From contig DMTS01000056.1 in assembly GCA_003477045.1 (NCBI GenBank), forward strand, positions 41,378 through 105,377: a stretch of DNA of 64,000 nucleotides, in the 5' to 3' direction. Below are positions 1 to 64,000 of the stretch, one piece after another. Each line of letters opens with the position of its first letter. The first letter of the stretch is position 1. Both the position numbers and the translations under genes were made by a program. Origin of the DNA: Candidatus Delongbacteria bacterium. Lineage in GTDB: Bacteria; UBA4055. The notes below the pieces were generated by a model that searched no databases, was not told where the DNA came from, and saw nothing but the letters and a program-made list of their open reading frames with translations.

Positions 1-1130
1 CCGCCTTTACTTGTCAGAAAAGCCGGCAGACCGTCATTTGTGGCAGTATCGAGCATATATTCAATCCTTCTCTCGCTGATATTTGCGAGTTCGCTTATAG
101 CTATGCTCATGAAATCCATTACAAAAGCAATCGGCTCTCCGTGAAAATTTCCGCCGGATATAACTTCATGTCCGTTGTCGAATACAAGGGGATTATCCGT
201 AACCGAATTCATCTCGGTCTCAACAACAGATCTTGCGTGATTATATGTATCTTTGACAGCGCCGTGAACCTGAGGAATACATCTAAGGCTGTATGCATCC
301 TGAACTTTGTTGCAGTCCTTATGCGATAAAATTATCCCGGACTTTTTAAGGAGATTTAGAAAATTTTCGGCTGTGCTGATCTGACCTTTATGAGGTCTTG
401 CTTTCTGTATTCTCGCATCAAATGGAGATAGCGATCCTTTAAGCGCTTCAAGGCTCATTGCTCCTATAATGTCGGCAGACTTTATAATATTTGCCGCTTT
501 TAAAAGCGAGACAGCGGCTATTGAAGTCATTACCTGTGTTCCATTGAGTATAGCCAATCCCTCTTTTTGCCTCAGTTCCAAAATAGGGATGCGGGCGTTA
601 TTCATCGCGGCTTTACCGGAGATTAATTTTCCTTTAAAGTAAGCTTTCCCATTCCCGGTCATAACCAGAGCCATGTGCGAGAGCGGTGCAAGATCGCCTG
701 ATGCTCCGACCGATCCTTTCTCAGGAATGTACGGAATAACATTTTTATTTATCATGGAGATAAGTGTTTCTGCAACTTCGATCCTTACTCCTGAATAGCC
801 CTGAAGAAAGCTGTTAAGCTTTAGAAGCATTATTCCCCTGACAACATCTTCGGCAAGAGGTTTTCCTACTCCGACTGCATGAGACAGAACGATTTTTTTT
901 TGAAGCAGAACCGTGTCCTTTTTATCTATAATAACGCTGCTGAATTTTCCGAAACCTGTGTTTATTCCGTACCTAACAACATTTTTTTCAACTATATCTT
1001 CGACAATTTTTCTGCAGGAGTTTATTTTTTTTACGGATAAAACACTTATTGACACATGTATTCTGTTGAGAATAATCATCTTGAAAGAATTAAGGTCGAG
1101 GTTTTTTCCGTTAAGTTCAAATGATTTCAT
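1..1130 (-). CDS. hutH: histidine ammonia-lyase (partial; C-terminus runs off the left edge of the window)
   Basis: Reverse-strand translation from the ATG at 1130 gives MKSFELNGKNL...YGINTGFGKF...GSVGASGDLAPLSHMAL, which carries the Ala-Ser-Gly MIO-forming triad. The ORF is absent from the supplied track because it has no stop codon in the window. Confidence 0.85.
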   Translation of the reverse strand, partial: MKSFELNGKNLDLNSFKMIILNRIHVSISVLSVKKINSCRKIVEDIVEKNVVRYGINTGFGKFSSVIIDKKDTVLLQKKIVLSHAVGVGKPLAEDVVRGIMLLKLNSFLQGYSGVRIEVAETLISMINKNVIPYIPEKGSVGASGDLAPLSHMALVMTGNGKAYFKGKLISGKAAMNNARIPILELRQKEGLAILNGTQVMTSIAAVSLLKAANIIKSADIIGAMSLEALKGSLSPFDARIQKARPHKGQISTAENFLNLLKKSGIILSHKDCNKVQDAYSLRCIPQVHGAVKDTYNHARSVVETEMNSVTDNPLVFDNGHEVISGGNFHGEPIAFVMDFMSIAISELANISERRIEYMLDTATNDGLPAFLTSKG

Positions 1131-1196
1131 TAAAAGTCTCCATAAAATCAAACCGTCCGAAAAATCGGACGGTTTAAAAAATGTAAGTTGCCGATC

Positions 1197-2417
1197 CTAT
1201 TCAACTGTGATTTGCACTTTTGAAGTGTTTCTTACTATTTCTCTGCTGACAGATGCCATATAAACTGAAGCGTCTGCAAAATTATTTTTAAAAACTTTAT
1301 CTTTTACGGCTCCCGGATAAGTCATGCCGAAAGAAGATTTAAAAGTCTGAGCGCTCTGTTGAAGGACTTTGCCTTCTCTGTCGAGGAATTTTATAGAGAT
1401 TATAAAGTTCCCGACATTATTCTCGAATATCTCTCTTTCGCTTATGACCTTACTTGCATTCGGATTATATACGCCGTCCTGAAGAGCGTCATCGTTGCCT
1501 CCGGTAGAAGAAAATTTCTTAATAAGCTCATTGGTCATATAATAAGCGTCCGGAGCAAGAGTCAGTCTGAGCGACATATCAATATCAAAGTGCGTTCCGC
1601 CGTTTCTTGGTGAAAGATTAGATGAAAGAAGCTCGGCACTGTAGCTTTTGGATATCTTTCTTGTTGTCATATACTGTTTTCTGAAAGGTGAGCTTACGGT
1701 AAAGTCAGTTTCAAGAAGATTTAGTGCGAATATCCCCTCTCCGTAGAAATAAGCCAGAGCCTTGTCATAATTGATCTTTGCCATTGAGTTAGAAGGATCT
1801 TCCTTGTAAGCTTCTTCGAAGAAATCTGCGGCCCCTTTATAGTCCTTGTTCCTGAAACTTATTTTACCTTTGTATATGTTTGAAATTCCCGTTCTTTTAG
1901 CTGTCAGGTCTATCTGCTTTATTTTCTGTATTTCATCCATGGAAGGGTTAACTCCCATGTTTGTGCAAAGCGGATGAGTAATGTATGAAACTATCGTATA
2001 AAGATCGTTTGCAAATCCCTGAATTACTATCGGAGCTATCACTGTGCTGTCTTTAAGATTATAGATAGATACAGTGATAGGCAGGCTGTTGTCTGGGTTG
2101 ACCCTGTATTCGCCTGTTATCAGAAAATCAAGCTTGAAATGTTCTTTTATATCTCCTTCAAAAGATGCCTTATTAGCGGTATTCAGGAATGTATTAGAAC
2201 CTTTGGAAGAAAGGTAGTCATAGATCTGATCATCCTTAACCAAATTAAGTTCAGCTACATTTTCCAGTTTTTCAGAAATTATATCAGTAAGAGCGTATCC
2301 GATCCATTTATTCTGAAAATCACCGGTAGTCTGTGAAAGCGAATAGAATCCTACATTTACTTTTGCGACAGCCAGAGACATCAGGATCATAACGATTACT
2401 ATAGATTTCTTATGCAT
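1197..2417 (-). CDS. secreted TPR-repeat protein (hypothetical)
   Basis: N-terminal signal peptide MHKKSIVIVMILMSLAVA and a TPR-like segment KGAADFFEEAYKEDPSNSMAKINYDKALAYFY. It is divergent from the large OM-protein gene. Confidence 0.5.
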   Translation of the reverse strand: MHKKSIVIVMILMSLAVAKVNVGFYSLSQTTGDFQNKWIGYALTDIISEKLENVAELNLVKDDQIYDYLSSKGSNTFLNTANKASFEGDIKEHFKLDFLITGEYRVNPDNSLPITVSIYNLKDSTVIAPIVIQGFANDLYTIVSYITHPLCTNMGVNPSMDEIQKIKQIDLTAKRTGISNIYKGKISFRNKDYKGAADFFEEAYKEDPSNSMAKINYDKALAYFYGEGIFALNLLETDFTVSSPFRKQYMTTRKISKSYSAELLSSNLSPRNGGTHFDIDMSLRLTLAPDAYYMTNELIKKFSSTGGNDDALQDGVYNPNASKVISEREIFENNVGNFIISIKFLDREGKVLQQSAQTFKSSFGMTYPGAVKDKVFKNNFADASVYMASVSREIVRNTSKVQITVE

Positions 2418-2575
2418 TTTTTACCTCATTTAAGTTAAACTTATAACGCAGGTATTTGCCTGCTATTGTAATAATAGGCTAAAATTAACAATTTTGCAAG
2501 TATTTTTATTTGTTCAAAAAATCTGCTATATGGGTTTCATTTGAAACAAAACCCTTGAAAATCTGTTATAAGTTC

Positions 2576-5500
2576 ATGATATTCAACAGAAATTATCAAG
2601 GGAGAAGATCAGGTTTGCTTAAGAAAATTTTCATATCAGCCGTGTTTATGCTTAGTTGCGGCATAAAAGCTCAGGTTTATGATTTTATTGACAAACCGTT
2701 TTATAAATATCAGGCACTCGATTCTCTTAGTACAGATTCGATAAAAGTAAATAAGATAATCTTTGGCGAAAATAAAATAAATAAACCTGACATAATAAAA
2801 AAAGGCACAATATACAGGGGTATCAAAATTGATGCAGATTCAGGTGCCGGTATGGTTTCGGGGTTAAATCTTGAAGTGGCAGGCAATCTGACGGACAGCA
2901 TTGAAGTGTCAGCATATATTTCTGATGACAGGCTGGCCGTTACCGAAGAAGGATCTTCTGAATCGTTTTCCGATATCGAGAAAATTTATATACAGTTCAG
3001 ACATCCCAATTTCCTTTCAAGAATGGGTGACTTTAAAACAGATTACAAATCCGGAGAATTCGGTGAGTTGAAAAAGGAATTATCAGGAGCCTTTTTTAAG
3101 GTTAACAGCCGGAATAATTATGTGGAAGGTTTTATTTCAGGCCAAAGTCCCGTCTTTGAAGCATTTCAGACAACGGGTATTGAAGGCATTTCCGGTCCGT
3201 ATATACTGAGGTCAGGCTACGCATCTGAAACCGAAATAATTCCTGGTTCAGAGACAGTTTATATAAACGGAAAGCGCTTAGAAAGAGGGGAGGAATTTTA
3301 CATTGACTACCAAAGTTCAGAACTTTATATAAAACCGGGAATTCATGTCCGTAGCGGAGATATTATTAGTGCAGATTTTCAGTATAAAGTCTCAGATTAT
3401 GAAAAAACAGTTTACGGATTCAACTCCAGAAACAGTTTTTTTAAAAGTAATCTCAGTGCAGATGTCAGCTTTTTTTCAGAATCTGATAACAAGAATAAAC
3501 CCGTAGATTTTGAAATGAACGATGAAATATCGGAAGCGATGGAAGCAGATCAGAGCAGTTACATTTATATATCCGGTGCAGAATTATCAACAGGTAAAGG
3601 CGATTACGATATGCTGCCGGATTCTTTACATTATGTGTATGCGGGAGCAGGAAACGGCGATTATAGAGTAAGATTTACTAAAACAGTATCTGCAGGAGAA
3701 TATGATGTGTCGTACGACAGTCTTGGGACTGCCTATTTCATTTACGATCCGGTCGAAGGTGGTGATTATTTGCCCCTTATACGAAGAAATGCACCGGCAA
3801 GTTACTCAAGGTTTCATTCATCCGTAAATTACAAAGGTAGGAATTTTGAAGCTGAAACCGAATTTGTTGCTTCGGCGGAAAACGAAAATTTATTTTATTC
3901 GGATGATACTGAATTTTCCGGGTTAGGCGACAGGGAAAAAATTACTCTGAAGACCGATGAAAAAAAGTACGGGAAATTCGAATTTGATCTGTCGCGAAAA
4001 TATTTCAACAGTGACCTTGAACTGACATCAAGGCTGAATGAGGTTGCATCTGAAGACAAAATAGATATATATAGCGGTTCAAATATATTCAAAACTTTAA
4101 TTTACAAAGGGAAAATTTCACACAGCTACGGTAAACATTTTCTGACAGGCTATGAGAAGGAATATTCGCGATCGGGCAGAAGCAACCTGAAGTCAGATAA
4201 AATAATTTCAGAAGGCGGTTTAGGCAGATACTCGTATGCGGGTTCTGTAACATTAAGCAATCTGAACAGGGACTCAATTGATACTGAAAAAAGGTTTTAC
4301 GATTTTAATAATAATTATAAGTCTGAACATTTTTTTATTGAACCGTATTACAAAAAAATTAAGACTAAAGAGATAACCGGTTCTAATACAACGGGGATTG
4401 ATGAAGAAAAATTCGGAAGTAATCTCGGATTCAGCAATAAAGACCAGCTGAATGTCGATATAAAAACAGAACTTGCCGTTTATGAGACTATGCAGAACGG
4501 CGACCGGACCAAGTTTTTTAAGAGTTACAGCAATTCTGCAGAAATAAAAAGCAGGATAAGTTCAGTGCTTTATTCAGAAGCTCTCTGGTCAAAAGTAGTA
4601 AATAAATTTACTTCACGAGATTCTACCGATACAGATTACGATCAGCTTGAATTCAGGATTAATTACAATAAAAGCGATATGTACAGAATTTATGCGGAAT
4701 ACGCTACAGAGAGAACCCGTTTCATTCCGAAAGTAAGAACTTACTATAAAGTTGAGGAAGGCACAGGAAGTTTTGTTTTTGCTGACGGGGAATATTTTCC
4801 TGATGAGTTCGGTAACTATGATTATTATACTGCAATTTCAGACGAAGGAAAGGATGTAACAGGAGTTAAATTCGATCTTAAAACATACTTTGATTTTAAA
4901 GACAGGAACAGTAACGATAATATTACATATTGGCTATCCAGGATAGATATTGAACAAAGTATATTTTTATACGAAAAAACGACTGATCCTGATATTGCCG
5001 AGATAATGTTCCTTAACATAAAGAAATTTCAGAGCGATTCGACTGTAAGCGGGACTATAGATTCAAAGACGACTTTGAGTTTTATGAAAAAAAACCGGAA
5101 CAGTTATGATTATTCATATTATTACAGAAAGAATATGAGCGGGGAATATCTGAATTATACGGAGAATTCTTTACTAAAAGAACATACTGCTGTATATACG
5201 CACAGGTCAGATAAGTTCACGCACAGATTTAAAGGCAGACTGTCAAACAGCAGCAGGTACGGATCTGGAGGTTCACTTTCTGATGAGCTTGGAAAAAAAT
5301 ATTATTCGTACAATATCAGGCATAATATCAATGCAAGTACATATTACTTTACCGAAATTGAATACGGTAATGAAACCGAATCTGTAAGAGATATTGTGTC
5401 TGACAGCTATAGAATATTCTCAGGTATCACTTCAGGGATTTTTGGAAAAGGAATTGTACGTTCTGAGGCAGAAGCTGTCAGAATATTTTGTGACGGGCAG

Positions 5501-5677
5501 ATACCTTTCACGATGAATTCTGGATACGGTAGCGGATGGAGTTATAAATGGCGCGTTTCGTCAGATTACGAGTTCAGTGCGAGCGTAACAGGTAGTTTGA
5601 GCTATAACGGAAGATTTTTGTCGAACGATCCGAAGCCGTTTCATGAGCTTAAAGCTGAGATTTTGATGAATTTATAA
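2576..5677 (+). CDS. large (about 1030 aa) predicted outer-membrane beta-barrel-like protein, hypothetical
   Basis: The track ORF begins at TTG 2510. The in-frame ATG at 2576 gives MIFNRNYQGRRSGLLKKIFISAVFMLSCGIKA-QV, a good signal peptide. Composition is Tyr/Ser/Asp/Gly-rich with alternating patterns typical of beta-strand-rich OM proteins. I recognised no catalytic motif. Confidence 0.5.
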   Translation: MIFNRNYQGRRSGLLKKIFISAVFMLSCGIKAQVYDFIDKPFYKYQALDSLSTDSIKVNKIIFGENKINKPDIIKKGTIYRGIKIDADSGAGMVSGLNLEVAGNLTDSIEVSAYISDDRLAVTEEGSSESFSDIEKIYIQFRHPNFLSRMGDFKTDYKSGEFGELKKELSGAFFKVNSRNNYVEGFISGQSPVFEAFQTTGIEGISGPYILRSGYASETEIIPGSETVYINGKRLERGEEFYIDYQSSELYIKPGIHVRSGDIISADFQYKVSDYEKTVYGFNSRNSFFKSNLSADVSFFSESDNKNKPVDFEMNDEISEAMEADQSSYIYISGAELSTGKGDYDMLPDSLHYVYAGAGNGDYRVRFTKTVSAGEYDVSYDSLGTAYFIYDPVEGGDYLPLIRRNAPASYSRFHSSVNYKGRNFEAETEFVASAENENLFYSDDTEFSGLGDREKITLKTDEKKYGKFEFDLSRKYFNSDLELTSRLNEVASEDKIDIYSGSNIFKTLIYKGKISHSYGKHFLTGYEKEYSRSGRSNLKSDKIISEGGLGRYSYAGSVTLSNLNRDSIDTEKRFYDFNNNYKSEHFFIEPYYKKIKTKEITGSNTTGIDEEKFGSNLGFSNKDQLNVDIKTELAVYETMQNGDRTKFFKSYSNSAEIKSRISSVLYSEALWSKVVNKFTSRDSTDTDYDQLEFRINYNKSDMYRIYAEYATERTRFIPKVRTYYKVEEGTGSFVFADGEYFPDEFGNYDYYTAISDEGKDVTGVKFDLKTYFDFKDRNSNDNITYWLSRIDIEQSIFLYEKTTDPDIAEIMFLNIKKFQSDSTVSGTIDSKTTLSFMKKNRNSYDYSYYYRKNMSGEYLNYTENSLLKEHTAVYTHRSDKFTHRFKGRLSNSSRYGSGGSLSDELGKKYYSYNIRHNINASTYYFTEIEYGNETESVRDIVSDSYRIFSGITSGIFGKGIVRSEAEAVRIFCDGQIPFTMNSGYGSGWSYKWRVSSDYEFSASVTGSLSYNGRFLSNDPKPFHELKAEILMNL

Positions 5678-5738
5678 TTAAATTCTTGAAATATTCCAAT
5701 ACAATTTATATATTTAACAATAATTTTTGGAGAATCCT

Positions 5739-6860
5739 ATGAAATCATTCATCAAATTAGCCGCGTCATTTCTGGTCCTGATAATACTGATCAACTGCTC
5801 TAAAACTCAAAATTATACCATAGTTGAGATAAACGGTTTAAAATATTACAAGAACACAGGGGAAGCCGCTGGAAAATACAGGCCTCAGACGAAATTTTTA
5901 TTTGAGATTAAAGGTCCTGAAAATGTTCCAGACTCAATGAAAGGAATTGGTGCTATTGTTGATGTATTGGCAGACTTTAACGACAATTTTTATATTCTTG
6001 ACGGTGTGCATGCTACAATTAAAAAATATAACCGCAACGGCGGATTCGAGAGGTATTTCCCTGAACAGAGCGGTATTGCTGTCGAGCAGTTTCAGAAACC
6101 CACACAGTTCGCGATTTTGTACGATACTCTTGTAGTTTATGATCCGCCGGCAGGTAAATTTCTCAAGTACCTGACAAGCGGGACTTTTATTGAATCGCAA
6201 TATGTTATGTCAGGGATCCAGCCTATCGGTCTCGGTTCTGACGGTAGAACGAATCTGAGCACATTTTCATCAATAACAATTACGCATGAAAATGTGAAGT
6301 ATATGGTCAATGGTCTATGTGTTCTTAACGGAAGGCTGAAGAACGAATACGAAGTCAGAGAAGTAAGAATTCCAATGGATGAAAATTTCTTTTTCCCTGA
6401 CGCTATGATGAATTATACCGCAAAGGACGGCGTATTTTATGTTACGGAAAACATGAGCGATGCGTACAGGATCTATGTTGCGGATAACAGGGGTAATTTG
6501 ATTTATATTATAGAAAAGGAATATAAAAAAATACCCTATAACCAATACGAAATTTCTCAGCTTAACGGGTTTATTGCAGCATCTGATCTGCCGAAACTCG
6601 ATTCAACAAGAACATACTATAAAAAGGCTGTAAATACTATTGAAATTGACAAGAACAACAGATTATGGGCGCAGCCTTCTCTTGACAGGACGACGACCAA
6701 TCAGGACTCTTTCTATATAGATGTTTTTGATAAAGGTGTTTTCATAAACAGGACCGTGCTTGACTTTATTAAAGGAAACGAGATCTACAAGCTGGAAGGC
6801 AACAGGATCTATGTGATCGCAGAAGACAGAAAATCAGTACGAGTGTATGATTACGAGTAA
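5739..6860 (+). CDS. lipoprotein with repeated beta-propeller-like blades (hypothetical)
   Basis: GGAGA at 5729-5733 precedes the ATG at 5739. MKSFIKLAASFLVLIILINC is a lipobox. Repeated FYxxD/YV...D..GN.IY blade-like units occur (FYILDGVHATIKKYNRNGGF, FYVTENMSDAYRIYVADNRGNLIY, GNRIYVIAEDRKSVRVYDYE). Confidence 0.5.
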   Translation: MKSFIKLAASFLVLIILINCSKTQNYTIVEINGLKYYKNTGEAAGKYRPQTKFLFEIKGPENVPDSMKGIGAIVDVLADFNDNFYILDGVHATIKKYNRNGGFERYFPEQSGIAVEQFQKPTQFAILYDTLVVYDPPAGKFLKYLTSGTFIESQYVMSGIQPIGLGSDGRTNLSTFSSITITHENVKYMVNGLCVLNGRLKNEYEVREVRIPMDENFFFPDAMMNYTAKDGVFYVTENMSDAYRIYVADNRGNLIYIIEKEYKKIPYNQYEISQLNGFIAASDLPKLDSTRTYYKKAVNTIEIDKNNRLWAQPSLDRTTTNQDSFYIDVFDKGVFINRTVLDFIKGNEIYKLEGNRIYVIAEDRKSVRVYDYE

Positions 6861-7355
6861 TTAAAGCTTATATTTGATATTTCTAAGAAAGTCTTTCCGC
6901 CATTTTTTATCTTCACCCGATTCGATGCCTGCCGGTTTCGATCCGTCTATAACCCCCATGATGCCTCTGCCGGATTTCGATGATCCTACAATAACGCTTA
7001 CAGGGTTTGCAGTTGCGCAGAATATATTGCAAACTTCAGGAACATCTTTGATCCTGCCCAGAACATTGATAGGGAAAGCATTTTTCATTACGATTATAAA
7101 AGAATGTCCGCATGAAAGGTTCATTGCATTTTCAGTCGCGATATTCATCAGTTCTTCGTCATTGCCGTCAAACCTGACTAGACATTTTCCAGACGCTTCA
7201 CAGAAAGCTACGCCGAACCGCACTCCCGGTACGGTATTTACCATCGCTTCATAGATGTCTTCGACTGTTTTGATAAAATGCGACTGACCGAGGATTATAT
7301 TAACATCTTCGGGAAATTTTAGATCTACCAGTTCGATGTTCATAAGCTGCTCCAT
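6861..7355 (-). CDS. adenosine-specific-kinase-like small protein (PF04008-like; assignment from memory)
   Basis: The 164-aa protein contains [34 protein letters not shown]. This resembles the conserved N-terminal block I recall for the adenosine-specific kinase family. It is in the same operon as the sigma-54 activator and the LptE-like gene. Confidence 0.4.
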
Positions 7356-7362
7356 ATTAAGA

Positions 7363-7857
7363 TTACCAGTTTGAGCTCAGGCCGAATACTATATTTTCAG
7401 CAAGCCTGTCAGTCAGTTGGTCAAAAGCTTCATCCCTTGCAGCGTCTCCGCCTGAAGCTTCATAATATTCTGTTTCGGTGACCATGTGGTTTTTTACGAT
7501 AAATTCGCCTGAACTATTGTCGAAAAAATTCAATTCGACAGAAATTTTAACGGCCATCTGATCGGCTGTTTCGTCCCTTGACTGGGATTCGATTGTCTCA
7601 CTGTATAATTTAATAGTTCCGTAAATTTTAGAATCCGCAGAAGGAGAGTTCTCTATTATAAAATAATTAAAATCTTCAATTTTTTCTGTGACCTTTTTGT
7701 TCAGAATGTCAGGCAGTTTCAGATCGTATCTTCCGGTATTATCTTCGAACAGGATAAGTTGGGCATTTTTGATAGAGGGTGGTATGCTTTTTCCTGAAAA
7801 TGAATATATTCCGCATGAAGTAATAGTTAAAATGAAGAAGCAAAGTATATATTTCAT
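7363..7857 (-). CDS. lptE: LptE-like LPS-assembly lipoprotein
   Basis: Lipobox [14 protein letters not shown] parallels E. coli LptE AGCGWHLRD. The block [23 protein letters not shown] parallels LptE [22 protein letters not shown]. Its start overlaps the activator gene stop by 4 bp. Confidence 0.45.
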
Positions 7858-9008
7858 ACTTCAATTCCGTATTTTTCGATCTTCCTGTAAAGTGTTCTCT
7901 CACTCATATTCATCTCTTCTGCGGTCTTTCTTCTGTTACCGCCGTGTCTTCTCAAACTTGCGGATATTATTTCCTTTTCCGTTTGAGTTTCAGCAGGTTT
8001 TATTTCTCTTGCAGGGTCAAGATTATCCTTCAAATTCGACTTTTCTGTGAAATAGTCAGGAGTAATGTCTTTTGTATAGGTGTTAAGTATGAATTTCTTT
8101 ATAAGGTTAAGATCGCTTTTTATTTCTAAGAGAGTTCTGAATATGAGCTCGCTATCTTGTTTAAGCGGATCTTCATTAATGACCATCGGAAGGTATGATG
8201 CAACTTTTTCTGTCTTAAGATATTTTCTAATTATGTCTCCGTCAACAGCTTTACCAGTCTCCATGACAGTAAGCATGTCAATAAAGTTCTTAAGCTCTCT
8301 CACATTCCCTTTCCAATGATGGTTGGCGATCTCGGAAAGTGATTCCTTATCGAACAGCAGCTGAGACCGTCCGTATTTATCTGCAGAATCATGTGCGAAT
8401 TTAAGTACGAACAAAGGAATGTCTGTCAGTCTTTCCCTAAGTGAAGGAAGGTGAAGCGTAACAGCTTTGAGTCTGAAATACAGGTCTTCACGGAAAGTTC
8501 CTTTTTCAACCATTTTAGTCAGGTTTTTATTAGTAGCCGCAATTATTCTTACATCTACCTGAATATTTGTTGAACCGCCAACCTTCATGAATGTCCCGTT
8601 CTCAAGCACTCTTAAAAGTTTGACCTGGCTTGAAAGAGGAAGTTCGCCGATCTCGTCGAGAAATATAGTTCCCTTATCAGCAACCTCAAAATACCCTTTT
8701 GATTTTTCTGAAGCACTTGTAAAAGAGCCTTTTTCGTGCCCGAAAAGTTCATTTTCGATAAGCCCTTCGGGTATAGCTCCGCAGTTGATAGGTATGAACC
8801 TGCTATTTTTTCTTTCGCTGAGTTTATGTAACAGTTCTGCAATAATTTCTTTACCTGTTCCGCTTTCTCCGGAAATTAGTACCGAAAGGCTTGTCGGCGC
8901 GACAGTTTTTACTATCGTAATAACTTCGGAGATCCTGTCGGAATTTCCGATTATGCCGAACTCGTTGTAGTTGGGTCCGTAATCTAAATTCAGTTGTTTT
9001 AATGACAT
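7854..9008 (-). CDS. sigma-54-dependent transcriptional activator (bEBP) that lacks any N-terminal sensory or receiver domain
   Basis: The AAA+ sigma-54 activation domain has Walker A GESGTGKE, ENELFGHEKGSFTSA (a GAFTGA-loop variant), Walker B GTIFLDEIGEL and the arginine finger region FREDLYFRL. A C-terminal Fis-type HTH is RRHGGNRRKTAEEMNMSERTLYRKIEKYG. Only about 25 aa precede the AAA+ core. Confidence 0.85.
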   Translation of the reverse strand: MSLKQLNLDYGPNYNEFGIIGNSDRISEVITIVKTVAPTSLSVLISGESGTGKEIIAELLHKLSERKNSRFIPINCGAIPEGLIENELFGHEKGSFTSASEKSKGYFEVADKGTIFLDEIGELPLSSQVKLLRVLENGTFMKVGGSTNIQVDVRIIAATNKNLTKMVEKGTFREDLYFRLKAVTLHLPSLRERLTDIPLFVLKFAHDSADKYGRSQLLFDKESLSEIANHHWKGNVRELKNFIDMLTVMETGKAVDGDIIRKYLKTEKVASYLPMVINEDPLKQDSELIFRTLLEIKSDLNLIKKFILNTYTKDITPDYFTEKSNLKDNLDPAREIKPAETQTEKEIISASLRRHGGNRRKTAEEMNMSERTLYRKIEKYGIEV

Positions 9009-9247
9009 AAGTTTACCGGTCCTGATCCCTTAAGTTTAAGTTCTGAACCGGAATATAATATAATTCAGCTGTTTCTTCAAGCATATTATTGCATACTGCC
9101 AAGAAAATATTTCATTTAGTTGTTGATTTTATGATAAATATGTTTTAAAATTAGTGTGTTATTAATCGTTATGTAGAAAAAGGGATTTAAAATACAGAGA
9201 ACTTTTTATAGAACAAACCTAAAGGAAACGCAAACCAGGAGAGGCGA

Positions 9248-9619
9248 ATGAAAATTTACGCGGGAAATCTGTCTTACACAACAAAAGACGACGATCTGAA
9301 AAAAGCGTTCGAAGAATTCGGACAAGTTGATTCAGCGGTAGTAGTGACAGATAAAATTGACGGCCGTTCAAAAGGATTCGGTTTTGTAGAAATGCCGAAC
9401 AACGATGAAGCGCTTAATGCGATCAAAGAGATGAACGGAAGAGAACTGAACGGAAGAGAACTGAAAGTCAACGAATCTAAACCTAAACCGGAAGGCGAAG
9501 GCAACAGAGGCTTTCATGGCGGAAGCAGGGGCGGATTCGGCGGCGGCAACAGGGGCGGACAGACAGGAAATAGAGGCGGGTTTAACAACAGCCGCGGTGG
9601 AAGTCGAGGAGACAGATAA
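9248..9619 (+). CDS. RRM-type RNA-binding protein with a glycine/arginine-rich tail
   Basis: RNP-2 IYAGNL and RNP-1 KGFGFVEM are present. The C-terminus is RGFHGGSRGGFGGGNRGG.... The SD GGAGAGG lies 5 nt upstream of the start. Confidence 0.85.
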   Translation: MKIYAGNLSYTTKDDDLKKAFEEFGQVDSAVVVTDKIDGRSKGFGFVEMPNNDEALNAIKEMNGRELNGRELKVNESKPKPEGEGNRGFHGGSRGGFGGGNRGGQTGNRGGFNNSRGGSRGDR

Positions 9620-9652
9620 ACAGAATCGTTTCTCTTTAAATATTTCCAAATC

Positions 9653-9684
9653 AATTAGGCGCTTTATTGCGCCTAATTTGTTTT
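9653..9684 (+). terminator. rho-independent terminator after the RRM gene
   Basis: A perfect 10-bp stem aattaggcgc / gcgcctaatt has loop tttatt and is followed by tgtttt. The supplied TTG 'start' at 9667 lies inside this hairpin. Confidence 0.6.
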
Positions 9685-9702
9685 AATAATCGGGGATATA
9701 TC

Positions 9703-11316
9703 ATGCTGCGTTTGAACGAAATTAAGCTTCCGGTCAGCCACACAGAAAATGATCTTGAAGCAGAGATAGTTAAAAGGCTTAAGTTAAAAAATTCAGATAT
9801 AATAAATTATAGAATTTTTAAAAGAAGTTACGATGCGAGAAAAAAGGATAATGTCATTTTTGTATATTCAGTTGATGCGGAGATCGTAAATGAAAGCAGG
9901 ATAATATCGAATCTGAAAAAGTACAAAAATGTAAGAATTACTCCGGATATGGGTTATAAATTTCAGATAAAAGCCGATGAAAAACTTGCTGAACGGCCTG
10001 TTATTGTAGGCACAGGTCCGTGCGGACTGTTTGCGGCACTGATACTTGCTCAAAACGGGTTCAGGCCTGTACTAATCGAGAGAGGTAAGGCTGTAAAGGA
10101 AAGAAGCCTTGATACTTTCGGGTTCTGGAAGAACGGTATTTTCAATCCGGGTTCCAACGTACAGTTTGGAGAAGGCGGCGCGGGAACATTTTCAGACGGG
10201 AAACTGAATACGCAGATCAAGGATCATGGACATTATGGGAGAAAAGTGCTTCAGGAGCTCGTCCACGCGGGCGCTCCCGAAGAGATACTTCATATAAGCA
10301 AACCTCATGTCGGTACATTCAGACTCGTAAAAATAGTGGAAAATATAAGGAATACCATTGTTTCACTCGGAGGCGAATTTAGATTTGAAAGAAGGGCTGA
10401 TGATATTTTAATAGAAGAAAACAAAATTAAAGGTGTTTTACTTAGCAACGGAGAAATCTTAAAATCGGAGCACATTATTTTTGCGATCGGGCACAGTGCA
10501 AGGGACACTTTCAGAATGCTTCGTAATAAAGGTGTTTCAATTGAGCCGAAACCATTTTCAATAGGGTTCAGGATCGAACACCCTCAGGAATTGATAAATA
10601 AAAGCAGACTCGGTGATTATTCAGCGGACAGTAGGATAGGAGCAGCAGATTATAAGCTGGTTCATCACTGTACTAACGGAAGAAGCGTGTACAGCTTCTG
10701 CATGTGTCCGGGAGGAAGAGTTGTGGCGGCCACATCTGAGGAAGGATGCGTTGTGACAAACGGAATGAGCCAGTATTCAAGGGATGAACAGAACGCCAAC
10801 AGCGCAATAGTTGTTGGAGTGGATCCGAAAGACTACCCTGATGGAGTTCTCGGAGGCATGGAATTTCAGGAACAGCTTGAAAAACAGGCCTATATTTTAG
10901 GCGGAAGCAATTATTATGCTCCGGCTCAGCTTGTCGGAAATTTTCTTGAAGGAAAACCATCTGAAGCTGAAGGATCGGTACATCCGTCATATCAGCCGGG
11001 TGTGAAATTCACAGATCTTGGTTCAGCTTTACCGGAGTTTGCGGTCAGAGCCATTCGGGAAGCCATTCCTTTTTTCGATAAGCAGATCAACGGCTTTGCG
11101 ATGAAAGACGCAGTTTTAACGGGAGTGGAAACAAGGACATCATCTCCTGTTAGAATAGTCAGGGGAGAGGACTTTCAAAGTGTGAATGTCAAGGGCTTGT
11201 ACCCGGGAGGTGAAGGCGCGGGCTACGCTGGAGGTATTATTTCAGCAGCGATCGACGGAATTAAGATCGCGGAAGCGGTAGCAATAGATATTATGAATAA
11301 GGGGAATAAGGATTGA
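9703..11316 (+). CDS. FAD-dependent oxidoreductase of the COG2509 'NAD(FAD)-utilizing dehydrogenase' family
   Basis: ATG at 9703 follows GGGGA. The dinucleotide-binding motif IVGTGPCGLFAALILAQNG is present, followed by GEGGAGTFSDGKLNTQIKD and a C-terminal domain typical of this uncharacterised FAD family. Confidence 0.7.
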   Translation: MLRLNEIKLPVSHTENDLEAEIVKRLKLKNSDIINYRIFKRSYDARKKDNVIFVYSVDAEIVNESRIISNLKKYKNVRITPDMGYKFQIKADEKLAERPVIVGTGPCGLFAALILAQNGFRPVLIERGKAVKERSLDTFGFWKNGIFNPGSNVQFGEGGAGTFSDGKLNTQIKDHGHYGRKVLQELVHAGAPEEILHISKPHVGTFRLVKIVENIRNTIVSLGGEFRFERRADDILIEENKIKGVLLSNGEILKSEHIIFAIGHSARDTFRMLRNKGVSIEPKPFSIGFRIEHPQELINKSRLGDYSADSRIGAADYKLVHHCTNGRSVYSFCMCPGGRVVAATSEEGCVVTNGMSQYSRDEQNANSAIVVGVDPKDYPDGVLGGMEFQEQLEKQAYILGGSNYYAPAQLVGNFLEGKPSEAEGSVHPSYQPGVKFTDLGSALPEFAVRAIREAIPFFDKQINGFAMKDAVLTGVETRTSSPVRIVRGEDFQSVNVKGLYPGGEGAGYAGGIISAAIDGIKIAEAVAIDIMNKGNKD

Positions 11317-11879
11317 AATATAGAATAATACCTTCAGTCGAATTTAAAACGGTACCGTGGAAGAACGGTAAAGGTATCACGAAAGAACTTTATGTCAGGT
11401 ACGAAAAGGAGAGAAGCGAATTTATTTTCAGGCTCAGTATAGCTGGGGTAACAGAGAACGGACCTTTTTCAGATTTTTCGGGATACAATAGAGTTCTGAT
11501 GATGCTTGAAGGCAATGGGATCAGACTTGAACATTCAGACGGGACCATAAATGAAATAAAGAGTTATTCAGATATGGCGATATTTTCCGGAGACCTGAAA
11601 ACTGAGGTGATTCTTAAAGAAGGGCCGATCAAAGATTTTAATGTAATGACTTTAAAAGAAGTATGCAGTTCAGAAGTAATAGCGATCAACGGGGAAGTTG
11701 TGTTCACAGAAAGCTCGGGAGAACTTTTCATTCTTTGCTGCGGAGATTATGTTCAGGTAGAATCAATAGAAAAGAAAGTGATAATCGAGCATTATCATCT
11801 TCTGCACATAACTGAAATTATCTCAGGATCAATCAGGGTCAAAGGAGATGCGATTGCAGTTAGGATTATCTATCAATAA
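11313..11879 (+). CDS. hutD: HutD/Ves-family protein
   Basis: The TTG start overlaps the upstream stop (TTGA). The conserved PWKNGKGITKEL block (W-x-NG-G-G-T-x-E) of the HutD family is present. Confidence 0.55.
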   Translation: MKYRIIPSVEFKTVPWKNGKGITKELYVRYEKERSEFIFRLSIAGVTENGPFSDFSGYNRVLMMLEGNGIRLEHSDGTINEIKSYSDMAIFSGDLKTEVILKEGPIKDFNVMTLKEVCSSEVIAINGEVVFTESSGELFILCCGDYVQVESIEKKVIIEHYHLLHITEIISGSIRVKGDAIAVRIIYQ

Positions 11880-11898
11880 AATAGCCCGGCTCAGCCGG
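11872..11898. terminator. bidirectional rho-independent terminator between hutD (+) and ahcY (-)
   Basis: The GC-rich 7-bp stem agcccgg/ccgggct with loop ctcag is flanked by a T-run on the + strand (ttttcttt) and an A-run on the other side, which reads as T-rich on the - strand. Confidence 0.65.
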
Positions 11899-11907
11899 GC
11901 TTTTTCT

Positions 11908-13329
11908 TTAGTATCGGTAATGTTCCGCCTTATAAGGACCTTCGGAAGGAACTCCGATATAATCAGCCTGATCCTTCGAAAGTTTTGTAAGCTTCACACC
12001 GATCTTTTCAAGATGCAGCCTTGCAACTTCTTCGTCAGCTTTCTTAGAGAGTCTGTAAACGCCTATTTTATATTTATTCTTCCAGAGATCCATCTGAGCC
12101 AGCACCTGATTCGAGAAGGAGTTACTCATAACGAAAGATGGATGCCCGGTAGCGCAGCCGAGATTCACCAGCCTGCCTTCAGCAAGAAGGAATATTTCGT
12201 GTCCGTCTTTGAAAGTATATTTGTCAACCTGCGGTTTTATATTCAGTTTCTTTTTAAGCAGTTTGCTGTTTTCAAGCTTGCCAACCTGTATCTCGTTGTC
12301 AAAGTGACCGATATTGCAGACTATAGCCTGATCTTTCATTTTGAGCATATGATCAATAGTTATCACATCTTTATTTCCTGTTGTTGTAACATAAAGATCT
12401 CCCTTTCCAAGCGTGTCCTCTACTGTTGTAACTTCATAGCCTTCCATTGCGGCCTGTAGAGCGCAGATGGGATCGATCTCGGTAACTATCACTCTCGCAC
12501 CGTAATTTCTTAAAGATCTGGCTGAGCCTTTACCTACATCGCCGTATCCGCAAACGACAGCCACTTTACCGGCGAGCATAACATCCGTTGCTCTTTTGAT
12601 GCCGTCCGGAAGTGATTCTCTGCAACCGTAAAGGTTATCGAATTTGGATTTCGTTACTGAATCGTTCACATTTATCGCAGGAATAAGAAGTTCTTTATTT
12701 TCATGCATTTTATAGAGCCTGTGAACGCCTGTAGTAGTTTCTTCGGAAACTCCTTTTAGGTCTTTCATACATCTGTGCCATTTGTCTTTATCTTCAGCAA
12801 GCATCAGTTTTAATGATTTTAAAAGCGCTTTTCCGTCAGAGCTCGTATCTTTTATATCGAGCAGTTTAGGGTTCTTTTCGGCATAATATCCTTTATGTGC
12901 GATCAGAGTCGCATCACCACCGTCATCAACTATAAGCTGAGGCCCTTTTCCTCCGGGAAAAGACAATGACTGAGCTGTGCACCACCAGAACTCATCCAGC
13001 GTTTCGCCCTTCCATGCGAAAACAGGCACTCCGGCCTTAGCTATTGCGGCTGCAGCGTGGTCCTGCGTTGAAAATATATTGCAGCTAGACCATCTTACGA
13101 TCGCTCCGAGGTCAACGAGAGTCTCTATCAGAACTGCAGTCTGGATAGTCATGTGTAACGAGCCAGTAATCCTTACACCTTTCAGTGGCTTTTTTGGCGC
13201 GTATTCTTTTCTTATCGACATCAAACCCGGCATTTCTTTTTCGGCTATGTCGATTTCTTTTCTACCGAATTCCGCAAGGCTGATATCCTTAACTTTATAC
13301 GGCATTTTTTCATCAATGTACTTTTTCAT
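11908..13329 (-). CDS. ahcY: adenosylhomocysteinase (S-adenosyl-L-homocysteine hydrolase)
   Basis: The 473-aa protein has [33 protein letters not shown], the NAD-binding [12 protein letters not shown] and a C-terminal [10 protein letters not shown]. Similarity to SAH hydrolase runs end to end. Confidence 0.95.
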
Positions 13330-13346
13330 TATATATCTCCACAGTA

Positions 13347-14246
13347 TTATTTTTTTCCACGCACAAGAACGATCTCCCTTAAGGGAATATGGAACGGTGT
13401 TCTTGTTGTCACAAATGTAAAATAAATTTTCTTTTCCGTAAACACTTTTTTGAATTTATTTATGTGTTCATCATAGATCTCTTTATACTTTTTCTTTAAG
13501 AGAGCTGTTTTAACTATCAGATTCTCATTCGTTTCAGAGTCGATCATGTTCAGATGATCACCGAGCTGAAGGTTGTATTCGTCATCATCCGCTATCATAA
13601 AAACAATTATGTCCTGTTGCCTTTTTTGAAGAGTTAATATCCTGCTTATAAGCTTGTCGCTCTCTTCCAAAAGATCTGATAATATGACGAGTATTCCGGA
13701 TTTGTGCAGCTTCATGCTGATCTCATCAAATGAGGCATAGGTTTCATGCGTATTAAAGACTTCATCATTCTCAATATTGATAAGTATATTTTTCAAATGC
13801 TGTTTGGATGATCTCTGCGGAATATATTCTTTGAGCGTATCTGCATAATTACCGAACCCGACGGCGTCTTTCTGATTTATCAGGATCGTTGATATAGCCG
13901 CTGCAAGCTGCTTTCCGTAATCGAGCTTCGAATACTGGAATTTTTCAGACCTGAAGCTCATTGAAGCTGATCTGTCGAGAAAAATATTCGCATAAATATT
14001 GGTTTCATCTTCAAACTGCTTAAGAAAGTATTTTTCAGTTCTGCCGAATATTTTCCAGTCAACGAACCTTGTTGAATCACCGTCGTTATACTGCTTATGT
14101 TCGGAAAATTCCGCGGAAAAGCCTTTCATCGGACTAGAATGAATTCCAAGCATAAAACCTTTCAGCACCATTCTTGTCGTCAGGCTCAGGTTCGAAAAAG
14201 TGGAAACGAATGCGGGATCCAGATATTTTTTATAATCTTCCTTCAT
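13347..14246 (-). CDS. DUF58 domain protein (vWA-like; normally the partner of the MoxR AAA+ ATPase)
   Basis: The DUF58 signature is [40 protein letters not shown] (G-x-G-x-EF...Y..GDD-R-IDWK...R). No MoxR/BatA partners are adjacent. Confidence 0.7.
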
Positions 14247-14377
14247 AGACCGTAAAGGTATGAAAAAAAGAACGGATTCTCAAATGAAATGAAAGATATT
14301 ATTTTCATAATTTTTTAATTAGCAATTCAATTTGAAATTCAGTATATTCCGTGGTGAAAATTCCGTTGGAGGATTTA

Positions 14378-14860
14378 GTGAAAAAACTTATTGTGTTTTA
14401 TTCATTTGACGGCAATACAAAGCTGATCGCGGAAAATATAGCTGACGAGATAGGAGCGGATCTGCTTGAACTTAAACCAGTGAAAGAGATCACGAGAAAT
14501 AATTTTATGAAAATATTTGCTGGAGGTAAGCAGGCTATGACAAAAGCGGAACCTGAACTGCTGCCGTTCAGCATAAAACCAGAGGATTATGATCTTATAT
14601 TTATAGGAACTCCCGTCTGGGCATGGACTTATGCTCCTGCTTTAAGGACATTTTTCAAACAGGTTAAACTGGTAAATAAAAAAATTGCGCTGTTCTGCTG
14701 TCACGGCGGCAGACCCCGAAACTTTTTCGAAAAATTTGAAGAAGCCGTTACAGGAAATACAATAGTAGGGAAGATCGAGTTTAAGGATCCTATCAGGAAT
14801 CAACAAGATAGAGATGTTCAGATAGCGAGGGATTGGGCAAAACTAATTATAGGGATATGA
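14378..14860 (+). CDS. flavodoxin-family protein
   Basis: GTG at 14378 lies 6 nt after the SD GGAGG and gives (M)KKLIVFYSFDGNTKLIAENIADEIGADL, the flavodoxin FMN-binding N-terminal loop. A later block is FIGTPVWAW. The track start at 14351 is also GTG but lacks an SD. Confidence 0.7.
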   Translation: MKKLIVFYSFDGNTKLIAENIADEIGADLLELKPVKEITRNNFMKIFAGGKQAMTKAEPELLPFSIKPEDYDLIFIGTPVWAWTYAPALRTFFKQVKLVNKKIALFCCHGGRPRNFFEKFEEAVTGNTIVGKIEFKDPIRNQQDRDVQIARDWAKLIIGI

Positions 14861-14861
14861 T

Positions 14862-16250
14862 ATGTGCGGAGTAGTAGGAGTATTCAATTCTGATGACGCG
14901 GCGTTCGATACGATGCTGGGTCTTTTTGCGATACAGAACAGGGGACAGGAGAGCTGCGGTCTTGCGGTAAGTAACGGAATGCAGATCAAGCAGATAAGAG
15001 GACTGGGCCTTGTTAAGGATAATCTTACAGAAAATGTTCTCAAAGAGTTTCCCGGCAGAATAGCTGTCGGTCATGTAAGATATCCCACCCGCGGCACTAG
15101 CGACGTTAATAACTCTCAGCCTCATGTGATAGAAACGCTTGAAGGCACTATATTCGCGCTTGCAAGCAACGGCGATATAACTAATTATAAAACTCTGACG
15201 GATGAACTCAAACTTGAAAAAGTAAATTTCAACAGCGGCAATGACGGCGAGCTTTTGCTCAGGTTCATCGTCTGGCACCATATTGTAAAACAGGTGCCGA
15301 TAGTCGAATGCTTAAAAATGGTCATGCAGAAGTTCAAAGGAGCATTCTCAACTGTGCTTATCGGAAGGAACGAGATCTGGGGATTCAGAGACCCGTACGG
15401 CGTAAGACCGTTCTCTTTCGGTAAAACTGAAACCGGATATGCATTCGCTTCAGAATCAAAAGGACTTGATATATTAAGATGCGAAAATATAGAAGAAGTG
15501 AACCCCGGCGAAGTAATACACGTTTACGGAGACAACCAGGTTGAAAGATTCAACTTTGGATGCCCCGAAATGAGGAACGGCAGAAAAGGTCACGCACACT
15601 GCGTATTTGAACCTGTATATTTCTCGATGCCCGACAGTAAACAGTTCGGAATATGCGTTTATGAAGCGAGAAAGAAGATGGGCCAGGCTCTTGCAAAATA
15701 CGATAATGACCTGGAAGCCGATGTCGTTGTAGCAGTGCCCGATTCATCGAATATTCAGGCTCTCGGTTATGCGCAGGCGAGAAACATTCCTTTTGAAATG
15801 TCTCTTATCAGAAACCACTATGTGGGAAGAACTTTTATAAAGCCGGATCAGCGGGGAAGAGATGAAAGCGTAAAGCAGAAATTCAATCCCGTTATCTCAA
15901 CGCTTAAAGGTAAAAGAGTCGTTCTTGTTGATGATTCGATCGTAAGAGGCACGACGATGCGAAAGATAGCCGGAATGCTCTGGAACGCGGGAGTAGCTGA
16001 GATACATCTAAGAATAGCCTCACCGCCGGTAAAATTTCCATGTTTCTATGGTCTTGACACAAATACAAAAGATGAACTTATGGCGAACAGGATGGCTTTT
16101 GAAGACATGCCCGGTTTTCTTAAAGTAAATTCGCTTAAATACCTGAAGCAGGAAGATCTTTCGGAGTGCGTAAGCAACACGAACGATAATTTCTGTTTCG
16201 CATGCTTTGACGGCAATTATCCTATCGAGCTTGTGGATGTCAGTTTTTAA
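14862..16250 (+). CDS. purF: amidophosphoribosyltransferase
   Basis: The N-terminal nucleophile MCGVVGVF is class II glutamine amidotransferase. The PRTase motif VVLVDDSIVRGTT is present, as are the C-terminal Cys residues (CFYG...C). Confidence 0.95.
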   Translation: MCGVVGVFNSDDAAFDTMLGLFAIQNRGQESCGLAVSNGMQIKQIRGLGLVKDNLTENVLKEFPGRIAVGHVRYPTRGTSDVNNSQPHVIETLEGTIFALASNGDITNYKTLTDELKLEKVNFNSGNDGELLLRFIVWHHIVKQVPIVECLKMVMQKFKGAFSTVLIGRNEIWGFRDPYGVRPFSFGKTETGYAFASESKGLDILRCENIEEVNPGEVIHVYGDNQVERFNFGCPEMRNGRKGHAHCVFEPVYFSMPDSKQFGICVYEARKKMGQALAKYDNDLEADVVVAVPDSSNIQALGYAQARNIPFEMSLIRNHYVGRTFIKPDQRGRDESVKQKFNPVISTLKGKRVVLVDDSIVRGTTMRKIAGMLWNAGVAEIHLRIASPPVKFPCFYGLDTNTKDELMANRMAFEDMPGFLKVNSLKYLKQEDLSECVSNTNDNFCFACFDGNYPIELVDVSF

Positions 16251-16262
16251 AACGGGAAGTAC

Positions 16263-17534
16263 ATGTTTTATAGAATGATCATAATTCTATTATTTTTGTC
16301 CGCAGGATTGTTCTCTGCGGATTTTTTTTCTTATTATGCTGATTTCACTCAAAAGCTCTATCAGGACAAAAAAATTGTATATGAAAGCTCTATCAGGTCA
16401 AACGGCTGGGACAGAATATTCAGCCTGTATATAAAACTATATGAATTCAGGCTTCAGAAACCGGCGGATGTTGACAAACTTTATAGCGACATAGATGATG
16501 TAATCGAAGATATTGATGATAATGTTTTAAAAGGCTTAACTTCTTATGAAAAAGAATTCCTGACAGCTTCGTTACATGGAAGTCTGGCTTATATAAAATC
16601 ATCTGATCCTTCTTTCGGCATGTTCAGGAACATACGAAAATCGAAGAATAAGTTCGAAGAATTGAATAAAAAGTATAAAACTGCGGACACAGCCTTCGGT
16701 TCAGCTTTAACAGAGATAGCGCTCGGCATGTATTTTCAGAACAGTTTCTGGGTTAATTCAATTCTGGGTTATAACGGGAATATTTTGAAGGGTCAAAAAG
16801 AACTTGATTTAATAGCTTTCAACGGAAATATTACAAAGATTGAAGCTAATTTGTTTTTGATAGAGTATTTCGGCATGATCCTGAAAGATCACAATTCAGC
16901 TATAAAGTATTCCAAAAATCTGTGCGATTCATATCATGGATCCAAGTATTTTAAATATCTTTACGCATGGGATCTTTTTCATACCGGAAAAATTCAACAA
17001 GCTTACCTGCTTTTTAAAGATATAAACAGCAACATTTCAAACAGGTTTTATGCATATCAGTATGAATCAATAATTTATGAAGCTAAATGTCTTTATCTGA
17101 CCGGAAAAGGATCAGATGCGGATGAAGTCATTTCGTATGCCTCAAAAATACACGACGGTTATATCATTCAGAAATTCAAAAACGAGTGGAGGTCTTCAGT
17201 CAAATTAAGGCAGGAAGCTATTTTCAGACCTCAATATGCCGGCGGCATAAATCTTAAGCTTTCGGATGATGAGCTTAAAAGAACTGCAGATGTTTATTTC
17301 GATCACGGGTTCTTCAGGGAAACGGTACTTTTGGCGGAAGGCATTAAAAAAACTGATCCGGAAATTCTTGTCCTAAGATTCAGAACTGCCGTTATCATGC
17401 AGGACTGGAAAAAGGCTGATAGGCTTTATAATGAGATCGATTCCGGATTTGAAGAATTTTTGGACTCTCATCCTGACAGAACAAGACTTGAGGTTATGAA
17501 GAATATTGTTTCAAATCATTTAGATTTATTTTGA
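16263..17534 (+). CDS. hypothetical secreted protein
   Basis: It has the signal peptide MFYRMIIILLFLSAGLFSA and is alpha-helical-looking. I recognised no motif. Confidence 0.4.
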   Translation: MFYRMIIILLFLSAGLFSADFFSYYADFTQKLYQDKKIVYESSIRSNGWDRIFSLYIKLYEFRLQKPADVDKLYSDIDDVIEDIDDNVLKGLTSYEKEFLTASLHGSLAYIKSSDPSFGMFRNIRKSKNKFEELNKKYKTADTAFGSALTEIALGMYFQNSFWVNSILGYNGNILKGQKELDLIAFNGNITKIEANLFLIEYFGMILKDHNSAIKYSKNLCDSYHGSKYFKYLYAWDLFHTGKIQQAYLLFKDINSNISNRFYAYQYESIIYEAKCLYLTGKGSDADEVISYASKIHDGYIIQKFKNEWRSSVKLRQEAIFRPQYAGGINLKLSDDELKRTADVYFDHGFFRETVLLAEGIKKTDPEILVLRFRTAVIMQDWKKADRLYNEIDSGFEEFLDSHPDRTRLEVMKNIVSNHLDLF

Positions 17535-17586
17535 TTGAAAATCAGTAATCCGGAGTTATATTTCTATAAATTAAACGGAGAGGAAA

Positions 17587-17922
17587 ATGAACGATTTCGA
17601 TAAATTGAAAAGCCTTCTTTCTGAAGTCAGGACCGTTAAAATCGGACTGGAAAAAGACATAGCTAAGATTAATGAGTTGTACGAAACTTTCGAAGATATG
17701 AATTTTGACTGCGATGAAGAGCTCGAAGAGATAGACGAAAGGCTCGAAGAACTTCAGGACGATCTAGATGACGGCGAAGGGGACGAAAAGGAAATTAATA
17801 GTGAGATCGAAACACTGAAAAAGAACAGGGTAATGGTGGAAGAGGCTGTAGATATACTTGAACAGCTTCAGGAAGAGTTTGAAAGTATCGCAGAGATAAA
17901 CGACGAACTCGATATCGGTTGA
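17587..17922 (+). CDS. small highly acidic coiled-coil protein (hypothetical)
   Basis: The 111-aa protein has roughly 40% D+E (EELEEIDERLEELQDDLDDGEGDEKE). Its stop overlaps the start of the L,D-transpeptidase-domain gene by 4 bp. Confidence 0.4.
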   Translation: MNDFDKLKSLLSEVRTVKIGLEKDIAKINELYETFEDMNFDCDEELEEIDERLEELQDDLDDGEGDEKEINSEIETLKKNRVMVEEAVDILEQLQEEFESIAEINDELDIG

Positions 17923-18374
17923 TAAAAATGATGATCGATATATCAATTACAGAACAGAAACTGGTCTTCACTCATAGAAGTGTCAGGTTGATATTTCCGG
18001 TATCTACATCTAAGCACGGCGAAGGCTTCAAAGAAGGCAGCAACAAAACTCCTTTGGGAATGCACGAGGTTTGTGAAAAAATAGGCATCAGAGCCGAATC
18101 GGGAACGGTGTTCAAGGACAGGGTGAAAACAGAAAAGATAGCAGTTATAAACGGAGAAAATACTGATCTGATAACTTCACGGATCCTCAGATTAAAAGGT
18201 CTTCAGGTCAGAAACGCAAATACTTTCGAAAGGTATATTTATATACACGGTACGAATGACGAAAAAAATATCGGGGTAAAAGTATCTGCAGGTTGTGTAA
18301 GAATGAAGAACCGGGATATTATAGAATTGTTCGATCATGTAAAGATCGGGTGCAAAGTATATATACGCAGATAG
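17919..18374 (+). CDS. L,D-transpeptidase catalytic (YkuD) domain protein without a signal peptide
   Basis: The YkuD active-site block is YIYIHGTNDEKNIGVKVSAGCVRMKNRDIIELF (HG[ST]...S-x-GC[IV]R). No N-terminal hydrophobic segment is present. Confidence 0.75.
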   Translation: MIKMMIDISITEQKLVFTHRSVRLIFPVSTSKHGEGFKEGSNKTPLGMHEVCEKIGIRAESGTVFKDRVKTEKIAVINGENTDLITSRILRLKGLQVRNANTFERYIYIHGTNDEKNIGVKVSAGCVRMKNRDIIELFDHVKIGCKVYIRR

Positions 18375-18375
18375 A

Positions 18376-19632
18376 TCAGATCCCTGAAGGCTGGAAATTG
18401 TTCGCAATAACTTCGGCAGTCATATATGATATTTTTTCTTTCGTAAATCCAAAGAGTTCAGTTCCGATCCTGTTAAGAAAATCGATCTCAGCCTGAGTGA
18501 TATCATTGTCCGACAGTGCGATATTAATAAGGTAACTGAACATCATTTCAGCTTCCTGCTCTATTGAGCCGCGATTCTTTTTGGGATCAAGAAGGTTACT
18601 TATGGAATCATTAAAAATGTCGTTCACTTTTTGGCTGCCTATCATTTCGTCCAGAAACTGCTTCGGGAACAGAAGATAATTTGCCAATGTATCAATTATA
18701 GCACCGGATTCATCCCGAGTCATTTCCTTATCTATCTGGGACATAATAAGACCTGAAGAAGCTATGAATCTCATCCGGTGTACATCGGTTTCATTACCCA
18801 TAAAGAAAAATCTTTCAAGAATATTGGACATATTTTTTCTAAGCTTTTTGTCAGGATCGGTTTTTTGGTTGTTAACAGCCTTGTTGTAAACTTCTGACCG
18901 GCTGAAAATGTCAAGCGAGATTACTCTTAGAGACGGTATCGGATGAGAAATACTTTGTGCGGAAATTTCATTAATGTGAGTCTCAAGGTTAAGTTTATTC
19001 TGCCGGATAAATTCATCGAGGTCAAAATCGATAACATTTTTCGGAAGACCGGAAATTAATTTAAAGAAACTTGATATCGCTTTTTCTATATTTCTGTTGG
19101 CTAAGAGACCGAATCTGTCCGATGATAATTCGCAAAGCTTTTCCCAGAACGTGAATTTCTGCCTTAAAAGTAGGCTCGGTTCTTTATTCTGGAACAGAAA
19201 TCTCATCATCTGGCTTATTTTGTAGGTCTTTGTTACCAGATGACCTATCTCATGTCCGATGACGAATCTGAGTTCATCATCATCCATTTTATCTATTATA
19301 GTAGAATTCAGAGCTATCCTGTGCGGGTATTCTTTATAGTTGCTTGGAATTGCGAATGCGTTCATTTCTGGAGAATTCACAATAAAGAAATCGATATTGT
19401 CGGAGAACTGAAGCGTGTTTTTAACTTCATGGCAGAGGTCGTATAATTTAGGGGTCATTTCTTTAGTTATCTTGAAATTATAGCTGTCAAGGATTTTTGA
19501 ATAGCTGTCCGTTGCGTTAATCACTCGGGCATCGATAAGTAATTTAAGAATAATATTTCCGTGAATAAGCCTGTTTATCTCATCTCCGAATTTTTTCTCA
19601 AGATCGAGCCTTATGTGGTCATATTTAATCAT
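18376..19632 (-). CDS. M48-family-like zinc metallopeptidase with a C-terminal TerB-like domain, predicted cytoplasmic
   Basis: NSPEMNAFAIPS...LRFVIGHEIGHL (HExxH) is arranged as in M48/HtpX-type peptidases, and no TM helices are apparent. The C-terminal block DNDITQAEIDFLNRIGTELFGF resembles TerB/DjlA N-domain repeats. Confidence 0.55.
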   Translation of the reverse strand: MIKYDHIRLDLEKKFGDEINRLIHGNIILKLLIDARVINATDSYSKILDSYNFKITKEMTPKLYDLCHEVKNTLQFSDNIDFFIVNSPEMNAFAIPSNYKEYPHRIALNSTIIDKMDDDELRFVIGHEIGHLVTKTYKISQMMRFLFQNKEPSLLLRQKFTFWEKLCELSSDRFGLLANRNIEKAISSFFKLISGLPKNVIDFDLDEFIRQNKLNLETHINEISAQSISHPIPSLRVISLDIFSRSEVYNKAVNNQKTDPDKKLRKNMSNILERFFFMGNETDVHRMRFIASSGLIMSQIDKEMTRDESGAIIDTLANYLLFPKQFLDEMIGSQKVNDIFNDSISNLLDPKKNRGSIEQEAEMMFSYLINIALSDNDITQAEIDFLNRIGTELFGFTKEKISYMTAEVIANNFQPSGI

Positions 19633-21010
19633 CTGAGTCTCCCGCTATATGATTTTTAACTTTTTCTTTAAAATATGCACCCCTTTCTTCAAAGTTTTTG
19701 AACATATTGTAGCTTGAAGAAGCAGGGGAGAGAAGACAGACAGATCCTATGCGTGTGTATTTGAACACCAGCCTGACCACCTCGTCCAGACTTCCGCAGA
19801 AGAAACACCTGATCTGTTTGTTCTCCCACTGGATCACAGAGCTTCCGTTTCCCATAAATTCTTTAAATCCTGATCTAACAAAATCATCATACATCATTCT
19901 CCCTGTATCCGGCAGAAAGAAGATATTATCTACCGCGGTTTTTTTTAGCTCATCAGTTAGCACTGTCCAGGTTATCTCTTCCCCTCTAAAATGTCCTCCG
20001 AGTATTAAAGAACCGACAGAGTTGTCAAAAGCTTTAATCGCAGCTACTGTTGCCTGAGGGATCGTAGATATTGAATCATTGTAAAAATCAATACCTCTGT
20101 AAGTTCCGAAGAATTCAAGTCTGTGTTCAAGTCCTTTAAACTGGTAAACAGACCTGACAGCATCCTTTACATCACATCCTGCAAGCTGTGAAGCGATGAG
20201 AGCCGCACCAATATTGTACAAATTATGGATTCCCTTTAGTTCAATGCATTTAAGCGAGAGCTGGATGCTGTTGTCACAGTAATATACGATCGAAACATCA
20301 CCATCGATTATTATCTCATAGGGAAAACTTGCAGATTTTTTTTCGAGGCCTTCGAATTCTTTTATTGGAAAAATTATACGGTCGTTTTCATCCTGCATTT
20401 TAATAATATTCATCTTGGCAGAACGGTATTCTATAAAATTCTTGTAGAAATCCAAATGCTCAGGATAAACATTCAGTATGGCAGAAATATGCGGGGCTTT
20501 TTTTATGAACTGAAGCTGATGCGAAGAAAGTTCGAGTACTATTATGTTAGCATCTCCTATTTCAGGTATGATGTCGAAGACAGGCACGCCGATATTGCCT
20601 GCAAGGATCGAGTTTTTACCGCAGTCTGTGAGTATTGAATGCAGAAGAGATACCGTTGTGCTTTTGCCTTTTGTACCTGTGATTCCAATCGTTTGCGAAT
20701 TATATTCCCTTAAAAAAATGTCTGTCTGGGATGAAATAACTGCTTTGTATCTCTGAACGAAATCGTCCGAAAGTGGAATTCCGGGGCTTTTGATTATCAG
20801 ATCGAATTTATCATGTATGTGGTCGATTTCCCCTGTAATAAATCGGATCTCTTTTCCGAGTCTGAGCACATTCTTGTCATAAAGAGTGATTCTGCAGTCA
20901 TGAAAATATTTTGTAAGGAAGTCTAGAGTTGATCTGCCTTCGGTTCCGAAACCCATTATGAGTATGTTTTTTCCGCTGAAATATTTTCCGAATTTTTCTT
21001 TAATAGTCAT
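19625..21010 (-). CDS. murD: UDP-N-acetylmuramoylalanine--D-glutamate ligase
   Basis: The MurD-type N-terminal Rossmann fold is ILIMGFGTEGRSTLDFL. The Mur ligase P-loop is GITGTKGKSTT. NDSISTIPQAT corresponds to NDSKATN, and the C-terminal LLSPASSSYNMFKNFEERG corresponds to E. coli MurD LLSPACASLDQFKNFEQRG. Confidence 0.85.
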   Translation of the reverse strand: MTIKEKFGKYFSGKNILIMGFGTEGRSTLDFLTKYFHDCRITLYDKNVLRLGKEIRFITGEIDHIHDKFDLIIKSPGIPLSDDFVQRYKAVISSQTDIFLREYNSQTIGITGTKGKSTTVSLLHSILTDCGKNSILAGNIGVPVFDIIPEIGDANIIVLELSSHQLQFIKKAPHISAILNVYPEHLDFYKNFIEYRSAKMNIIKMQDENDRIIFPIKEFEGLEKKSASFPYEIIIDGDVSIVYYCDNSIQLSLKCIELKGIHNLYNIGAALIASQLAGCDVKDAVRSVYQFKGLEHRLEFFGTYRGIDFYNDSISTIPQATVAAIKAFDNSVGSLILGGHFRGEEITWTVLTDELKKTAVDNIFFLPDTGRMMYDDFVRSGFKEFMGNGSSVIQWENKQIRCFFCGSLDEVVRLVFKYTRIGSVCLLSPASSSYNMFKNFEERGAYFKEKVKNHIAGDSDD

Positions 21011-22356
21011 AAGCTCTTTATCAGTATATTTTTAAATTTTTCGGTCAGAAGATTTTCATTGTTGTATTCGTTTAAAATAACATCGAACTGATCGAGATAT
21101 AAATCCATTTTTTGTAAGTTTCTCTCTTGAAATATCTTTAACAAGTATGATAGGTCAGTGTTTTTATAATTCGAGATAGTTTTTGCCAGTGCGGAATTAA
21201 CTTCCTCTTTAGTACCGACGCATTCGAACGGCTTTACTCCGCTCAAGCCTGTAAGTTCGAAGAAAGTTTTTTCAAGATCTCTGTTGTTGAAAAGATCTTC
21301 TCCGAATATATCCAACATATCGTCGTGTGAAAGGAAAGGTGATAGTATTATATATGTGAAAAGGCACTTGGGGCAGTTGTTGCACCATATATTTGTTTTG
21401 CTTCCCGCATTGCAGCTTCTGAATGTTTTGAAATGGTTTTTATATTTTGAAAACATCTGTGCGATCTTTAATTCGTTAACAGGCCTCAGAATGCTGAAAT
21501 AATTAATATCTTTATGAATATATGCGGCAATATAGTCATGTACTGCTTTTTCGGCTTTAAAAGATTTTGAGTACTGATGATTAATTTCAATTCCGGAAAA
21601 AAAAGCGTTTCCGACGCTTGCGCTGTTTTCATTGGATAGTATAATATTTTTTTTCCCTGTAACTAACGCTGAGAGAGCTGAAATAAAAGCCAGAAGCGCT
21701 GAAAAAGGTGTATGTCCGTTTAAATAGCCTTTGCTGTTCAATTCGAGCAGCAGTCTGTCAATAGATCTTTCTACATGAAAAAATGAGCTGTAACCGGAAT
21801 TTAATACAGAATCTGTCTGCGATTTTTTCGGATTCAGTACTAGCGGAAGGCAATTCATACCTGAGAATATTTCAAGGCTGACAATAGAATCTTTTCCTCC
21901 ACCGACAGGAATTAGACACTCATCATTAAGGTAGATTTCTGATGGAGGAAAATTATTTTTATTTTCGCAATGTATTTCAAAAAGATCATTTTCTGTTGTT
22001 TCTATCCTGTTTTTGTACAAAAATTCACCAAGTCCGTTAAAGTATATCTTTTTCCAGAAATTGATCTGGTTTTCATTAAGCGAACCGCATTTAACTATTA
22101 TATAAGGGGAGCAGCAGGCCTTGTAGTAACTTATAAGTTCTATCATCCCAAGATTAAAAACTGCAGAATCTATCGAATTAAGATCAGCTTGAGAGATAAG
22201 GCAGTCCCTGTAAATTATTTCAGGCTCGAAAATAATATCGGCAGACTGTATGAAGCGGAATTTAAGTTTAAGGCACCGGTCAGAGTAGGTTTTTGTAAAA
22301 CTGTCATATATAAAAACGGGATTATCTTTTCTCAGTTCAGTGAATTTATCAGCCAT
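21007..22356 (-). CDS. QueC-like PP-loop (adenine nucleotide alpha-hydrolase superfamily) ATPase paralog with an N-terminal extension of about 140 aa
   Basis: The PP-loop CLIPVGGGKDSIVSLE is SGGxDS-type. The C-terminal Cys cluster SCNAGSKTNIWCNNCPKC (C-x9-C-x2-C-x2-C) mirrors the zinc site of the genuine QueC in this window (C-x8-C-x2-C-x2-C). It overlaps the upstream stop by 8 bp and the downstream start by 4 bp. Confidence 0.55.
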   Translation of the reverse strand: MADKFTELRKDNPVFIYDSFTKTYSDRCLKLKFRFIQSADIIFEPEIIYRDCLISQADLNSIDSAVFNLGMIELISYYKACCSPYIIVKCGSLNENQINFWKKIYFNGLGEFLYKNRIETTENDLFEIHCENKNNFPPSEIYLNDECLIPVGGGKDSIVSLEIFSGMNCLPLVLNPKKSQTDSVLNSGYSSFFHVERSIDRLLLELNSKGYLNGHTPFSALLAFISALSALVTGKKNIILSNENSASVGNAFFSGIEINHQYSKSFKAEKAVHDYIAAYIHKDINYFSILRPVNELKIAQMFSKYKNHFKTFRSCNAGSKTNIWCNNCPKCLFTYIILSPFLSHDDMLDIFGEDLFNNRDLEKTFFELTGLSGVKPFECVGTKEEVNSALAKTISNYKNTDLSYLLKIFQERNLQKMDLYLDQFDVILNEYNNENLLTEKFKNILIKSL

Positions 22357-22891
22357 CGGATTTTCTCTTTTCGAGTTCTTTGTGATCAGAGCCTATAATA
22401 ATGGTCAGGTCGATGTCAACAAGATCTTTGTTCAGTTGCATAACAACATTTTCGCTGCCCACTCCAAGCGAACGGGCCAGCTGTTTTGCGTAACGCATAT
22501 CTTCAATTCTGCTCAGAATAACAGTTTTCACATATTTTTTATCAGTATTTCCGGTTTCTCTGACATCGAAATTCATTTTTCTCAGTCTGTCTTTCCAGAC
22601 CGTAGCGATTCCGGAAGAGCCGCATCCGTTCAGAACACTTATGCGGACATTTGCCATATTGACAATTGAGGCGTTATCTGAAGTTTCTTCTCCATTTAAT
22701 GTTTTTTTCTTAAGCTCATCCTCATAATATTTGTTGGGATCATCTTTAAAAATATTTTTAAAAAAATACATGTTTTTATAAAACAGGAAAACAGTCTGAA
22801 CAGACAGCAGGGTGATTATTATCCATAGGTGCAGGTTTGTTTGCGGTTTCTGTTCCGGTGTATGTGCTTTTTTCTTAGAAATACGCATCAT
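22349..22891 (-). CDS. LytR_C (LytR cell-envelope-related C-terminal) domain membrane protein
   Basis: One TM helix (LWIIITLLSVQTVFLF) is followed by VRISVLNGCGSSGIATVWKDRLRKMNFDV and LNKDLVDIDLTIIIGSD, the typical LytR_C signature. Confidence 0.6.
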   Translation of the reverse strand: MMRISKKKAHTPEQKPQTNLHLWIIITLLSVQTVFLFYKNMYFFKNIFKDDPNKYYEDELKKKTLNGEETSDNASIVNMANVRISVLNGCGSSGIATVWKDRLRKMNFDVRETGNTDKKYVKTVILSRIEDMRYAKQLARSLGVGSENVVMQLNKDLVDIDLTIIIGSDHKELEKRKSDG

Positions 22892-22899
22892 AAAGAATC

Positions 22900-23358
22900 T
22901 TACTCTTCGTCGTTAAAATAATTATAAGGCTTAAAAGGGTCGCCGTTCATATAATCTGATGGTTTAATATTTCTGAAATCAACTCTCATTCTGAATGAGT
23001 CATTAGGTCTATAATCAAGAGTCGCCGATTTTATATAAATATCGGCAGTATTATCTTCAACGGGTCCAATTGATGAATAAGGAGTGTATGACATACCCAG
23101 GTTGAGCTTGAGAGAAAGGGGGTCGGATATTTTATAATTTATTCCTGCCACATATTCGTTTATCATAGTAGAACCTGAACTGCTGTTCGTATAGCTCATC
23201 GACAAAGAATGCGATACTGAAATTTTTGACATATCAAAAACAGATCCCTGAGAGGTTGACAACAGCTTTAGTCTGGGATCAGGCTGGAGATCAGTTCCCC
23301 TGAACTGTGAGAATAGAAGCACTGCTGCGGTAAGTACAAAAAAGAACTGCTTTTTCAT
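22900..23358 (-). CDS. small secreted beta-rich protein (hypothetical OM or periplasmic)
   Basis: The internal Met gives the signal peptide MKKQFFFVLTAAVLLFSQF. The track start at 23388 would overlap the upstream gene by 14 bp. The protein is Ser/Tyr-rich and ends with aromatic-rich PYNYFNDEE. Confidence 0.4.
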   Translation of the reverse strand: MKKQFFFVLTAAVLLFSQFRGTDLQPDPRLKLLSTSQGSVFDMSKISVSHSLSMSYTNSSSGSTMINEYVAGINYKISDPLSLKLNLGMSYTPYSSIGPVEDNTADIYIKSATLDYRPNDSFRMRVDFRNIKPSDYMNGDPFKPYNYFNDEE

Positions 23359-23374
23359 GAAATTCTCCGGTTGT

Positions 23375-24112
23375 TTAATTTCGCGCATTCATTATACTTT
23401 CCGCCTGTGCCAGTTGTTCTAAAGTATTTATACCCTGTATCTCAGTGTTGTCTTTTACAAGGTATGTTCCTACCTTTTTTTTCTGTCCCGAGAGAATACC
23501 TATCACATCTGTAAGATAATATTCTTTGCTCGCATTATCTGAAGAAATATGTTTTAATGAATTGAAGAGCTCGTTTTTGTCGATTATATATACTCCCGAG
23601 TTGATCTCTTTTATTCTTTTTTCCTCTTCACCTGCATCTTTCTGCTCGACGATCCTTAATAGATTTCCTGACCTGTCCTTTATGATCCTGCCGTATCCGA
23701 ACGGATCTTCAAACTCCGTTGTCAGCACAGTTGCGACAGAATCTGAAGTCACATGATAGTTCCTCAAGCTGATTAGTGTTTCAGGTTTGAGAAGCGGAAC
23801 ATCTCCGCATAGTATGAGTACATCACCTGTTTTGCCTTCAAGAACTTTTTCTGCCTGCATTACCGCATGTCCGGTTCCCAGCTGTTCATTCTGCACAACA
23901 TAATTTACATCCATGTCTTTTGTTGCTTCTTTTACCATTTCTCCTTTATGCCCGATTATTAGCCATATTTCATTCGAACCTGTTTCTTTTGCCTGGGCGA
24001 TTACATACTTTACCAATTCCTTTCCGTTCATCTTATTAATTACCTTCGGAAGATCGGACTTCATTCTCTTTCCTAACCCGGCAGCGAGTATAAGCGTTAT
24101 CAGATTTTTCAT
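23375..24112 (-). CDS. stand-alone GlmU N-terminal-type sugar-1-phosphate nucleotidyltransferase (UDP-GlcNAc pyrophosphorylase domain only, 245 aa)
   Basis: LILAAGLGKRMKSDLPKVINKMNGKELVKYVI...VVQNEQLGTGHAVMQA aligns closely with E. coli GlmU residues 1-230 ([21 protein letters not shown]...WVLQAEQLGTGHAMQQA). The protein ends before any hexapeptide-repeat domain. Confidence 0.8.
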   Translation of the reverse strand: MKNLITLILAAGLGKRMKSDLPKVINKMNGKELVKYVIAQAKETGSNEIWLIIGHKGEMVKEATKDMDVNYVVQNEQLGTGHAVMQAEKVLEGKTGDVLILCGDVPLLKPETLISLRNYHVTSDSVATVLTTEFEDPFGYGRIIKDRSGNLLRIVEQKDAGEEEKRIKEINSGVYIIDKNELFNSLKHISSDNASKEYYLTDVIGILSGQKKKVGTYLVKDNTEIQGINTLEQLAQAESIMNARN

Positions 24113-24128
24113 TATAAAATATGCTCCA

Positions 24129-24974
24129 TTAATTTAAAGTGATATTGTCGATCAATCTTGTGTTACCGAACTTTACAGCTAGTAGCATTATCAATTTACC
24201 GTTCTTTATGCTCTTTGGTTGTGAAAGGTCGCCTGAATTCCGGATTTCAATGTATTCTATCTCAGCCGCTTTCTCTTTCATAATTATTTCAGTCGCTTTT
24301 TGGACGGCTTCTTCTTTTGTTTTAAAATCAGAGAAATTCTGTTTTATGTAAGATAGAGCTTTGTATAGAACAGTCGCAGAAGCTCTTTCGTTTTTGCTCA
24401 GATATGCATTCCTGCTGCTCCTGGCAAGTCCGTCGGTTTCTCTAACGGTATCAACGCCGATTATTTCAACCGGAATATTCAGATCGGCGACAATTTTTTT
24501 TAGTATGATCAGCTGCTGCATATCCTTTTTACCGAAATAAGCCTGATCGCAACCTACAATATTAAAAAGTTTTGTTACAACTGTAGCGACTCCCCTGAAA
24601 TGCCCGGGTCTTGATTTCCCGCATAAAATATCACCTGTCTTTCCGACATCAATGTAAGTCGAGTAGCCTTCAGGATACATAATATTATCATCGGGAACAA
24701 AAACCGCATCTACTCCTATCGAATCCAGTTTTTCAAAATCGCCTTTCAGGTCTCTCGGATACTTCCCGAGGTCTTCTTTAGGTCCGAACTGAATAGGGTT
24801 AACAAATATGGAATAAATTAGGCAGTCACATTCTTTTCTTGCCTTCTTTCCAAGTTCTAGATGACCTTCGTGAAGCGCGCCCATTGTCGGCACGAACCCT
24901 ATCCTTCTGTTCACAAGGTTATACAGGCTTGTGAAATCTCTTACATCAGATATGTTTTTTAATATTTTAGGCAT
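24129..24974 (-). CDS. panC: pantoate--beta-alanine ligase
   Basis: The motifs are GFVPTMGALHEGHLEL (HIGH-like), GKSRPGHFRGVATVVTKLF and FGKKDMQQ. Confidence 0.95.
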   Translation of the reverse strand: MPKILKNISDVRDFTSLYNLVNRRIGFVPTMGALHEGHLELGKKARKECDCLIYSIFVNPIQFGPKEDLGKYPRDLKGDFEKLDSIGVDAVFVPDDNIMYPEGYSTYIDVGKTGDILCGKSRPGHFRGVATVVTKLFNIVGCDQAYFGKKDMQQLIILKKIVADLNIPVEIIGVDTVRETDGLARSSRNAYLSKNERASATVLYKALSYIKQNFSDFKTKEEAVQKATEIIMKEKAAEIEYIEIRNSGDLSQPKSIKNGKLIMLLAVKFGNTRLIDNITLN

Positions 24975-24983
24975 AATTTCCTT

Positions 24984-25784
24984 CTAGTATGATTCTTCGT
25001 TGGACGGAAAGTTTCCGCTGCATACATCTTTAACATAATTTTCGACAGCGGTTTTTATCACGGTGTTCAGATCCGCATACTTTCTCACGAATCTGAAATT
25101 TAATTCAGAGTCGTATCCGAGCATATCTGATATAACAAGAACCTGACCGTCACAGTGAACTCCGGCTCCGATGCCGATAGTCGGAATATTCAGTGACAAA
25201 GTAACTTCTTTTGCAAGTTCGGCGGGTATTTTTTCAAGAAATACGCCGCATGCCCCAGCTTTTTCAAGCAGAAGAGCATCTTTTTTCAAAATTAAAGCCT
25301 CGTCATCGTGCTTTGCCCTAAGTTTATAGCTGCCGAACTTGTTGATTGACTGGGGTGTAAGTCCTAGATGTCCGTAAACCGGAATGCCTGATGATACAAG
25401 TTGTTCGATTACCGGAACAACTATTTCACCACCTTCGATCTTAACTGCATTGCATCCGGTCTCTTTTATTATCCTAACAGCATTTTCTACAGCTTTTTCA
25501 ACTGATATTTGAAAACTTCCGAACGGCATATCAGCCACAATAACCGGATTCTGTGAAGATTCCACAACTATTTTCGTATGATATATCATATGGTCAACAG
25601 AGACTGGTATTGTACTTGTTTTTCCCTGGAATACCATTCCCAGCGAATCTCCGACAAGTATCATATCAACTGCTGTAGAATCAATTATCCTCGTTTCATA
25701 AAAACTGTAGGCTGTCAAAGCAGCTATTTTTCTGCTTTTCGTTTTGTATTTCTGTAAATCAACAACTGATAATCTTTTACCCAT
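24984..25784 (-). CDS. panB: 3-methyl-2-oxobutanoate hydroxymethyltransferase
   Basis: Start is taken at MGKRLSV, preceded by the SD GAGGAG. The ORF extends to 25835 if the upstream ATG is used. The motifs are KIAALTAYSFYET, MILVGDSLGMV and GIPVYGHLGLTPQS. Confidence 0.95.
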   Translation of the reverse strand: MGKRLSVVDLQKYKTKSRKIAALTAYSFYETRIIDSTAVDMILVGDSLGMVFQGKTSTIPVSVDHMIYHTKIVVESSQNPVIVADMPFGSFQISVEKAVENAVRIIKETGCNAVKIEGGEIVVPVIEQLVSSGIPVYGHLGLTPQSINKFGSYKLRAKHDDEALILKKDALLLEKAGACGVFLEKIPAELAKEVTLSLNIPTIGIGAGVHCDGQVLVISDMLGYDSELNFRFVRKYADLNTVIKTAVENYVKDVCSGNFPSNEESY

Positions 25785-26001
25785 TCCGGTCTCCTCATCT
25801 TTCAGATTAGTTTTCCGATCGTGCTGCAAGTTCATGAAAAATAAGTATAAAATTCAATCATTGCAAGGCAAGAATTAATTAAATTGAAATTTTAAAAACC
25901 GATATTGACAAAATTAAAATCATTAATTACATTTGACCGTTCTGTTGAACATGCGTGTCCGACAGATTACTAAAGTTGAACGTTAAAGAAAAAGGAGAGA
26001 G

Positions 26002-26763
26002 ATGTACAAGTTGATCATTATTACGGTCCTGATGGTTTCGATCCCATTATTCACCCAGGATTGTGGTAAATATAAGAAACAGATTGATTCTTTGATGGTG
26101 GAATTCAATACGATCAAAGATAAGATGTGCGATCCGACGATTGACAGAGACAGATATGACGACTTAAATTCCATCTATTCTGCAACATGGACTGAAATAG
26201 TAGATGCGCAGAAACAGCAAAAGAAATGTTTGGAAGGTCAGAAGAAAACCGCAAAAGTAGTTGTTGAGCCTAAGAAAGTAAATTCTCCTCTTCCTTCGGT
26301 GCTCGGGGTAAAATGGAGCTCAACCAGGATCCAGATTAAAGAGCTCCTCAGAAAAAACTCTGATATAAAACTGATGGAAACCGATGACGGCATTCTTGAA
26401 TATCATAACGGGAGTTACTTGGGTTACAAGGTTGAGAAGTGGCAATTTAGTTTTGTAGATAAAAAACTCTACGCCTGCCAGATCGTACTGAAGAATGAAG
26501 CTGATCTTACAGTTTTTAAAATGTATGAAAAAGTTAGTAAGGATATGATCGCTAAATACGGTCAGCCCAGTTATGAAAAGAACAAATTCCCCTCTTCATA
26601 CAAAAGCGATTCAATAAAACTAACAGCTATAAAAAACGGTTCGGTTGCAATCTACAACAAATGGCTCTTTAAAAACGACGATGTTGTCAGAATAGGGATA
26701 AACGAAAACGGTTCTGTGCTCGTTACCTATCTGATCGATAAGTTATACAAAAAAGTGAAATAA
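26002..26763 (+). CDS. hypothetical secreted protein
   Basis: The SD AGGAGA precedes the start and the signal peptide is MYKLIIITVLMVSIPLFTQ. I recognised no motif. Confidence 0.4.
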   Translation: MYKLIIITVLMVSIPLFTQDCGKYKKQIDSLMVEFNTIKDKMCDPTIDRDRYDDLNSIYSATWTEIVDAQKQQKKCLEGQKKTAKVVVEPKKVNSPLPSVLGVKWSSTRIQIKELLRKNSDIKLMETDDGILEYHNGSYLGYKVEKWQFSFVDKKLYACQIVLKNEADLTVFKMYEKVSKDMIAKYGQPSYEKNKFPSSYKSDSIKLTAIKNGSVAIYNKWLFKNDDVVRIGINENGSVLVTYLIDKLYKKVK

Positions 26764-26834
26764 GCGGTAAACTCAATTAGTTTTATTCTATATTTTCACT
26801 TGCATTTATCATTTTAAAATTATACTTTTAGGCC

Positions 26835-27854
26835 ATGAAAATCGGGCATGTATTAAAATATGCGATACTTGTAGCTTTTCTTGTATCCTGCAGCAAAAAA
26901 GAGAAACAGAAGGTCTCTGTTTCATTCATAGAATTCTCTACCGATATAAAAATAACTGTATTTGATGTTCCCGAGTCTGAGACCGGGAATGTTACAAAAA
27001 TTCTTAATGACGCTGAAGATATTTTCAGATATTTTAACAGTGAAATGAATGTTTACGAGCCTAATTCGACGATCAGCAGGTTCAACAATAATGCCATGGC
27101 AAAAAAACAGATACCTTCTTCCCTGAGAAAAATAATCGGAATATCTAGAAATATCCACAAATACACTGATAAATATTTCGACATTGCTATACAACCGGTT
27201 GTGGAACTCTGGGGTTTCAATACGGTTTCGTCACCATCAAAACCTGACAGCAGCGTACTTGCAGAAGTTTTAAAAACCTCAAATCTCGATCTTTACAGGT
27301 TTTTTGCAGATTCTGTGCTGGTAACTGATAACAGATGCAAGATCGGCCTGGGAGGGATAGCAAAAGGATACGCGGCAGATTCTACGGGAGAATATCTGAC
27401 TTCAAAAGGGATCAAAAATTTCATTGTTGCTGTTGGAGGGGACATTCTTGTCAAATCCAAAATTCCTAAAACCGTGGGCATAAGACATCCCAGAATCAAA
27501 GATGCTACAATCGATACATTATATGTTGCCGATGCGGCAATTTCTACATCGGGAGATTATGAAAAGTATATTATCGATGACGGTGTCAGATACTGCCACA
27601 TCATAAGTCCTGTTACAGGTTACGGAATATCTGATATTGTAAGCGTTTCTATAATATCAGAAAAATCATATTTGAGCGATGCTTTTGCAACTGCTGTTTT
27701 TGTAATGGGCAGGGAGAATGGTAGGTATTTTATCGAAAAAAACAAACTTAGCGGAATAATTTATTATCTGTCCGATGAAGGCAATATATTATCGGACAGA
27801 ATAAATATTGACAGATATTTAAAAAAGGATCACGCCACGGGGAAGGATAAATGA
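26835..27854 (+). CDS. apbE: FAD:protein FMN transferase (ApbE family) lipoprotein
   Basis: Lipobox AFLVSC. The ApbE motifs are GGIAKGYAADS, VAVGGDIL and TSGDYEKY. Confidence 0.85.
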   Translation: MKIGHVLKYAILVAFLVSCSKKEKQKVSVSFIEFSTDIKITVFDVPESETGNVTKILNDAEDIFRYFNSEMNVYEPNSTISRFNNNAMAKKQIPSSLRKIIGISRNIHKYTDKYFDIAIQPVVELWGFNTVSSPSKPDSSVLAEVLKTSNLDLYRFFADSVLVTDNRCKIGLGGIAKGYAADSTGEYLTSKGIKNFIVAVGGDILVKSKIPKTVGIRHPRIKDATIDTLYVADAAISTSGDYEKYIIDDGVRYCHIISPVTGYGISDIVSVSIISEKSYLSDAFATAVFVMGRENGRYFIEKNKLSGIIYYLSDEGNILSDRINIDRYLKKDHATGKDK

Positions 27855-28666
27855 CAGGCGTAAAATACAGTGAAGAACGCGTTGAGATAATCAGCGTAAA
27901 AGAAGGTTCCAATAACATTATTTCGTGTGTCGTCAGATCTGAATTAATTGCCACGACCTCGTTGCCGGGCCAGTTCGTGACTGTTCAGGTCAATAACCGA
28001 GGAGCAGGCTGTATTCCGGTTCTGAGAAGACCTTTTGCGATATCGAATGTAAAAAAAGACAGATTTGAATTTATCTTTGATGTAGTCGGCAGAGGTACGG
28101 AGCTTTTGAAAAAAGTACTAAAAGAAGAAAAATGTTTAAATATACTCGGTCCGCTTGGAAACGGCTTCGATCTTAAATCAGAGAAGAAACAGAAGCTTCT
28201 AATTGCAGGAGGTATAGGAATTGCGCCTGTCAAAAGGCTGGTACAGTATTTTTCGACTACCGACTGCCGAACGACACTCATCTGGGGAAACAGAAACAAA
28301 TCAGGCTTTTTTGACACTGACTATTTTATCGACCAGAACATAAAACTTTTGATCTGCACAGACGACGGATCAATGGGGTTTGAGGGAAATGTTGTAGATT
28401 TGCTTGAATCAGAGATAAAAAACAAAAATCTGAACAGCATGTCGGATTATGATATTTTTGTCGTCGGTCCCGATCCGATGATGAAAGCGGTTTGTGTATC
28501 TGTCGGAAAACGGAACACTGTCTGCCAGGTTTCTCTCGAAACTCCGATGGCATGCGGCATGGGCGTATGTCAGGGCTGCGCTGTGAAAAAAAAGAATGAA
28601 GAGGGTTATTATCTTGTATGTAAGGACGGACCTGTCTTTTATTCGGATAAGATTATTATGAATTAA
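27851..28666 (+). CDS. PyrK-like FAD/NAD(P)-binding oxidoreductase with a C-terminal 2Fe-2S cluster (dihydroorotate dehydrogenase electron-transfer subunit family)
   Basis: RRPFAIS (RxYS-type FAD-binding) and GGIGIAPV are present, with the C-terminal cluster motif MACGMGVCQGCAV. The start overlaps the apbE stop by 4 bp. Confidence 0.75.
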   Translation: MTGVKYSEERVEIISVKEGSNNIISCVVRSELIATTSLPGQFVTVQVNNRGAGCIPVLRRPFAISNVKKDRFEFIFDVVGRGTELLKKVLKEEKCLNILGPLGNGFDLKSEKKQKLLIAGGIGIAPVKRLVQYFSTTDCRTTLIWGNRNKSGFFDTDYFIDQNIKLLICTDDGSMGFEGNVVDLLESEIKNKNLNSMSDYDIFVVGPDPMMKAVCVSVGKRNTVCQVSLETPMACGMGVCQGCAVKKKNEEGYYLVCKDGPVFYSDKIIMN

Positions 28667-28669
28667 ATC

Positions 28670-29701
28670 ATGGAACGGGATCAAATGGATGAACAGGTTA
28701 TACAAAAAACTATTTTAAGCGGAATACAGCCGACAGGCCAGCTTACGATCGGAAACTATATAGGAGCGATGAAGAATTTTGTCAGGCTTCAGAACGATTA
28801 CGAAACGCTTTATATGGTCGTTGATCTTCATGCGCTTACTGTTCCGCAGGATCCAAAAGAATTAAGGCATAAAACACTTTCTGTTATAGCCCAGTATATA
28901 TCCGTCGGACTGGATCCGGAAAAGAACAATCTTTTTATTCAGTCGCATGTTACCGGGCATACGGAACTTACGTGGATCCTCGGCTGTCTTACCGGTCTTG
29001 GCGACCTGAACAGAATGACGCAATTCAAAGATAAGTCCTCAAAACCGGGGGCGAATATTAATGCCGGTTTATATACATATCCGATACTGATGGCCTCTGA
29101 TATTCTGCTTTATAATGCGGACTTCGTACCTGTCGGGGAAGACCAGAAACAGCATGTTGAGCTTACCAGGGATATCGCTATGAAGTTTAATTACAGATAT
29201 TCAGATACTTTCACTATACCGGAACCGATAATTCCAAAATCAGGCGCAAGGATAATGGATCTTCAGAACCCGCTTGCGAAAATGAGTAAAAGCGATTCCG
29301 GGGAGTCGGGAAGATTAGCTCTGATAGATGAACCTTCAGTCATAGCAAAGAAAATAAAAAGTGCGGTGACAGACTCGGGATCAGAGATCAAATTCTCCGA
29401 GGATGAAGAAAAAGCAGGGATCAGAAATCTCCTTACAATATACTCAAACCTGACCGAATTGAGTATCGCAGACATTGAATTGAAATATAAAAGTAGAGGA
29501 TACGGTGATTTTAAAAAAGATCTTGCAGATATCGTGGTCGAAAAGCTAAGCCCAATAAAATTAAAACATGATGATCTGATGAAAAATAAAGATTATCTTG
29601 AATCAGTGTTAAAATCCGGTGCGGAAAGCGCACAAAAAAAAGCGTGGAAGATGCTTGGTAAAGTTTACAGAAAAATAGGTCTTGTTCAGGCAGCAAGATA
29701 A
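28670..29701 (+). CDS. trpS: tryptophan--tRNA ligase
   Basis: SGIQPTGQLTIGNYIGA (HIGH-region equivalent), the conserved GEDQKQHVELTRDIA and KMSKSD (the KMSKS motif). Confidence 0.95.
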   Translation: MERDQMDEQVIQKTILSGIQPTGQLTIGNYIGAMKNFVRLQNDYETLYMVVDLHALTVPQDPKELRHKTLSVIAQYISVGLDPEKNNLFIQSHVTGHTELTWILGCLTGLGDLNRMTQFKDKSSKPGANINAGLYTYPILMASDILLYNADFVPVGEDQKQHVELTRDIAMKFNYRYSDTFTIPEPIIPKSGARIMDLQNPLAKMSKSDSGESGRLALIDEPSVIAKKIKSAVTDSGSEIKFSEDEEKAGIRNLLTIYSNLTELSIADIELKYKSRGYGDFKKDLADIVVEKLSPIKLKHDDLMKNKDYLESVLKSGAESAQKKAWKMLGKVYRKIGLVQAAR

Positions 29702-29725
29702 TTTTAAACATAAAGGGAGTTTAAA

Positions 29726-31099
29726 ATGAATGAGAACATTTTTAGAGAATATGACATAAGAGGCGTTGTAGAGACTGACTTCACGGCCGATACGGTCGTA
29801 AAGATCGGAAAAGCTTTCTCGACTTATCTTATCAAAGAAGGTTTCAAAAACTGTGTGATAGGTTACGATGCCAGGTTGTCAGCGGATTATCTTTTTTCAA
29901 CGTTCACAAACTCTTTAAGAGACTGCGGCATCGATGTCATAAGCATAGGGCAGTGCACATCGCCGATTCTTTATTTCGCCCAAATCAATTTGAATGCAGA
30001 TTCAGCTGTTATGATAACGGGATCCCACAATCCGGCAGACATGAACGGATTTAAAATGCTGACAAAAAAGACGGCATTGTATGGCGATAAGATCCAGGAC
30101 CTGAAGAACATTATTTTAAATAATGAACTTATAAGCAGACCGGAAGATGTGTCTGCGGGAACTCTAAAGCACATGTCCGTTAGGGATGAATATCTGGATT
30201 ACATGAAAAAGAACATAACTATGGGATCAAGAAAGCTCAAAATTGTGGTTGACGGGGGTAACGGAACAGGCGGGCAGATAGCTTCAGAAATATTCAGATA
30301 TTTCGGACACGAAGTAATAGAGCTTTACACTGATCCCGATGGAAGATTTCCCAACCATCATCCGGATCCGACAGTGCCGAAATATATGACTGACCTGATA
30401 AACGAAGTTAAAAGATCTAAAGCTGATCTTGGTATCGGTTATGACGGTGATGCGGACAGGATCGGAATAGTTACCGAAAAAGGAGATATGCTGTTCGGCG
30501 ATCACCTGATGATGATATTTTCAAAAGAAATTCTTTCGAGAAAACCCGGTTCAGTTATTGTCGGTGAAGTTAAATGTTCCCAAACTTTGTACGACGGAAT
30601 TGAAAAACTCGGCGGAAAAGGAATTATGTGGAAAGCAGGGCATTCACTTATAAAAGCTAAAATGAAGGAAACCGGAGCCGAACTCGGAGGAGAAGTTAGC
30701 GGACATATATTCTTCAAAGACAGATTTTTCGGACACGATGATGCTCTTTATGCGTCATTAAGGCTTCTTGAGATACTTTCAAGATCAGATATCACTATGT
30801 CCGGTCTCTTATCAGACATTCCGAAAACTATTATGACGCCGGAAATCAGACTCGACAGCGATGATAATAAAAAGTTCGAGATAGTTAAAAGAGTAACTGA
30901 ATATTTTAAAAAAGCGGGATATAAAGTTGTTGATGTTGACGGCGTAAGAATTATTTTCGACGATGGATTCGGGCTTATAAGAGCATCCAATACACAGCCT
31001 GCCCTTGTTCAGAGGTATGAAGCGTCTTCCGAAGAAAGACTTAAAGAAATTATGGAGCTTATGCAGTCGAAATTAAAGGAGATCGAGGAGGCAATTTAG
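29726..31099 (+). CDS. phosphomannomutase/phosphoglucomutase (alpha-D-phosphohexomutase)
   Basis: FREYDIRGVV, the active-site Ser loop ITGSHNPADMNGFK, the metal-binding GIGYDGDADR and the sugar-binding GGEVSGH. Confidence 0.9.
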   Translation: MNENIFREYDIRGVVETDFTADTVVKIGKAFSTYLIKEGFKNCVIGYDARLSADYLFSTFTNSLRDCGIDVISIGQCTSPILYFAQINLNADSAVMITGSHNPADMNGFKMLTKKTALYGDKIQDLKNIILNNELISRPEDVSAGTLKHMSVRDEYLDYMKKNITMGSRKLKIVVDGGNGTGGQIASEIFRYFGHEVIELYTDPDGRFPNHHPDPTVPKYMTDLINEVKRSKADLGIGYDGDADRIGIVTEKGDMLFGDHLMMIFSKEILSRKPGSVIVGEVKCSQTLYDGIEKLGGKGIMWKAGHSLIKAKMKETGAELGGEVSGHIFFKDRFFGHDDALYASLRLLEILSRSDITMSGLLSDIPKTIMTPEIRLDSDDNKKFEIVKRVTEYFKKAGYKVVDVDGVRIIFDDGFGLIRASNTQPALVQRYEASSEERLKEIMELMQSKLKEIEEAI

Positions 31100-31103
31100 C
31101 GGG

Positions 31104-32648
31104 ATGTACATTTTTATGAAAAATATTTTCGTTATCCTGTTTTTAATTTCAAATTCACTTTTGATTACCGGAGAAATAAAAAAAGTCGATTATGAACATC
31201 TTCAGTCAATGTGCTTTCATGCTAATAAGCTTGTTCGCGAAAATAAATATGATACAGCCCTGTACTTTTACGACAGCATTTTTGAATATATAGATTCAAT
31301 CGAATCCGAAACAGGCGAAACCACTACGGCTGAATTCGATTCTCTAAAAGAAGAAATTACAAACCATTATTCAAACTTTGAGAAGATAGTTGTAGATCTT
31401 AATTTAACATTCGATACTGAAGATAAATTGTCTTGTTTTGACAAAAAAGATTTCAATCTTATAAAAAAAGATTCCGCACGTAATGAATACACGCCTTTCC
31501 CGCATCATACGGGAATAAAGAAGGTTAATAAGTGGATAGATCTCTATACTAATAAAAGAAGAGAATCAGCTCAATTATACCTCGACAGATCTTCAGAATA
31601 CATTGACGATGTGAAGAAGATATTCAAACATTTTAATCTGCCTGAAGAGCTTGCCTATATACCTCTGGCTGAATCAGGGTTTTCCCCGCTTGCACATTCG
31701 TTCGCAAAAGCGATAGGACTCTGGCAGTTCATTCCTTCTACAGGGAGGGTATTCGGACTAAACTCCAACTGGTGGGAAGATGAAAGAAAGAATGTAATTA
31801 AATCGACTATAGCTGCAGCTCAATATTATATATATCTGTTCAACAAACTCAACGATTGGGATCTTGTTCTGGCTGGGTACAACTGCGGAGATGTCAGAGT
31901 TCAGAGAATTATAAAGAAGCACAAGACGAACGATTTCTGGTCATTATATTCGCTTCCTAAAGAGACAAAGGATTATGTTCCGAGAGTAAAAGCGCTTATC
32001 AGTATTGGTAAAAACCCGGAAAAATATGGATTTACGGTTGAAAAGGAACTTTTCAGACATGATACTGTAATGCTGGACAGTTGCGTTAATCTTAATGTAA
32101 TAGCGCAATCGGCCGACATAGATTATGAAGAATTAAAAAGGCTTAATCCTCATTTGAGGCAGTGGTGCCTTCCGCCCTATGCAGAGAATTACTCAGTGAT
32201 AATTCCTGCACACTCTAAAATAAAATTCAGAAATAAGTTTTCCAAATTTTCTCATAAAGAAAAATATTCTGTGGTCTCATATAAGGTAAAAAAAGGTGAT
32301 ACGTTAGAAAAGATCGCTGAAACGTTTAAAGTCAATCCCGAGTCTATTATAGATCTAAATTCGATTACAAGACACAACTTAACTCCCGGCCAGTTCATAA
32401 AAGTCATTGAAGTACCTATGAAAGAAAAATGGTTTAACGATTTTAATAAAAAATACCTGACATACAATGACGGGGAAGAGTACTACAAAGATGGAAAAAA
32501 GAAAATAATTTATAAAGTAAAAAGCGGTGATAACCTTTCAATGATATCAAAAAAACATAAAATTAAGCTTACCAAGTTGAAAGCATGGAATAAAATCGGG
32601 AAAAACAATAAGATACTTGCCGGTCAGAATCTTGTAATTTATCTATAA
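31104..32648 (+). CDS. membrane-bound lytic murein transglycosylase (SLT domain) with two C-terminal LysM domains (MltD-like)
   Basis: The SLT catalytic block is AESGFSPLAHSFAKAIGLWQFIPSTG...AGYNCG. The LysM units are YKVKKGDTLEKIAETF and YKVKSGDNLSMISKKH. Confidence 0.85.
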   Translation: MYIFMKNIFVILFLISNSLLITGEIKKVDYEHLQSMCFHANKLVRENKYDTALYFYDSIFEYIDSIESETGETTTAEFDSLKEEITNHYSNFEKIVVDLNLTFDTEDKLSCFDKKDFNLIKKDSARNEYTPFPHHTGIKKVNKWIDLYTNKRRESAQLYLDRSSEYIDDVKKIFKHFNLPEELAYIPLAESGFSPLAHSFAKAIGLWQFIPSTGRVFGLNSNWWEDERKNVIKSTIAAAQYYIYLFNKLNDWDLVLAGYNCGDVRVQRIIKKHKTNDFWSLYSLPKETKDYVPRVKALISIGKNPEKYGFTVEKELFRHDTVMLDSCVNLNVIAQSADIDYEELKRLNPHLRQWCLPPYAENYSVIIPAHSKIKFRNKFSKFSHKEKYSVVSYKVKKGDTLEKIAETFKVNPESIIDLNSITRHNLTPGQFIKVIEVPMKEKWFNDFNKKYLTYNDGEEYYKDGKKKIIYKVKSGDNLSMISKKHKIKLTKLKAWNKIGKNNKILAGQNLVIYL

Positions 32649-32668
32649 CCGTAAATAAGGAGAAGAAA

Positions 32669-32980
32669 GTGGAAAAAAAAGAAGTAAAAAAACTGACGAA
32701 ATTTGAGATTATCAAAAAAGTTCACGAGATCACCGGGCTATCCTATAAGGAGACCGGAAGCGTTATAAACAACATGATCGAAGTGATAAAGGACAGCCTT
32801 AAAGAGGATTATGTTATCGAACTGAGAGGTTTTGGTACTTTCAAAGTTGCAGAAAGAGCAGCAAGGATAGCTTATAAACCTAAGGGAAGAGAAAAGCTCG
32901 AGATCCCGGAGAAAAGAGTTCCAGTTTTTAGAGCTGTTAAAAGCTTAAAAGATAAAGTAAACAAGAACATTAAGAAATAA
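32669..32980 (+). CDS. HU/IHF-family DNA-binding protein
   Basis: GTG start follows the SD AAGGAG. LTKFEIIKKVHEITGLSYKETGSVINNMIEVI and the beta-arm RGFGTFKVAERAARIAYKPKGRE are present. Confidence 0.85.
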   Translation: MEKKEVKKLTKFEIIKKVHEITGLSYKETGSVINNMIEVIKDSLKEDYVIELRGFGTFKVAERAARIAYKPKGREKLEIPEKRVPVFRAVKSLKDKVNKNIKK

Positions 32981-32997
32981 ACTAAAAGGAGGCATTC

Positions 32998-33087
32998 ATG
33001 CCAAGCGGTAAAAAAAGAAAGTTACACAAGATCAACACTCACAAAAGAAAGAAAAGACTTAGAAAAAACAGGCACAAAAAGAAATAA
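32998..33087 (+). CDS. unannotated 29-aa hyper-basic small protein, probably the bTHX-like small ribosomal protein of FCB-group bacteria
   Basis: The ATG at 32998 lies 5 nt after a strong SD AAAGGAGG. The product is MPSGKKRKLHKINTHKRKKRLRKNRHKKK (about 60% K/R/H). A terminator follows immediately. It is too short for the supplied ORF track. Confidence 0.5.
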   Translation: MPSGKKRKLHKINTHKRKKRLRKNRHKKK

Positions 33088-33092
33088 ATTAA

Positions 33093-33116
33093 AGCGGGTT
33101 GATCCCGCTTTTTTTA
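33093..33116. terminator. rho-independent terminator shared by the HU/small-ORF operon (+) and the convergent HAD hydrolase gene (-)
   Basis: The stem agcggg/cccgct with loop ttgat is followed by ttttttt. Confidence 0.7.
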
Positions 33117-33782
33117 TTCGAATGATGTTTCATCGAAAGAGTTTATAATTTTATGGTTTAATTTTCTGACTTCATCCGACGGTTCGATTAAGTCGATTAT
33201 CTGAATTACCTTGATTCCTGCGGAATATGCTGATCTGACGCCGCTGTCAGAATCTTCAAATGCCAGGCAGTTTTCCGGTTGCACACCAAGCTGTTCAGCA
33301 GCCATAAGATAAATCTCCGGATCAGGTTTTGAATGTTTTACCTGATCGCCGGTAACTACCAGATCAAAAAAATCGATTATGCCTGTCCGAGTAAGTTTTT
33401 TCAAAGCTAAATATTTTTCGGTAGAAGTAGCTACGGCAAGCTTAGCGTTGTTCCGGTGCAGAAAATTTAAAACTGAATAAACCCCGGGCTTTAAAGGTAT
33501 TGTTTCATGATCGATATAATTAAGGTAAAATTCATTCCATTTAATGTGAGCATCATTGAATGGAATAAAAGGATCGAAACCCTGTTTTAAAATTAAATTT
33601 CCTTCCTCAGGTTTTCGCCCGATACATTTTTTATAAATTTCGAATTCAGGTTCGTAGCTGAACTCAGAACATGCTTTTCTGAAGCATTCCCAACATATTT
33701 TCTCGGTATCAAGCAAAAGGCCGTCCATATCGAAAATAAACGCTTCGTGCTGTTTTATTTTAATGATTAATTTATCCGCCAT
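33114..33782 (-). CDS. HAD-superfamily hydrolase (beta-phosphoglucomutase-like subfamily IA)
   Basis: Motif I is FIFDMDGLLLDTE, motif II is VATST and motif III/IV is GDQVKHSKPDPEIY...AFEDSDSGVRSAYSAG. Confidence 0.85.
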   Translation of the reverse strand: MADKLIIKIKQHEAFIFDMDGLLLDTEKICWECFRKACSEFSYEPEFEIYKKCIGRKPEEGNLILKQGFDPFIPFNDAHIKWNEFYLNYIDHETIPLKPGVYSVLNFLHRNNAKLAVATSTEKYLALKKLTRTGIIDFFDLVVTGDQVKHSKPDPEIYLMAAEQLGVQPENCLAFEDSDSGVRSAYSAGIKVIQIIDLIEPSDEVRKLNHKIINSFDETSFE

Positions 33783-33922
33783 TTCCTATTCCTTTTTAAA
33801 TCAGGGATGTATGTTAATTTTTTAGCGGATAAAAATCCAGAGTTTTCTGATAAAAAAAAGTCGAAAAAACTGTTGTGCGAATTAAGATTTCGTATTATTA
33901 TTATGCAAAAAATGGAGGTAGG

Positions 33923-35080
33923 ATGTTAGAGGATTATTTGAATGCGAAAGAGTGGCAGAAAATAAAAAATTTTGCCGATAAACACGAGACACCTTTTCTT
34001 GTAGTAGATCTGGATAAAATTAAAAAGAAATATACTTTACTTCAAAAAAATTTCCCTTTTGCTAAACAATATTATGCAGTCAAAGCTAATCCGGGCGACG
34101 AGGTAATTGCACTGCTTAAAGAACTTGGATCAAATTTTGATATAGCTTCGATTTATGAATTGGACAAGGTGCTTGGATTAGGAGTTGATCCCGCGAAAGT
34201 CAGCTACGGAAATACGATAAAAAAAGCCGATCATGTTAAATATGCATACAATAAAGGCATCAGAATGTTCGCAACAGACAGCGAAAGCGATCTGAGAAAT
34301 ATTGCTGTAGTTGCTCCGGGTTCCAGAGTTTTTTTTAGAATCTTAACAGAAAGTTCAGATACGGCGGACTGGCCATTGAGCAGAAAATTCGGCTGTCATC
34401 CCGATATGATAATCGATCTGGTCATCCTTGCAAGCAAACTGGGTCTCGAGCCGTACGGAATATCATTCCATGTCGGATCTCAGCAGCACGATATCGGCGC
34501 ATGGGACTCCGCGATATCAAAAGTTAAATATATATTCGACTGGCTTTCTGAACATGAAAATATAAATCTTAAAATGATCAATATGGGAGGTGGTTTTCCT
34601 GCCAATTACAGAGCTAAGACCAACAGTATTGATATCTACGCACGCGAGATCACAAGATACCTTCACGAAGATTTCGGCGATACTCTTCCGGAGATAATCC
34701 TTGAACCCGGAAGATCTATGGTGGGCGAGTCGGGTGTTCTTGTAAGCGAGGTCGTTCTAATTTCAAGAAAGGCAAGAACTGCGCTTGTCAGATGGGTCTA
34801 TACAGATGTAGGAAAATTCAGCGGTCTAATTGAAACCCTTGACGAATCTATAAAATATCCTGTTTACTGCGAGAAAAAAGGCGAAACCGAAGAAGTCATT
34901 CTTGCAGGACCCACCTGCGACAGTCAGGATATAATGTACGAAAATACAACTTACAAATTCCCGCTGAACCTGGCTATAGGAGACAGGCTCTACTGGCTAA
35001 CTACCGGAGCTTATACATCAAGCTATAGCGCAATAGAATTCAACGGATTTCCGCCGCTCAAGACATATTTTATAAAATAG
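33923..35080 (+). CDS. fold-type III PLP-dependent decarboxylase (ornithine/lysine/diaminopimelate decarboxylase family)
   Basis: ATG at 33923 follows the SD GGAGG. The PLP lysine region is YAVKANP. FHVGSQ, the Gly-rich GGGFP and EPGRSMVGESGVLV are present, with a C-terminal CDSQD. Confidence 0.8.
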   Translation: MLEDYLNAKEWQKIKNFADKHETPFLVVDLDKIKKKYTLLQKNFPFAKQYYAVKANPGDEVIALLKELGSNFDIASIYELDKVLGLGVDPAKVSYGNTIKKADHVKYAYNKGIRMFATDSESDLRNIAVVAPGSRVFFRILTESSDTADWPLSRKFGCHPDMIIDLVILASKLGLEPYGISFHVGSQQHDIGAWDSAISKVKYIFDWLSEHENINLKMINMGGGFPANYRAKTNSIDIYAREITRYLHEDFGDTLPEIILEPGRSMVGESGVLVSEVVLISRKARTALVRWVYTDVGKFSGLIETLDESIKYPVYCEKKGETEEVILAGPTCDSQDIMYENTTYKFPLNLAIGDRLYWLTTGAYTSSYSAIEFNGFPPLKTYFIK

Positions 35081-35084
35081 GTAA

Positions 35085-35107
35085 AGGCGCAGAAATGCGC
35101 CTTTTTG
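35085..35107 (+). terminator. rho-independent terminator after the decarboxylase gene
   Basis: The stem aggcgca/tgcgcct has a GAAA tetraloop and is followed by ttttt. It lies directly upstream of the rimO start. Confidence 0.55.
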
Positions 35108-35109
35108 AT

Positions 35110-36414
35110 ATGATGAAAAAAATAAAGATAATAACACTGGGCTGCGATAAGAACCTTGTTGACAGCGAAGTACTCTCGGGTCAGCTGGCGAAAAATTATC
35201 AGATTTCTCCGGATTTTACATCAGGTGAAGCTGTAATAGTAAACACCTGCGGATTCATCGGTGATGCCAAGAAACAATCTATTGAAGCAGTTATCGAAAC
35301 GATCGAAGAAAAGAAAAAAGGGAATTTCAAAAAAGTTCTATTTACAGGCTGTCTGATCCAGAGGTATTTTAAAGAACTGAAAAAAGAATTTCCGGAAGCT
35401 GACGGATTTTTTAAGCTTGGCGACATAAAAGGAATGATAAGAGAACTTGGTATAAACAGAAATGTATCTGCGAACAGATTCTGCGAGCGTATAGCGCTTG
35501 AATCCGAGCACACCGGGTATATAAAGATATCAGACGGATGCAATCACAAATGTTCATATTGCGCAATTCCCGGAATTCGGGGAAAGTATAAGTCAAGAAG
35601 CATAGATTCGATTCTTAAAGAAGCTGAATTTCTGATAAACGGGAATGTGAACGAGATCATTCTTGTCGGCCAGGAAATATCATCATACGGAACTGATAAT
35701 TATAAGAGCAATAAGATCAACGATCTTCTTAAAGAATTGTCAGCACTCTGCGGAAAAGACAGATGGGTAAGACTTTTATATACACACCCGCCTCTTGTTA
35801 CAAGGGAATTCGTCGAAACTATAGCTACTTCTGACAACATATGCAACTATATTGACTTTCCAGTTCAGCACACAGAAACTGAAATACTAAAAATGATGGG
35901 CAGGGGAGATACAACAGAGAAAATTTCCCAAAAAGTAAAACTTATGAGAGAAATAATTCCGGATATAATTATCAGAACTTCAATAATTACAGGTTTCCCG
36001 GGCGAAACACCCAAGTTATTCAGCAGCATGAAAAAACATCTGAATGATCTCAGATTTGACAGGCTTGGTGTTTTTCCATATTCAAGGGAAGAGGGAACTC
36101 CTGCTTATTCAATGCCTGGCCAGATAAACTTGGGAACAGCAAAAAAAAGATCGGAAAGCATAATGAAGCAGCAGCAGGATATTTCATTAGAAAAAAACAC
36201 CGCTCTAATAGGGAAAAAATTAAAAGTGCTTATCGACAGAAAGGAAAACGGTTATTCAGTAGGCAGAACTTACGGGGACGCGCCGGATGTTGATAACGAG
36301 GTAATGGTTAAAGGAGATCTGAAGGCTGGACAATTTTATATGGTGAAAATTACCGAAGCGGATGAGTATGATCTTTACGGACTGAATTTGACGGAAACAA
36401 CTTTTCCGTCCTGA
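35110..36414 (+). CDS. rimO: ribosomal protein S12 methylthiotransferase
   Basis: The N-terminal MTTase domain is KIKIITLGCDKNLVDSEV. The radical-SAM cluster is CNHKCSYCAIP and a C-terminal TRAM domain is present. The architecture is RimO-type rather than MiaB. Confidence 0.9.
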   Translation: MMKKIKIITLGCDKNLVDSEVLSGQLAKNYQISPDFTSGEAVIVNTCGFIGDAKKQSIEAVIETIEEKKKGNFKKVLFTGCLIQRYFKELKKEFPEADGFFKLGDIKGMIRELGINRNVSANRFCERIALESEHTGYIKISDGCNHKCSYCAIPGIRGKYKSRSIDSILKEAEFLINGNVNEIILVGQEISSYGTDNYKSNKINDLLKELSALCGKDRWVRLLYTHPPLVTREFVETIATSDNICNYIDFPVQHTETEILKMMGRGDTTEKISQKVKLMREIIPDIIIRTSIITGFPGETPKLFSSMKKHLNDLRFDRLGVFPYSREEGTPAYSMPGQINLGTAKKRSESIMKQQQDISLEKNTALIGKKLKVLIDRKENGYSVGRTYGDAPDVDNEVMVKGDLKAGQFYMVKITEADEYDLYGLNLTETTFPS

Positions 36415-36713
36415 ACTCTGATGAGGACTCTGTCTCCTTCATAAAATAATTCTTTGGAAATGTATTGATACACTTTACTGTCTTCAGTTCTCAAAGTAAG
36501 ATTAAATCCTTCCCAGGTAATAATTTCATCATTGATGTTCTGATCTATTATTTTCGAGCCATCATCAAATTCACCTACGAGAACTCCGTTTTGCGCAACT
36601 ACGGTAGCTACCAGTGTTCTTGTGTTTGCGTCAGGTTCATGTTTTACTGATGCGCATGAAAGAACGAAAATAAAAACTGATGCCAAAAAGAATTTTATGA
36701 AAGATATTTTCAT
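36375..36713 (-). CDS. small lipoprotein (hypothetical)
   Basis: The signal peptide MKISFIKFFLASVFIFVLSCAS has a lipobox. Its 3' end overlaps the rimO 3' end by 40 bp on the opposite strand. Confidence 0.45.
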   Translation of the reverse strand: MKISFIKFFLASVFIFVLSCASVKHEPDANTRTLVATVVAQNGVLVGEFDDGSKIIDQNINDEIITWEGFNLTLRTEDSKVYQYISKELFYEGDRVLIRVQDGKVVSVKFSP

Positions 36714-36766
36714 GATAATTCTCCATCTATTAATAAATTTTAAATTTAAAAGTTAAAAAATTCATG

Positions 36767-36841
36767 TCGGGATGGCGAGATTTGAACTCGCGACCCTTTG
36801 CCCCCCAGACAAATACGCTAACCGGGCTGCGCTACATCCCG
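36767..36841 (-). tRNA. tRNA-Pro (anticodon GGG)
   Basis: The reverse complement folds as a cloverleaf: acceptor CGGGATG/CATCCCG, D-arm GCGC-AGCCCGGTTA-GCGT, anticodon arm TTTGT-CTGGGGG-GCAAA with G37, and T-arm GCGAG-TTCAAAT-CTCGC. Confidence 0.85.
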
Positions 36842-36885
36842 AACACTGAATACGATCAAGGATCAATAGATTATGTCAATCTGTG

Positions 36886-36960
36886 TCGGGGTGAGAAGAT
36901 TTGAACTTCCGACTTTTACGTCCCGAACGTAACGCGCTAACCGGACTGCGCTACACCCCG
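36886..36960 (-). tRNA. tRNA-Pro (anticodon CGG)
   Basis: The reverse complement has acceptor CGGGGTG/CACCCCG, D-arm GCGC-AGTCCGGTTA-GCGC, anticodon arm TTACG-TTCGGGA-CGTAA and T-arm GGAAG-TTCAAAT-CTTCT. Confidence 0.85.
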
Positions 36961-37095
36961 AATTTGAACAGGGTGTAATTTAAGGAATAATCGTCTTATA
37001 TTCAAGGGAAAAAAGCAATTATTTGCATCAGGCGATTTGCTTTGCTATTCACGGTTTAGTTTTTTATATTTAAAGTCAAATTATTCAGGATCATA

Positions 37096-38082
37096 ATGTT
37101 TGTAGATTATGTAAATATAACAGTCAGTTCAGGTGACGGCGGTCACGGCAAAGTGGCTTTTCGAAGAGAAAAGTTTATTCCGAAAGGAACTCCCAACGGC
37201 GGGGACGGCGGAAGGGGCGGGGACATTATTTTTGTTGGCGACAGAAATATGAACACGCTTCTTGATTTCACTCTTAACAGAAAGTTCATAGCGGAAAACG
37301 GTCAGAACGGTGGTATGAACGATATGAGCGGTAGAAATGGAAGATCGGTAATCATCAAAGTGCCCTTGGGAACCGTTATATCCGATAAAATAACAAACGA
37401 AATTTACCTTGACATCGCAGACGATAAGAAGGAATACAAACTGCTTGAAGGCGGAAAAGGCGGATGGGGGAATGCGCATTTTAAAACTTCGACGCGGCAG
37501 GCTCCCATGTATGCACAACCGGGTATTGCGGGAATTGAAAGACAGCTCAATCTGGAATTGAAAGTAATAGCCGATGTTGGACTTGTCGGATATCCGAATG
37601 CGGGAAAATCCACTCTTCTGTCCGTCATGTCTAATGCCAGACCGAAGATTGCGGACTATCCGTTTACCACTTTATTTCCGAATCTTGGGATTGTTAAGTA
37701 CGGAAATTACAGGAGTTTTGTAATGGCTGACATTCCGGGGCTGATCAAAGGGGCCAGTGAGGGTAAGGGCCTGGGTTTAAGGTTCTTAAGGCATATTGAA
37801 AGAACTAAAATATTGATATATCTGATAAACTCAAATTCAGAAGATTACAAGAAGGACTTTAAAGTTCTGCAAAATGAACTTTTTACTTATAGCGATGCTA
37901 TGAGAGAAAAGCCTTTTATAAAAATTCTTTCCAAAAAGGATCTTCTCGAAAAGAAATACAGAGGCAAATTTTTTGACCATGAGATATCTTCCTTCACGCT
38001 TGAAGGTCTCGAAGAGCTTAAACTTTTAATAGCTGAAAAACTCAAAGAAATAGAAAAACCTCTTGAAATCTGGGAAAAATAA
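37096..38082 (+). CDS. obg: GTPase Obg
   Basis: The Obg fold is FVDYVNITVSSGDGGHGKVAFRREKFIPKGTPNGGDGGRGGDIIF. The G domain has GYPNAGKSTLLS (G1), DIPGLI (G3) and SKKD (G4). Confidence 0.95.
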   Translation: MFVDYVNITVSSGDGGHGKVAFRREKFIPKGTPNGGDGGRGGDIIFVGDRNMNTLLDFTLNRKFIAENGQNGGMNDMSGRNGRSVIIKVPLGTVISDKITNEIYLDIADDKKEYKLLEGGKGGWGNAHFKTSTRQAPMYAQPGIAGIERQLNLELKVIADVGLVGYPNAGKSTLLSVMSNARPKIADYPFTTLFPNLGIVKYGNYRSFVMADIPGLIKGASEGKGLGLRFLRHIERTKILIYLINSNSEDYKKDFKVLQNELFTYSDAMREKPFIKILSKKDLLEKKYRGKFFDHEISSFTLEGLEELKLLIAEKLKEIEKPLEIWEK

Positions 38083-38172
38083 AAGCTTAAAAATATAAAA
38101 AAAATAGTTGAGGGTCACTAGATGACACTCAGCGTTGTTTATTTTCTCCTTAAAATAAAAGGAGGATAACAG

Positions 38173-39297
38173 GTGTACGAAAATTTTAAAGAATTATTAA
38201 GGCTGGAAAGGATAAAACATGTAACTTCGTTTTCAAAAATTAAATTGCTGGAAAAATACTATACTGCCGAATTGAGCCGTCAGATAAGCGATGAAGAATT
38301 GTGCATTATGGGGGTATCGCGAAACGGGATAGCAAATTTACGGTCAGCTGTATTTTCAGACGATATTTTTAACATTCAGGTTGAAAAGCTGATTTCTTTT
38401 GACAACAAAGTAAAACTGATAACGGTTCTGGATAAAGATTACCCTTCAAATCTGAAAAACATTTATGATCCTCCCCCGTATCTGTTTTACGAAGGAACAT
38501 TATCTGCATCTGACGATGTATCTATAGCTGTTGTCGGATCAAGATCGCTATCGAGATCAGGTATTTACACTGTAAAAAAGCTTTCCAGAGAGCTAGCCCT
38601 TACAGGATTTGTGATAGTAAGCGGGCTTGCAATGGGAGCAGATACTGTAGCTCACATGGGGGCTCTTGAAGTTAATAAAAGAACTGTTTCAGTGCTTGGT
38701 TCAGGTATAGATCAGGATGTAAGTGTCAGCAGCCGTTCAACCAGAAGAAAAATAATCGAAGGCGGAGGGGCGGTTTATTCACCGTTTTTAATAGGAACTG
38801 AACCCGCAAAATATACATTTCCTGCCAGAAACAGAATTATCAGCGGTATAAGTCTGGGTGTTGTTATAGGAGAAGCCAAAAGCGATTCAGGGTCTCTAAT
38901 CACGGCTAATTTTGCTCTTGAACAGGGCAAAGAAGTATTTGCTGTGCCGAATGAGATATTTAACCCCAAATATGAAGGCGGTAATAACCTGATCAAAACA
39001 GGGCAGGCAAAGCTGATCACCTGCGCGGAAGATGTGACCGATGAGTTTCCGGACAGGATAAGAAATCTTTTATCTGTTGAATTTAAGAGAATTGATGAAG
39101 CACAAAAATTTTCTTTTTCTGATGAAACTGAAGAGAAAATTTATAACCTTCTTATGGAGAAAAAAATGAACATTGACGAAATAAGCGAAGAAACCGGTGT
39201 TGATACAGGGACTCTTATGGGAAAGCTGTTTCTTCTAGAAATGAATAAAATGATAAATAGAGAACCGAATAATTATTTCTCGATTTCAAGGAAATAA
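38173..39297 (+). CDS. dprA: DNA-processing protein DprA (Smf)
   Basis: GTG start follows a strong SD AAGGAGG. The Rossmann-like DprA core is IAVVGSRSLSRSG...VIVSGLAMGADTVAHMGAL...SPFLIGTEP...RNRIISG. Confidence 0.9.
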   Translation: MYENFKELLRLERIKHVTSFSKIKLLEKYYTAELSRQISDEELCIMGVSRNGIANLRSAVFSDDIFNIQVEKLISFDNKVKLITVLDKDYPSNLKNIYDPPPYLFYEGTLSASDDVSIAVVGSRSLSRSGIYTVKKLSRELALTGFVIVSGLAMGADTVAHMGALEVNKRTVSVLGSGIDQDVSVSSRSTRRKIIEGGGAVYSPFLIGTEPAKYTFPARNRIISGISLGVVIGEAKSDSGSLITANFALEQGKEVFAVPNEIFNPKYEGGNNLIKTGQAKLITCAEDVTDEFPDRIRNLLSVEFKRIDEAQKFSFSDETEEKIYNLLMEKKMNIDEISEETGVDTGTLMGKLFLLEMNKMINREPNNYFSISRK

Positions 39298-39372
39298 TCG
39301 TTACTGATTAGACTTGATTTTAACAGGTTATATATATAACTTTATCCTGAATGTAAATTTCGGGAGGCGGTA

Positions 39373-40047
39373 CTGAAAAAAGCGGTTGTTCTTCTATCGG
39401 GAGGTCTTGATTCGACGACCTGTTTGGCAATAGCTAAAAATCAAGGATTTGAGATACATGCGCTTTCTTTCGATTACGGGCAGAAACATGCATGCGAGCT
39501 AAAGTATGCAAGATTCAATGCCAGAAAATTCAAGGCAGAAGAACACAGGATCGTTAAGCTTGACAGAAAATTTTTCTTAAATTCAGCTCTGACCGATAAA
39601 AATATCGAAGTCAAAAAAGGCAGCTATTCCGAAAAAGAAATACCTCTTACTTATGTGCCGGCAAGAAATACCGTTTTTCTGAGTTATGCCCTTGCTTATG
39701 TGGAGACTATAAAAGCAGAACATATTTTCATCGGGGTAAACAGCATTGATTATTCAGGATATCCCGACTGCAGGCCGGAGTTTATTTCCGCATACGAAAA
39801 AATGGCTAATCTTGCGCTGAAAGAAGTTGTTGAAAAAAAAATGAAAATCATAATTGAAACGCCTCTGATGTTTCTCACAAAATCAGAAATAATCATTATC
39901 GGAAAAAAACTCGGAATAGATTATTCAAAGACGATATCATGTTATGACCCTGTTGACGGAAAAGCTTGCGGGCATTGCGACAGCTGTCTTTTAAGAAAAA
40001 GGGGTTTTGAAGGTTCGGGATATAAAGACGAGACAGTTTATGTTTAA
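39373..40047 (+). CDS. queC: 7-cyano-7-deazaguanine synthase
   Basis: (L)KKAVVLLSGGLDSTTCL is the PP-loop. YVPARNTVFLSYALAYVE and the zinc site CYDPVDGKACGHCDSC are present. The frame opens at 39340 with no ATG or GTG; the CTG at 39373 sits 5 nt after a perfect SD GGGAGG, and the track uses TTG at 39424. Confidence 0.85.
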   Translation: MKKAVVLLSGGLDSTTCLAIAKNQGFEIHALSFDYGQKHACELKYARFNARKFKAEEHRIVKLDRKFFLNSALTDKNIEVKKGSYSEKEIPLTYVPARNTVFLSYALAYVETIKAEHIFIGVNSIDYSGYPDCRPEFISAYEKMANLALKEVVEKKMKIIIETPLMFLTKSEIIIIGKKLGIDYSKTISCYDPVDGKACGHCDSCLLRKRGFEGSGYKDETVYV

Positions 40048-40059
40048 GAAAAGAGACAG

Positions 40060-40974
40060 ATGAAAAGATCGGTCGTAGCTTTATTAATAATATTTTTTTT
40101 CGGAGCTTTATCCGCAGAACTCAGATACACAAAGAAAACGGATTTTACAAAGAACTTCACTTCAAAATACAAAGATTATAAAGCTGTCATTCTCGTTGAC
40201 CTTACGAACGGGCAAATCCTTTACGAAAAGAACGCTTATGATAAACTTGAAATAGCATCTCTTACAAAGATGATGTCTATTTTATTGGTCGTTGAAGCTA
40301 TCCGCGATAAGAAATTCAGTCTGAAAGATATTGTAACAGCTTCAAGAGCGGCATCGAAGATGGGCGGCACACAGATATTTTTGAGCGAGAATGAAAAGAT
40401 GTCCGTCGAAGATCTGCTTAAATCCGCTATCATGAAATCAGCAAATGATGCTATGTTCGCACTTGCCGAAAAAGTCAGCGGTCCGGGAAAAGTTGACCTC
40501 TTTGTCGATAGGATGAACAAAAGAGCGAAAGAGCTTAAACTTACTCAGTCAGAATTTAATTATATTCACGGACTTCCGCCTTCAAGAAAAGACAGAAAAA
40601 AAGGTATGCAGGGGAATATGTCGTCATGTTATGATCTGGCTGTGCTCGCCGAAGAGCTGATCAAATTTCCTGTCGTCATGAAGTACAGTTCTACATGGAT
40701 GGATACGATCAGGACAGGCAAGAACATGTTCCAGCTCAGGAATACAAGCAAGCTTATTAGAGACTATAAGTATTTTGACGGACTTAAGACCGGATTTTAC
40801 TGGAAGGCCGGTTTCTGCATAGTAGCTACAGCAAAAAAGGACGGCATCAGAATGGTTGCCGTAGTCTTGGGTTCCAAAACATCACGCAGCGGCAGGAATA
40901 AGTATATCAATTCACTTGTTACATGGGGATTTGATGAAGTTTCAAAGCAGAAAATTACTGAAATTAAGAAATAA
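40060..40974 (+). CDS. D-alanyl-D-alanine carboxypeptidase (peptidase S11, PBP5/6 family)
   Basis: The signal peptide is followed by SLTKMM (SxxK), SAN (SxN) and a KTG region. Confidence 0.85.
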   Translation: MKRSVVALLIIFFFGALSAELRYTKKTDFTKNFTSKYKDYKAVILVDLTNGQILYEKNAYDKLEIASLTKMMSILLVVEAIRDKKFSLKDIVTASRAASKMGGTQIFLSENEKMSVEDLLKSAIMKSANDAMFALAEKVSGPGKVDLFVDRMNKRAKELKLTQSEFNYIHGLPPSRKDRKKGMQGNMSSCYDLAVLAEELIKFPVVMKYSSTWMDTIRTGKNMFQLRNTSKLIRDYKYFDGLKTGFYWKAGFCIVATAKKDGIRMVAVVLGSKTSRSGRNKYINSLVTWGFDEVSKQKITEIKK

Positions 40975-41875
40975 CATTTTTAGACTGATAAATTCCCTGC
41001 TTATCCATATACTCAAATAATTTATGCTTAAATTCTTCGTTGATAAACCCCCATTTCGGCGCAATAAGCTGATCTGAATGAGCTCGTGAAATTATCCTTT
41101 GTATTACGATAGACCGGTCAAGATACGATACCGCATTTGAGAATAATTCGATATATTTGTCAGCCGTCAGCGGAGTATATTTACCGTCAGCATACATTCT
41201 TTCAAGCTCAGTTCGCTTAACAACCTGAAGATGATGAATCTTAACATAGTCAGGCTTGATTCGATTTATTTCACGAAATGTATCATAGATCATTTCGTCA
41301 GTCTCGCCGGGCAGTCCGATTATCAGATGTACTCCGATAAGAAAATCTGTGTTTTCACGGATCATTTTAAACGCTTTCATGAAAGAGGCATAAAGATGAC
41401 CGCGGTTTATAGTTTTCAAAGTTTCATCATGCACGGACTGCAATCCGAGTTCAAGCCAGACCTCTTTGTCTTTTGCGACCGTTTTCAGCATATCAAGAAG
41501 TTCGGGATAAATGCTGTCGGGTCTTGTTGAAAGAGCCAGAATTTTTATTTCAGGATAGCTTAGCGCTGTCTCAAATGATTCGCTAAGATAATTGATCTCG
41601 CCGTAAGTTGAAGTATTATCCTGAAAATAAGCTATGAAAGAATCTGTCGGATATTTCCGCTTCACATAAGGAAACCCCTGCTCCATCTGCTCCTTTACCG
41701 TCACCGCCCCTTTGATCGTCTGAGGGATGAACGAATCCTTATTACAGAAAATGCATGGCGGGTCATTCGGGCAGGGCGTATGCAGAGTCAGCCCGATCTT
41801 CCCAAGTTTTTTGCCGTATTTCACCTTCATGAAAGAAAGTATATCGGAATAGTAATATTTTGAATGTTTTTCCAC
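40964..41875 (-). CDS. radical SAM protein of the TIGR01212 (YhcC-like) family
   Basis: The Cys cluster is CPNDPPCIFCN. The TIM-barrel radical SAM core is LELGLQSVHDETLKTINRGH and the protein is about 300 aa. Confidence 0.65.
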   Translation of the reverse strand: MEKHSKYYYSDILSFMKVKYGKKLGKIGLTLHTPCPNDPPCIFCNKDSFIPQTIKGAVTVKEQMEQGFPYVKRKYPTDSFIAYFQDNTSTYGEINYLSESFETALSYPEIKILALSTRPDSIYPELLDMLKTVAKDKEVWLELGLQSVHDETLKTINRGHLYASFMKAFKMIRENTDFLIGVHLIIGLPGETDEMIYDTFREINRIKPDYVKIHHLQVVKRTELERMYADGKYTPLTADKYIELFSNAVSYLDRSIVIQRIISRAHSDQLIAPKWGFINEEFKHKLFEYMDKQGIYQSKNVIS

Positions 41876-41992
41876 AGGAGGAAATATAAGAAATAAAAAC
41901 AGCTTTTAATTCAAAAACTTTTAATAATTTTCTTGATAATTTCAATATAAAATCATAATATTAATAGTTAAAGTAATATAAGGCGGACCCGC

Positions 41993-43156
41993 ATGTTTTA
42001 CAAACCTAATTACGAAGGCGGCAGCATCGTGAACCTGATGAGCTCTATAACGAAATGTTTCGGGCTGAAATCTGATTACAGCGAACTAATTCTGCTTCCG
42101 AGTGAAGAGCTTAAAGGTTATAAAAATATAATTAACATTGTGATAGACGGACTCGGGTATAATTATCTGATGAGTAGAAGAAAGAATTTTTTAAAAGACC
42201 ATACTGTCGGAAAAATTACTTCAGTCTTTCCTTCCACCACTTCGGCATGTATAACAAGTTTCGCGACAGGATTAGCGCCTAAAGAACATGGGGTGACCGG
42301 ATGGTTCGTCAGGCTGAAGCATGGAAAACACGACATTCCTTCTACAATTCTGCTTTTTAATGACAGAAGAAATGAAGAACCTCTTATCAACAGGGGAATA
42401 AAGCCCGAGGATATTTTTATTGACTACAGGCTGTCTAAGCAGATAAAAGACCTGAAAGTTGTTCTACCCGATTCGATAAAAGATTCGGTTTATACAAGCT
42501 ACCTTCTGGCAGATTCCAATAAGATCGGATACAAAGGCCTTGAGGATTTTTACAGAAAGACAGCTGAAGCGGTCATATCGAACAAAAAGGGAAAAAATTA
42601 CATTTACGGATACCTGCCGGATTTCGATGCTGTCCTGCATAAAACCGGGACTGATTCGAAAGATCTTGCAAAACTTTTCAGTGCTATTTCAAAGCAGACA
42701 GAAAAATTCGTTCAGGAAATTTTTGGAACTAATTCGATAGTGATAATTACAGCTGATCACGGTCTGATCGACGGCGACGAAGATAAGAGATTAAGCATGA
42801 ACGACCTGCCTGAAATAAACAAAATGCTTGAATTTCCGCTTTGCGGAGAACCAAGGGCGGCTTACTGCTATGTGAAAAAAGCTTATAAAAAAGAATTCAG
42901 AAAAATAGTTGAGGAAAAGATCGGCCACGCTGTAAGAGTCTTTTCAAGAGAACAGCTTATAAAGGGAAATTATTACGGTTTGTTCGAACCTAATGCGGAT
43001 CTCGAAAGCAGAACAGGAGATTTTGTCCTTATATGCAAAGAAAATTATGTAATAAAGGATTTCCTTCCGAACGAAAAAGTGAAATATCACACGGCGGATC
43101 ACGGAGGACTGAGCGCAGACGAGTTATTTGTGCCTTTGATTGTCTGTAGAGTATAA
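41993..43156 (+). CDS. alkaline-phosphatase-superfamily nucleotide pyrophosphatase/phosphodiesterase-like protein
   Basis: VIDGLGYNYL...FPSTTSACITSFATGLAPKEHGVTGW matches the type I phosphodiesterase/NPP metal-binding core (D-G...PT-T...TG-x-P-x-HG). Confidence 0.7.
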   Translation: MFYKPNYEGGSIVNLMSSITKCFGLKSDYSELILLPSEELKGYKNIINIVIDGLGYNYLMSRRKNFLKDHTVGKITSVFPSTTSACITSFATGLAPKEHGVTGWFVRLKHGKHDIPSTILLFNDRRNEEPLINRGIKPEDIFIDYRLSKQIKDLKVVLPDSIKDSVYTSYLLADSNKIGYKGLEDFYRKTAEAVISNKKGKNYIYGYLPDFDAVLHKTGTDSKDLAKLFSAISKQTEKFVQEIFGTNSIVIITADHGLIDGDEDKRLSMNDLPEINKMLEFPLCGEPRAAYCYVKKAYKKEFRKIVEEKIGHAVRVFSREQLIKGNYYGLFEPNADLESRTGDFVLICKENYVIKDFLPNEKVKYHTADHGGLSADELFVPLIVCRV

Positions 43157-43172
43157 ATTTACGGAGTAAATT

Positions 43173-44012
43173 ATGAAAATGATCTATGTTCCTCTGATCA
43201 AAAAAGCTTTAAAAGAAGATCTTGGGAAAAATGGCGACATAACAACAGATTCGATCATTCCGGAAAAGCAGAAGGGGAAAGCTGTATTAAAAGCTAAATC
43301 GAATGGTATCCTATGCGGGCTTGAAGTGTTTGAAGATACATTTTTTTATGTGGATAAAGACCTTAAGATAGAAACATTTTTTAAAGACGGTAATAGGCTG
43401 GAAAAGGGAGATGTAGTAGCCGTAATTAAGGGAAGGCTGAATTCGATATTAAAAGCCGAAAGAACTGCTCTTAATTTCATACAGAGAATGTCAGGCATAT
43501 CAACTGCGGCGGATCAGTTCGTGAGTGCTGTGTCAGGCACGAACGCAACAATTCTCGATACCAGAAAGACCTTACCGGGATTCAGGATTCTCGATAAATA
43601 TGCGGTCAAAACCGGAGGGGCAAAAAATCACAGGATGGGACTTTTTGATATGTTTTTGATCAAAGATAATCATATATCTGCGGCGGGAAGCGTGACCAAA
43701 GCTATTGAAAAAGCTTTAAAATTCAAAAAAGATAATAAATTGAAAGCCAAGATCGAAGTAGAGATTAAAAATATTACTGAATTTAAAGAAGCGCTTGCGC
43801 TTGAAGTTGACTGGATCATGCTTGATAATATGAAAACTGATGAGATCAAAAAATGCGTGAGTTTGAATAAAGGAAAAAAGAAGCTTGAAGTATCGGGGAA
43901 TGTCACGTTAGATACAGTCAGGAAACTTGCCGAGACCGGCGTGGATTACATTTCATCAGGATCGCTCACGCACAGCGTAAAAGCGCTGGATCTGAGTCTT
44001 CTGGTAGAATAG
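43173..44012 (+). CDS. nadC: nicotinate-nucleotide pyrophosphorylase (carboxylating)
   Basis: ERTALNFIQRMSGISTA, ILDTRKTLPG and IKDNHI are the QPRTase signature blocks. Confidence 0.9.
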   Translation: MKMIYVPLIKKALKEDLGKNGDITTDSIIPEKQKGKAVLKAKSNGILCGLEVFEDTFFYVDKDLKIETFFKDGNRLEKGDVVAVIKGRLNSILKAERTALNFIQRMSGISTAADQFVSAVSGTNATILDTRKTLPGFRILDKYAVKTGGAKNHRMGLFDMFLIKDNHISAAGSVTKAIEKALKFKKDNKLKAKIEVEIKNITEFKEALALEVDWIMLDNMKTDEIKKCVSLNKGKKKLEVSGNVTLDTVRKLAETGVDYISSGSLTHSVKALDLSLLVE

Positions 44013-44019
44013 GAGAGAA

Positions 44020-45642
44020 GTGTTGAGAATAAAAATATTCATAGCTGCTTTTATGTTCATCCTGCTGATATCATGCGCGACTGATTACAAAAGGGGGCCG
44101 GAAGGTGGGCCGAATGATAAAGTCAGACCCACGATAGAATCTGCCAGTATCCAGAACGGGTCGCTGAACATGGATAAGAATTCTTCGGTTGAAATAAAGT
44201 TTTCAGAGTTCATCGATGTAAATTCAGCGAAGAATTCCGTTGTGATATCTCCAAGGTCAGCTTCGAAAAAAGCAAAAATATACTGGTATGATAAAAGCTG
44301 CGAGATAAAATTCAGAGATATTGGAGAGGATCAGACTGTGGTAATAACTGTAAATCCCTCTTTGAAAGATACACAGGGAAATATGCTTTCCGGCTCATAT
44401 TCGCTTTCTTTTTCTACAGGCAGCAGCTTAGACAGAAAATTCATTTCCGGAAGGTTGAACGGAGCAATTTCAAGAAATAATATTGAGACTGTAAACTACG
44501 CTAAAGTGAAGATTAATCTTTATGCCGCCGGTAATGACACAATAGATGTAACTAAGGACGAACCGGAATACAGCTCAGGATTATCGGAAGTTCTCGGATT
44601 TGAGCTTAAGAATATAGGATCAGGCAGGTATAGACTTTTAGCCTTTAATGATATCAATAATGATCAAAAGCCTCAACCCGGGCTGGAAATGATCGGATTT
44701 TCGCATGATTTAATTGATCTGTCAGAAAGAGACAGCATTGATCTCAAGATTACGCTAGGACTGACTGATACTGAATCCCCTTTCATCAAAAACACTTCGG
44801 TTGCAGGAGAGGACATTTTGAAAATTGAATTATCCGAAGATATAAAAAAATCTGAAAAATACATCGACAGCTGTTTCGTGAATGGTCAGGACGAAATGTT
44901 CGTCGAATATTCTTCACAGGCTGATCGAAAAGCGGTCTACGCTAAAATTAAACCGTTTAAAATAGATGATCTGATAAAAGTGAAACTGTCTTATGTTGAA
45001 GATTATTTCGGGAATTTAATAAAAGAAGGGCTGAGAGTTAAAACACACACCGTATCAGATACAGTTTCTGCTCAGTCGTTTAAGGTCGGCGGTAAATTTC
45101 CGGGTAAGATATCTTCGGATCAGGTATTGACTTTTGCTACGAACAGTTTTGTTAACGATTCTTTAAATTTTAAACTGCTTGAATTAAAGGACAGCCTGTT
45201 AATCGATCTAAATAAGAATATTTCTATTGAGCCATACAAGGTTTCAATAAATCTAAGTGATAACGGTGTCAGATCCGGCAGCTATGAGTTCAGAATAGAA
45301 AAAGCTGATTCTACTGCCTTTGCGGCAAAGATCACCATAGAAGATCCTTTAGGTTCCGGATCGGTCTCAGGCACAATTTCAGGAGTGTCTGTAGAAAATT
45401 GCATTCTTATATGCAAAAACATCAAAGGAACTTCAAAGTCTGTTAACATCAGTAGCATAGATTATAAGATCGACTTAGATCCGGGGAAATACATACTTGC
45501 AATGTTTGCCGACAGGGATTCAAACGGGGTGTTTTCAGTAGATCACCGAAGTTATATTTCTGAAAAAGCGCAATTTTACGCCGATACAGTTAATATAAGA
45601 AAAAATTGGGAAACTTCAGATATCAATTTTGAGTTCAAATAA
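44020..45642 (+). CDS. lipoprotein with Ig-like (SbsA/BIG-type) domains, hypothetical
   Basis: GTG start follows the SD AGGAGAG. ILLISCATD is a lipobox. Repeated beta-sandwich-like segments occur; no catalytic motif was found. Confidence 0.4.
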   Translation: MLRIKIFIAAFMFILLISCATDYKRGPEGGPNDKVRPTIESASIQNGSLNMDKNSSVEIKFSEFIDVNSAKNSVVISPRSASKKAKIYWYDKSCEIKFRDIGEDQTVVITVNPSLKDTQGNMLSGSYSLSFSTGSSLDRKFISGRLNGAISRNNIETVNYAKVKINLYAAGNDTIDVTKDEPEYSSGLSEVLGFELKNIGSGRYRLLAFNDINNDQKPQPGLEMIGFSHDLIDLSERDSIDLKITLGLTDTESPFIKNTSVAGEDILKIELSEDIKKSEKYIDSCFVNGQDEMFVEYSSQADRKAVYAKIKPFKIDDLIKVKLSYVEDYFGNLIKEGLRVKTHTVSDTVSAQSFKVGGKFPGKISSDQVLTFATNSFVNDSLNFKLLELKDSLLIDLNKNISIEPYKVSINLSDNGVRSGSYEFRIEKADSTAFAAKITIEDPLGSGSVSGTISGVSVENCILICKNIKGTSKSVNISSIDYKIDLDPGKYILAMFADRDSNGVFSVDHRSYISEKAQFYADTVNIRKNWETSDINFEFK

Positions 45643-45666
45643 AATTACAATACAGGAGGGAACATT

Positions 45667-46737
45667 ATGTACGCATTGATAATGGCCGGAGGGGTCGGTG
45701 CAAGATTCTGGCCCAAGAGCAGGCTGAAAACCCCGAAGCATTTATTGACGATCGTTAACGACAAAACTATGCTTGAGAATACGATTATCAGGCTTGACCA
45801 GCTTATGGGAAGAAAGGACATTTTTATTATCACTAACAGAGAACAGAAGAACAATGTTATAGAAAATATAAAAGATTTTAGAGAAGAAAACATAATTTCT
45901 GAACCTTTCGGAAAAAATACTGCCGCTGCGATCGGTTATGGTGCAGTTAAGCTTCTTCTTAGAGATCCCGATGCAGTTATGGTGGTTCTTCCTGCAGATC
46001 ACTTTATCAAGAATATAAATAAATTCTGCAGCGTTATCTCAGATGCCGTCGAATACTGTAAAAAGGATCCTGAAGCGCTTATCACGATAGGCATCGAACC
46101 GACCCATCCGGAAACGGGTTACGGGTACATTCAGGTAGGAGGAGAGGTCAAAAAAGGAGTTTATGAAGTAAAATCATTCGCTGAGAAGCCTAATTTTGAT
46201 ACGGCCGTAAGATTTCTTGAAAGCGGAGAATTCTATTGGAACAGCGGCATGTTCATATGGAAAGCTGAAACTATCTTAAAAAACATTCAGAAGTTCCTTC
46301 CAGATCTATACGAGAATCTTATGGATCTAAAAAAAGCTCTTATAAACAACGATTCCGATTTGGTTATCGAAAGGATATACAGCGAAATGCGTTCTATCTC
46401 GATAGATTACGGCGTAATGGAAAGGGCTGAAAATGTAAAAGTCCTGCTTGGAAATTTCGGATGGTCTGATGTCGGCAGCTGGTTCGAGATCTACAGGCTT
46501 AAGGATAAGGATGAAAAAAGCAATGTGGTTGACTGCGATAAATTTATTGCCATAGACACTGAAGGGTGCCTTATATCAACTGAAAACAAGGAAAAACTTA
46601 TTACCTGTATAGGTCTGCACGATCTGGCGGTTATTGACACTCAGGACAGCCTTCTGATAACACCGCTGTCAAGGTCGCAGGATGTTAAAGAGCTTGTTGA
46701 GAAGATCAAAGCCAACAAACTTAACGATGTACTTTAA
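45667..46737 (+). CDS. manC: mannose-1-phosphate guanylyltransferase
   Basis: ALIMAGGVGARFWPKSR...KHLL (GMP NTase loop) and GYGYIQ are present. Confidence 0.85.
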   Translation: MYALIMAGGVGARFWPKSRLKTPKHLLTIVNDKTMLENTIIRLDQLMGRKDIFIITNREQKNNVIENIKDFREENIISEPFGKNTAAAIGYGAVKLLLRDPDAVMVVLPADHFIKNINKFCSVISDAVEYCKKDPEALITIGIEPTHPETGYGYIQVGGEVKKGVYEVKSFAEKPNFDTAVRFLESGEFYWNSGMFIWKAETILKNIQKFLPDLYENLMDLKKALINNDSDLVIERIYSEMRSISIDYGVMERAENVKVLLGNFGWSDVGSWFEIYRLKDKDEKSNVVDCDKFIAIDTEGCLISTENKEKLITCIGLHDLAVIDTQDSLLITPLSRSQDVKELVEKIKANKLNDVL

Positions 46738-46753
46738 AAACCGGAGTTGAATC

Positions 46754-47452
46754 ATGGACGAACTAAAAAAAATCGAATTCCTGAAGTCAATCTCTTTGTG
46801 CGAATCGATGAATGATGCCGAAATTAAGAACATTGCCGAGCACTGCCAGATAAAAAAGTTTACAAAAAAGAATATCGTTTTTATGGAGCAGGATCCGGGT
46901 AATATGTTCTACATAATCTATAGCGGAAAGATCAAGATCACTAAGCTGAATAATGACGGAAATGAAGTTATATTGTCAATACTCGGAACAGGTGACTTTT
47001 TCGGGGAGATGTCGCTTCTGGACCATAACAAACGAAACGCAAACGCGATAGCTCTGGAGGATATAGAGTTCTTCACGATTGCAAGGAATGAATTTCTTGA
47101 TGTCCTTCATAATAATACCGCATTTACTTTTAATCTCTTAAAAACATTCGCTATAAGGTTAAGATCTGCCGACATAAGAGTAAAAAGTTTTTTCCTTGAT
47201 GACGCGCAACAAAAAGTTCTGATGATGCTGTATGACCTTTGCGAAAAGATGGGTGTGCAAAAAGGAAACGGTATGCTGCTTGAAGAAATGCCGAATCAGA
47301 CCGATCTGGCTAACCTTACAGGAATATCTAGAGAGACACTTTCCAGGATCATAAAAAAATTCGAGATGAATGATATAATCAAAAGGGAAGGCAAAGATAT
47401 ATTAATACCGGATTACAAGGATTTCATTGAAAGATTTATCAATGAAGAATAA
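46754..47452 (+). CDS. Crp/Fnr-family transcriptional regulator
   Basis: The cNMP-binding beta-roll is GDFFGEMSLL. The C-terminal HTH is DLANLTGISRETLSRIIKKFE. Confidence 0.85.
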   Translation: MDELKKIEFLKSISLCESMNDAEIKNIAEHCQIKKFTKKNIVFMEQDPGNMFYIIYSGKIKITKLNNDGNEVILSILGTGDFFGEMSLLDHNKRNANAIALEDIEFFTIARNEFLDVLHNNTAFTFNLLKTFAIRLRSADIRVKSFFLDDAQQKVLMMLYDLCEKMGVQKGNGMLLEEMPNQTDLANLTGISRETLSRIIKKFEMNDIIKREGKDILIPDYKDFIERFINEE

Positions 47453-48281
47453 GATAACTGATCTGCATATACATTCCAGGTACTCTGACGGGTCCTACCG
47501 TCCCGGAGAGATCTTCAGGATAGCAAAAAAAAACGGGTTCAAGGCCGTAAGCATTACCGATCACGATTGTGTCGATGTTTATCCCGAAGCCAGGGAGCTT
47601 TCGAAAAACTACGGAATAGAATTTATACCAGGAGTTGAGCTGTCAAGCGATTACGGGCAGTACGATCTGCACATTCTGGGTTATTTTATAGACGCCGAGA
47701 ATACAGCCCTGATCCATAGTCTGAAAGAATTCAGAGAAGTAAGGATTGAAAGAGCTCGGAAGATGATAGAACTGCTTAATTCCGACGGTATAAATATCAG
47801 CTATGATGATGTCGTCAAAATATCTCCCGACGGAACTATTGCCCGGCCTCATCTGGCTCAGTTACTTATGGAAAAAGGTTATGCGTACAGTTTTCAGGAT
47901 GCCTTTGTTAAATATTTAAACACAGATTCAAAGTATTACATTAAGAAATTTAAGATCAGCCCGGAAGAAGCTGTCGGGCTTATTCATAAAAGTGGCGGGC
48001 TTGCTTTTCTTGCCCATCCGCTTTATTTAAAGGACGACCCCGCTCTTCTTGATAAAATCGTAGAGATGGGTTTGGACGGTATTGAAACTGTCCACTCTTC
48101 TTATGATGAGGATTTTTTAAAATATATTGATTCGTTGGCGGATAGTAAAAATCTGCTTAAATCGGGAGGCAGCGACTGCCACGGTAAGAAGAAAATCGGA
48201 AAGAGGCTGATGGGACAGTTTACGGTCCCATATGCTTATATTGAGAAAATGAAAGAGAAATTAAACGGAGTAAAATTATGA
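47442..48281 (+). CDS. PHP-domain phosphoesterase (TrpH/YciV-like)
   Basis: ATG at 47442 gives MKNKITDLHIHSRYSDGS (PHP motif I). ITDHD and FLAHP follow. Confidence 0.8.
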   Translation: MKNKITDLHIHSRYSDGSYRPGEIFRIAKKNGFKAVSITDHDCVDVYPEARELSKNYGIEFIPGVELSSDYGQYDLHILGYFIDAENTALIHSLKEFREVRIERARKMIELLNSDGINISYDDVVKISPDGTIARPHLAQLLMEKGYAYSFQDAFVKYLNTDSKYYIKKFKISPEEAVGLIHKSGGLAFLAHPLYLKDDPALLDKIVEMGLDGIETVHSSYDEDFLKYIDSLADSKNLLKSGGSDCHGKKKIGKRLMGQFTVPYAYIEKMKEKLNGVKL

Positions 48282-49279
48282 AAGTATGCATTCTCGGCGC
48301 AGGGGCCTGGGGTTTGGCAATAGCCGATCTGCTGTCTTCCAATAATTGTCTGGTTACCGTATGGGAATTCGATAAGATCGTTTGCGACTCACTTGAAAAA
48401 GAAAGAAAACTGACTTCAAAACTTCCGGGTTATACTGTGCCGGAAGCTATAAAATTCACAAATGATATTCTTTCTGCAGTGAACGATGCTGAAGTTATAA
48501 TAAACGCTGTGCCTACACAATTCATTCGCAGCTATTTCAGCAAGATCAGTAAAATAGATTTTTCAAAGAAAATAATTGTTAATGTATCAAAGGGTATTGA
48601 AGCATCAACCGGCAAAGATATAAGGGAAATGTTCATAACGGAATTTGAAACGGTCACCGATGATAATTTCGTTATTCTCGCAGGGCCGTCATTTGCGATC
48701 GAAGTAGCGCTGTATAAAACACCTACAGCGGTAGTAGCTGCTTGTAAAAATATTGAAACTGCAGATAAAGTCAGGGACCTTTTTTCGAGCAGCTATTTCA
48801 GAGTATATTCGACAGACGATGTTATAGGCGTTGAGATAGGCGGCAGCATCAAAAACATACTTGCAATTTCAGCAGGCATGACAGAGGGTCTTGGTCTCGG
48901 AAATAACTCCAAAGCGGCTTTGTTGACAAGAGGACTTTCTGAAATGATCAGGTTCGGGACCGCTATGGGCGGAAAAAGAGAAACTTTTTCAGGTCTGTCA
49001 GGCATAGGAGACATCATCCTGACCTGCAATTCAAGCCTTTCAAGGAACTGGCAGGTAGGTAACAGGCTTGCTAAAGGTGAAAAACTTGAAGAGATAATTG
49101 AAAGTATGAATATGGTCGCAGAAGGTGTTGAAACATGCAGGATCGTAAAAAAAATAGCTGAAGAAAAAAATATTTCAATGCCGATAGCGTTTACAGTTTA
49201 TGAGCTTCTTTTCAACGGAATGAGTCCGAGAGACGGAATCGCAGAACTTATGACAAGGGAAAAAAAGAAGGAAGACTAG
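48278..49279 (+). CDS. gpsA: NAD(P)H-dependent glycerol-3-phosphate dehydrogenase
   Basis: The NAD motif is KVCILGAGAWGLA. The catalytic region is GVEIGGSIKNILAISAGM. Confidence 0.9.
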   Translation: MKVCILGAGAWGLAIADLLSSNNCLVTVWEFDKIVCDSLEKERKLTSKLPGYTVPEAIKFTNDILSAVNDAEVIINAVPTQFIRSYFSKISKIDFSKKIIVNVSKGIEASTGKDIREMFITEFETVTDDNFVILAGPSFAIEVALYKTPTAVVAACKNIETADKVRDLFSSSYFRVYSTDDVIGVEIGGSIKNILAISAGMTEGLGLGNNSKAALLTRGLSEMIRFGTAMGGKRETFSGLSGIGDIILTCNSSLSRNWQVGNRLAKGEKLEEIIESMNMVAEGVETCRIVKKIAEEKNISMPIAFTVYELLFNGMSPRDGIAELMTREKKKED

Positions 49280-49285
49280 GTTCAT

Positions 49286-49996
49286 ATGATAAAGGGAAAA
49301 TTATACATAGTTTCAACGCCGATCGGAAATTACGACGACATGACATTCAGAGCCATTAAAACTCTCAAGGAAGTCGATCTGATAGCCTGTGAGGATACCA
49401 GAAAAACCGGAATACTTCTAAAACATTTTGAGATCGAATCGAAACTTATGAGCTATCATGACCACAATGAGAATTACAAGGGAGATACGATCATAAGTAA
49501 ACTCGAATCGGGAGAAAACATAGCTGTTGTATCGGATGCCGGAACGCCGTGCATTTCAGATCCGGGATTTAAGATCGTTCGTTCGGCAAGAGAGAAAGGG
49601 ATCGAGGTGATCGGTGTGCCGGGAGTATCAGCCGCCATTAACGCTCTTGTTATTTCAGGTATGCCTACAGACAGTTTTGTTTTTGAAGGATTCCTTCCGC
49701 ATAAAAAAGGAAGACAGACAAAACTCAAAAGAATAGCTGAAGAAAAAAGAACAATAATAGTTTACGAATCAGTTCACAGGATAATCAGGCTTATAGAAGA
49801 ATTATGCATGTTTATACCCGATAGAAAGATCTGCGTATTAAGAGAGATGACGAAAACATACGAAGAACATATCTGCGGAGAACCTGAAACGATACTTGCA
49901 AAGCTGAATGAGAAACCTCCCAAGGGTGAATTCGTGGTCATTATAGAAGGTCTTAACGAAAAATTAAAAAATAAAGTCGAGGAGAAAGGGCTATGA
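49286..49996 (+). CDS. rsmI: 16S rRNA (cytidine1402-2'-O)-methyltransferase
   Basis: LYIVSTPIGNYDDMTFRAIKTLKEVDLIACEDTRKTGILL matches the RsmI consensus (GN..D.T.RA...L...D.IA.EDTR....LL). The tetrapyrrole-methylase fold continues throughout. Confidence 0.9.
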   Translation: MIKGKLYIVSTPIGNYDDMTFRAIKTLKEVDLIACEDTRKTGILLKHFEIESKLMSYHDHNENYKGDTIISKLESGENIAVVSDAGTPCISDPGFKIVRSAREKGIEVIGVPGVSAAINALVISGMPTDSFVFEGFLPHKKGRQTKLKRIAEEKRTIIVYESVHRIIRLIEELCMFIPDRKICVLREMTKTYEEHICGEPETILAKLNEKPPKGEFVVIIEGLNEKLKNKVEEKGL

Positions 49997-51552
49997 AAAG
50001 ATCAGTATTGTTTTTGATTACATTCTTAGGAATTCTGTTTTCGCAGTCAGTTGACATGGCCGTGCTTAATTTTAGCGTGAACTCCAGTAGCAGCGATATG
50101 AATTTTCTCTCTGTCGGGATAAGCGATATTATTGTTTCGACGCTTGGCGAGAAACCGAATATCCGGCTTGTAGAAAGAGAAAAGCTTAACAGGGTCGTAG
50201 AAGAGCTGAGTCTGAGCGGTTCCGGGCTTGTTTCAGATAAGCAGCAGGTCAAGATCGGGGAACTTACAGGCGCAGAATTTGTGATTACAGGCAGCATAAC
50301 ATTTATACAGGCATCTTTTATGATAAACAGCAAGGTACTGGAAGTAAAAACAGGCAGAATAATTTCAACCCAGAGCGTGAAGGGGAACGATAAAGAAAAA
50401 ATATTTGATTCAGTAGATCTGCTGTCCCAGAAAATTTATACCGATATAAATACGGCATCAAACAATTACGGGACCGGTCCGCAGCTCGAAGTTGCGTTCG
50501 TTATTGATACGACAGGAAGCATGGGTGATGAAATAAATGTAGTTAAATCAAAGATAATTTCAATGATAGACGAGATACTGCAGGGAACACCAAAACCTTT
50601 AGTCAGATTTGCCGTCGTGGATTACAAGGACAGGGGAGATGCCTATGTTACAAAAATTTATGATTTTAAATCTGATGTCAATCTAATTAAACAGGATATA
50701 AATTCGCTGACTGCCACAGGCGGGGGAGATTTCCCTGAATCTGTTATAGAAGCTCTTCATAAAGCAATGTTCGAACTTTCATGGTCGAAAAAGAATGAGA
50801 AGATCGGCAAGCTGTGTTTTCTTATAGGGGATGCCGAACCTCAGAACTATAGAGATAATTTCAGCGAAAAAGATATAATAAACGAAGCTTTAAAAAACTC
50901 TCTTTCTATAAGCTCTATCTCATGTTCGGGTAACTCTTCAAAAGGAATTAAACATTTTCAGGATATTTCCAATAAAACGAACGGAACATTTTCATTTCTT
51001 ACTTATGTCCAGAATGTAATTGATCAGTCGGGCAAAGAATATGTTGTTGTTACCGAAGGAGATGCTGAAGTTGTTCTTGACGAAGTTAAAGACAAAGACG
51101 GCAAGAGCTTTAAGGGCGGAAGAGCAGGGGACGTTTTCATTGAAGAAAGAGCGAAAAAGAAAGCCGATCGGGCGAGGAACGAAGATAAACCTAAAGAGCA
51201 GGCTCTTGAAGATAAGAAAGAATTTCTCGCAACAGCACCTTCGGTCGATGCGGATGAGGCGAAAAGAGTAAAAGCGTCCAGTGTCAATAAAGGAGAAAAA
51301 AGTAATAATCTCGATAAGATCATGAGCGAGCAGATCAAGGTAGTGGCTGAAAAACAGGGGATCAAATATGAAGAGAAGAAAACTGATTCTGTGAAAGCCG
51401 ACGATAAAAAGAAAACCGATAAAATGAGAGAAGAATTTAAGAAGATAATCAAGACTAATACAAATAAAAAAGACAGCGACTCAATTAAAGTTGAAGTTAA
51501 ACCGAAAAATGTGAAACCGGAAGTTAAAACAGGTACAGGAAGTGGCAGATAA
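49993..51552 (+). CDS. secreted protein with an N-terminal CsgG/LpoB-like domain, a central vWA (MIDAS) domain and a C-terminal Lys/Glu/Asp-rich low-complexity tail
   Basis: The signal peptide is followed by LSGSGLVSD...GAEFVITGSIT (the CsgG-like periplasmic module). The vWA MIDAS is VAFVIDTTGSM...DYKD...TGGGDFPES. Residues from about 385 onward are KE-rich (KKKADRARNEDKPKEQALEDKKE...). It is translationally coupled to both flanking methylase genes. Confidence 0.6.
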   Translation: MKRSVLFLITFLGILFSQSVDMAVLNFSVNSSSSDMNFLSVGISDIIVSTLGEKPNIRLVEREKLNRVVEELSLSGSGLVSDKQQVKIGELTGAEFVITGSITFIQASFMINSKVLEVKTGRIISTQSVKGNDKEKIFDSVDLLSQKIYTDINTASNNYGTGPQLEVAFVIDTTGSMGDEINVVKSKIISMIDEILQGTPKPLVRFAVVDYKDRGDAYVTKIYDFKSDVNLIKQDINSLTATGGGDFPESVIEALHKAMFELSWSKKNEKIGKLCFLIGDAEPQNYRDNFSEKDIINEALKNSLSISSISCSGNSSKGIKHFQDISNKTNGTFSFLTYVQNVIDQSGKEYVVVTEGDAEVVLDEVKDKDGKSFKGGRAGDVFIEERAKKKADRARNEDKPKEQALEDKKEFLATAPSVDADEAKRVKASSVNKGEKSNNLDKIMSEQIKVVAEKQGIKYEEKKTDSVKADDKKKTDKMREEFKKIIKTNTNKKDSDSIKVEVKPKNVKPEVKTGTGSGR

Positions 51553-52216
51553 AGGAAAATTGTATATTGTTGCGATCCCGATAGGCAACCAGGCCGATAT
51601 TTCAGAAAGAGCGCTGGAAACTCTTAAGGCTGTCGATGTTATTGTTACAGAAGAATCGTCTGCGGTGAAGAGTCTTTTTGCGATACACGGTTTCAAGAAA
51701 GAGTATTTTGTATTCAACGAGCATAACGAAGAAAAAGATGCGGATTATGTAATGGATTTTCTTCTTAAAGGTGAAAGCTGCGCACTTATATCAGACTGCG
51801 GAACACCGGTATTTGCAGATCCGGGAAAAATACTTCTTCAAAGATGCTACGCAAAAAAAATTACGGTCGTACCCATCCCAGGAGCGTCAGCCCTGATGAC
51901 ACTACTTTCTCTATCGCCAATCGATATCAGAAAGTTTCTTTTTGCAGGTTTTGTTCAGAAAACAAAACAGGAAAGGATAGAAGAGCTGAAAAAACTTAAA
52001 ACGCTCAGGGTTCCGGTCGTTTTAATGGATACCCCATACAGGCTTCTTGATGTTATGGAAGATGTAGCGGATATTTTCAACGACAAGAAAGTGTTGTTTT
52101 TGTATAAAGCCACTATGCCTGAGGAAATAATAAAATACGATATGGCGGAGAAAATTTATCAATTCTGCAGGCAGAACGAACTCAAAGGCGAGTTTATGGT
52201 TCTTGTAGAGAATTAA
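51542..52216 (+). CDS. divergent RsmI-like tetrapyrrole-methylase-family SAM methyltransferase paralog
   Basis: The GTG start overlaps the upstream stop. LYIVAIPIGNQADISERALETLKAVDVIVTEESSAVKSLF parallels the RsmI N-terminus, but EDTR is replaced by EESS. GTPVFADPG and IPGASAL are conserved. Confidence 0.6.
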   Translation: MADKGKLYIVAIPIGNQADISERALETLKAVDVIVTEESSAVKSLFAIHGFKKEYFVFNEHNEEKDADYVMDFLLKGESCALISDCGTPVFADPGKILLQRCYAKKITVVPIPGASALMTLLSLSPIDIRKFLFAGFVQKTKQERIEELKKLKTLRVPVVLMDTPYRLLDVMEDVADIFNDKKVLFLYKATMPEEIIKYDMAEKIYQFCRQNELKGEFMVLVEN

Positions 52217-52235
52217 CCTGTAAAGGAGATGGAAT

Positions 52236-52808
52236 ATGATGCTGGATCTGGTTAAAAAGAACAGGAGTTACCGCAGGTATTTTCAGAATGTGAAAATAAG
52301 CCGTGAAACTCTGGTGGAATTAGTCGAGCTGGCAAGATTTTCAGCTTCCGGCGGGAATATGCAGCCGCTCAGGTTCATCCTGTCATATGATGACGAGATG
52401 AACGCCAGGGTTTTCTCATGCCTGAAATGGGCGATGTTCCTTAAAGACTGGTCAGGACCGCAGGAAGGAGAAAAACCTTCAGCTTATATCGTAATGATAA
52501 AAGATAAAAATATAAATACTCCAAATAATCTTGATGCGGGTATAATGGCGCAGAGTATGCTTTTAGGTGCGGTTGAAAAAGGACTCGGGGGATGTATGTT
52601 CGGAGCTATAAATAAACCGCTTCTCGCGGAGCATTTAAAAATAGATCAGGAAAAATTCGAAATAGCTCTGGTTGTAGCTATCGGTAAACCGAATGAAACG
52701 ATAGTAGTTGATGATCTTCCGTCAGGCGGAGACACAAAGTACTGGAGAGACGGAGACCAGGTGCATCATGTCCCGAAAAGAACTTTAGACGAATTAATAA
52801 TTGATTGA
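52236..52808 (+). CDS. nitroreductase-family protein
   Basis: The SD AAGGAGA precedes the start. RRSYRRY (the FMN-binding RxxR motif) is present, with NMQPLRFI and a 190-aa fold. Confidence 0.8.
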   Translation: MMLDLVKKNRSYRRYFQNVKISRETLVELVELARFSASGGNMQPLRFILSYDDEMNARVFSCLKWAMFLKDWSGPQEGEKPSAYIVMIKDKNINTPNNLDAGIMAQSMLLGAVEKGLGGCMFGAINKPLLAEHLKIDQEKFEIALVVAIGKPNETIVVDDLPSGGDTKYWRDGDQVHHVPKRTLDELIID

Positions 52809-54231
52809 TATTAGAAAAATGAGAAACTTGTTTGTGATGTCAATTTTAATATTTGAAATTAGTCTATTTTCAAACAATTTGACAAACGACGTTGCTCAGA
52901 ATTTTATAAAAACTCTTTACGAAAACGGAGATATTCGTCAATTCATCCTAAGGGAAGAATTCGATTTGTCGAATAGGTTAGGAATTGAATATGTGGATGT
53001 TCAAAATAAATTTATGATCGGTTACGGTATTGACAGAAATTTTATTACAGAAAGTGTTTTTAACGAAGTAATTAGCAGTTATAAAATAGAAAATATCGCT
53101 CACGATTTTTCAATACTCAAAATAAACATCCCGTCAAAAAACTATAAAACAGAATACTTTTTCATTAATGAAAACCTTGTTTCAAGACCTTATTTCTATT
53201 TGAAAAAGGAAAACTGGGATACTTTGAATTCTGATTATATTCTTTTTTTTTCAAAAGACAGTGCCCGATTAAGCGATTATTCTGTGAAAAAACTGAATAG
53301 ATTTATAGATGCAATGATTACCTTACTGAAAATAAGTAAAGAACAATCTGTAAATCTGAAAAAGAATAAGTTGGTTTATATTCTCTGTGAGAATCAGGAG
53401 GAAATAAAAAGAATTTCAGGTTTTGATACAAGAGGAATATTTTTTCTTGGGCAGAATTATTTGGTTTCGACCTATAATTATCATGTCCATGAGATATCAC
53501 ACTTTTTAATAAACTATAAACTGAATAAATTACCGCTATTTACTTTACCGGTGCTGCAGGAAGGATTTGCAGTTGCCTATGGAGGAAGAGGCGGAAAACA
53601 ACCTTCGGTTCTTTACAATATAGGTAGATTTCTTTTAGAATCAGATTTGATAAAAATTAATGATATTTTAACAAAATCTGGTTTTGAACAATTCGATGCA
53701 AGTTTGTCTTATCCTGTGAGCGGTTTATATGTAAAGTATCTTGTCGATAATTTCGGGATCGAAAAATTTTTAGAAATATATAAGGATAACAGCACGACAG
53801 ATTTGTTAATTACACAATTAAAATTAAATATTACTGAGACAGATTTGTATGAGTTCAATAAATATTTAAATACCAAAATTTCAAATAAGATTAAGCCGGT
53901 AAATACAAAAGGTGAAGTGAATTATTATTTTTCTGCTAAAGACACGATTTTTATATCAAACAAGCCATCTTTGACTTGCTATTCAAGCGATATTTTCAAT
54001 GAAATATTCAAGTATACCGAATATGCAAATTATAAATATGGTATAATTCCTTCAGAAAATGGAGTTTCTGTATATAATTTTTTTACAAACGAGCTAATTG
54101 CATTTTTTAATTCTTCTTTTATACATAAAAATGACATTTCCTCTGAGATAAATGCTAAGTATTTTTCTATCGAAAAAGATGTTTTTGAGGATGATATCAA
54201 TACGATGCATCATTCAATATTTAACAAGTAA
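52801..54231 (+). CDS. hypothetical protein with an HExxH...E motif (possible gluzincin-like metallopeptidase), AT-rich gene
   Basis: NYHVHEISHF is followed about 25 aa later by EGFAVAY. The N-terminal hydrophobic segment is MSILIFEISLF. By eye the gene is roughly 30% GC, clearly below its neighbours. Confidence 0.4.
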   Translation: MIDIRKMRNLFVMSILIFEISLFSNNLTNDVAQNFIKTLYENGDIRQFILREEFDLSNRLGIEYVDVQNKFMIGYGIDRNFITESVFNEVISSYKIENIAHDFSILKINIPSKNYKTEYFFINENLVSRPYFYLKKENWDTLNSDYILFFSKDSARLSDYSVKKLNRFIDAMITLLKISKEQSVNLKKNKLVYILCENQEEIKRISGFDTRGIFFLGQNYLVSTYNYHVHEISHFLINYKLNKLPLFTLPVLQEGFAVAYGGRGGKQPSVLYNIGRFLLESDLIKINDILTKSGFEQFDASLSYPVSGLYVKYLVDNFGIEKFLEIYKDNSTTDLLITQLKLNITETDLYEFNKYLNTKISNKIKPVNTKGEVNYYFSAKDTIFISNKPSLTCYSSDIFNEIFKYTEYANYKYGIIPSENGVSVYNFFTNELIAFFNSSFIHKNDISSEINAKYFSIEKDVFEDDINTMHHSIFNK

Positions 54232-54415
54232 ACAATAAAGAAAATTTCACAAAACATGAAAGAAAAATTATTATTGTCAATCACTATAATTAGTGCATGA
54301 TTCAGAAATTGTCATGCTTGACACTCGAATGATTAAGCTACAATTTGTATTGATTTCAACGGTGTTTGTAGTTATATTAACATACTTGGAATAAAGTTTA
54401 ACTCAAGGTGAACTA

Positions 54416-55573
54416 ATGTCGAGAATACTTGTAGTTGATGATGAACCGGAATTAAGAGAATTCGTTGCGATGAGCCTCGAGCTAAATGAATACGAAACGG
54501 TCGAGGCTGAAAACGGAAAAAAAGCCCTTGAAATACTGAAGAGTGAAGATTTCGACTGTATCGTCTCAGATGTGGAAATGCCGGAGATGACAGGACCGGA
54601 ATTTTTAAAAAAATTCAGAGAGATAAACAAGGTGATCCCGGTAATTATGCTTACTGGGGTTAAAGCTCTTAACACTGTTGTTGAAGTAATGAAACTTGGC
54701 GCACAAGACTATCTTGTAAAGCCGATCAACATTGATGAGCTTTTGATAGCAGTAAGAAAAAGCATTGAATTTAAACGGCTGAAAGATCAGAATATAAGGC
54801 TACAGAAAGAGAATGAGAGATATCAACACCATCTCGAAGACATGGTCGAAAAAAGGTCGATACAGCTAAAGGACGCTCTGTTCGGCTCTCTAATCATTAT
54901 TGCTTCGGCTATCGAGGCTAAAGATGAATACACAAAAGGTCACAGCAACAGAGTGAGGCTTATTAGCCTTGATATCGGGAAACTTATGAACCTCGACAAC
55001 AAGGAACTTCAAGTACTTGAATACGGCGCAATGATGCATGATGTCGGTAAAATAGGCGTAAAAGATGCTATTTTACAAAAGAATAAGTCCCTTACCGAAG
55101 AAGAGTTCGATTCGATAATGTCACATCCGGCTGTGGGAGCGAATATAGTCAAAAATATTTCTTTCTTCGGTCCGATGGCAGACTGCATAAAGTATCACCA
55201 TGAAAAATTCGGCGGCGGGGGTTACCCAGACGGAATAAAAGGGGAGAGGATACCTCTTCTTGCGCGAATTGTCGCTGTAGCAGATACTTACGATGCTATT
55301 ACTACAACACGGCCCTACAGAAAAGAAAAAACAAGTAATGAAGCTGTACAGGTTCTTCTTGAAGGAAGAGGCACGCAGTTCGATCCTTACATAGTCGATG
55401 TTTTCGTTAACAACAGACTCTACGAAAAAGATTATATTTCAAAAGATAAAATTGAATCTGAAGCAGGAATGATCAAGCCTTCAACAATCATACTTGATGA
55501 TGAAAAATCATTTGACGAGATAATAAAACCAAAAAAAAATAACGATGAGCCGTATATTTATGATGAATTGTAG
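54416..55573 (+). CDS. response regulator with an HD-GYP phosphodiesterase output domain
   Basis: The REC domain has ILVVDDE, the phospho-Asp DCIVSDVEMPEMTG and the conserved Lys in LVKP. The HD-GYP domain has HSNRV...MMHDVGKIG...HHEKFGGGGYPDG. Confidence 0.9.
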   Translation: MSRILVVDDEPELREFVAMSLELNEYETVEAENGKKALEILKSEDFDCIVSDVEMPEMTGPEFLKKFREINKVIPVIMLTGVKALNTVVEVMKLGAQDYLVKPINIDELLIAVRKSIEFKRLKDQNIRLQKENERYQHHLEDMVEKRSIQLKDALFGSLIIIASAIEAKDEYTKGHSNRVRLISLDIGKLMNLDNKELQVLEYGAMMHDVGKIGVKDAILQKNKSLTEEEFDSIMSHPAVGANIVKNISFFGPMADCIKYHHEKFGGGGYPDGIKGERIPLLARIVAVADTYDAITTTRPYRKEKTSNEAVQVLLEGRGTQFDPYIVDVFVNNRLYEKDYISKDKIESEAGMIKPSTIILDDEKSFDEIIKPKKNNDEPYIYDEL

Positions 55574-56210
55574 GTTGTTAGTCATATTGTTAATTTCTAT
55601 GAACCTCTTAGGGAAAGATTTTTTTATCGGCAGGCTTAAATATGACGGTGGCGGAGACTGGTACAGTAATCCTTCCTCGGTTAATAATCTGCTCAAGTTT
55701 GTCTCGAAGGAATCAGGTATTGACTGCTCTGAAATGGAAGGTACTGCAGTAGTAAGCGAGAATCTAAACTCATTCCCTTATCTTTACCTTACAGGCCACG
55801 GAACCATTGACATGACCGAAAACGAAGCTGAACTTGTTAGGAAACATCTTTTGAAGGGCGGGTTTCTTCATGCAGATGACAACTACGGCCTCGACAAATC
55901 ATTCAGACGCCTGATAAAGAAAATATTTCCGGATAAAGAGCTTGTTACAGTTCCTTTCGACCATCCGATCTACAATATAAAATATAAATTCCCGAACGGA
56001 CTGCCTAAAATTCACGAGCATGACGGCAAGAGTCCCGAAGGTCTTGGGATCTTCCATAACGGCAGGCTGGTGCTTTTTTATTCGGTTGAATCGGATCTCG
56101 GAGACGGATGGGAGGACAGAGAAGTTCATAATGATCCCGAGGAAAAAAGACTGCAGGCGCTGAGGATGGGATGCAATCTGGTTTTGTACTATCTGGAGAG
56201 TTTTAAATGA
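55545..56210 (+). CDS. DUF4159-domain protein
   Basis: RLKYDGGGDWYSNPS is the family's Y-x-GG-x-W signature. An N-terminal hydrophobic segment is present. The start overlaps the HD-GYP gene by 29 bp, or by 14 bp if the ATG at 55560 is used. Confidence 0.6.
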   Translation: MSRIFMMNCRLLVILLISMNLLGKDFFIGRLKYDGGGDWYSNPSSVNNLLKFVSKESGIDCSEMEGTAVVSENLNSFPYLYLTGHGTIDMTENEAELVRKHLLKGGFLHADDNYGLDKSFRRLIKKIFPDKELVTVPFDHPIYNIKYKFPNGLPKIHEHDGKSPEGLGIFHNGRLVLFYSVESDLGDGWEDREVHNDPEEKRLQALRMGCNLVLYYLESFK

Positions 56211-56962
56211 AAAGACTGTACAACAGCCAGATAAAGATGATAAAATCTTTACAGAATGTTAAAGGCCGCTCTGAAACAGGTTTTTTTGTTGCGGAAGGGC
56301 TAAAAGAGGTGCGGGAACTTATCTCATCAGGAATAGTGATCGAGATGATAGTTGTCGATAAAAATTTTGACTCATCTCAGATAGAGCTAAAGAAGGGTAT
56401 AGAGCTTTACGAGCATAACATTGAATCGGTTACTTCAATGGCATCCTCTGAAGGAATACTGGCTGTGGCCAGAATACCTGAGCCGAATAAAAATGAGGCA
56501 TTTTTCAGAAACAGATCAAGGATACTGGGACTTTTTTCGATAAGCGATCCCGGTAATATAGGAACCTTAATAAGAACTGCAAGATGGTTCAATCTGGATG
56601 GAGTGATTCTCTACGGCAACTGCGCGGATATCTGGTCCCCGAAAGTGTTAAGAAGCAGTATGGGCGCAATTTTCGGAATCGATTTTATAAAATTCAGCCG
56701 CTTTAACGACAGCCGGGAATTTCTGAGAAATTTTTATAAGATCAGTACTTATCTTCACAAGATCAACGACTATAAATGCGGCAGTAGTAAAAAGAAAATA
56801 TTATTTTTAGGAAATGAAGCTAACGGAATGGATAGAACTATGGAGCAAGAATTTGATTCTAACTTCAGGATCGGTCCTGAAGGAGGTTTTGAATCTCTGA
56901 ACGTATCGGTTGCGGGAGGTATTATCATGAATGAAATTTTTAATATCCAAAGGGGGATATAA
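56207..56962 (+). CDS. TrmH/SpoU-family RNA 2'-O-methyltransferase (RlmB-like)
   Basis: The SPOUT motifs are SDPGNIGTLIRTARWFN and the C-terminal FLGNEANGM...LNVSVAGGIIMNE. Confidence 0.85.
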   Translation: MKRLYNSQIKMIKSLQNVKGRSETGFFVAEGLKEVRELISSGIVIEMIVVDKNFDSSQIELKKGIELYEHNIESVTSMASSEGILAVARIPEPNKNEAFFRNRSRILGLFSISDPGNIGTLIRTARWFNLDGVILYGNCADIWSPKVLRSSMGAIFGIDFIKFSRFNDSREFLRNFYKISTYLHKINDYKCGSSKKKILFLGNEANGMDRTMEQEFDSNFRIGPEGGFESLNVSVAGGIIMNEIFNIQRGI

Positions 56963-58005
56963 TGCTGATAATTATGAAGATCGGAGCTACGAAACAACAG
57001 ATACTTGATGTTGTTCAGGCGATCGAAGGGATCGGATATCAGGCCAAGATAAGCAAAGGAGCGCAAAGATCAGTAATTCTTGTTCACGGAAACATCGGTT
57101 ATATCGATGAATCCTACTTTAAAAAATTTATGGGCATTAGGGATATTATTCATATTTCAAAAAGACTTAAGCTGGTTTATAGAGAAAATAACGGCGGGGC
57201 GGATACTATCGTAGATTTAGGCGATAATATTGTGTTCGGTGACAGGTCTGCACAAATAATCGCGGGACCATGCTCGGTCGAAAGCAGAGAAATGATAATG
57301 GAAACAGCTGATTTTTTAAGCTCTAGAGGTATCAAGCTTTTAAGAGGAGGTGCTTTTAAACCAAGAACTTCCCCTTATAGTTTTCAAGGCCTCGGCGATA
57401 AAGGTCTCAGCTATATACACGACGCCGCGAAAAAATACAACATGAAGATAGTTACCGAGGCAATTGACGAATATTCGCTCAGTCAGGTAATGGATGTTGC
57501 AGATGTTATTCAGATCGGTGCAAGAAACATGCAGAACTATTCACTTCTCAAAAAATGCGGAGCTATAAAAAATCCGATACTTTTAAAAAGGGGATTTACC
57601 GCATCAATAGATGATCTTTACGCATCTCTCGAATATATTCTTTCTGAAGGCAACCCGAATATAATTGTCTGTGAAAGAGGCATAAGGGTCTTTGAGGGTA
57701 CAAAGCAGAGATCAATAATCGATTTTCTCGGAGTCAGCGATCTTAGAGAAGAATCTCACCTGCCGGTAATCATCGATACAAGCCATGCAACAAGAGAAAG
57801 AGCAAAGGTTCCAGGGCTTTCAAGGGCCGCGCTTGCATTCGGTTGTGACGGGCTCATGGTGGAAGTACATCCCGATCCTGATAAAGCTCTATCGGACGGG
57901 CCTCAGTCACTTTCGTTCAATGATTTTGATCTTATGCTGATAGAATTGAAAAAAATTTCCGGGCTTTTCAGTAAACCGTTAAAATTTTACAAAGAGCAAA
58001 AATGA
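56962..58005 (+). CDS. 3-deoxy-7-phosphoheptulonate (DAHP) synthase, type I-beta, with an N-terminal ferredoxin-like regulatory domain (Thermotoga-type)
   Basis: The core is IAGPCSVES...LRGGAFKPRTSPYSFQG...KRG. The metal ligands are in IDTSH and EVHPDPD. An extra N-terminal domain of about 80 aa is present. Confidence 0.9.
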   Translation: MLIIMKIGATKQQILDVVQAIEGIGYQAKISKGAQRSVILVHGNIGYIDESYFKKFMGIRDIIHISKRLKLVYRENNGGADTIVDLGDNIVFGDRSAQIIAGPCSVESREMIMETADFLSSRGIKLLRGGAFKPRTSPYSFQGLGDKGLSYIHDAAKKYNMKIVTEAIDEYSLSQVMDVADVIQIGARNMQNYSLLKKCGAIKNPILLKRGFTASIDDLYASLEYILSEGNPNIIVCERGIRVFEGTKQRSIIDFLGVSDLREESHLPVIIDTSHATRERAKVPGLSRAALAFGCDGLMVEVHPDPDKALSDGPQSLSFNDFDLMLIELKKISGLFSKPLKFYKEQK

Positions 58006-59480
58006 AAGTAAGGATCGGATTTTTTCATAAAAAGTCGCTGATAAAAGTAAAGTTCAAAGGCGAGTATTTCATATCTGATAAAAGCGGATGTCCCGGTAAA
58101 AATCTGGATAATAACAAGGTTTATGATATAAAGCTGATCGAAAGCAAACCTTCCGAGCACGAATGGTACGAAAAGACCGATACAGTTTTTGATGTAGGTA
58201 AACTGGAATCGCATAGGGACAAATATTACCTTCATGAGAAATCTACAAGAGTGATAAAGGTGGGCAGCCAAATAGGAAAATTGAACAATTTTGAATACTG
58301 GCTGTTAGAAAAAACCGGAGATATGGAAGGAAAAATTTATCCTTCAGGTGACTATAAATATAAGAAGCTGATTAAGAAAGATGCGCAGGGGAAGATATTT
58401 TTTAACGGGGTAGAATTTAAGAATAAAATAAATATGATTCCAGCAAACGAAGACTGCAGCTTTGTGGTAGAGGGAGTAAATGTAGGGATCGATTTTCACT
58501 GGGATCATAAAGAGGATCTGGAATACAAAGGCGAACTGGAAGTTATTATAGATAATTCCGGAAGCCTTACGGCGGTCAATATTATTGATCTTGAAGAGTA
58601 TCTTTCGAGCGTGAATTCTTCTGAAATGAGGAACGACAACAATCTTGAAATGCTCAAAGCGCAGACTATCGCCGCAAGGAGCACAGTACTGGCCACAATG
58701 GGAAAACACCATTATTCAGACGGGTTCGATCTCTGTTCAGACGACCACTGCCAGTGTTATCAGGGAATTTCAAAGATTTCAGAACTGTCCAAAAAAGTTA
58801 CGGAAGATACAAAGGGAGAGATACTGATCTTTGATTCAGGCATAGTTGACGCAAGATACTCAAAGATTTGCGGAGGCATTACAGAAAGGTATTCAACATG
58901 TTGGGAAGATATGGATTTTCCATATCTGGCGTCATTCTATGACAATCCCGTTGGAAGCGAAGTAAAAAATGTTATGAAAGATAAAGAAGCGGAGAAATTT
59001 ATCCTGGACAAGAATTTCGATTGTTTCTGCAACACCTTTAAAAATCCTCTTCCGAAATCACTTGAATTCTGCAGAGACCTTTTCAGATGGAAAACAGTGA
59101 TAACAGCCTCTGAAATCAAAGAAAATCTGAAACAGAAATTCGGAATTGACATCGGAGACATCACAGATTTAACTGCGATAGCGAGAGGATATTCAGGCAG
59201 AATTTTTAAAATGGAATTAAAGGGAACTGAAAGCAACACTGTTATTTCAAAAGAACTGAATATCAGGCGGCTTCTTTCAAAAACTCATCTGCCCAGCTCT
59301 GCATTTTTAATAACAAAATCCGGTACAGATTTCATTTTTACCGGTGCTGGATGGGGTCACGGTGCGGGATTGTGCCAGATCGGAGCTCAGGTGATGGGCG
59401 AAAAGGGTTACTCATACAAAGTCATACTAAAACATTATTATCGCGGAGCGGCGGTTAAAAACCTGTCGGATTACACATAA
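58002..59480 (+). CDS. SpoIID/LytB-domain protein (amidase enhancer family)
   Basis: The SpoIID signature blocks are LEEYLSSVNSSEM...EMLKAQTIAARS and the C-terminal GAGWGHGAGLCQIGAQVMGEKGYSYKVILKHYY. Confidence 0.85.
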   Translation: MKVRIGFFHKKSLIKVKFKGEYFISDKSGCPGKNLDNNKVYDIKLIESKPSEHEWYEKTDTVFDVGKLESHRDKYYLHEKSTRVIKVGSQIGKLNNFEYWLLEKTGDMEGKIYPSGDYKYKKLIKKDAQGKIFFNGVEFKNKINMIPANEDCSFVVEGVNVGIDFHWDHKEDLEYKGELEVIIDNSGSLTAVNIIDLEEYLSSVNSSEMRNDNNLEMLKAQTIAARSTVLATMGKHHYSDGFDLCSDDHCQCYQGISKISELSKKVTEDTKGEILIFDSGIVDARYSKICGGITERYSTCWEDMDFPYLASFYDNPVGSEVKNVMKDKEAEKFILDKNFDCFCNTFKNPLPKSLEFCRDLFRWKTVITASEIKENLKQKFGIDIGDITDLTAIARGYSGRIFKMELKGTESNTVISKELNIRRLLSKTHLPSSAFLITKSGTDFIFTGAGWGHGAGLCQIGAQVMGEKGYSYKVILKHYYRGAAVKNLSDYT

Positions 59481-59482
59481 GA

Positions 59483-60697
59483 GTGAAGAGCTTTACTAAA
59501 GACATAGATTTTCTAATTATTTTTTCACTTGTATCTTTATTCGTGTTAAGTATTTTTTCGATTTATTCGGCAGGATATCCGAGGGGTATGGAAAATATCG
59601 CCTTCACTCAGATTATCTGGTTTTGTACCGGAATGATTATCCTTGTTGTCACACAATTTATATCCATGAAGAGCGTTTTGGCTCTGTCGAATCTTTTCTA
59701 CGCAGTTCTTATTATAATGCTTCTGCTTGTATTTTTAATCGGGTCTGTCAGGATGGGCGCTAAAAGATGGATAGAGATAGGATCGTTCCAGTTCCAGCCT
59801 TCTGAACTCGGAAAATTCTTACTGCTGTGCACACTAGCCCGGTACTACAGCGCAGGCAAGATACACTGGAATGATAAAAAATATGCTATTTTCGGTTCCG
59901 TGCTGACGATAATTCCTTGTATATTAGTTCTTAAGCAACCTGATCTCGGTACAGCTATAATCTATATTTTCATATTTATAGCTGTCATATACTCTGCAGG
60001 GCTCCCGTATTTTTACCTTTTCAATTTGGCTGCGCTTTCTTTTTTCCTGTTCGCAAAGGGTATCGGTGACCAGTTCTTTATTACTGCACTTGTAATTTAC
60101 GGAATAGTGCTTTACAAATTTTCTGTAAAAATTACTGCAGGTATAGCTTTGTGGTCAACAGGCCTAATACTTGGTATAGCATCAAATATGTTCTGGGAAG
60201 GTCTTAAAGAGTATCAGAAGATGAGGCTTCTTACTTTTTTAGATCCGGAGAAATTTTCGAAGGATGGAGGCTGGCAGATAATACAAGCCAAAACTGCAGT
60301 TTCAAACGGCGATCTACAAGGAATGGGATTTATGAATGGAAGCCAGACACAGCTCAGATTCCTTCCAGAAGGTCACACCGACTTTATTTTCAGCGTGATC
60401 GCCGAAGAATTCGGGCTTATCGGAATTATAATTTTGTTTATTGCTTTTACTATCTTGTTTTACAGACTTGTAAAAATTGTTTCAAAAACAAGAAGCAGAT
60501 ATTTGTACCTGCTTGGTTCAGGAATTACCGCATTGTTAATATTTCAGACAGTTCTTAATATCTCTATAAGTCTCGGGCTGCTTCCTGTGACGGGACTTCC
60601 TCTTCCTTTAGTCAGTTATGGCGGTTCGGCTTTGATGATGAATATGCTGATGATAGGAATTGTTATGAACATAGGAAAACATGAGAATAATATATAG
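59483..60697 (+). CDS. SEDS-family peptidoglycan glycosyltransferase (RodA/FtsW)
   Basis: It is a multi-pass membrane protein with EIGSFQFQPSELGKF, LKQPDLGTA and the C-terminal PVTGLPLPLVSYGGSAL. Confidence 0.85.
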   Translation: MKSFTKDIDFLIIFSLVSLFVLSIFSIYSAGYPRGMENIAFTQIIWFCTGMIILVVTQFISMKSVLALSNLFYAVLIIMLLLVFLIGSVRMGAKRWIEIGSFQFQPSELGKFLLLCTLARYYSAGKIHWNDKKYAIFGSVLTIIPCILVLKQPDLGTAIIYIFIFIAVIYSAGLPYFYLFNLAALSFFLFAKGIGDQFFITALVIYGIVLYKFSVKITAGIALWSTGLILGIASNMFWEGLKEYQKMRLLTFLDPEKFSKDGGWQIIQAKTAVSNGDLQGMGFMNGSQTQLRFLPEGHTDFIFSVIAEEFGLIGIIILFIAFTILFYRLVKIVSKTRSRYLYLLGSGITALLIFQTVLNISISLGLLPVTGLPLPLVSYGGSALMMNMLMIGIVMNIGKHENNI

Positions 60698-60709
60698 AGG
60701 GACTTTGCT

Positions 60710-61918
60710 ATGAAAAATATAGTACTTTTTGAAGATGCGGGTTATACGAATTTCGGCCCCCTAACAAAAACAAGACCTGTATTCGAGTTGAAAACAGGCA
60801 TATTCAGTATAAGAGAAAGGTATTCAAAATTACTGAAAGATTACCACTTTTATTATTTTTACCGTAAATCTTTCGATACTATGATGAGTGATATAGGATT
60901 GAAAGGAATTGAGAAATTACCTGACGGGCTTCCTTTTTTAGCTATAAATGCAAGGATAGTTCCAAATAAAAATTTTCTAAAATATTTTGAAATAGCGGTA
61001 AATCAGAAAAGCATTCCGGCAACTGATGAAAACGAGAAGCTTCTTATGGGTGTTTTTACTACCAAGTCGGATTTTGTTGACGCAGTGAAAAAGGGATTAA
61101 AAACAAATGTTCAGCCTTTACTGGAAGTGCTGAAATATCCGTGGTGCATTACTAATTCGATAGGAGAATCCATAAAAACTGATGCAAATCTCCTTGATAA
61201 AAAACAATTCAGCTCATCGAAGCTTACGGGTGTAATATTAGAAAAAAAAGAAGATGTTTTTATAAGAAAATCCGCAGTGATCAAAGCAGGGGTTGTATTA
61301 GATGCAACGGAAGGGCCCGTGATTATTGATGAGGGCGCTGAAATTATGTATAATAGTGTAATAATGGGACCGGCTTACATCGGAAAAAAATCAAAAGTCA
61401 AGATCGGGTCGAAAATCTATCACAATACTTCGATCGGAGAAGTATGTAAAGTCGGAGGGGAGATAGAAAGCACGATAATTCACGGGTACAGCAACAAACA
61501 GCATGAGGGATTTCTGGGGCATTCCTATATTGGAAAGTGGTGCAATCTTGGAGCTGATACGAATAATTCCGATCTGAAGAATAATTATTCTTTCGTGAAA
61601 GTAGAAATCAACGGAGAACTTATAGATTCCGGATCATTATTTGTAGGCATGATTATGGGAGACCATTCAAAAACCGGAATAAACACGATGATCAATACCG
61701 GAACAGTTATAGGAGTGGCGTGCAATGTTTATGGAGAGGGATTTCCCCCGAGGTATGTTGAAGATTTTCACTGGGGCGGAAAGGAAAAACTGGTGATCTA
61801 TCCCTTTAAAAGAACGCTCGAAACAGCGAGAACTGTAATGGAAAGAAGGAGTATAACGCTTCAGAAGTATGAGGAAGATATACTGAAAAAATTATATTTA
61901 AAACTTAAACAGGAATGA
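60710..61918 (+). CDS. GlmU-like protein: degenerate nucleotidyltransferase-like N-region plus a left-handed beta-helix (hexapeptide-repeat) acyltransferase domain
   Basis: The C-terminal half is built of [LIV]-G-x4 hexapeptide repeats (IGEVCKVGGEIESTII, IGKWCNLGADTNN, VGMIMGDHSKTGINTMINTGTVIGVACNV). The N-terminus VLFEDAGYTNFGPLTKTRPVFEL resembles a degraded NTase P-loop. Confidence 0.55.
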   Translation: MKNIVLFEDAGYTNFGPLTKTRPVFELKTGIFSIRERYSKLLKDYHFYYFYRKSFDTMMSDIGLKGIEKLPDGLPFLAINARIVPNKNFLKYFEIAVNQKSIPATDENEKLLMGVFTTKSDFVDAVKKGLKTNVQPLLEVLKYPWCITNSIGESIKTDANLLDKKQFSSSKLTGVILEKKEDVFIRKSAVIKAGVVLDATEGPVIIDEGAEIMYNSVIMGPAYIGKKSKVKIGSKIYHNTSIGEVCKVGGEIESTIIHGYSNKQHEGFLGHSYIGKWCNLGADTNNSDLKNNYSFVKVEINGELIDSGSLFVGMIMGDHSKTGINTMINTGTVIGVACNVYGEGFPPRYVEDFHWGGKEKLVIYPFKRTLETARTVMERRSITLQKYEEDILKKLYLKLKQE

Positions 61919-61921
61919 AAA

Positions 61922-63586
61922 ATGTCTGATAAGAAATTCTACATCATCGCCGTAGCGTTATTAATAATAGCGATCACTTTCAGCTATAAATACGAAGAAG
62001 GAGAAGCGTCGAACGGCGGAAATTCTCTAAACTATTTCCAGAAGATGAACTACATTTTAAGGGTCGTGGACAATGTATATGTTGACGAGCCTGATATCGA
62101 TAAGGTTATGGAAGGCGCTATCGAAGGTATGCTTAAAACTCTTGATCCTCACTCATCATATATTCCAGCTGATAAACAAAAAGAGGTGGAAGAGGATTTT
62201 GAAGGGGTTTTCGGAGGCATCGGAATTGAGTTTGAAATTAAAGATAAATATCTTACTGTTATATCTGCGATCCCCGAAACACCGTCAGAAAGGATCGGAC
62301 TGATGCCCGGAGATAAAATTATCAGAATAGATTCCAAAACAGCTTACGATATTACGACTGAGGATGTTTTTAAAAGACTTAAAGGCCCTATCGGGTCCAA
62401 AGTAAACATAACCGTAGCCAGAGCAGGTGCTTCAGAGCCTATGGATTACGAAATAATAAGAGCTGCGATACCGATCTACAGCGTGGTCGCAGAATGTATG
62501 CTTGAAGATAAGGTAACCGGTTATATTTCGATAAACAGGTTCGCAAATAAAACTTCCCAGGAGCTGGAGGACGCATTGAACGCACTGACAAAAAAAGGAA
62601 TGAAAAGACTTGTTCTTGACCTTAGAGGCAACCCCGGCGGATTGATGGATCAGGCAGTAGAAGTTGTTGAAAAGTTTATCGGAATAAACAAAATGATAGT
62701 TTACACCAAAGGAAGATTCAAGGATTTTGATGAGGAATTTTATTCAACTATAGACGGCAATCATAAGGATCTTCCCCTGATAGTTCTTATTGATGCAGGC
62801 TCGGCTTCAGCTTCAGAAATTGTCAGCGGAGCTTTGCAGGATCATGACAGAGCTTATATTCTGGGTGCTAAATCTTTCGGTAAAGGCCTTGTTCAGCGTC
62901 CTTTCGATCTGGGTGACGGTTCAGTGGCAAGAATAACTATTTCCAGATATTATACACCTACAGGCAGGCTTATCCAGAGACCGTACGACGAGGGAACGGA
63001 AAGTTATTTTCTTGACAGGTACATGGATCCGGAGCTTATGACCGAGCAGGAAAAGGCGAAGGAAGATTCAATTAAAAAAGCTGAAACATTTTACACGCTG
63101 AACAAAAAGAGGGTCGTTTACGGCGGCGGCGGGATAACTCCTGATTCGCTGATCACTTATGACCCGTATTCAGACCTGATGTCAGATCTGTTCAGGATGA
63201 GAGTATTTCAGGATCATGCAATTGATTTTTTTAATATTATGAACGGCAAAGAAACCGGATGGAAAAACGATTTTGAAAAATACTATAAAGATTTCACCGT
63301 CTCTGAAAGTATGGTAGAAGATTTCATAAACGTTGCAAAAAGAAATAAAATAAATATACTTGAAACGGTTCCGGATAAGAAGGAGATGGCTAAAAAAGAA
63401 TACTATTATTCTAAAGAGCAATTTGACAAGGATATTGAAAAAATCAAAATCGAGATCAAATATAATATTGCGAGACAGTATTTTAAAGAACGCAGCCTTT
63501 ATCCGAGAATAAAAGCCATGAATGATAAATTTGTGATCATCGCTCTGACACTTTTCGATGAAGCTAAAAAACTGGCGGACATATAG
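61922..63586 (+). CDS. ctpA: C-terminal processing peptidase (S41A, Ctp/Prc) with a PDZ domain
   Basis: The PDZ block is GGIGIEF...GLMPGDKIIRID. The S41 catalytic Ser is in VLIDAGSASASEIVSGALQD, with a Lys in the GAKSFGKG block. Confidence 0.9.
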   Translation: MSDKKFYIIAVALLIIAITFSYKYEEGEASNGGNSLNYFQKMNYILRVVDNVYVDEPDIDKVMEGAIEGMLKTLDPHSSYIPADKQKEVEEDFEGVFGGIGIEFEIKDKYLTVISAIPETPSERIGLMPGDKIIRIDSKTAYDITTEDVFKRLKGPIGSKVNITVARAGASEPMDYEIIRAAIPIYSVVAECMLEDKVTGYISINRFANKTSQELEDALNALTKKGMKRLVLDLRGNPGGLMDQAVEVVEKFIGINKMIVYTKGRFKDFDEEFYSTIDGNHKDLPLIVLIDAGSASASEIVSGALQDHDRAYILGAKSFGKGLVQRPFDLGDGSVARITISRYYTPTGRLIQRPYDEGTESYFLDRYMDPELMTEQEKAKEDSIKKAETFYTLNKKRVVYGGGGITPDSLITYDPYSDLMSDLFRMRVFQDHAIDFFNIMNGKETGWKNDFEKYYKDFTVSESMVEDFINVAKRNKINILETVPDKKEMAKKEYYYSKEQFDKDIEKIKIEIKYNIARQYFKERSLYPRIKAMNDKFVIIALTLFDEAKKLADI

Positions 63587-63596
63587 GAAACACTGA

Positions 63597-64000
63597 ATGT
63601 TTGAAAAAATCTACAGGGAGTTTGAGGAACTATTTATAATTGATTTCAACAGGATCAAATGGGATTTTGTTAAACTCAATCCCATGGAAAGAGTTTCGCT
63701 TCTGATAGTAGAGGATGAAAGCTCTTTCCGCGAAATGCTGAAAGAAATATTCGAATCGCAGGAAATATACAAAATCGACACAGCTTCAAACGGTCAGGAA
63801 GGACTGAATAAATTTATAAAAAACAAATACGATCTTATTCTGACCGATGTAATGATGGATGCGCTTACCGGTATCGAAATGGCAGAAAAGATACTTAAGA
63901 TCGATTCAGACCAGAAAATATTCTTTGTGAGTTCGTGGTCAAGCAAAAAACAGATGTTCGACAAGTTCGAAAAGCAGTTTATCGAAGGTAATTTCCAGTT
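63597..64000 (+). CDS. response-regulator receiver-domain protein (partial; runs off the right edge)
   Basis: ATG at 63597 gives LLIVEDESSFREMLKEI...DLILTDVMMDALTGIEM, a REC domain with a phospho-acceptor Asp. There is no stop in the window. Confidence 0.65.
   Translation, partial: MFEKIYREFEELFIIDFNRIKWDFVKLNPMERVSLLIVEDESSFREMLKEIFESQEIYKIDTASNGQEGLNKFIKNKYDLILTDVMMDALTGIEMAEKILKIDSDQKIFFVSSWSSKKQMFDKFEKQFIEGNFQ

Follow-up and report, generated by a model that had tools for sequence, protein, structure and literature searches.

The stretch of DNA analysed here, called the window below, is 64 kb long. On its reverse strand lies a run of overlapping genes, and the subject of this analysis is an open reading frame in that run that encodes 449 amino acids from an ATG start (21007..22356, reverse strand). 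Its start is overlapped by 8 bp by an operon neighbour, a gene for a membrane protein with a LytR_C domain (22349..22891, reverse strand; PF13399, 49.7 bits). Its end shares 4 bp, ATGA, with murD (19625..21010, reverse strand; TIGR01087, 286.7 bits), whose product is the sole Mur ligase within the 64-kb window. The last gene of the run, which overlaps murD by 8 bp, encodes an M48 peptidase joined to a TerB-like protein (18376..19632, reverse strand; PF01435, 54.7 bits; TerB, E=2.8e-4). The surroundings also hold panBC. A genuine QueC is encoded on the forward strand (39373..40047; PF06508, 259 bits; TIGR00364, 208 bits), with SGGLDS at residue 9 and a C190-x8-C-x2-C-x2-C cluster. The original prediction for this locus had named the frame, its PP-loop, its cysteine cluster, the genuine QueC and both overlaps of the frame with its neighbours, and all of these are real.

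That prediction had also allowed, beforehand, that the 449-aa protein might score best to a known family. It does. Judged by its sequence, the protein is a member of the MurL family, a known enzyme, and not an unknown QueC paralog. The NCBIfam model for MurL, NF041275, matches residues 26-420 over profile positions 21-419 of 447 (E=1.2e-77, 261 bits), a score far under the equivalog cut-off of 700 bits, which is tuned to Xanthomonadales; by NCBI's own rule for this model, the Delongbacteria protein would not automatically be named MurL. Precomputed Pfam annotation of the identical protein gives MurL_N and MurL_epimerase_C (PF26299 and PF26298). The annotated MurL of X. sacchari is 31% identical to the window protein over 323 aa (E=2e-58), with all motifs in common.

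The N-terminal extension of about 140 residues, described earlier as novel and unrecognisable, is in fact the conserved Pfam domain MurL_N, which occupies residues 1-143 (21928..22356, reverse strand) and has Y77, K79, G108, L109 and E111 as family-invariant residues. The sequence looked unrecognisable because the Pfam copy that was scanned had no MurL models; that scan returned only a sub-threshold match to DUF6395. A search of PDB sequences with MurL gave zero matches at E<=10, and therefore no MurL structure has been solved. The AF2 model of the window MurL has a pLDDT of 92.8. As to labels, NCBIfam, Pfam and JGI already call the protein MurL, and the NCBI record calls it a "hypothetical protein."

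Three motifs stand out in MurL. Residues 150-157 read PVGGGKDS, and within them G152-G-G-K-D-S157 (21886..21903, reverse strand) is a variant of the SGGxDS PP-loop that hhalign places on the SGGLDS of QueC; the corresponding stretch of Xanthomonas MurL reads AIGGGKDS. The second motif is a Cys4 cluster, C315-x9-C325-x2-C328-x2-C331 (21364..21414, reverse strand), a putative structural zinc site. Residues G152, G153, G154, D156 and S157 and all four cysteines do not vary across an alignment with members from Delongbacteria, Bacteroidota, Xanthomonas and Pseudonocardia, and motifs that an alignment finds so invariant are not there by chance. The third is KPFECVG, in which C379 (21220..21222, reverse strand) is a candidate catalytic acid/base; K375, P376, C379 and G381 stay unchanged all the way from Delongbacteria to Xanthomonas and Pseudonocardia.

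The cysteine cluster had been placed at the C-terminus and taken as a copy of the QueC zinc site. The cluster is present, but it lies at residues 315-331 of 449, well inside the chain. Likewise, the C-x9 variant is there, but the first spacer is not a fixed feature of the family, being x15 in Xanthomonas MurL. What does resemble QueC is the placement of the cluster relative to the PP-loop, 163 residues downstream in MurL versus 180 in QueC. In both QueC and QatC, the equivalent Cys4 motif binds Zn (PMC13376578; PMC13329287).

MurL is built on the QueC-type PP-loop ATP pyrophosphatase fold, and in expecting a QueC-like, ATP-using fold the original prediction was correct. The Rossmann-like core with a phosphate-binding loop that marks the superfamily is present, and the closest solved structures are QueC, Cap9 and QatC. 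The prediction went further, of course, and made the protein a paralog of the housekeeping queC product. Here the evidence turns the other way. QueC (7-cyano-7-deazaguanine synthase, PF06508, PDB 3bl5) is 12% identical to MurL, which is longer by an N-terminal domain of ~143 aa and, at the C-terminus, by a helical region of ~110 aa. The PF06508 profile does not match MurL at E<=1, and the window QueC has no detectable similarity to it past a 19-residue stretch at the PP-loop (BLASTP E=31; hhalign probability 2.7%). The QueC motifs YxQxHxxE and VPxRN (PMC13329287) are present in the window QueC and absent from MurL. With sequence homology limited to the PP-loop, a recent paralog of queC was ruled out.

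The same comparisons bear on the view that the protein is a QueC-family paralog at work in 7-deazaguanine chemistry or, as QatC and Cap9 are, in anti-phage defence, and that it sits beside murD by coincidence. Its nearest solved structures are those of just such enzymes, and the layout of QatC is the same, with an N-terminal region of ~150 aa, a PP-loop at 156-161 and a Cys4 cluster at 332-358. Nevertheless, the TM-scores of QatC and Cap9 (QatABCD and type IV CBASS; PDB 9y02 and 9nto) to MurL are only 0.41-0.43, and these two proteins join the carboxylate of a deazaguanine to the N-terminus of a protein; the substrate of MurL is a nucleotide precursor of the cell wall. Neither que genes nor genes for QatA/B/D or a CD-NTase are adjacent to murL. 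PADLOC profiles gave no match to MurL at E<=10, on which ground a defence-system role was rejected. The two QueC substrate motifs are missing, PF06508 is silent, and the adjacency to murD is conserved across phyla and extends to fusions with other Mur proteins. Against all of this, such a paralog with a coincidental position beside murD is scarcely credible.

The linkage to murD, which the original prediction had made much of, is functional and conserved. In 73 of 80 loci, murD lies directly downstream of murL on the same strand; two of the seven loci that miss it have no downstream sequence, which leaves 78 testable loci. The loci with this order come from Delongbacteria, Bacteroidota, Clostridia, Bacilli and one CPR genome, and Xanthomonas keeps it as well, with overlapping genes. 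The two proteins are often a single chain: 38 of 40 long representatives of the family are MurL+MurD fusions, and fusions of MurL to MurE and to MurB also exist. The LytR_C gene, which had been given a part in the same argument, is found upstream of murL at only 2 of the 80 loci, both in other Delongbacteria; it is lineage-specific context, outside the conserved murL-murD pair.

The family itself is large. It comprises about 3,500 clusters at 50% identity and occurs in at least 597 GTDB species, among them gut and rumen Bacteroidales, Clostridia and Bacilli. Some Bacteroidales (Parabacteroides) also carry a canonical murD in the dcw cluster, and given this second gene the route may, in some carriers, be a redundant one.

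A route to peptidoglycan D-Glu through MurD2 and MurL was described in 2017 (reviewed in PMC8788868 and PMC5808125), and the family bears its name in three annotation resources; the earlier belief that nothing of the kind had been described does not hold. In the characterised systems, from Xanthomonas, Micromonospora and Salinispora, MurD2 ligates L-Glu, and MurL epimerises that L-Glu to D-Glu on the cell-wall precursor, in one direction only and with conversion of ATP to AMP. The published distribution consists of Xanthomonadales, a few Alphaproteobacteria and Micromonosporaceae; the host here is a Candidatus Delongbacteria MAG, and its MurL is only ~31% identical to the characterised clade. 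The Xanthomonas and window MurLs have the two-domain architecture in common, together with GGGKDS, NGHxP, SNExSA, NHQxSK, the Cys4 cluster and KPFECVG. The same stereocentre is supplied elsewhere by MurI, a cofactor-independent two-Cys racemase of unrelated fold that acts reversibly on free Glu without ATP; MurL differs from it in ATP use, in substrate and in fold.

Thus, the best explanation of 21007..22356 and 19625..21010 is, with high probability, that they encode a MurL/MurD2 pair, which would form a route to peptidoglycan D-Glu that needs no glutamate racemase. The Delongbacteria pair would have the same activities as the characterised enzymes.

This reading asks that the adjacent MurD add L-Glu, and three positions suggest that it is probably a MurD2-type ligase that does so. 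The first is E184 (20459..20461, reverse strand), at the position of D182 in E. coli MurD and E197 in X. oryzae MurD2, within a PEHLD motif common to X. sacchari MurD2; glutamate occurs there in 65 of 69 MurL-linked MurDs and 32 of 38 fused ones, and in none of nine unlinked control MurDs. The second is I314 (20069..20071, reverse strand), at the position of E. coli K319, in an NDSIST motif also common to X. sacchari MurD2. Isoleucine is found there in 68 of the 69 linked MurDs, and lysine in eight of the nine controls. The third, R342 (19985..19987, reverse strand), corresponds to E. coli K348 and MurD2 R358; arginine is found in all 69 linked and 37 of 38 fused MurDs, while seven of the nine controls have lysine and only two Bacilli controls have arginine. 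The full E/I/R combination is present in the window MurD and in X. sacchari MurD2, and in 0/9 of the unlinked controls. PEHLD and NDSIST make up, with GGHxRG, a signature common to the window MurD and Xanthomonas MurD2. The three positions have been probed by experiment: the E197D/R358K change in X. oryzae MurD2 switched its specificity to D-Glu, and E. coli MurD K319T accepts L-Glu (PMC8788868).

Other comparisons of the two MurD types are less telling. In place of P433 and F435 of MurD2, the window MurD has S and Y, at positions that the literature reports not to determine specificity. An aromatic residue at the position of E. coli L416 was rejected as a MurD2 marker, the controls having F or W there too. 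Overall similarity proved uninformative as a test: the window MurD is 25.6% identical to X. sacchari MurD2 (147 bits) and 28.5% identical to E. coli MurD (149 bits). With these scores equal, the MurD2 call rests on the three signature positions and the linkage.

That balance in overall similarity gives some room to another reading, in which the protein is a true MurL but its neighbour is still a D-Glu ligase. MurL would then be an accessory, repairing precursors with mis-incorporated L-Glu or acting on some other UDP-MurNAc-peptide, and D-Glu would come from a MurI encoded elsewhere. The window MurD does pass the cut-off of TIGR01087, "D-glutamate ligase," and some murL genes have no adjacent murD (5/78 loci, and those on Pseudonocardia plasmids). 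In a search that covered the 64-kb window and its flanks, no MurI homologue was found (best E=1.4 in the window), a negative that is weak for the genome as a whole. Yet TIGR01087 cannot tell the two types apart, since X. sacchari MurD2, too, goes by the name of D-Glu ligase at NCBI. The E/I/R residues match MurD2 and no control, and a double mutation at two of these very positions flips specificity. Further, the two genes are translationally coupled and often fused, which speaks for an obligate pair that works in two steps. We consider the accessory role unlikely.

For the MurL/MurD2 pair, the following mechanism may be proposed. The MurD2-type MurD would add L-Glu to the precursor, and MurL would flip that residue to D-Glu, using one ATP and releasing AMP, in one direction only. 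The core of MurL would act as a QueC-type PP-loop ATP pyrophosphatase (GGGKDS and the putative Cys4 zinc site), joined to the family-specific N-terminal domain. It would adenylate an oxygen of the Glu alpha-carboxylate, with release of PPi, as other PP-loop enzymes do. The acyl-adenylate would, in turn, make the C-alpha proton more acidic, an effect that an oxazolone closed with the carbonyl of the preceding Ala could also have. Acid/base groups of the enzyme would invert the centre, and invariant C379, H215, H260, K264 and E243 are candidates. Finally, water would take the place of the N or S nucleophile used by other PP-loop members, giving AMP and the D-product. The original prediction had guessed that the protein acts on the alpha-carboxylate of the Glu added by MurD, and this is the probable site of action. 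PP-loop enzymes in general transfer AMP to a carboxyl or keto oxygen, with PPi as the leaving group (PMC13376578), which matches both the published formation of AMP by MurL and the alpha-carboxylate adenylation proposed here.

The original prediction had drawn a different chemistry from the same site, with the enzyme converting a carboxylate of the peptidoglycan precursor, for example the D-Glu alpha-carboxyl, to an amide (iso-Gln) independently of MurT/GatD. The first step would be identical, alpha-carboxylate adenylation; QueC, Cap9 and nitrile synthetase, whose fold the protein has, each combine an adenylated carboxylate with an N nucleophile; and the gene is, of course, linked to murD. Amidation, however, needs a source of nitrogen. 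MurT/GatD and AsnB/LtsA, whose targets are carboxylates of that stem peptide, need a glutaminase, and MurL has no glutaminase, Asn_synthase or GATase domain and no adjacent partner with one; the nearest GATase gene, a PurF-like one, lies ~4.6 kb from murL on the opposite strand. Characterised members of the family epimerise with only ATP/Mg2+ and do not need ammonia. The L-Glu-type signature of the partner MurD creates a need for an epimerase, not an amidase, and the substrate motifs of QueC are, again, absent. Where QueC forms an amide or a nitrile, MurL, which works on a UDP-sugar-peptide, would invert a stereocentre, and hydrolysis would follow. Amidation is, accordingly, very improbable.

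A broader proposal can be made, tentatively. MurL may be a PP-loop ATP pyrophosphatase, derived from the QueC/QatC scaffold, that puts carboxylate adenylation to use in inverting a stereocentre instead of in making a C-N or C-S bond, and so the first PP-loop epimerase; MurD2 and MurL may also rank as a main supplier of peptidoglycan D-Glu, and perhaps the sole one, across Delongbacteria and large parts of Bacteroidota and Bacillota. Taken together, this is possible rather than probable. In the openly accessible literature, no fold or PP-loop assignment for MurL was found, nor was either the PP-loop-epimerase or the wide-distribution reading, though papers in subscription journals or a Pfam clan assignment may contain them. 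[quoted passage not shown] The residual novelty, which is modest, lies in the fold assignment and in a distribution far wider than published accounts give.

These results resolve a "hypothetical protein" into a known enzyme, MurL. Its neighbour is probably misnamed: enzymes of MurD2 type are called "D-glutamate ligase" by TIGR01087 and NCBI, although the characterised ones ligate L-Glu. The placement of MurL among QueC-type PP-loop proteins gives a structural reason for its unusual need to convert ATP to AMP, and it offers concrete residues to mutate in an enzyme whose mechanism its discoverers called unclear. MurL is also distributed far more widely than the "relatively few genera" of the literature. 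In a family this wide, inhibitors of MurL would therefore be less narrow in their action than has been supposed.

Xanthomonas oryzae has neither a glutamate racemase nor a D-amino-acid aminotransferase, and uses two adjacent genes instead, as described by the Dairi group (PMC8788868, PMC5808125). Here, a MurD-type ligase (MurD2) adds L-Glu, and MurL (XOO_1319) is an epimerase that turns the terminal L-Glu into D-Glu, using one ATP, forming AMP, and working in the L-to-D direction only; that MurL does this by adenylating the alpha-carboxylate is the hypothesis of the same group (PMC8788868, PMC5808125). The group also showed that E197D/R358K makes MurD2 a D-Glu ligase, and that E. coli MurD accepts L-Glu after K319T (PMC8788868). 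The murL-murD pair of the window is, with high probability, a MurL/MurD2 pair that works in this way.

The 449-aa ORF at 21007..22356 (minus strand) was confirmed. Its product matches the NCBIfam model for MurL, UDP-N-acetyl-alpha-D-muramoyl-L-alanyl-L-glutamate epimerase, over residues 26-420 (E=1.2e-77), and the Pfam domains precomputed for the identical protein are PF26299 (MurL_N) and PF26298 (MurL_epimerase_C). The N-terminal residues (about 140) that the original prediction took for a novel extension are instead a conserved domain, MurL_N. A Pfam-A version lacking these two models gave nothing significant, only a sub-threshold match to DUF6395; a "no Pfam hit" result thus reflects the version of the library. 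A Candidatus Delongbacteria MAG has a 100% identical protein labelled "hypothetical protein", and several close relatives are named as MurL epimerase by JGI. In the X. sacchari record, an annotated murL is followed by an overlapping murD, the same gene order as in the window. The two MurL proteins share 31% identity (E=2e-58) and the motifs GGGKDS, NGHxP, SNExSAS, NHQxSK, SCN, WCxxCPKC, and KPFECVG.

The PP-loop (PVGGGKDS, residues 150-157) and the Cys cluster (C315-x9-C325-x2-C328-x2-C331) are real features. Alignments running from Delongbacteria to Xanthomonas and Pseudonocardia show no variation in the loop glycines, D156, S157, or any of the four cysteines, implying that these motifs are under selection. 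A genuine QueC does lie elsewhere in the window (39373..40047; PF06508, 259 bits; SGGLDS; C-x8-C-x2-C-x2-C), and MurL was said to copy its Cys spacing. The cluster is present, but its first spacer is not fixed, being x9 in the window protein and x15 in Xanthomonas.

The overlaps of the murL stop with the start of murD (19625..21010, minus strand; ATGA) and of the murL start with the stop of the LytR_C gene (8 bp) were also borne out. They belong to a minus-strand string, panB-panC-NTP_transferase-orf162-LytR_C-murL-murD-M48, in which all gaps are at most 16 bp. The last gene (18376..19632, minus strand) encodes a 418-aa M48 peptidase with a TerB-like domain, and overlaps murD by 8 bp, a translational coupling. 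Upstream of LytR_C in the same operon are genes, overlapping by 14 bp, for a 162-aa protein (22900..23388, minus strand) with a signal-peptide-like N-terminus and only a weak beta-barrel porin match (E=0.19), and for a 245-aa nucleotidyltransferase resembling the GlmU N-terminal domain (23375..24112, minus strand). Cell-envelope genes are abundant around the operon. A YkuD L,D-transpeptidase (17919..18374, plus strand) converges on it, and a few kb upstream are genes for a GlmM-like phosphohexomutase and for a lytic transglycosylase of SLT+LysM type (about 29726..32356, plus strand; range converted from locus record L084).

Is the window MurD, the only Mur ligase of the window, a MurD2? Overall similarity does not discriminate, as it scores 147 bits against MurD2 and 149 bits against E. 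coli MurD. The window protein was aligned with E. coli MurD and X. sacchari MurD2, and three specificity positions were compared (E. coli 182, 319, and 348). The window MurD has PEHLD (E184), NDSIST (I314), and GGHFRG (R342); MurD2 has PEHLD, NDSIST, and GGHDRG; E. coli MurD has EDHMD, NDSKAT, and GGDGKS. Among 69 MurL-linked MurDs, 65 have E, 68 have I, and 69 have R at these positions. In 38 MurD domains fused to MurL, E occurs in 32, I in 24 (with L in 12), and R in 37. Nine unlinked MurDs from six phyla, seven of them from dcw clusters, served as controls; none has E, one has I (K in eight), and two, both from Bacilli, have R. S. agalactiae MurD (3lk7) has T/K/R. It is thus the E/I/R combination that discriminates MurL-linked MurDs. 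An aromatic residue at E. coli L416 was rejected as a marker, since controls also have F or W there. The sole control with Ile at 319, a solo murD of Pusillibacter faecalis (L096:1971-3347) outside the dcw cluster and unlinked to murL, is intermediate (N/I/K).

The most serious rival is that MurL is an accessory or repair enzyme beside a D-Glu-specific MurD. Against this, weakly, no MurI was found within the window. At 286.7 bits, the window MurD exceeds the cut-off (212) of TIGR01087, the "D-glutamate ligase" model, and NCBI names the X. sacchari MurD2 (L082:5136-6572) a D-Glu ligase; these names probably mislabel the substrate stereochemistry of MurD2-type ligases systematically.

Among the GTDB species genomes scanned, at least 597 species have a relative, and neighbourhoods were taken from the best 80 loci, which come from Delongbacteria, Bacteroidales, Clostridia, Bacilli, Erysipelotrichaceae, and one Gottesmanbacteria genome. 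The murD linkage held: in 73 of the 80, the next gene downstream is murD, in the same orientation. Two of the other seven lack downstream sequence, and five, all Bacteroidales (loci L007, L057, L062, L064, L070), have unrelated genes. LytR_C precedes murL only in the two Delongbacteria loci among these 80, so that this linkage is lineage-specific. The dcw cluster of Parabacteroides includes a murD of the canonical D/K/K type; some Bacteroidales may therefore have both types of MurD, or a MurD2 that is not linked to murL. About 900 bp upstream of murL, one Bacteroidales locus has a weak Asp/Glu-racemase-like match (L023:4069-4404; E=3e-5 and 23% identity against E. coli MurI).

An exhaustive profile search gave 3,495 family representatives at 50% identity, 1,596 of them at E<=1e-30. 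Of the 150 best, 40 reach 780 aa or more; 36 of these are MurL-MurD and two MurD-MurL fusions. Representatives listed with natural fusions are P0121, P0128, P0125, P0132, P0140, P0127, P0212, and P0238, including MurE-MurL (P0212), MurB-MurL (P0238), and a 1247-aa MurL-MurD-amidohydrolase (P0125). Such fusions link MurL to the cytoplasmic stage at which peptidoglycan precursors are made. Mobilizable plasmids of Pseudonocardia carry MurL-like genes (27-30% identity) with no murD neighbour, as on pFRP1-2 (L083:3764-5158; also matches H3 and H4), beside genes for a WD40-repeat protein and an integrase; these may be paralogs that act on another substrate.

An AlphaFold2 model of the window MurL, built from an 18-sequence alignment, was confident (pLDDT 92.8, pTM 0.91). 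Below the top entries of its structural comparison stood the QueC-like Cap9 (12.7), then the nitrile synthetase ArtA (10.1), LarE (9.8), and argininosuccinate synthetase (9.2), with TtuA, NAD synthetase, and TilS lower still (about 8). The sole significant Foldseek match was QatC (E=2.5e-5, 430 columns), whose layout is the same, with an N-terminal region followed by the PP-loop (156-161) and the zinc Cys4 site (332-358; QatC numbering; PMC13376578). The original prediction of a QueC-like protein was thus right at the level of the fold. At the level of sequence it was not; sequence methods did not detect the fold, and MurL lacks the catalytic motifs of QueC. The model places MurL, by predicted structure, in the QueC-type PP-loop superfamily, a placement not found stated in the searchable literature; the PDB holds no MurL structure. 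A QatC/Cap9-like or deazaguanine role is contradicted by the lack of any PF06508 or PADLOC match and of fitting neighbours.

PP-loop enzymes transfer AMP to a carboxyl or keto oxygen with release of PPi, and a nucleophile then displaces the AMP (PMC13376578). Applied to MurL, this general chemistry supports the published hypothesis. MurL would adenylate the Glu alpha-carboxylate; in the activated ester, possibly through an oxazolone with the Ala carbonyl, the C-alpha proton would be lost and regained on opposite faces; hydrolysis of the adenylate by water would make the reaction irreversible. Judging from their invariance across the family, C379 (in KPFECVG), H215, H260, K264, E243, and, in the N-domain, Y77, K79, and E111 could be acid/base or substrate-binding residues. 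Amidation of a peptidoglycan-precursor carboxylate, the undescribed route first proposed, would share the initial step of this model. However, neither an ammonia-delivering domain in MurL nor a partner was found, and amidation is at odds with an L-Glu-type partner ligase. It is not supported; the pair belongs instead to a known system.

The window pair is a divergent member of that database-labelled system, from a phylum outside its published distribution. Two by-products are of modest interest: the placement of the MurL fold, and the wide distribution of the pathway. A 2021 review gave the latter as "relatively few genera" (PMC8788868). With at least 597 species and 3,495 representatives at 50% identity, the MurD2/MurL pathway is much more widespread than that.
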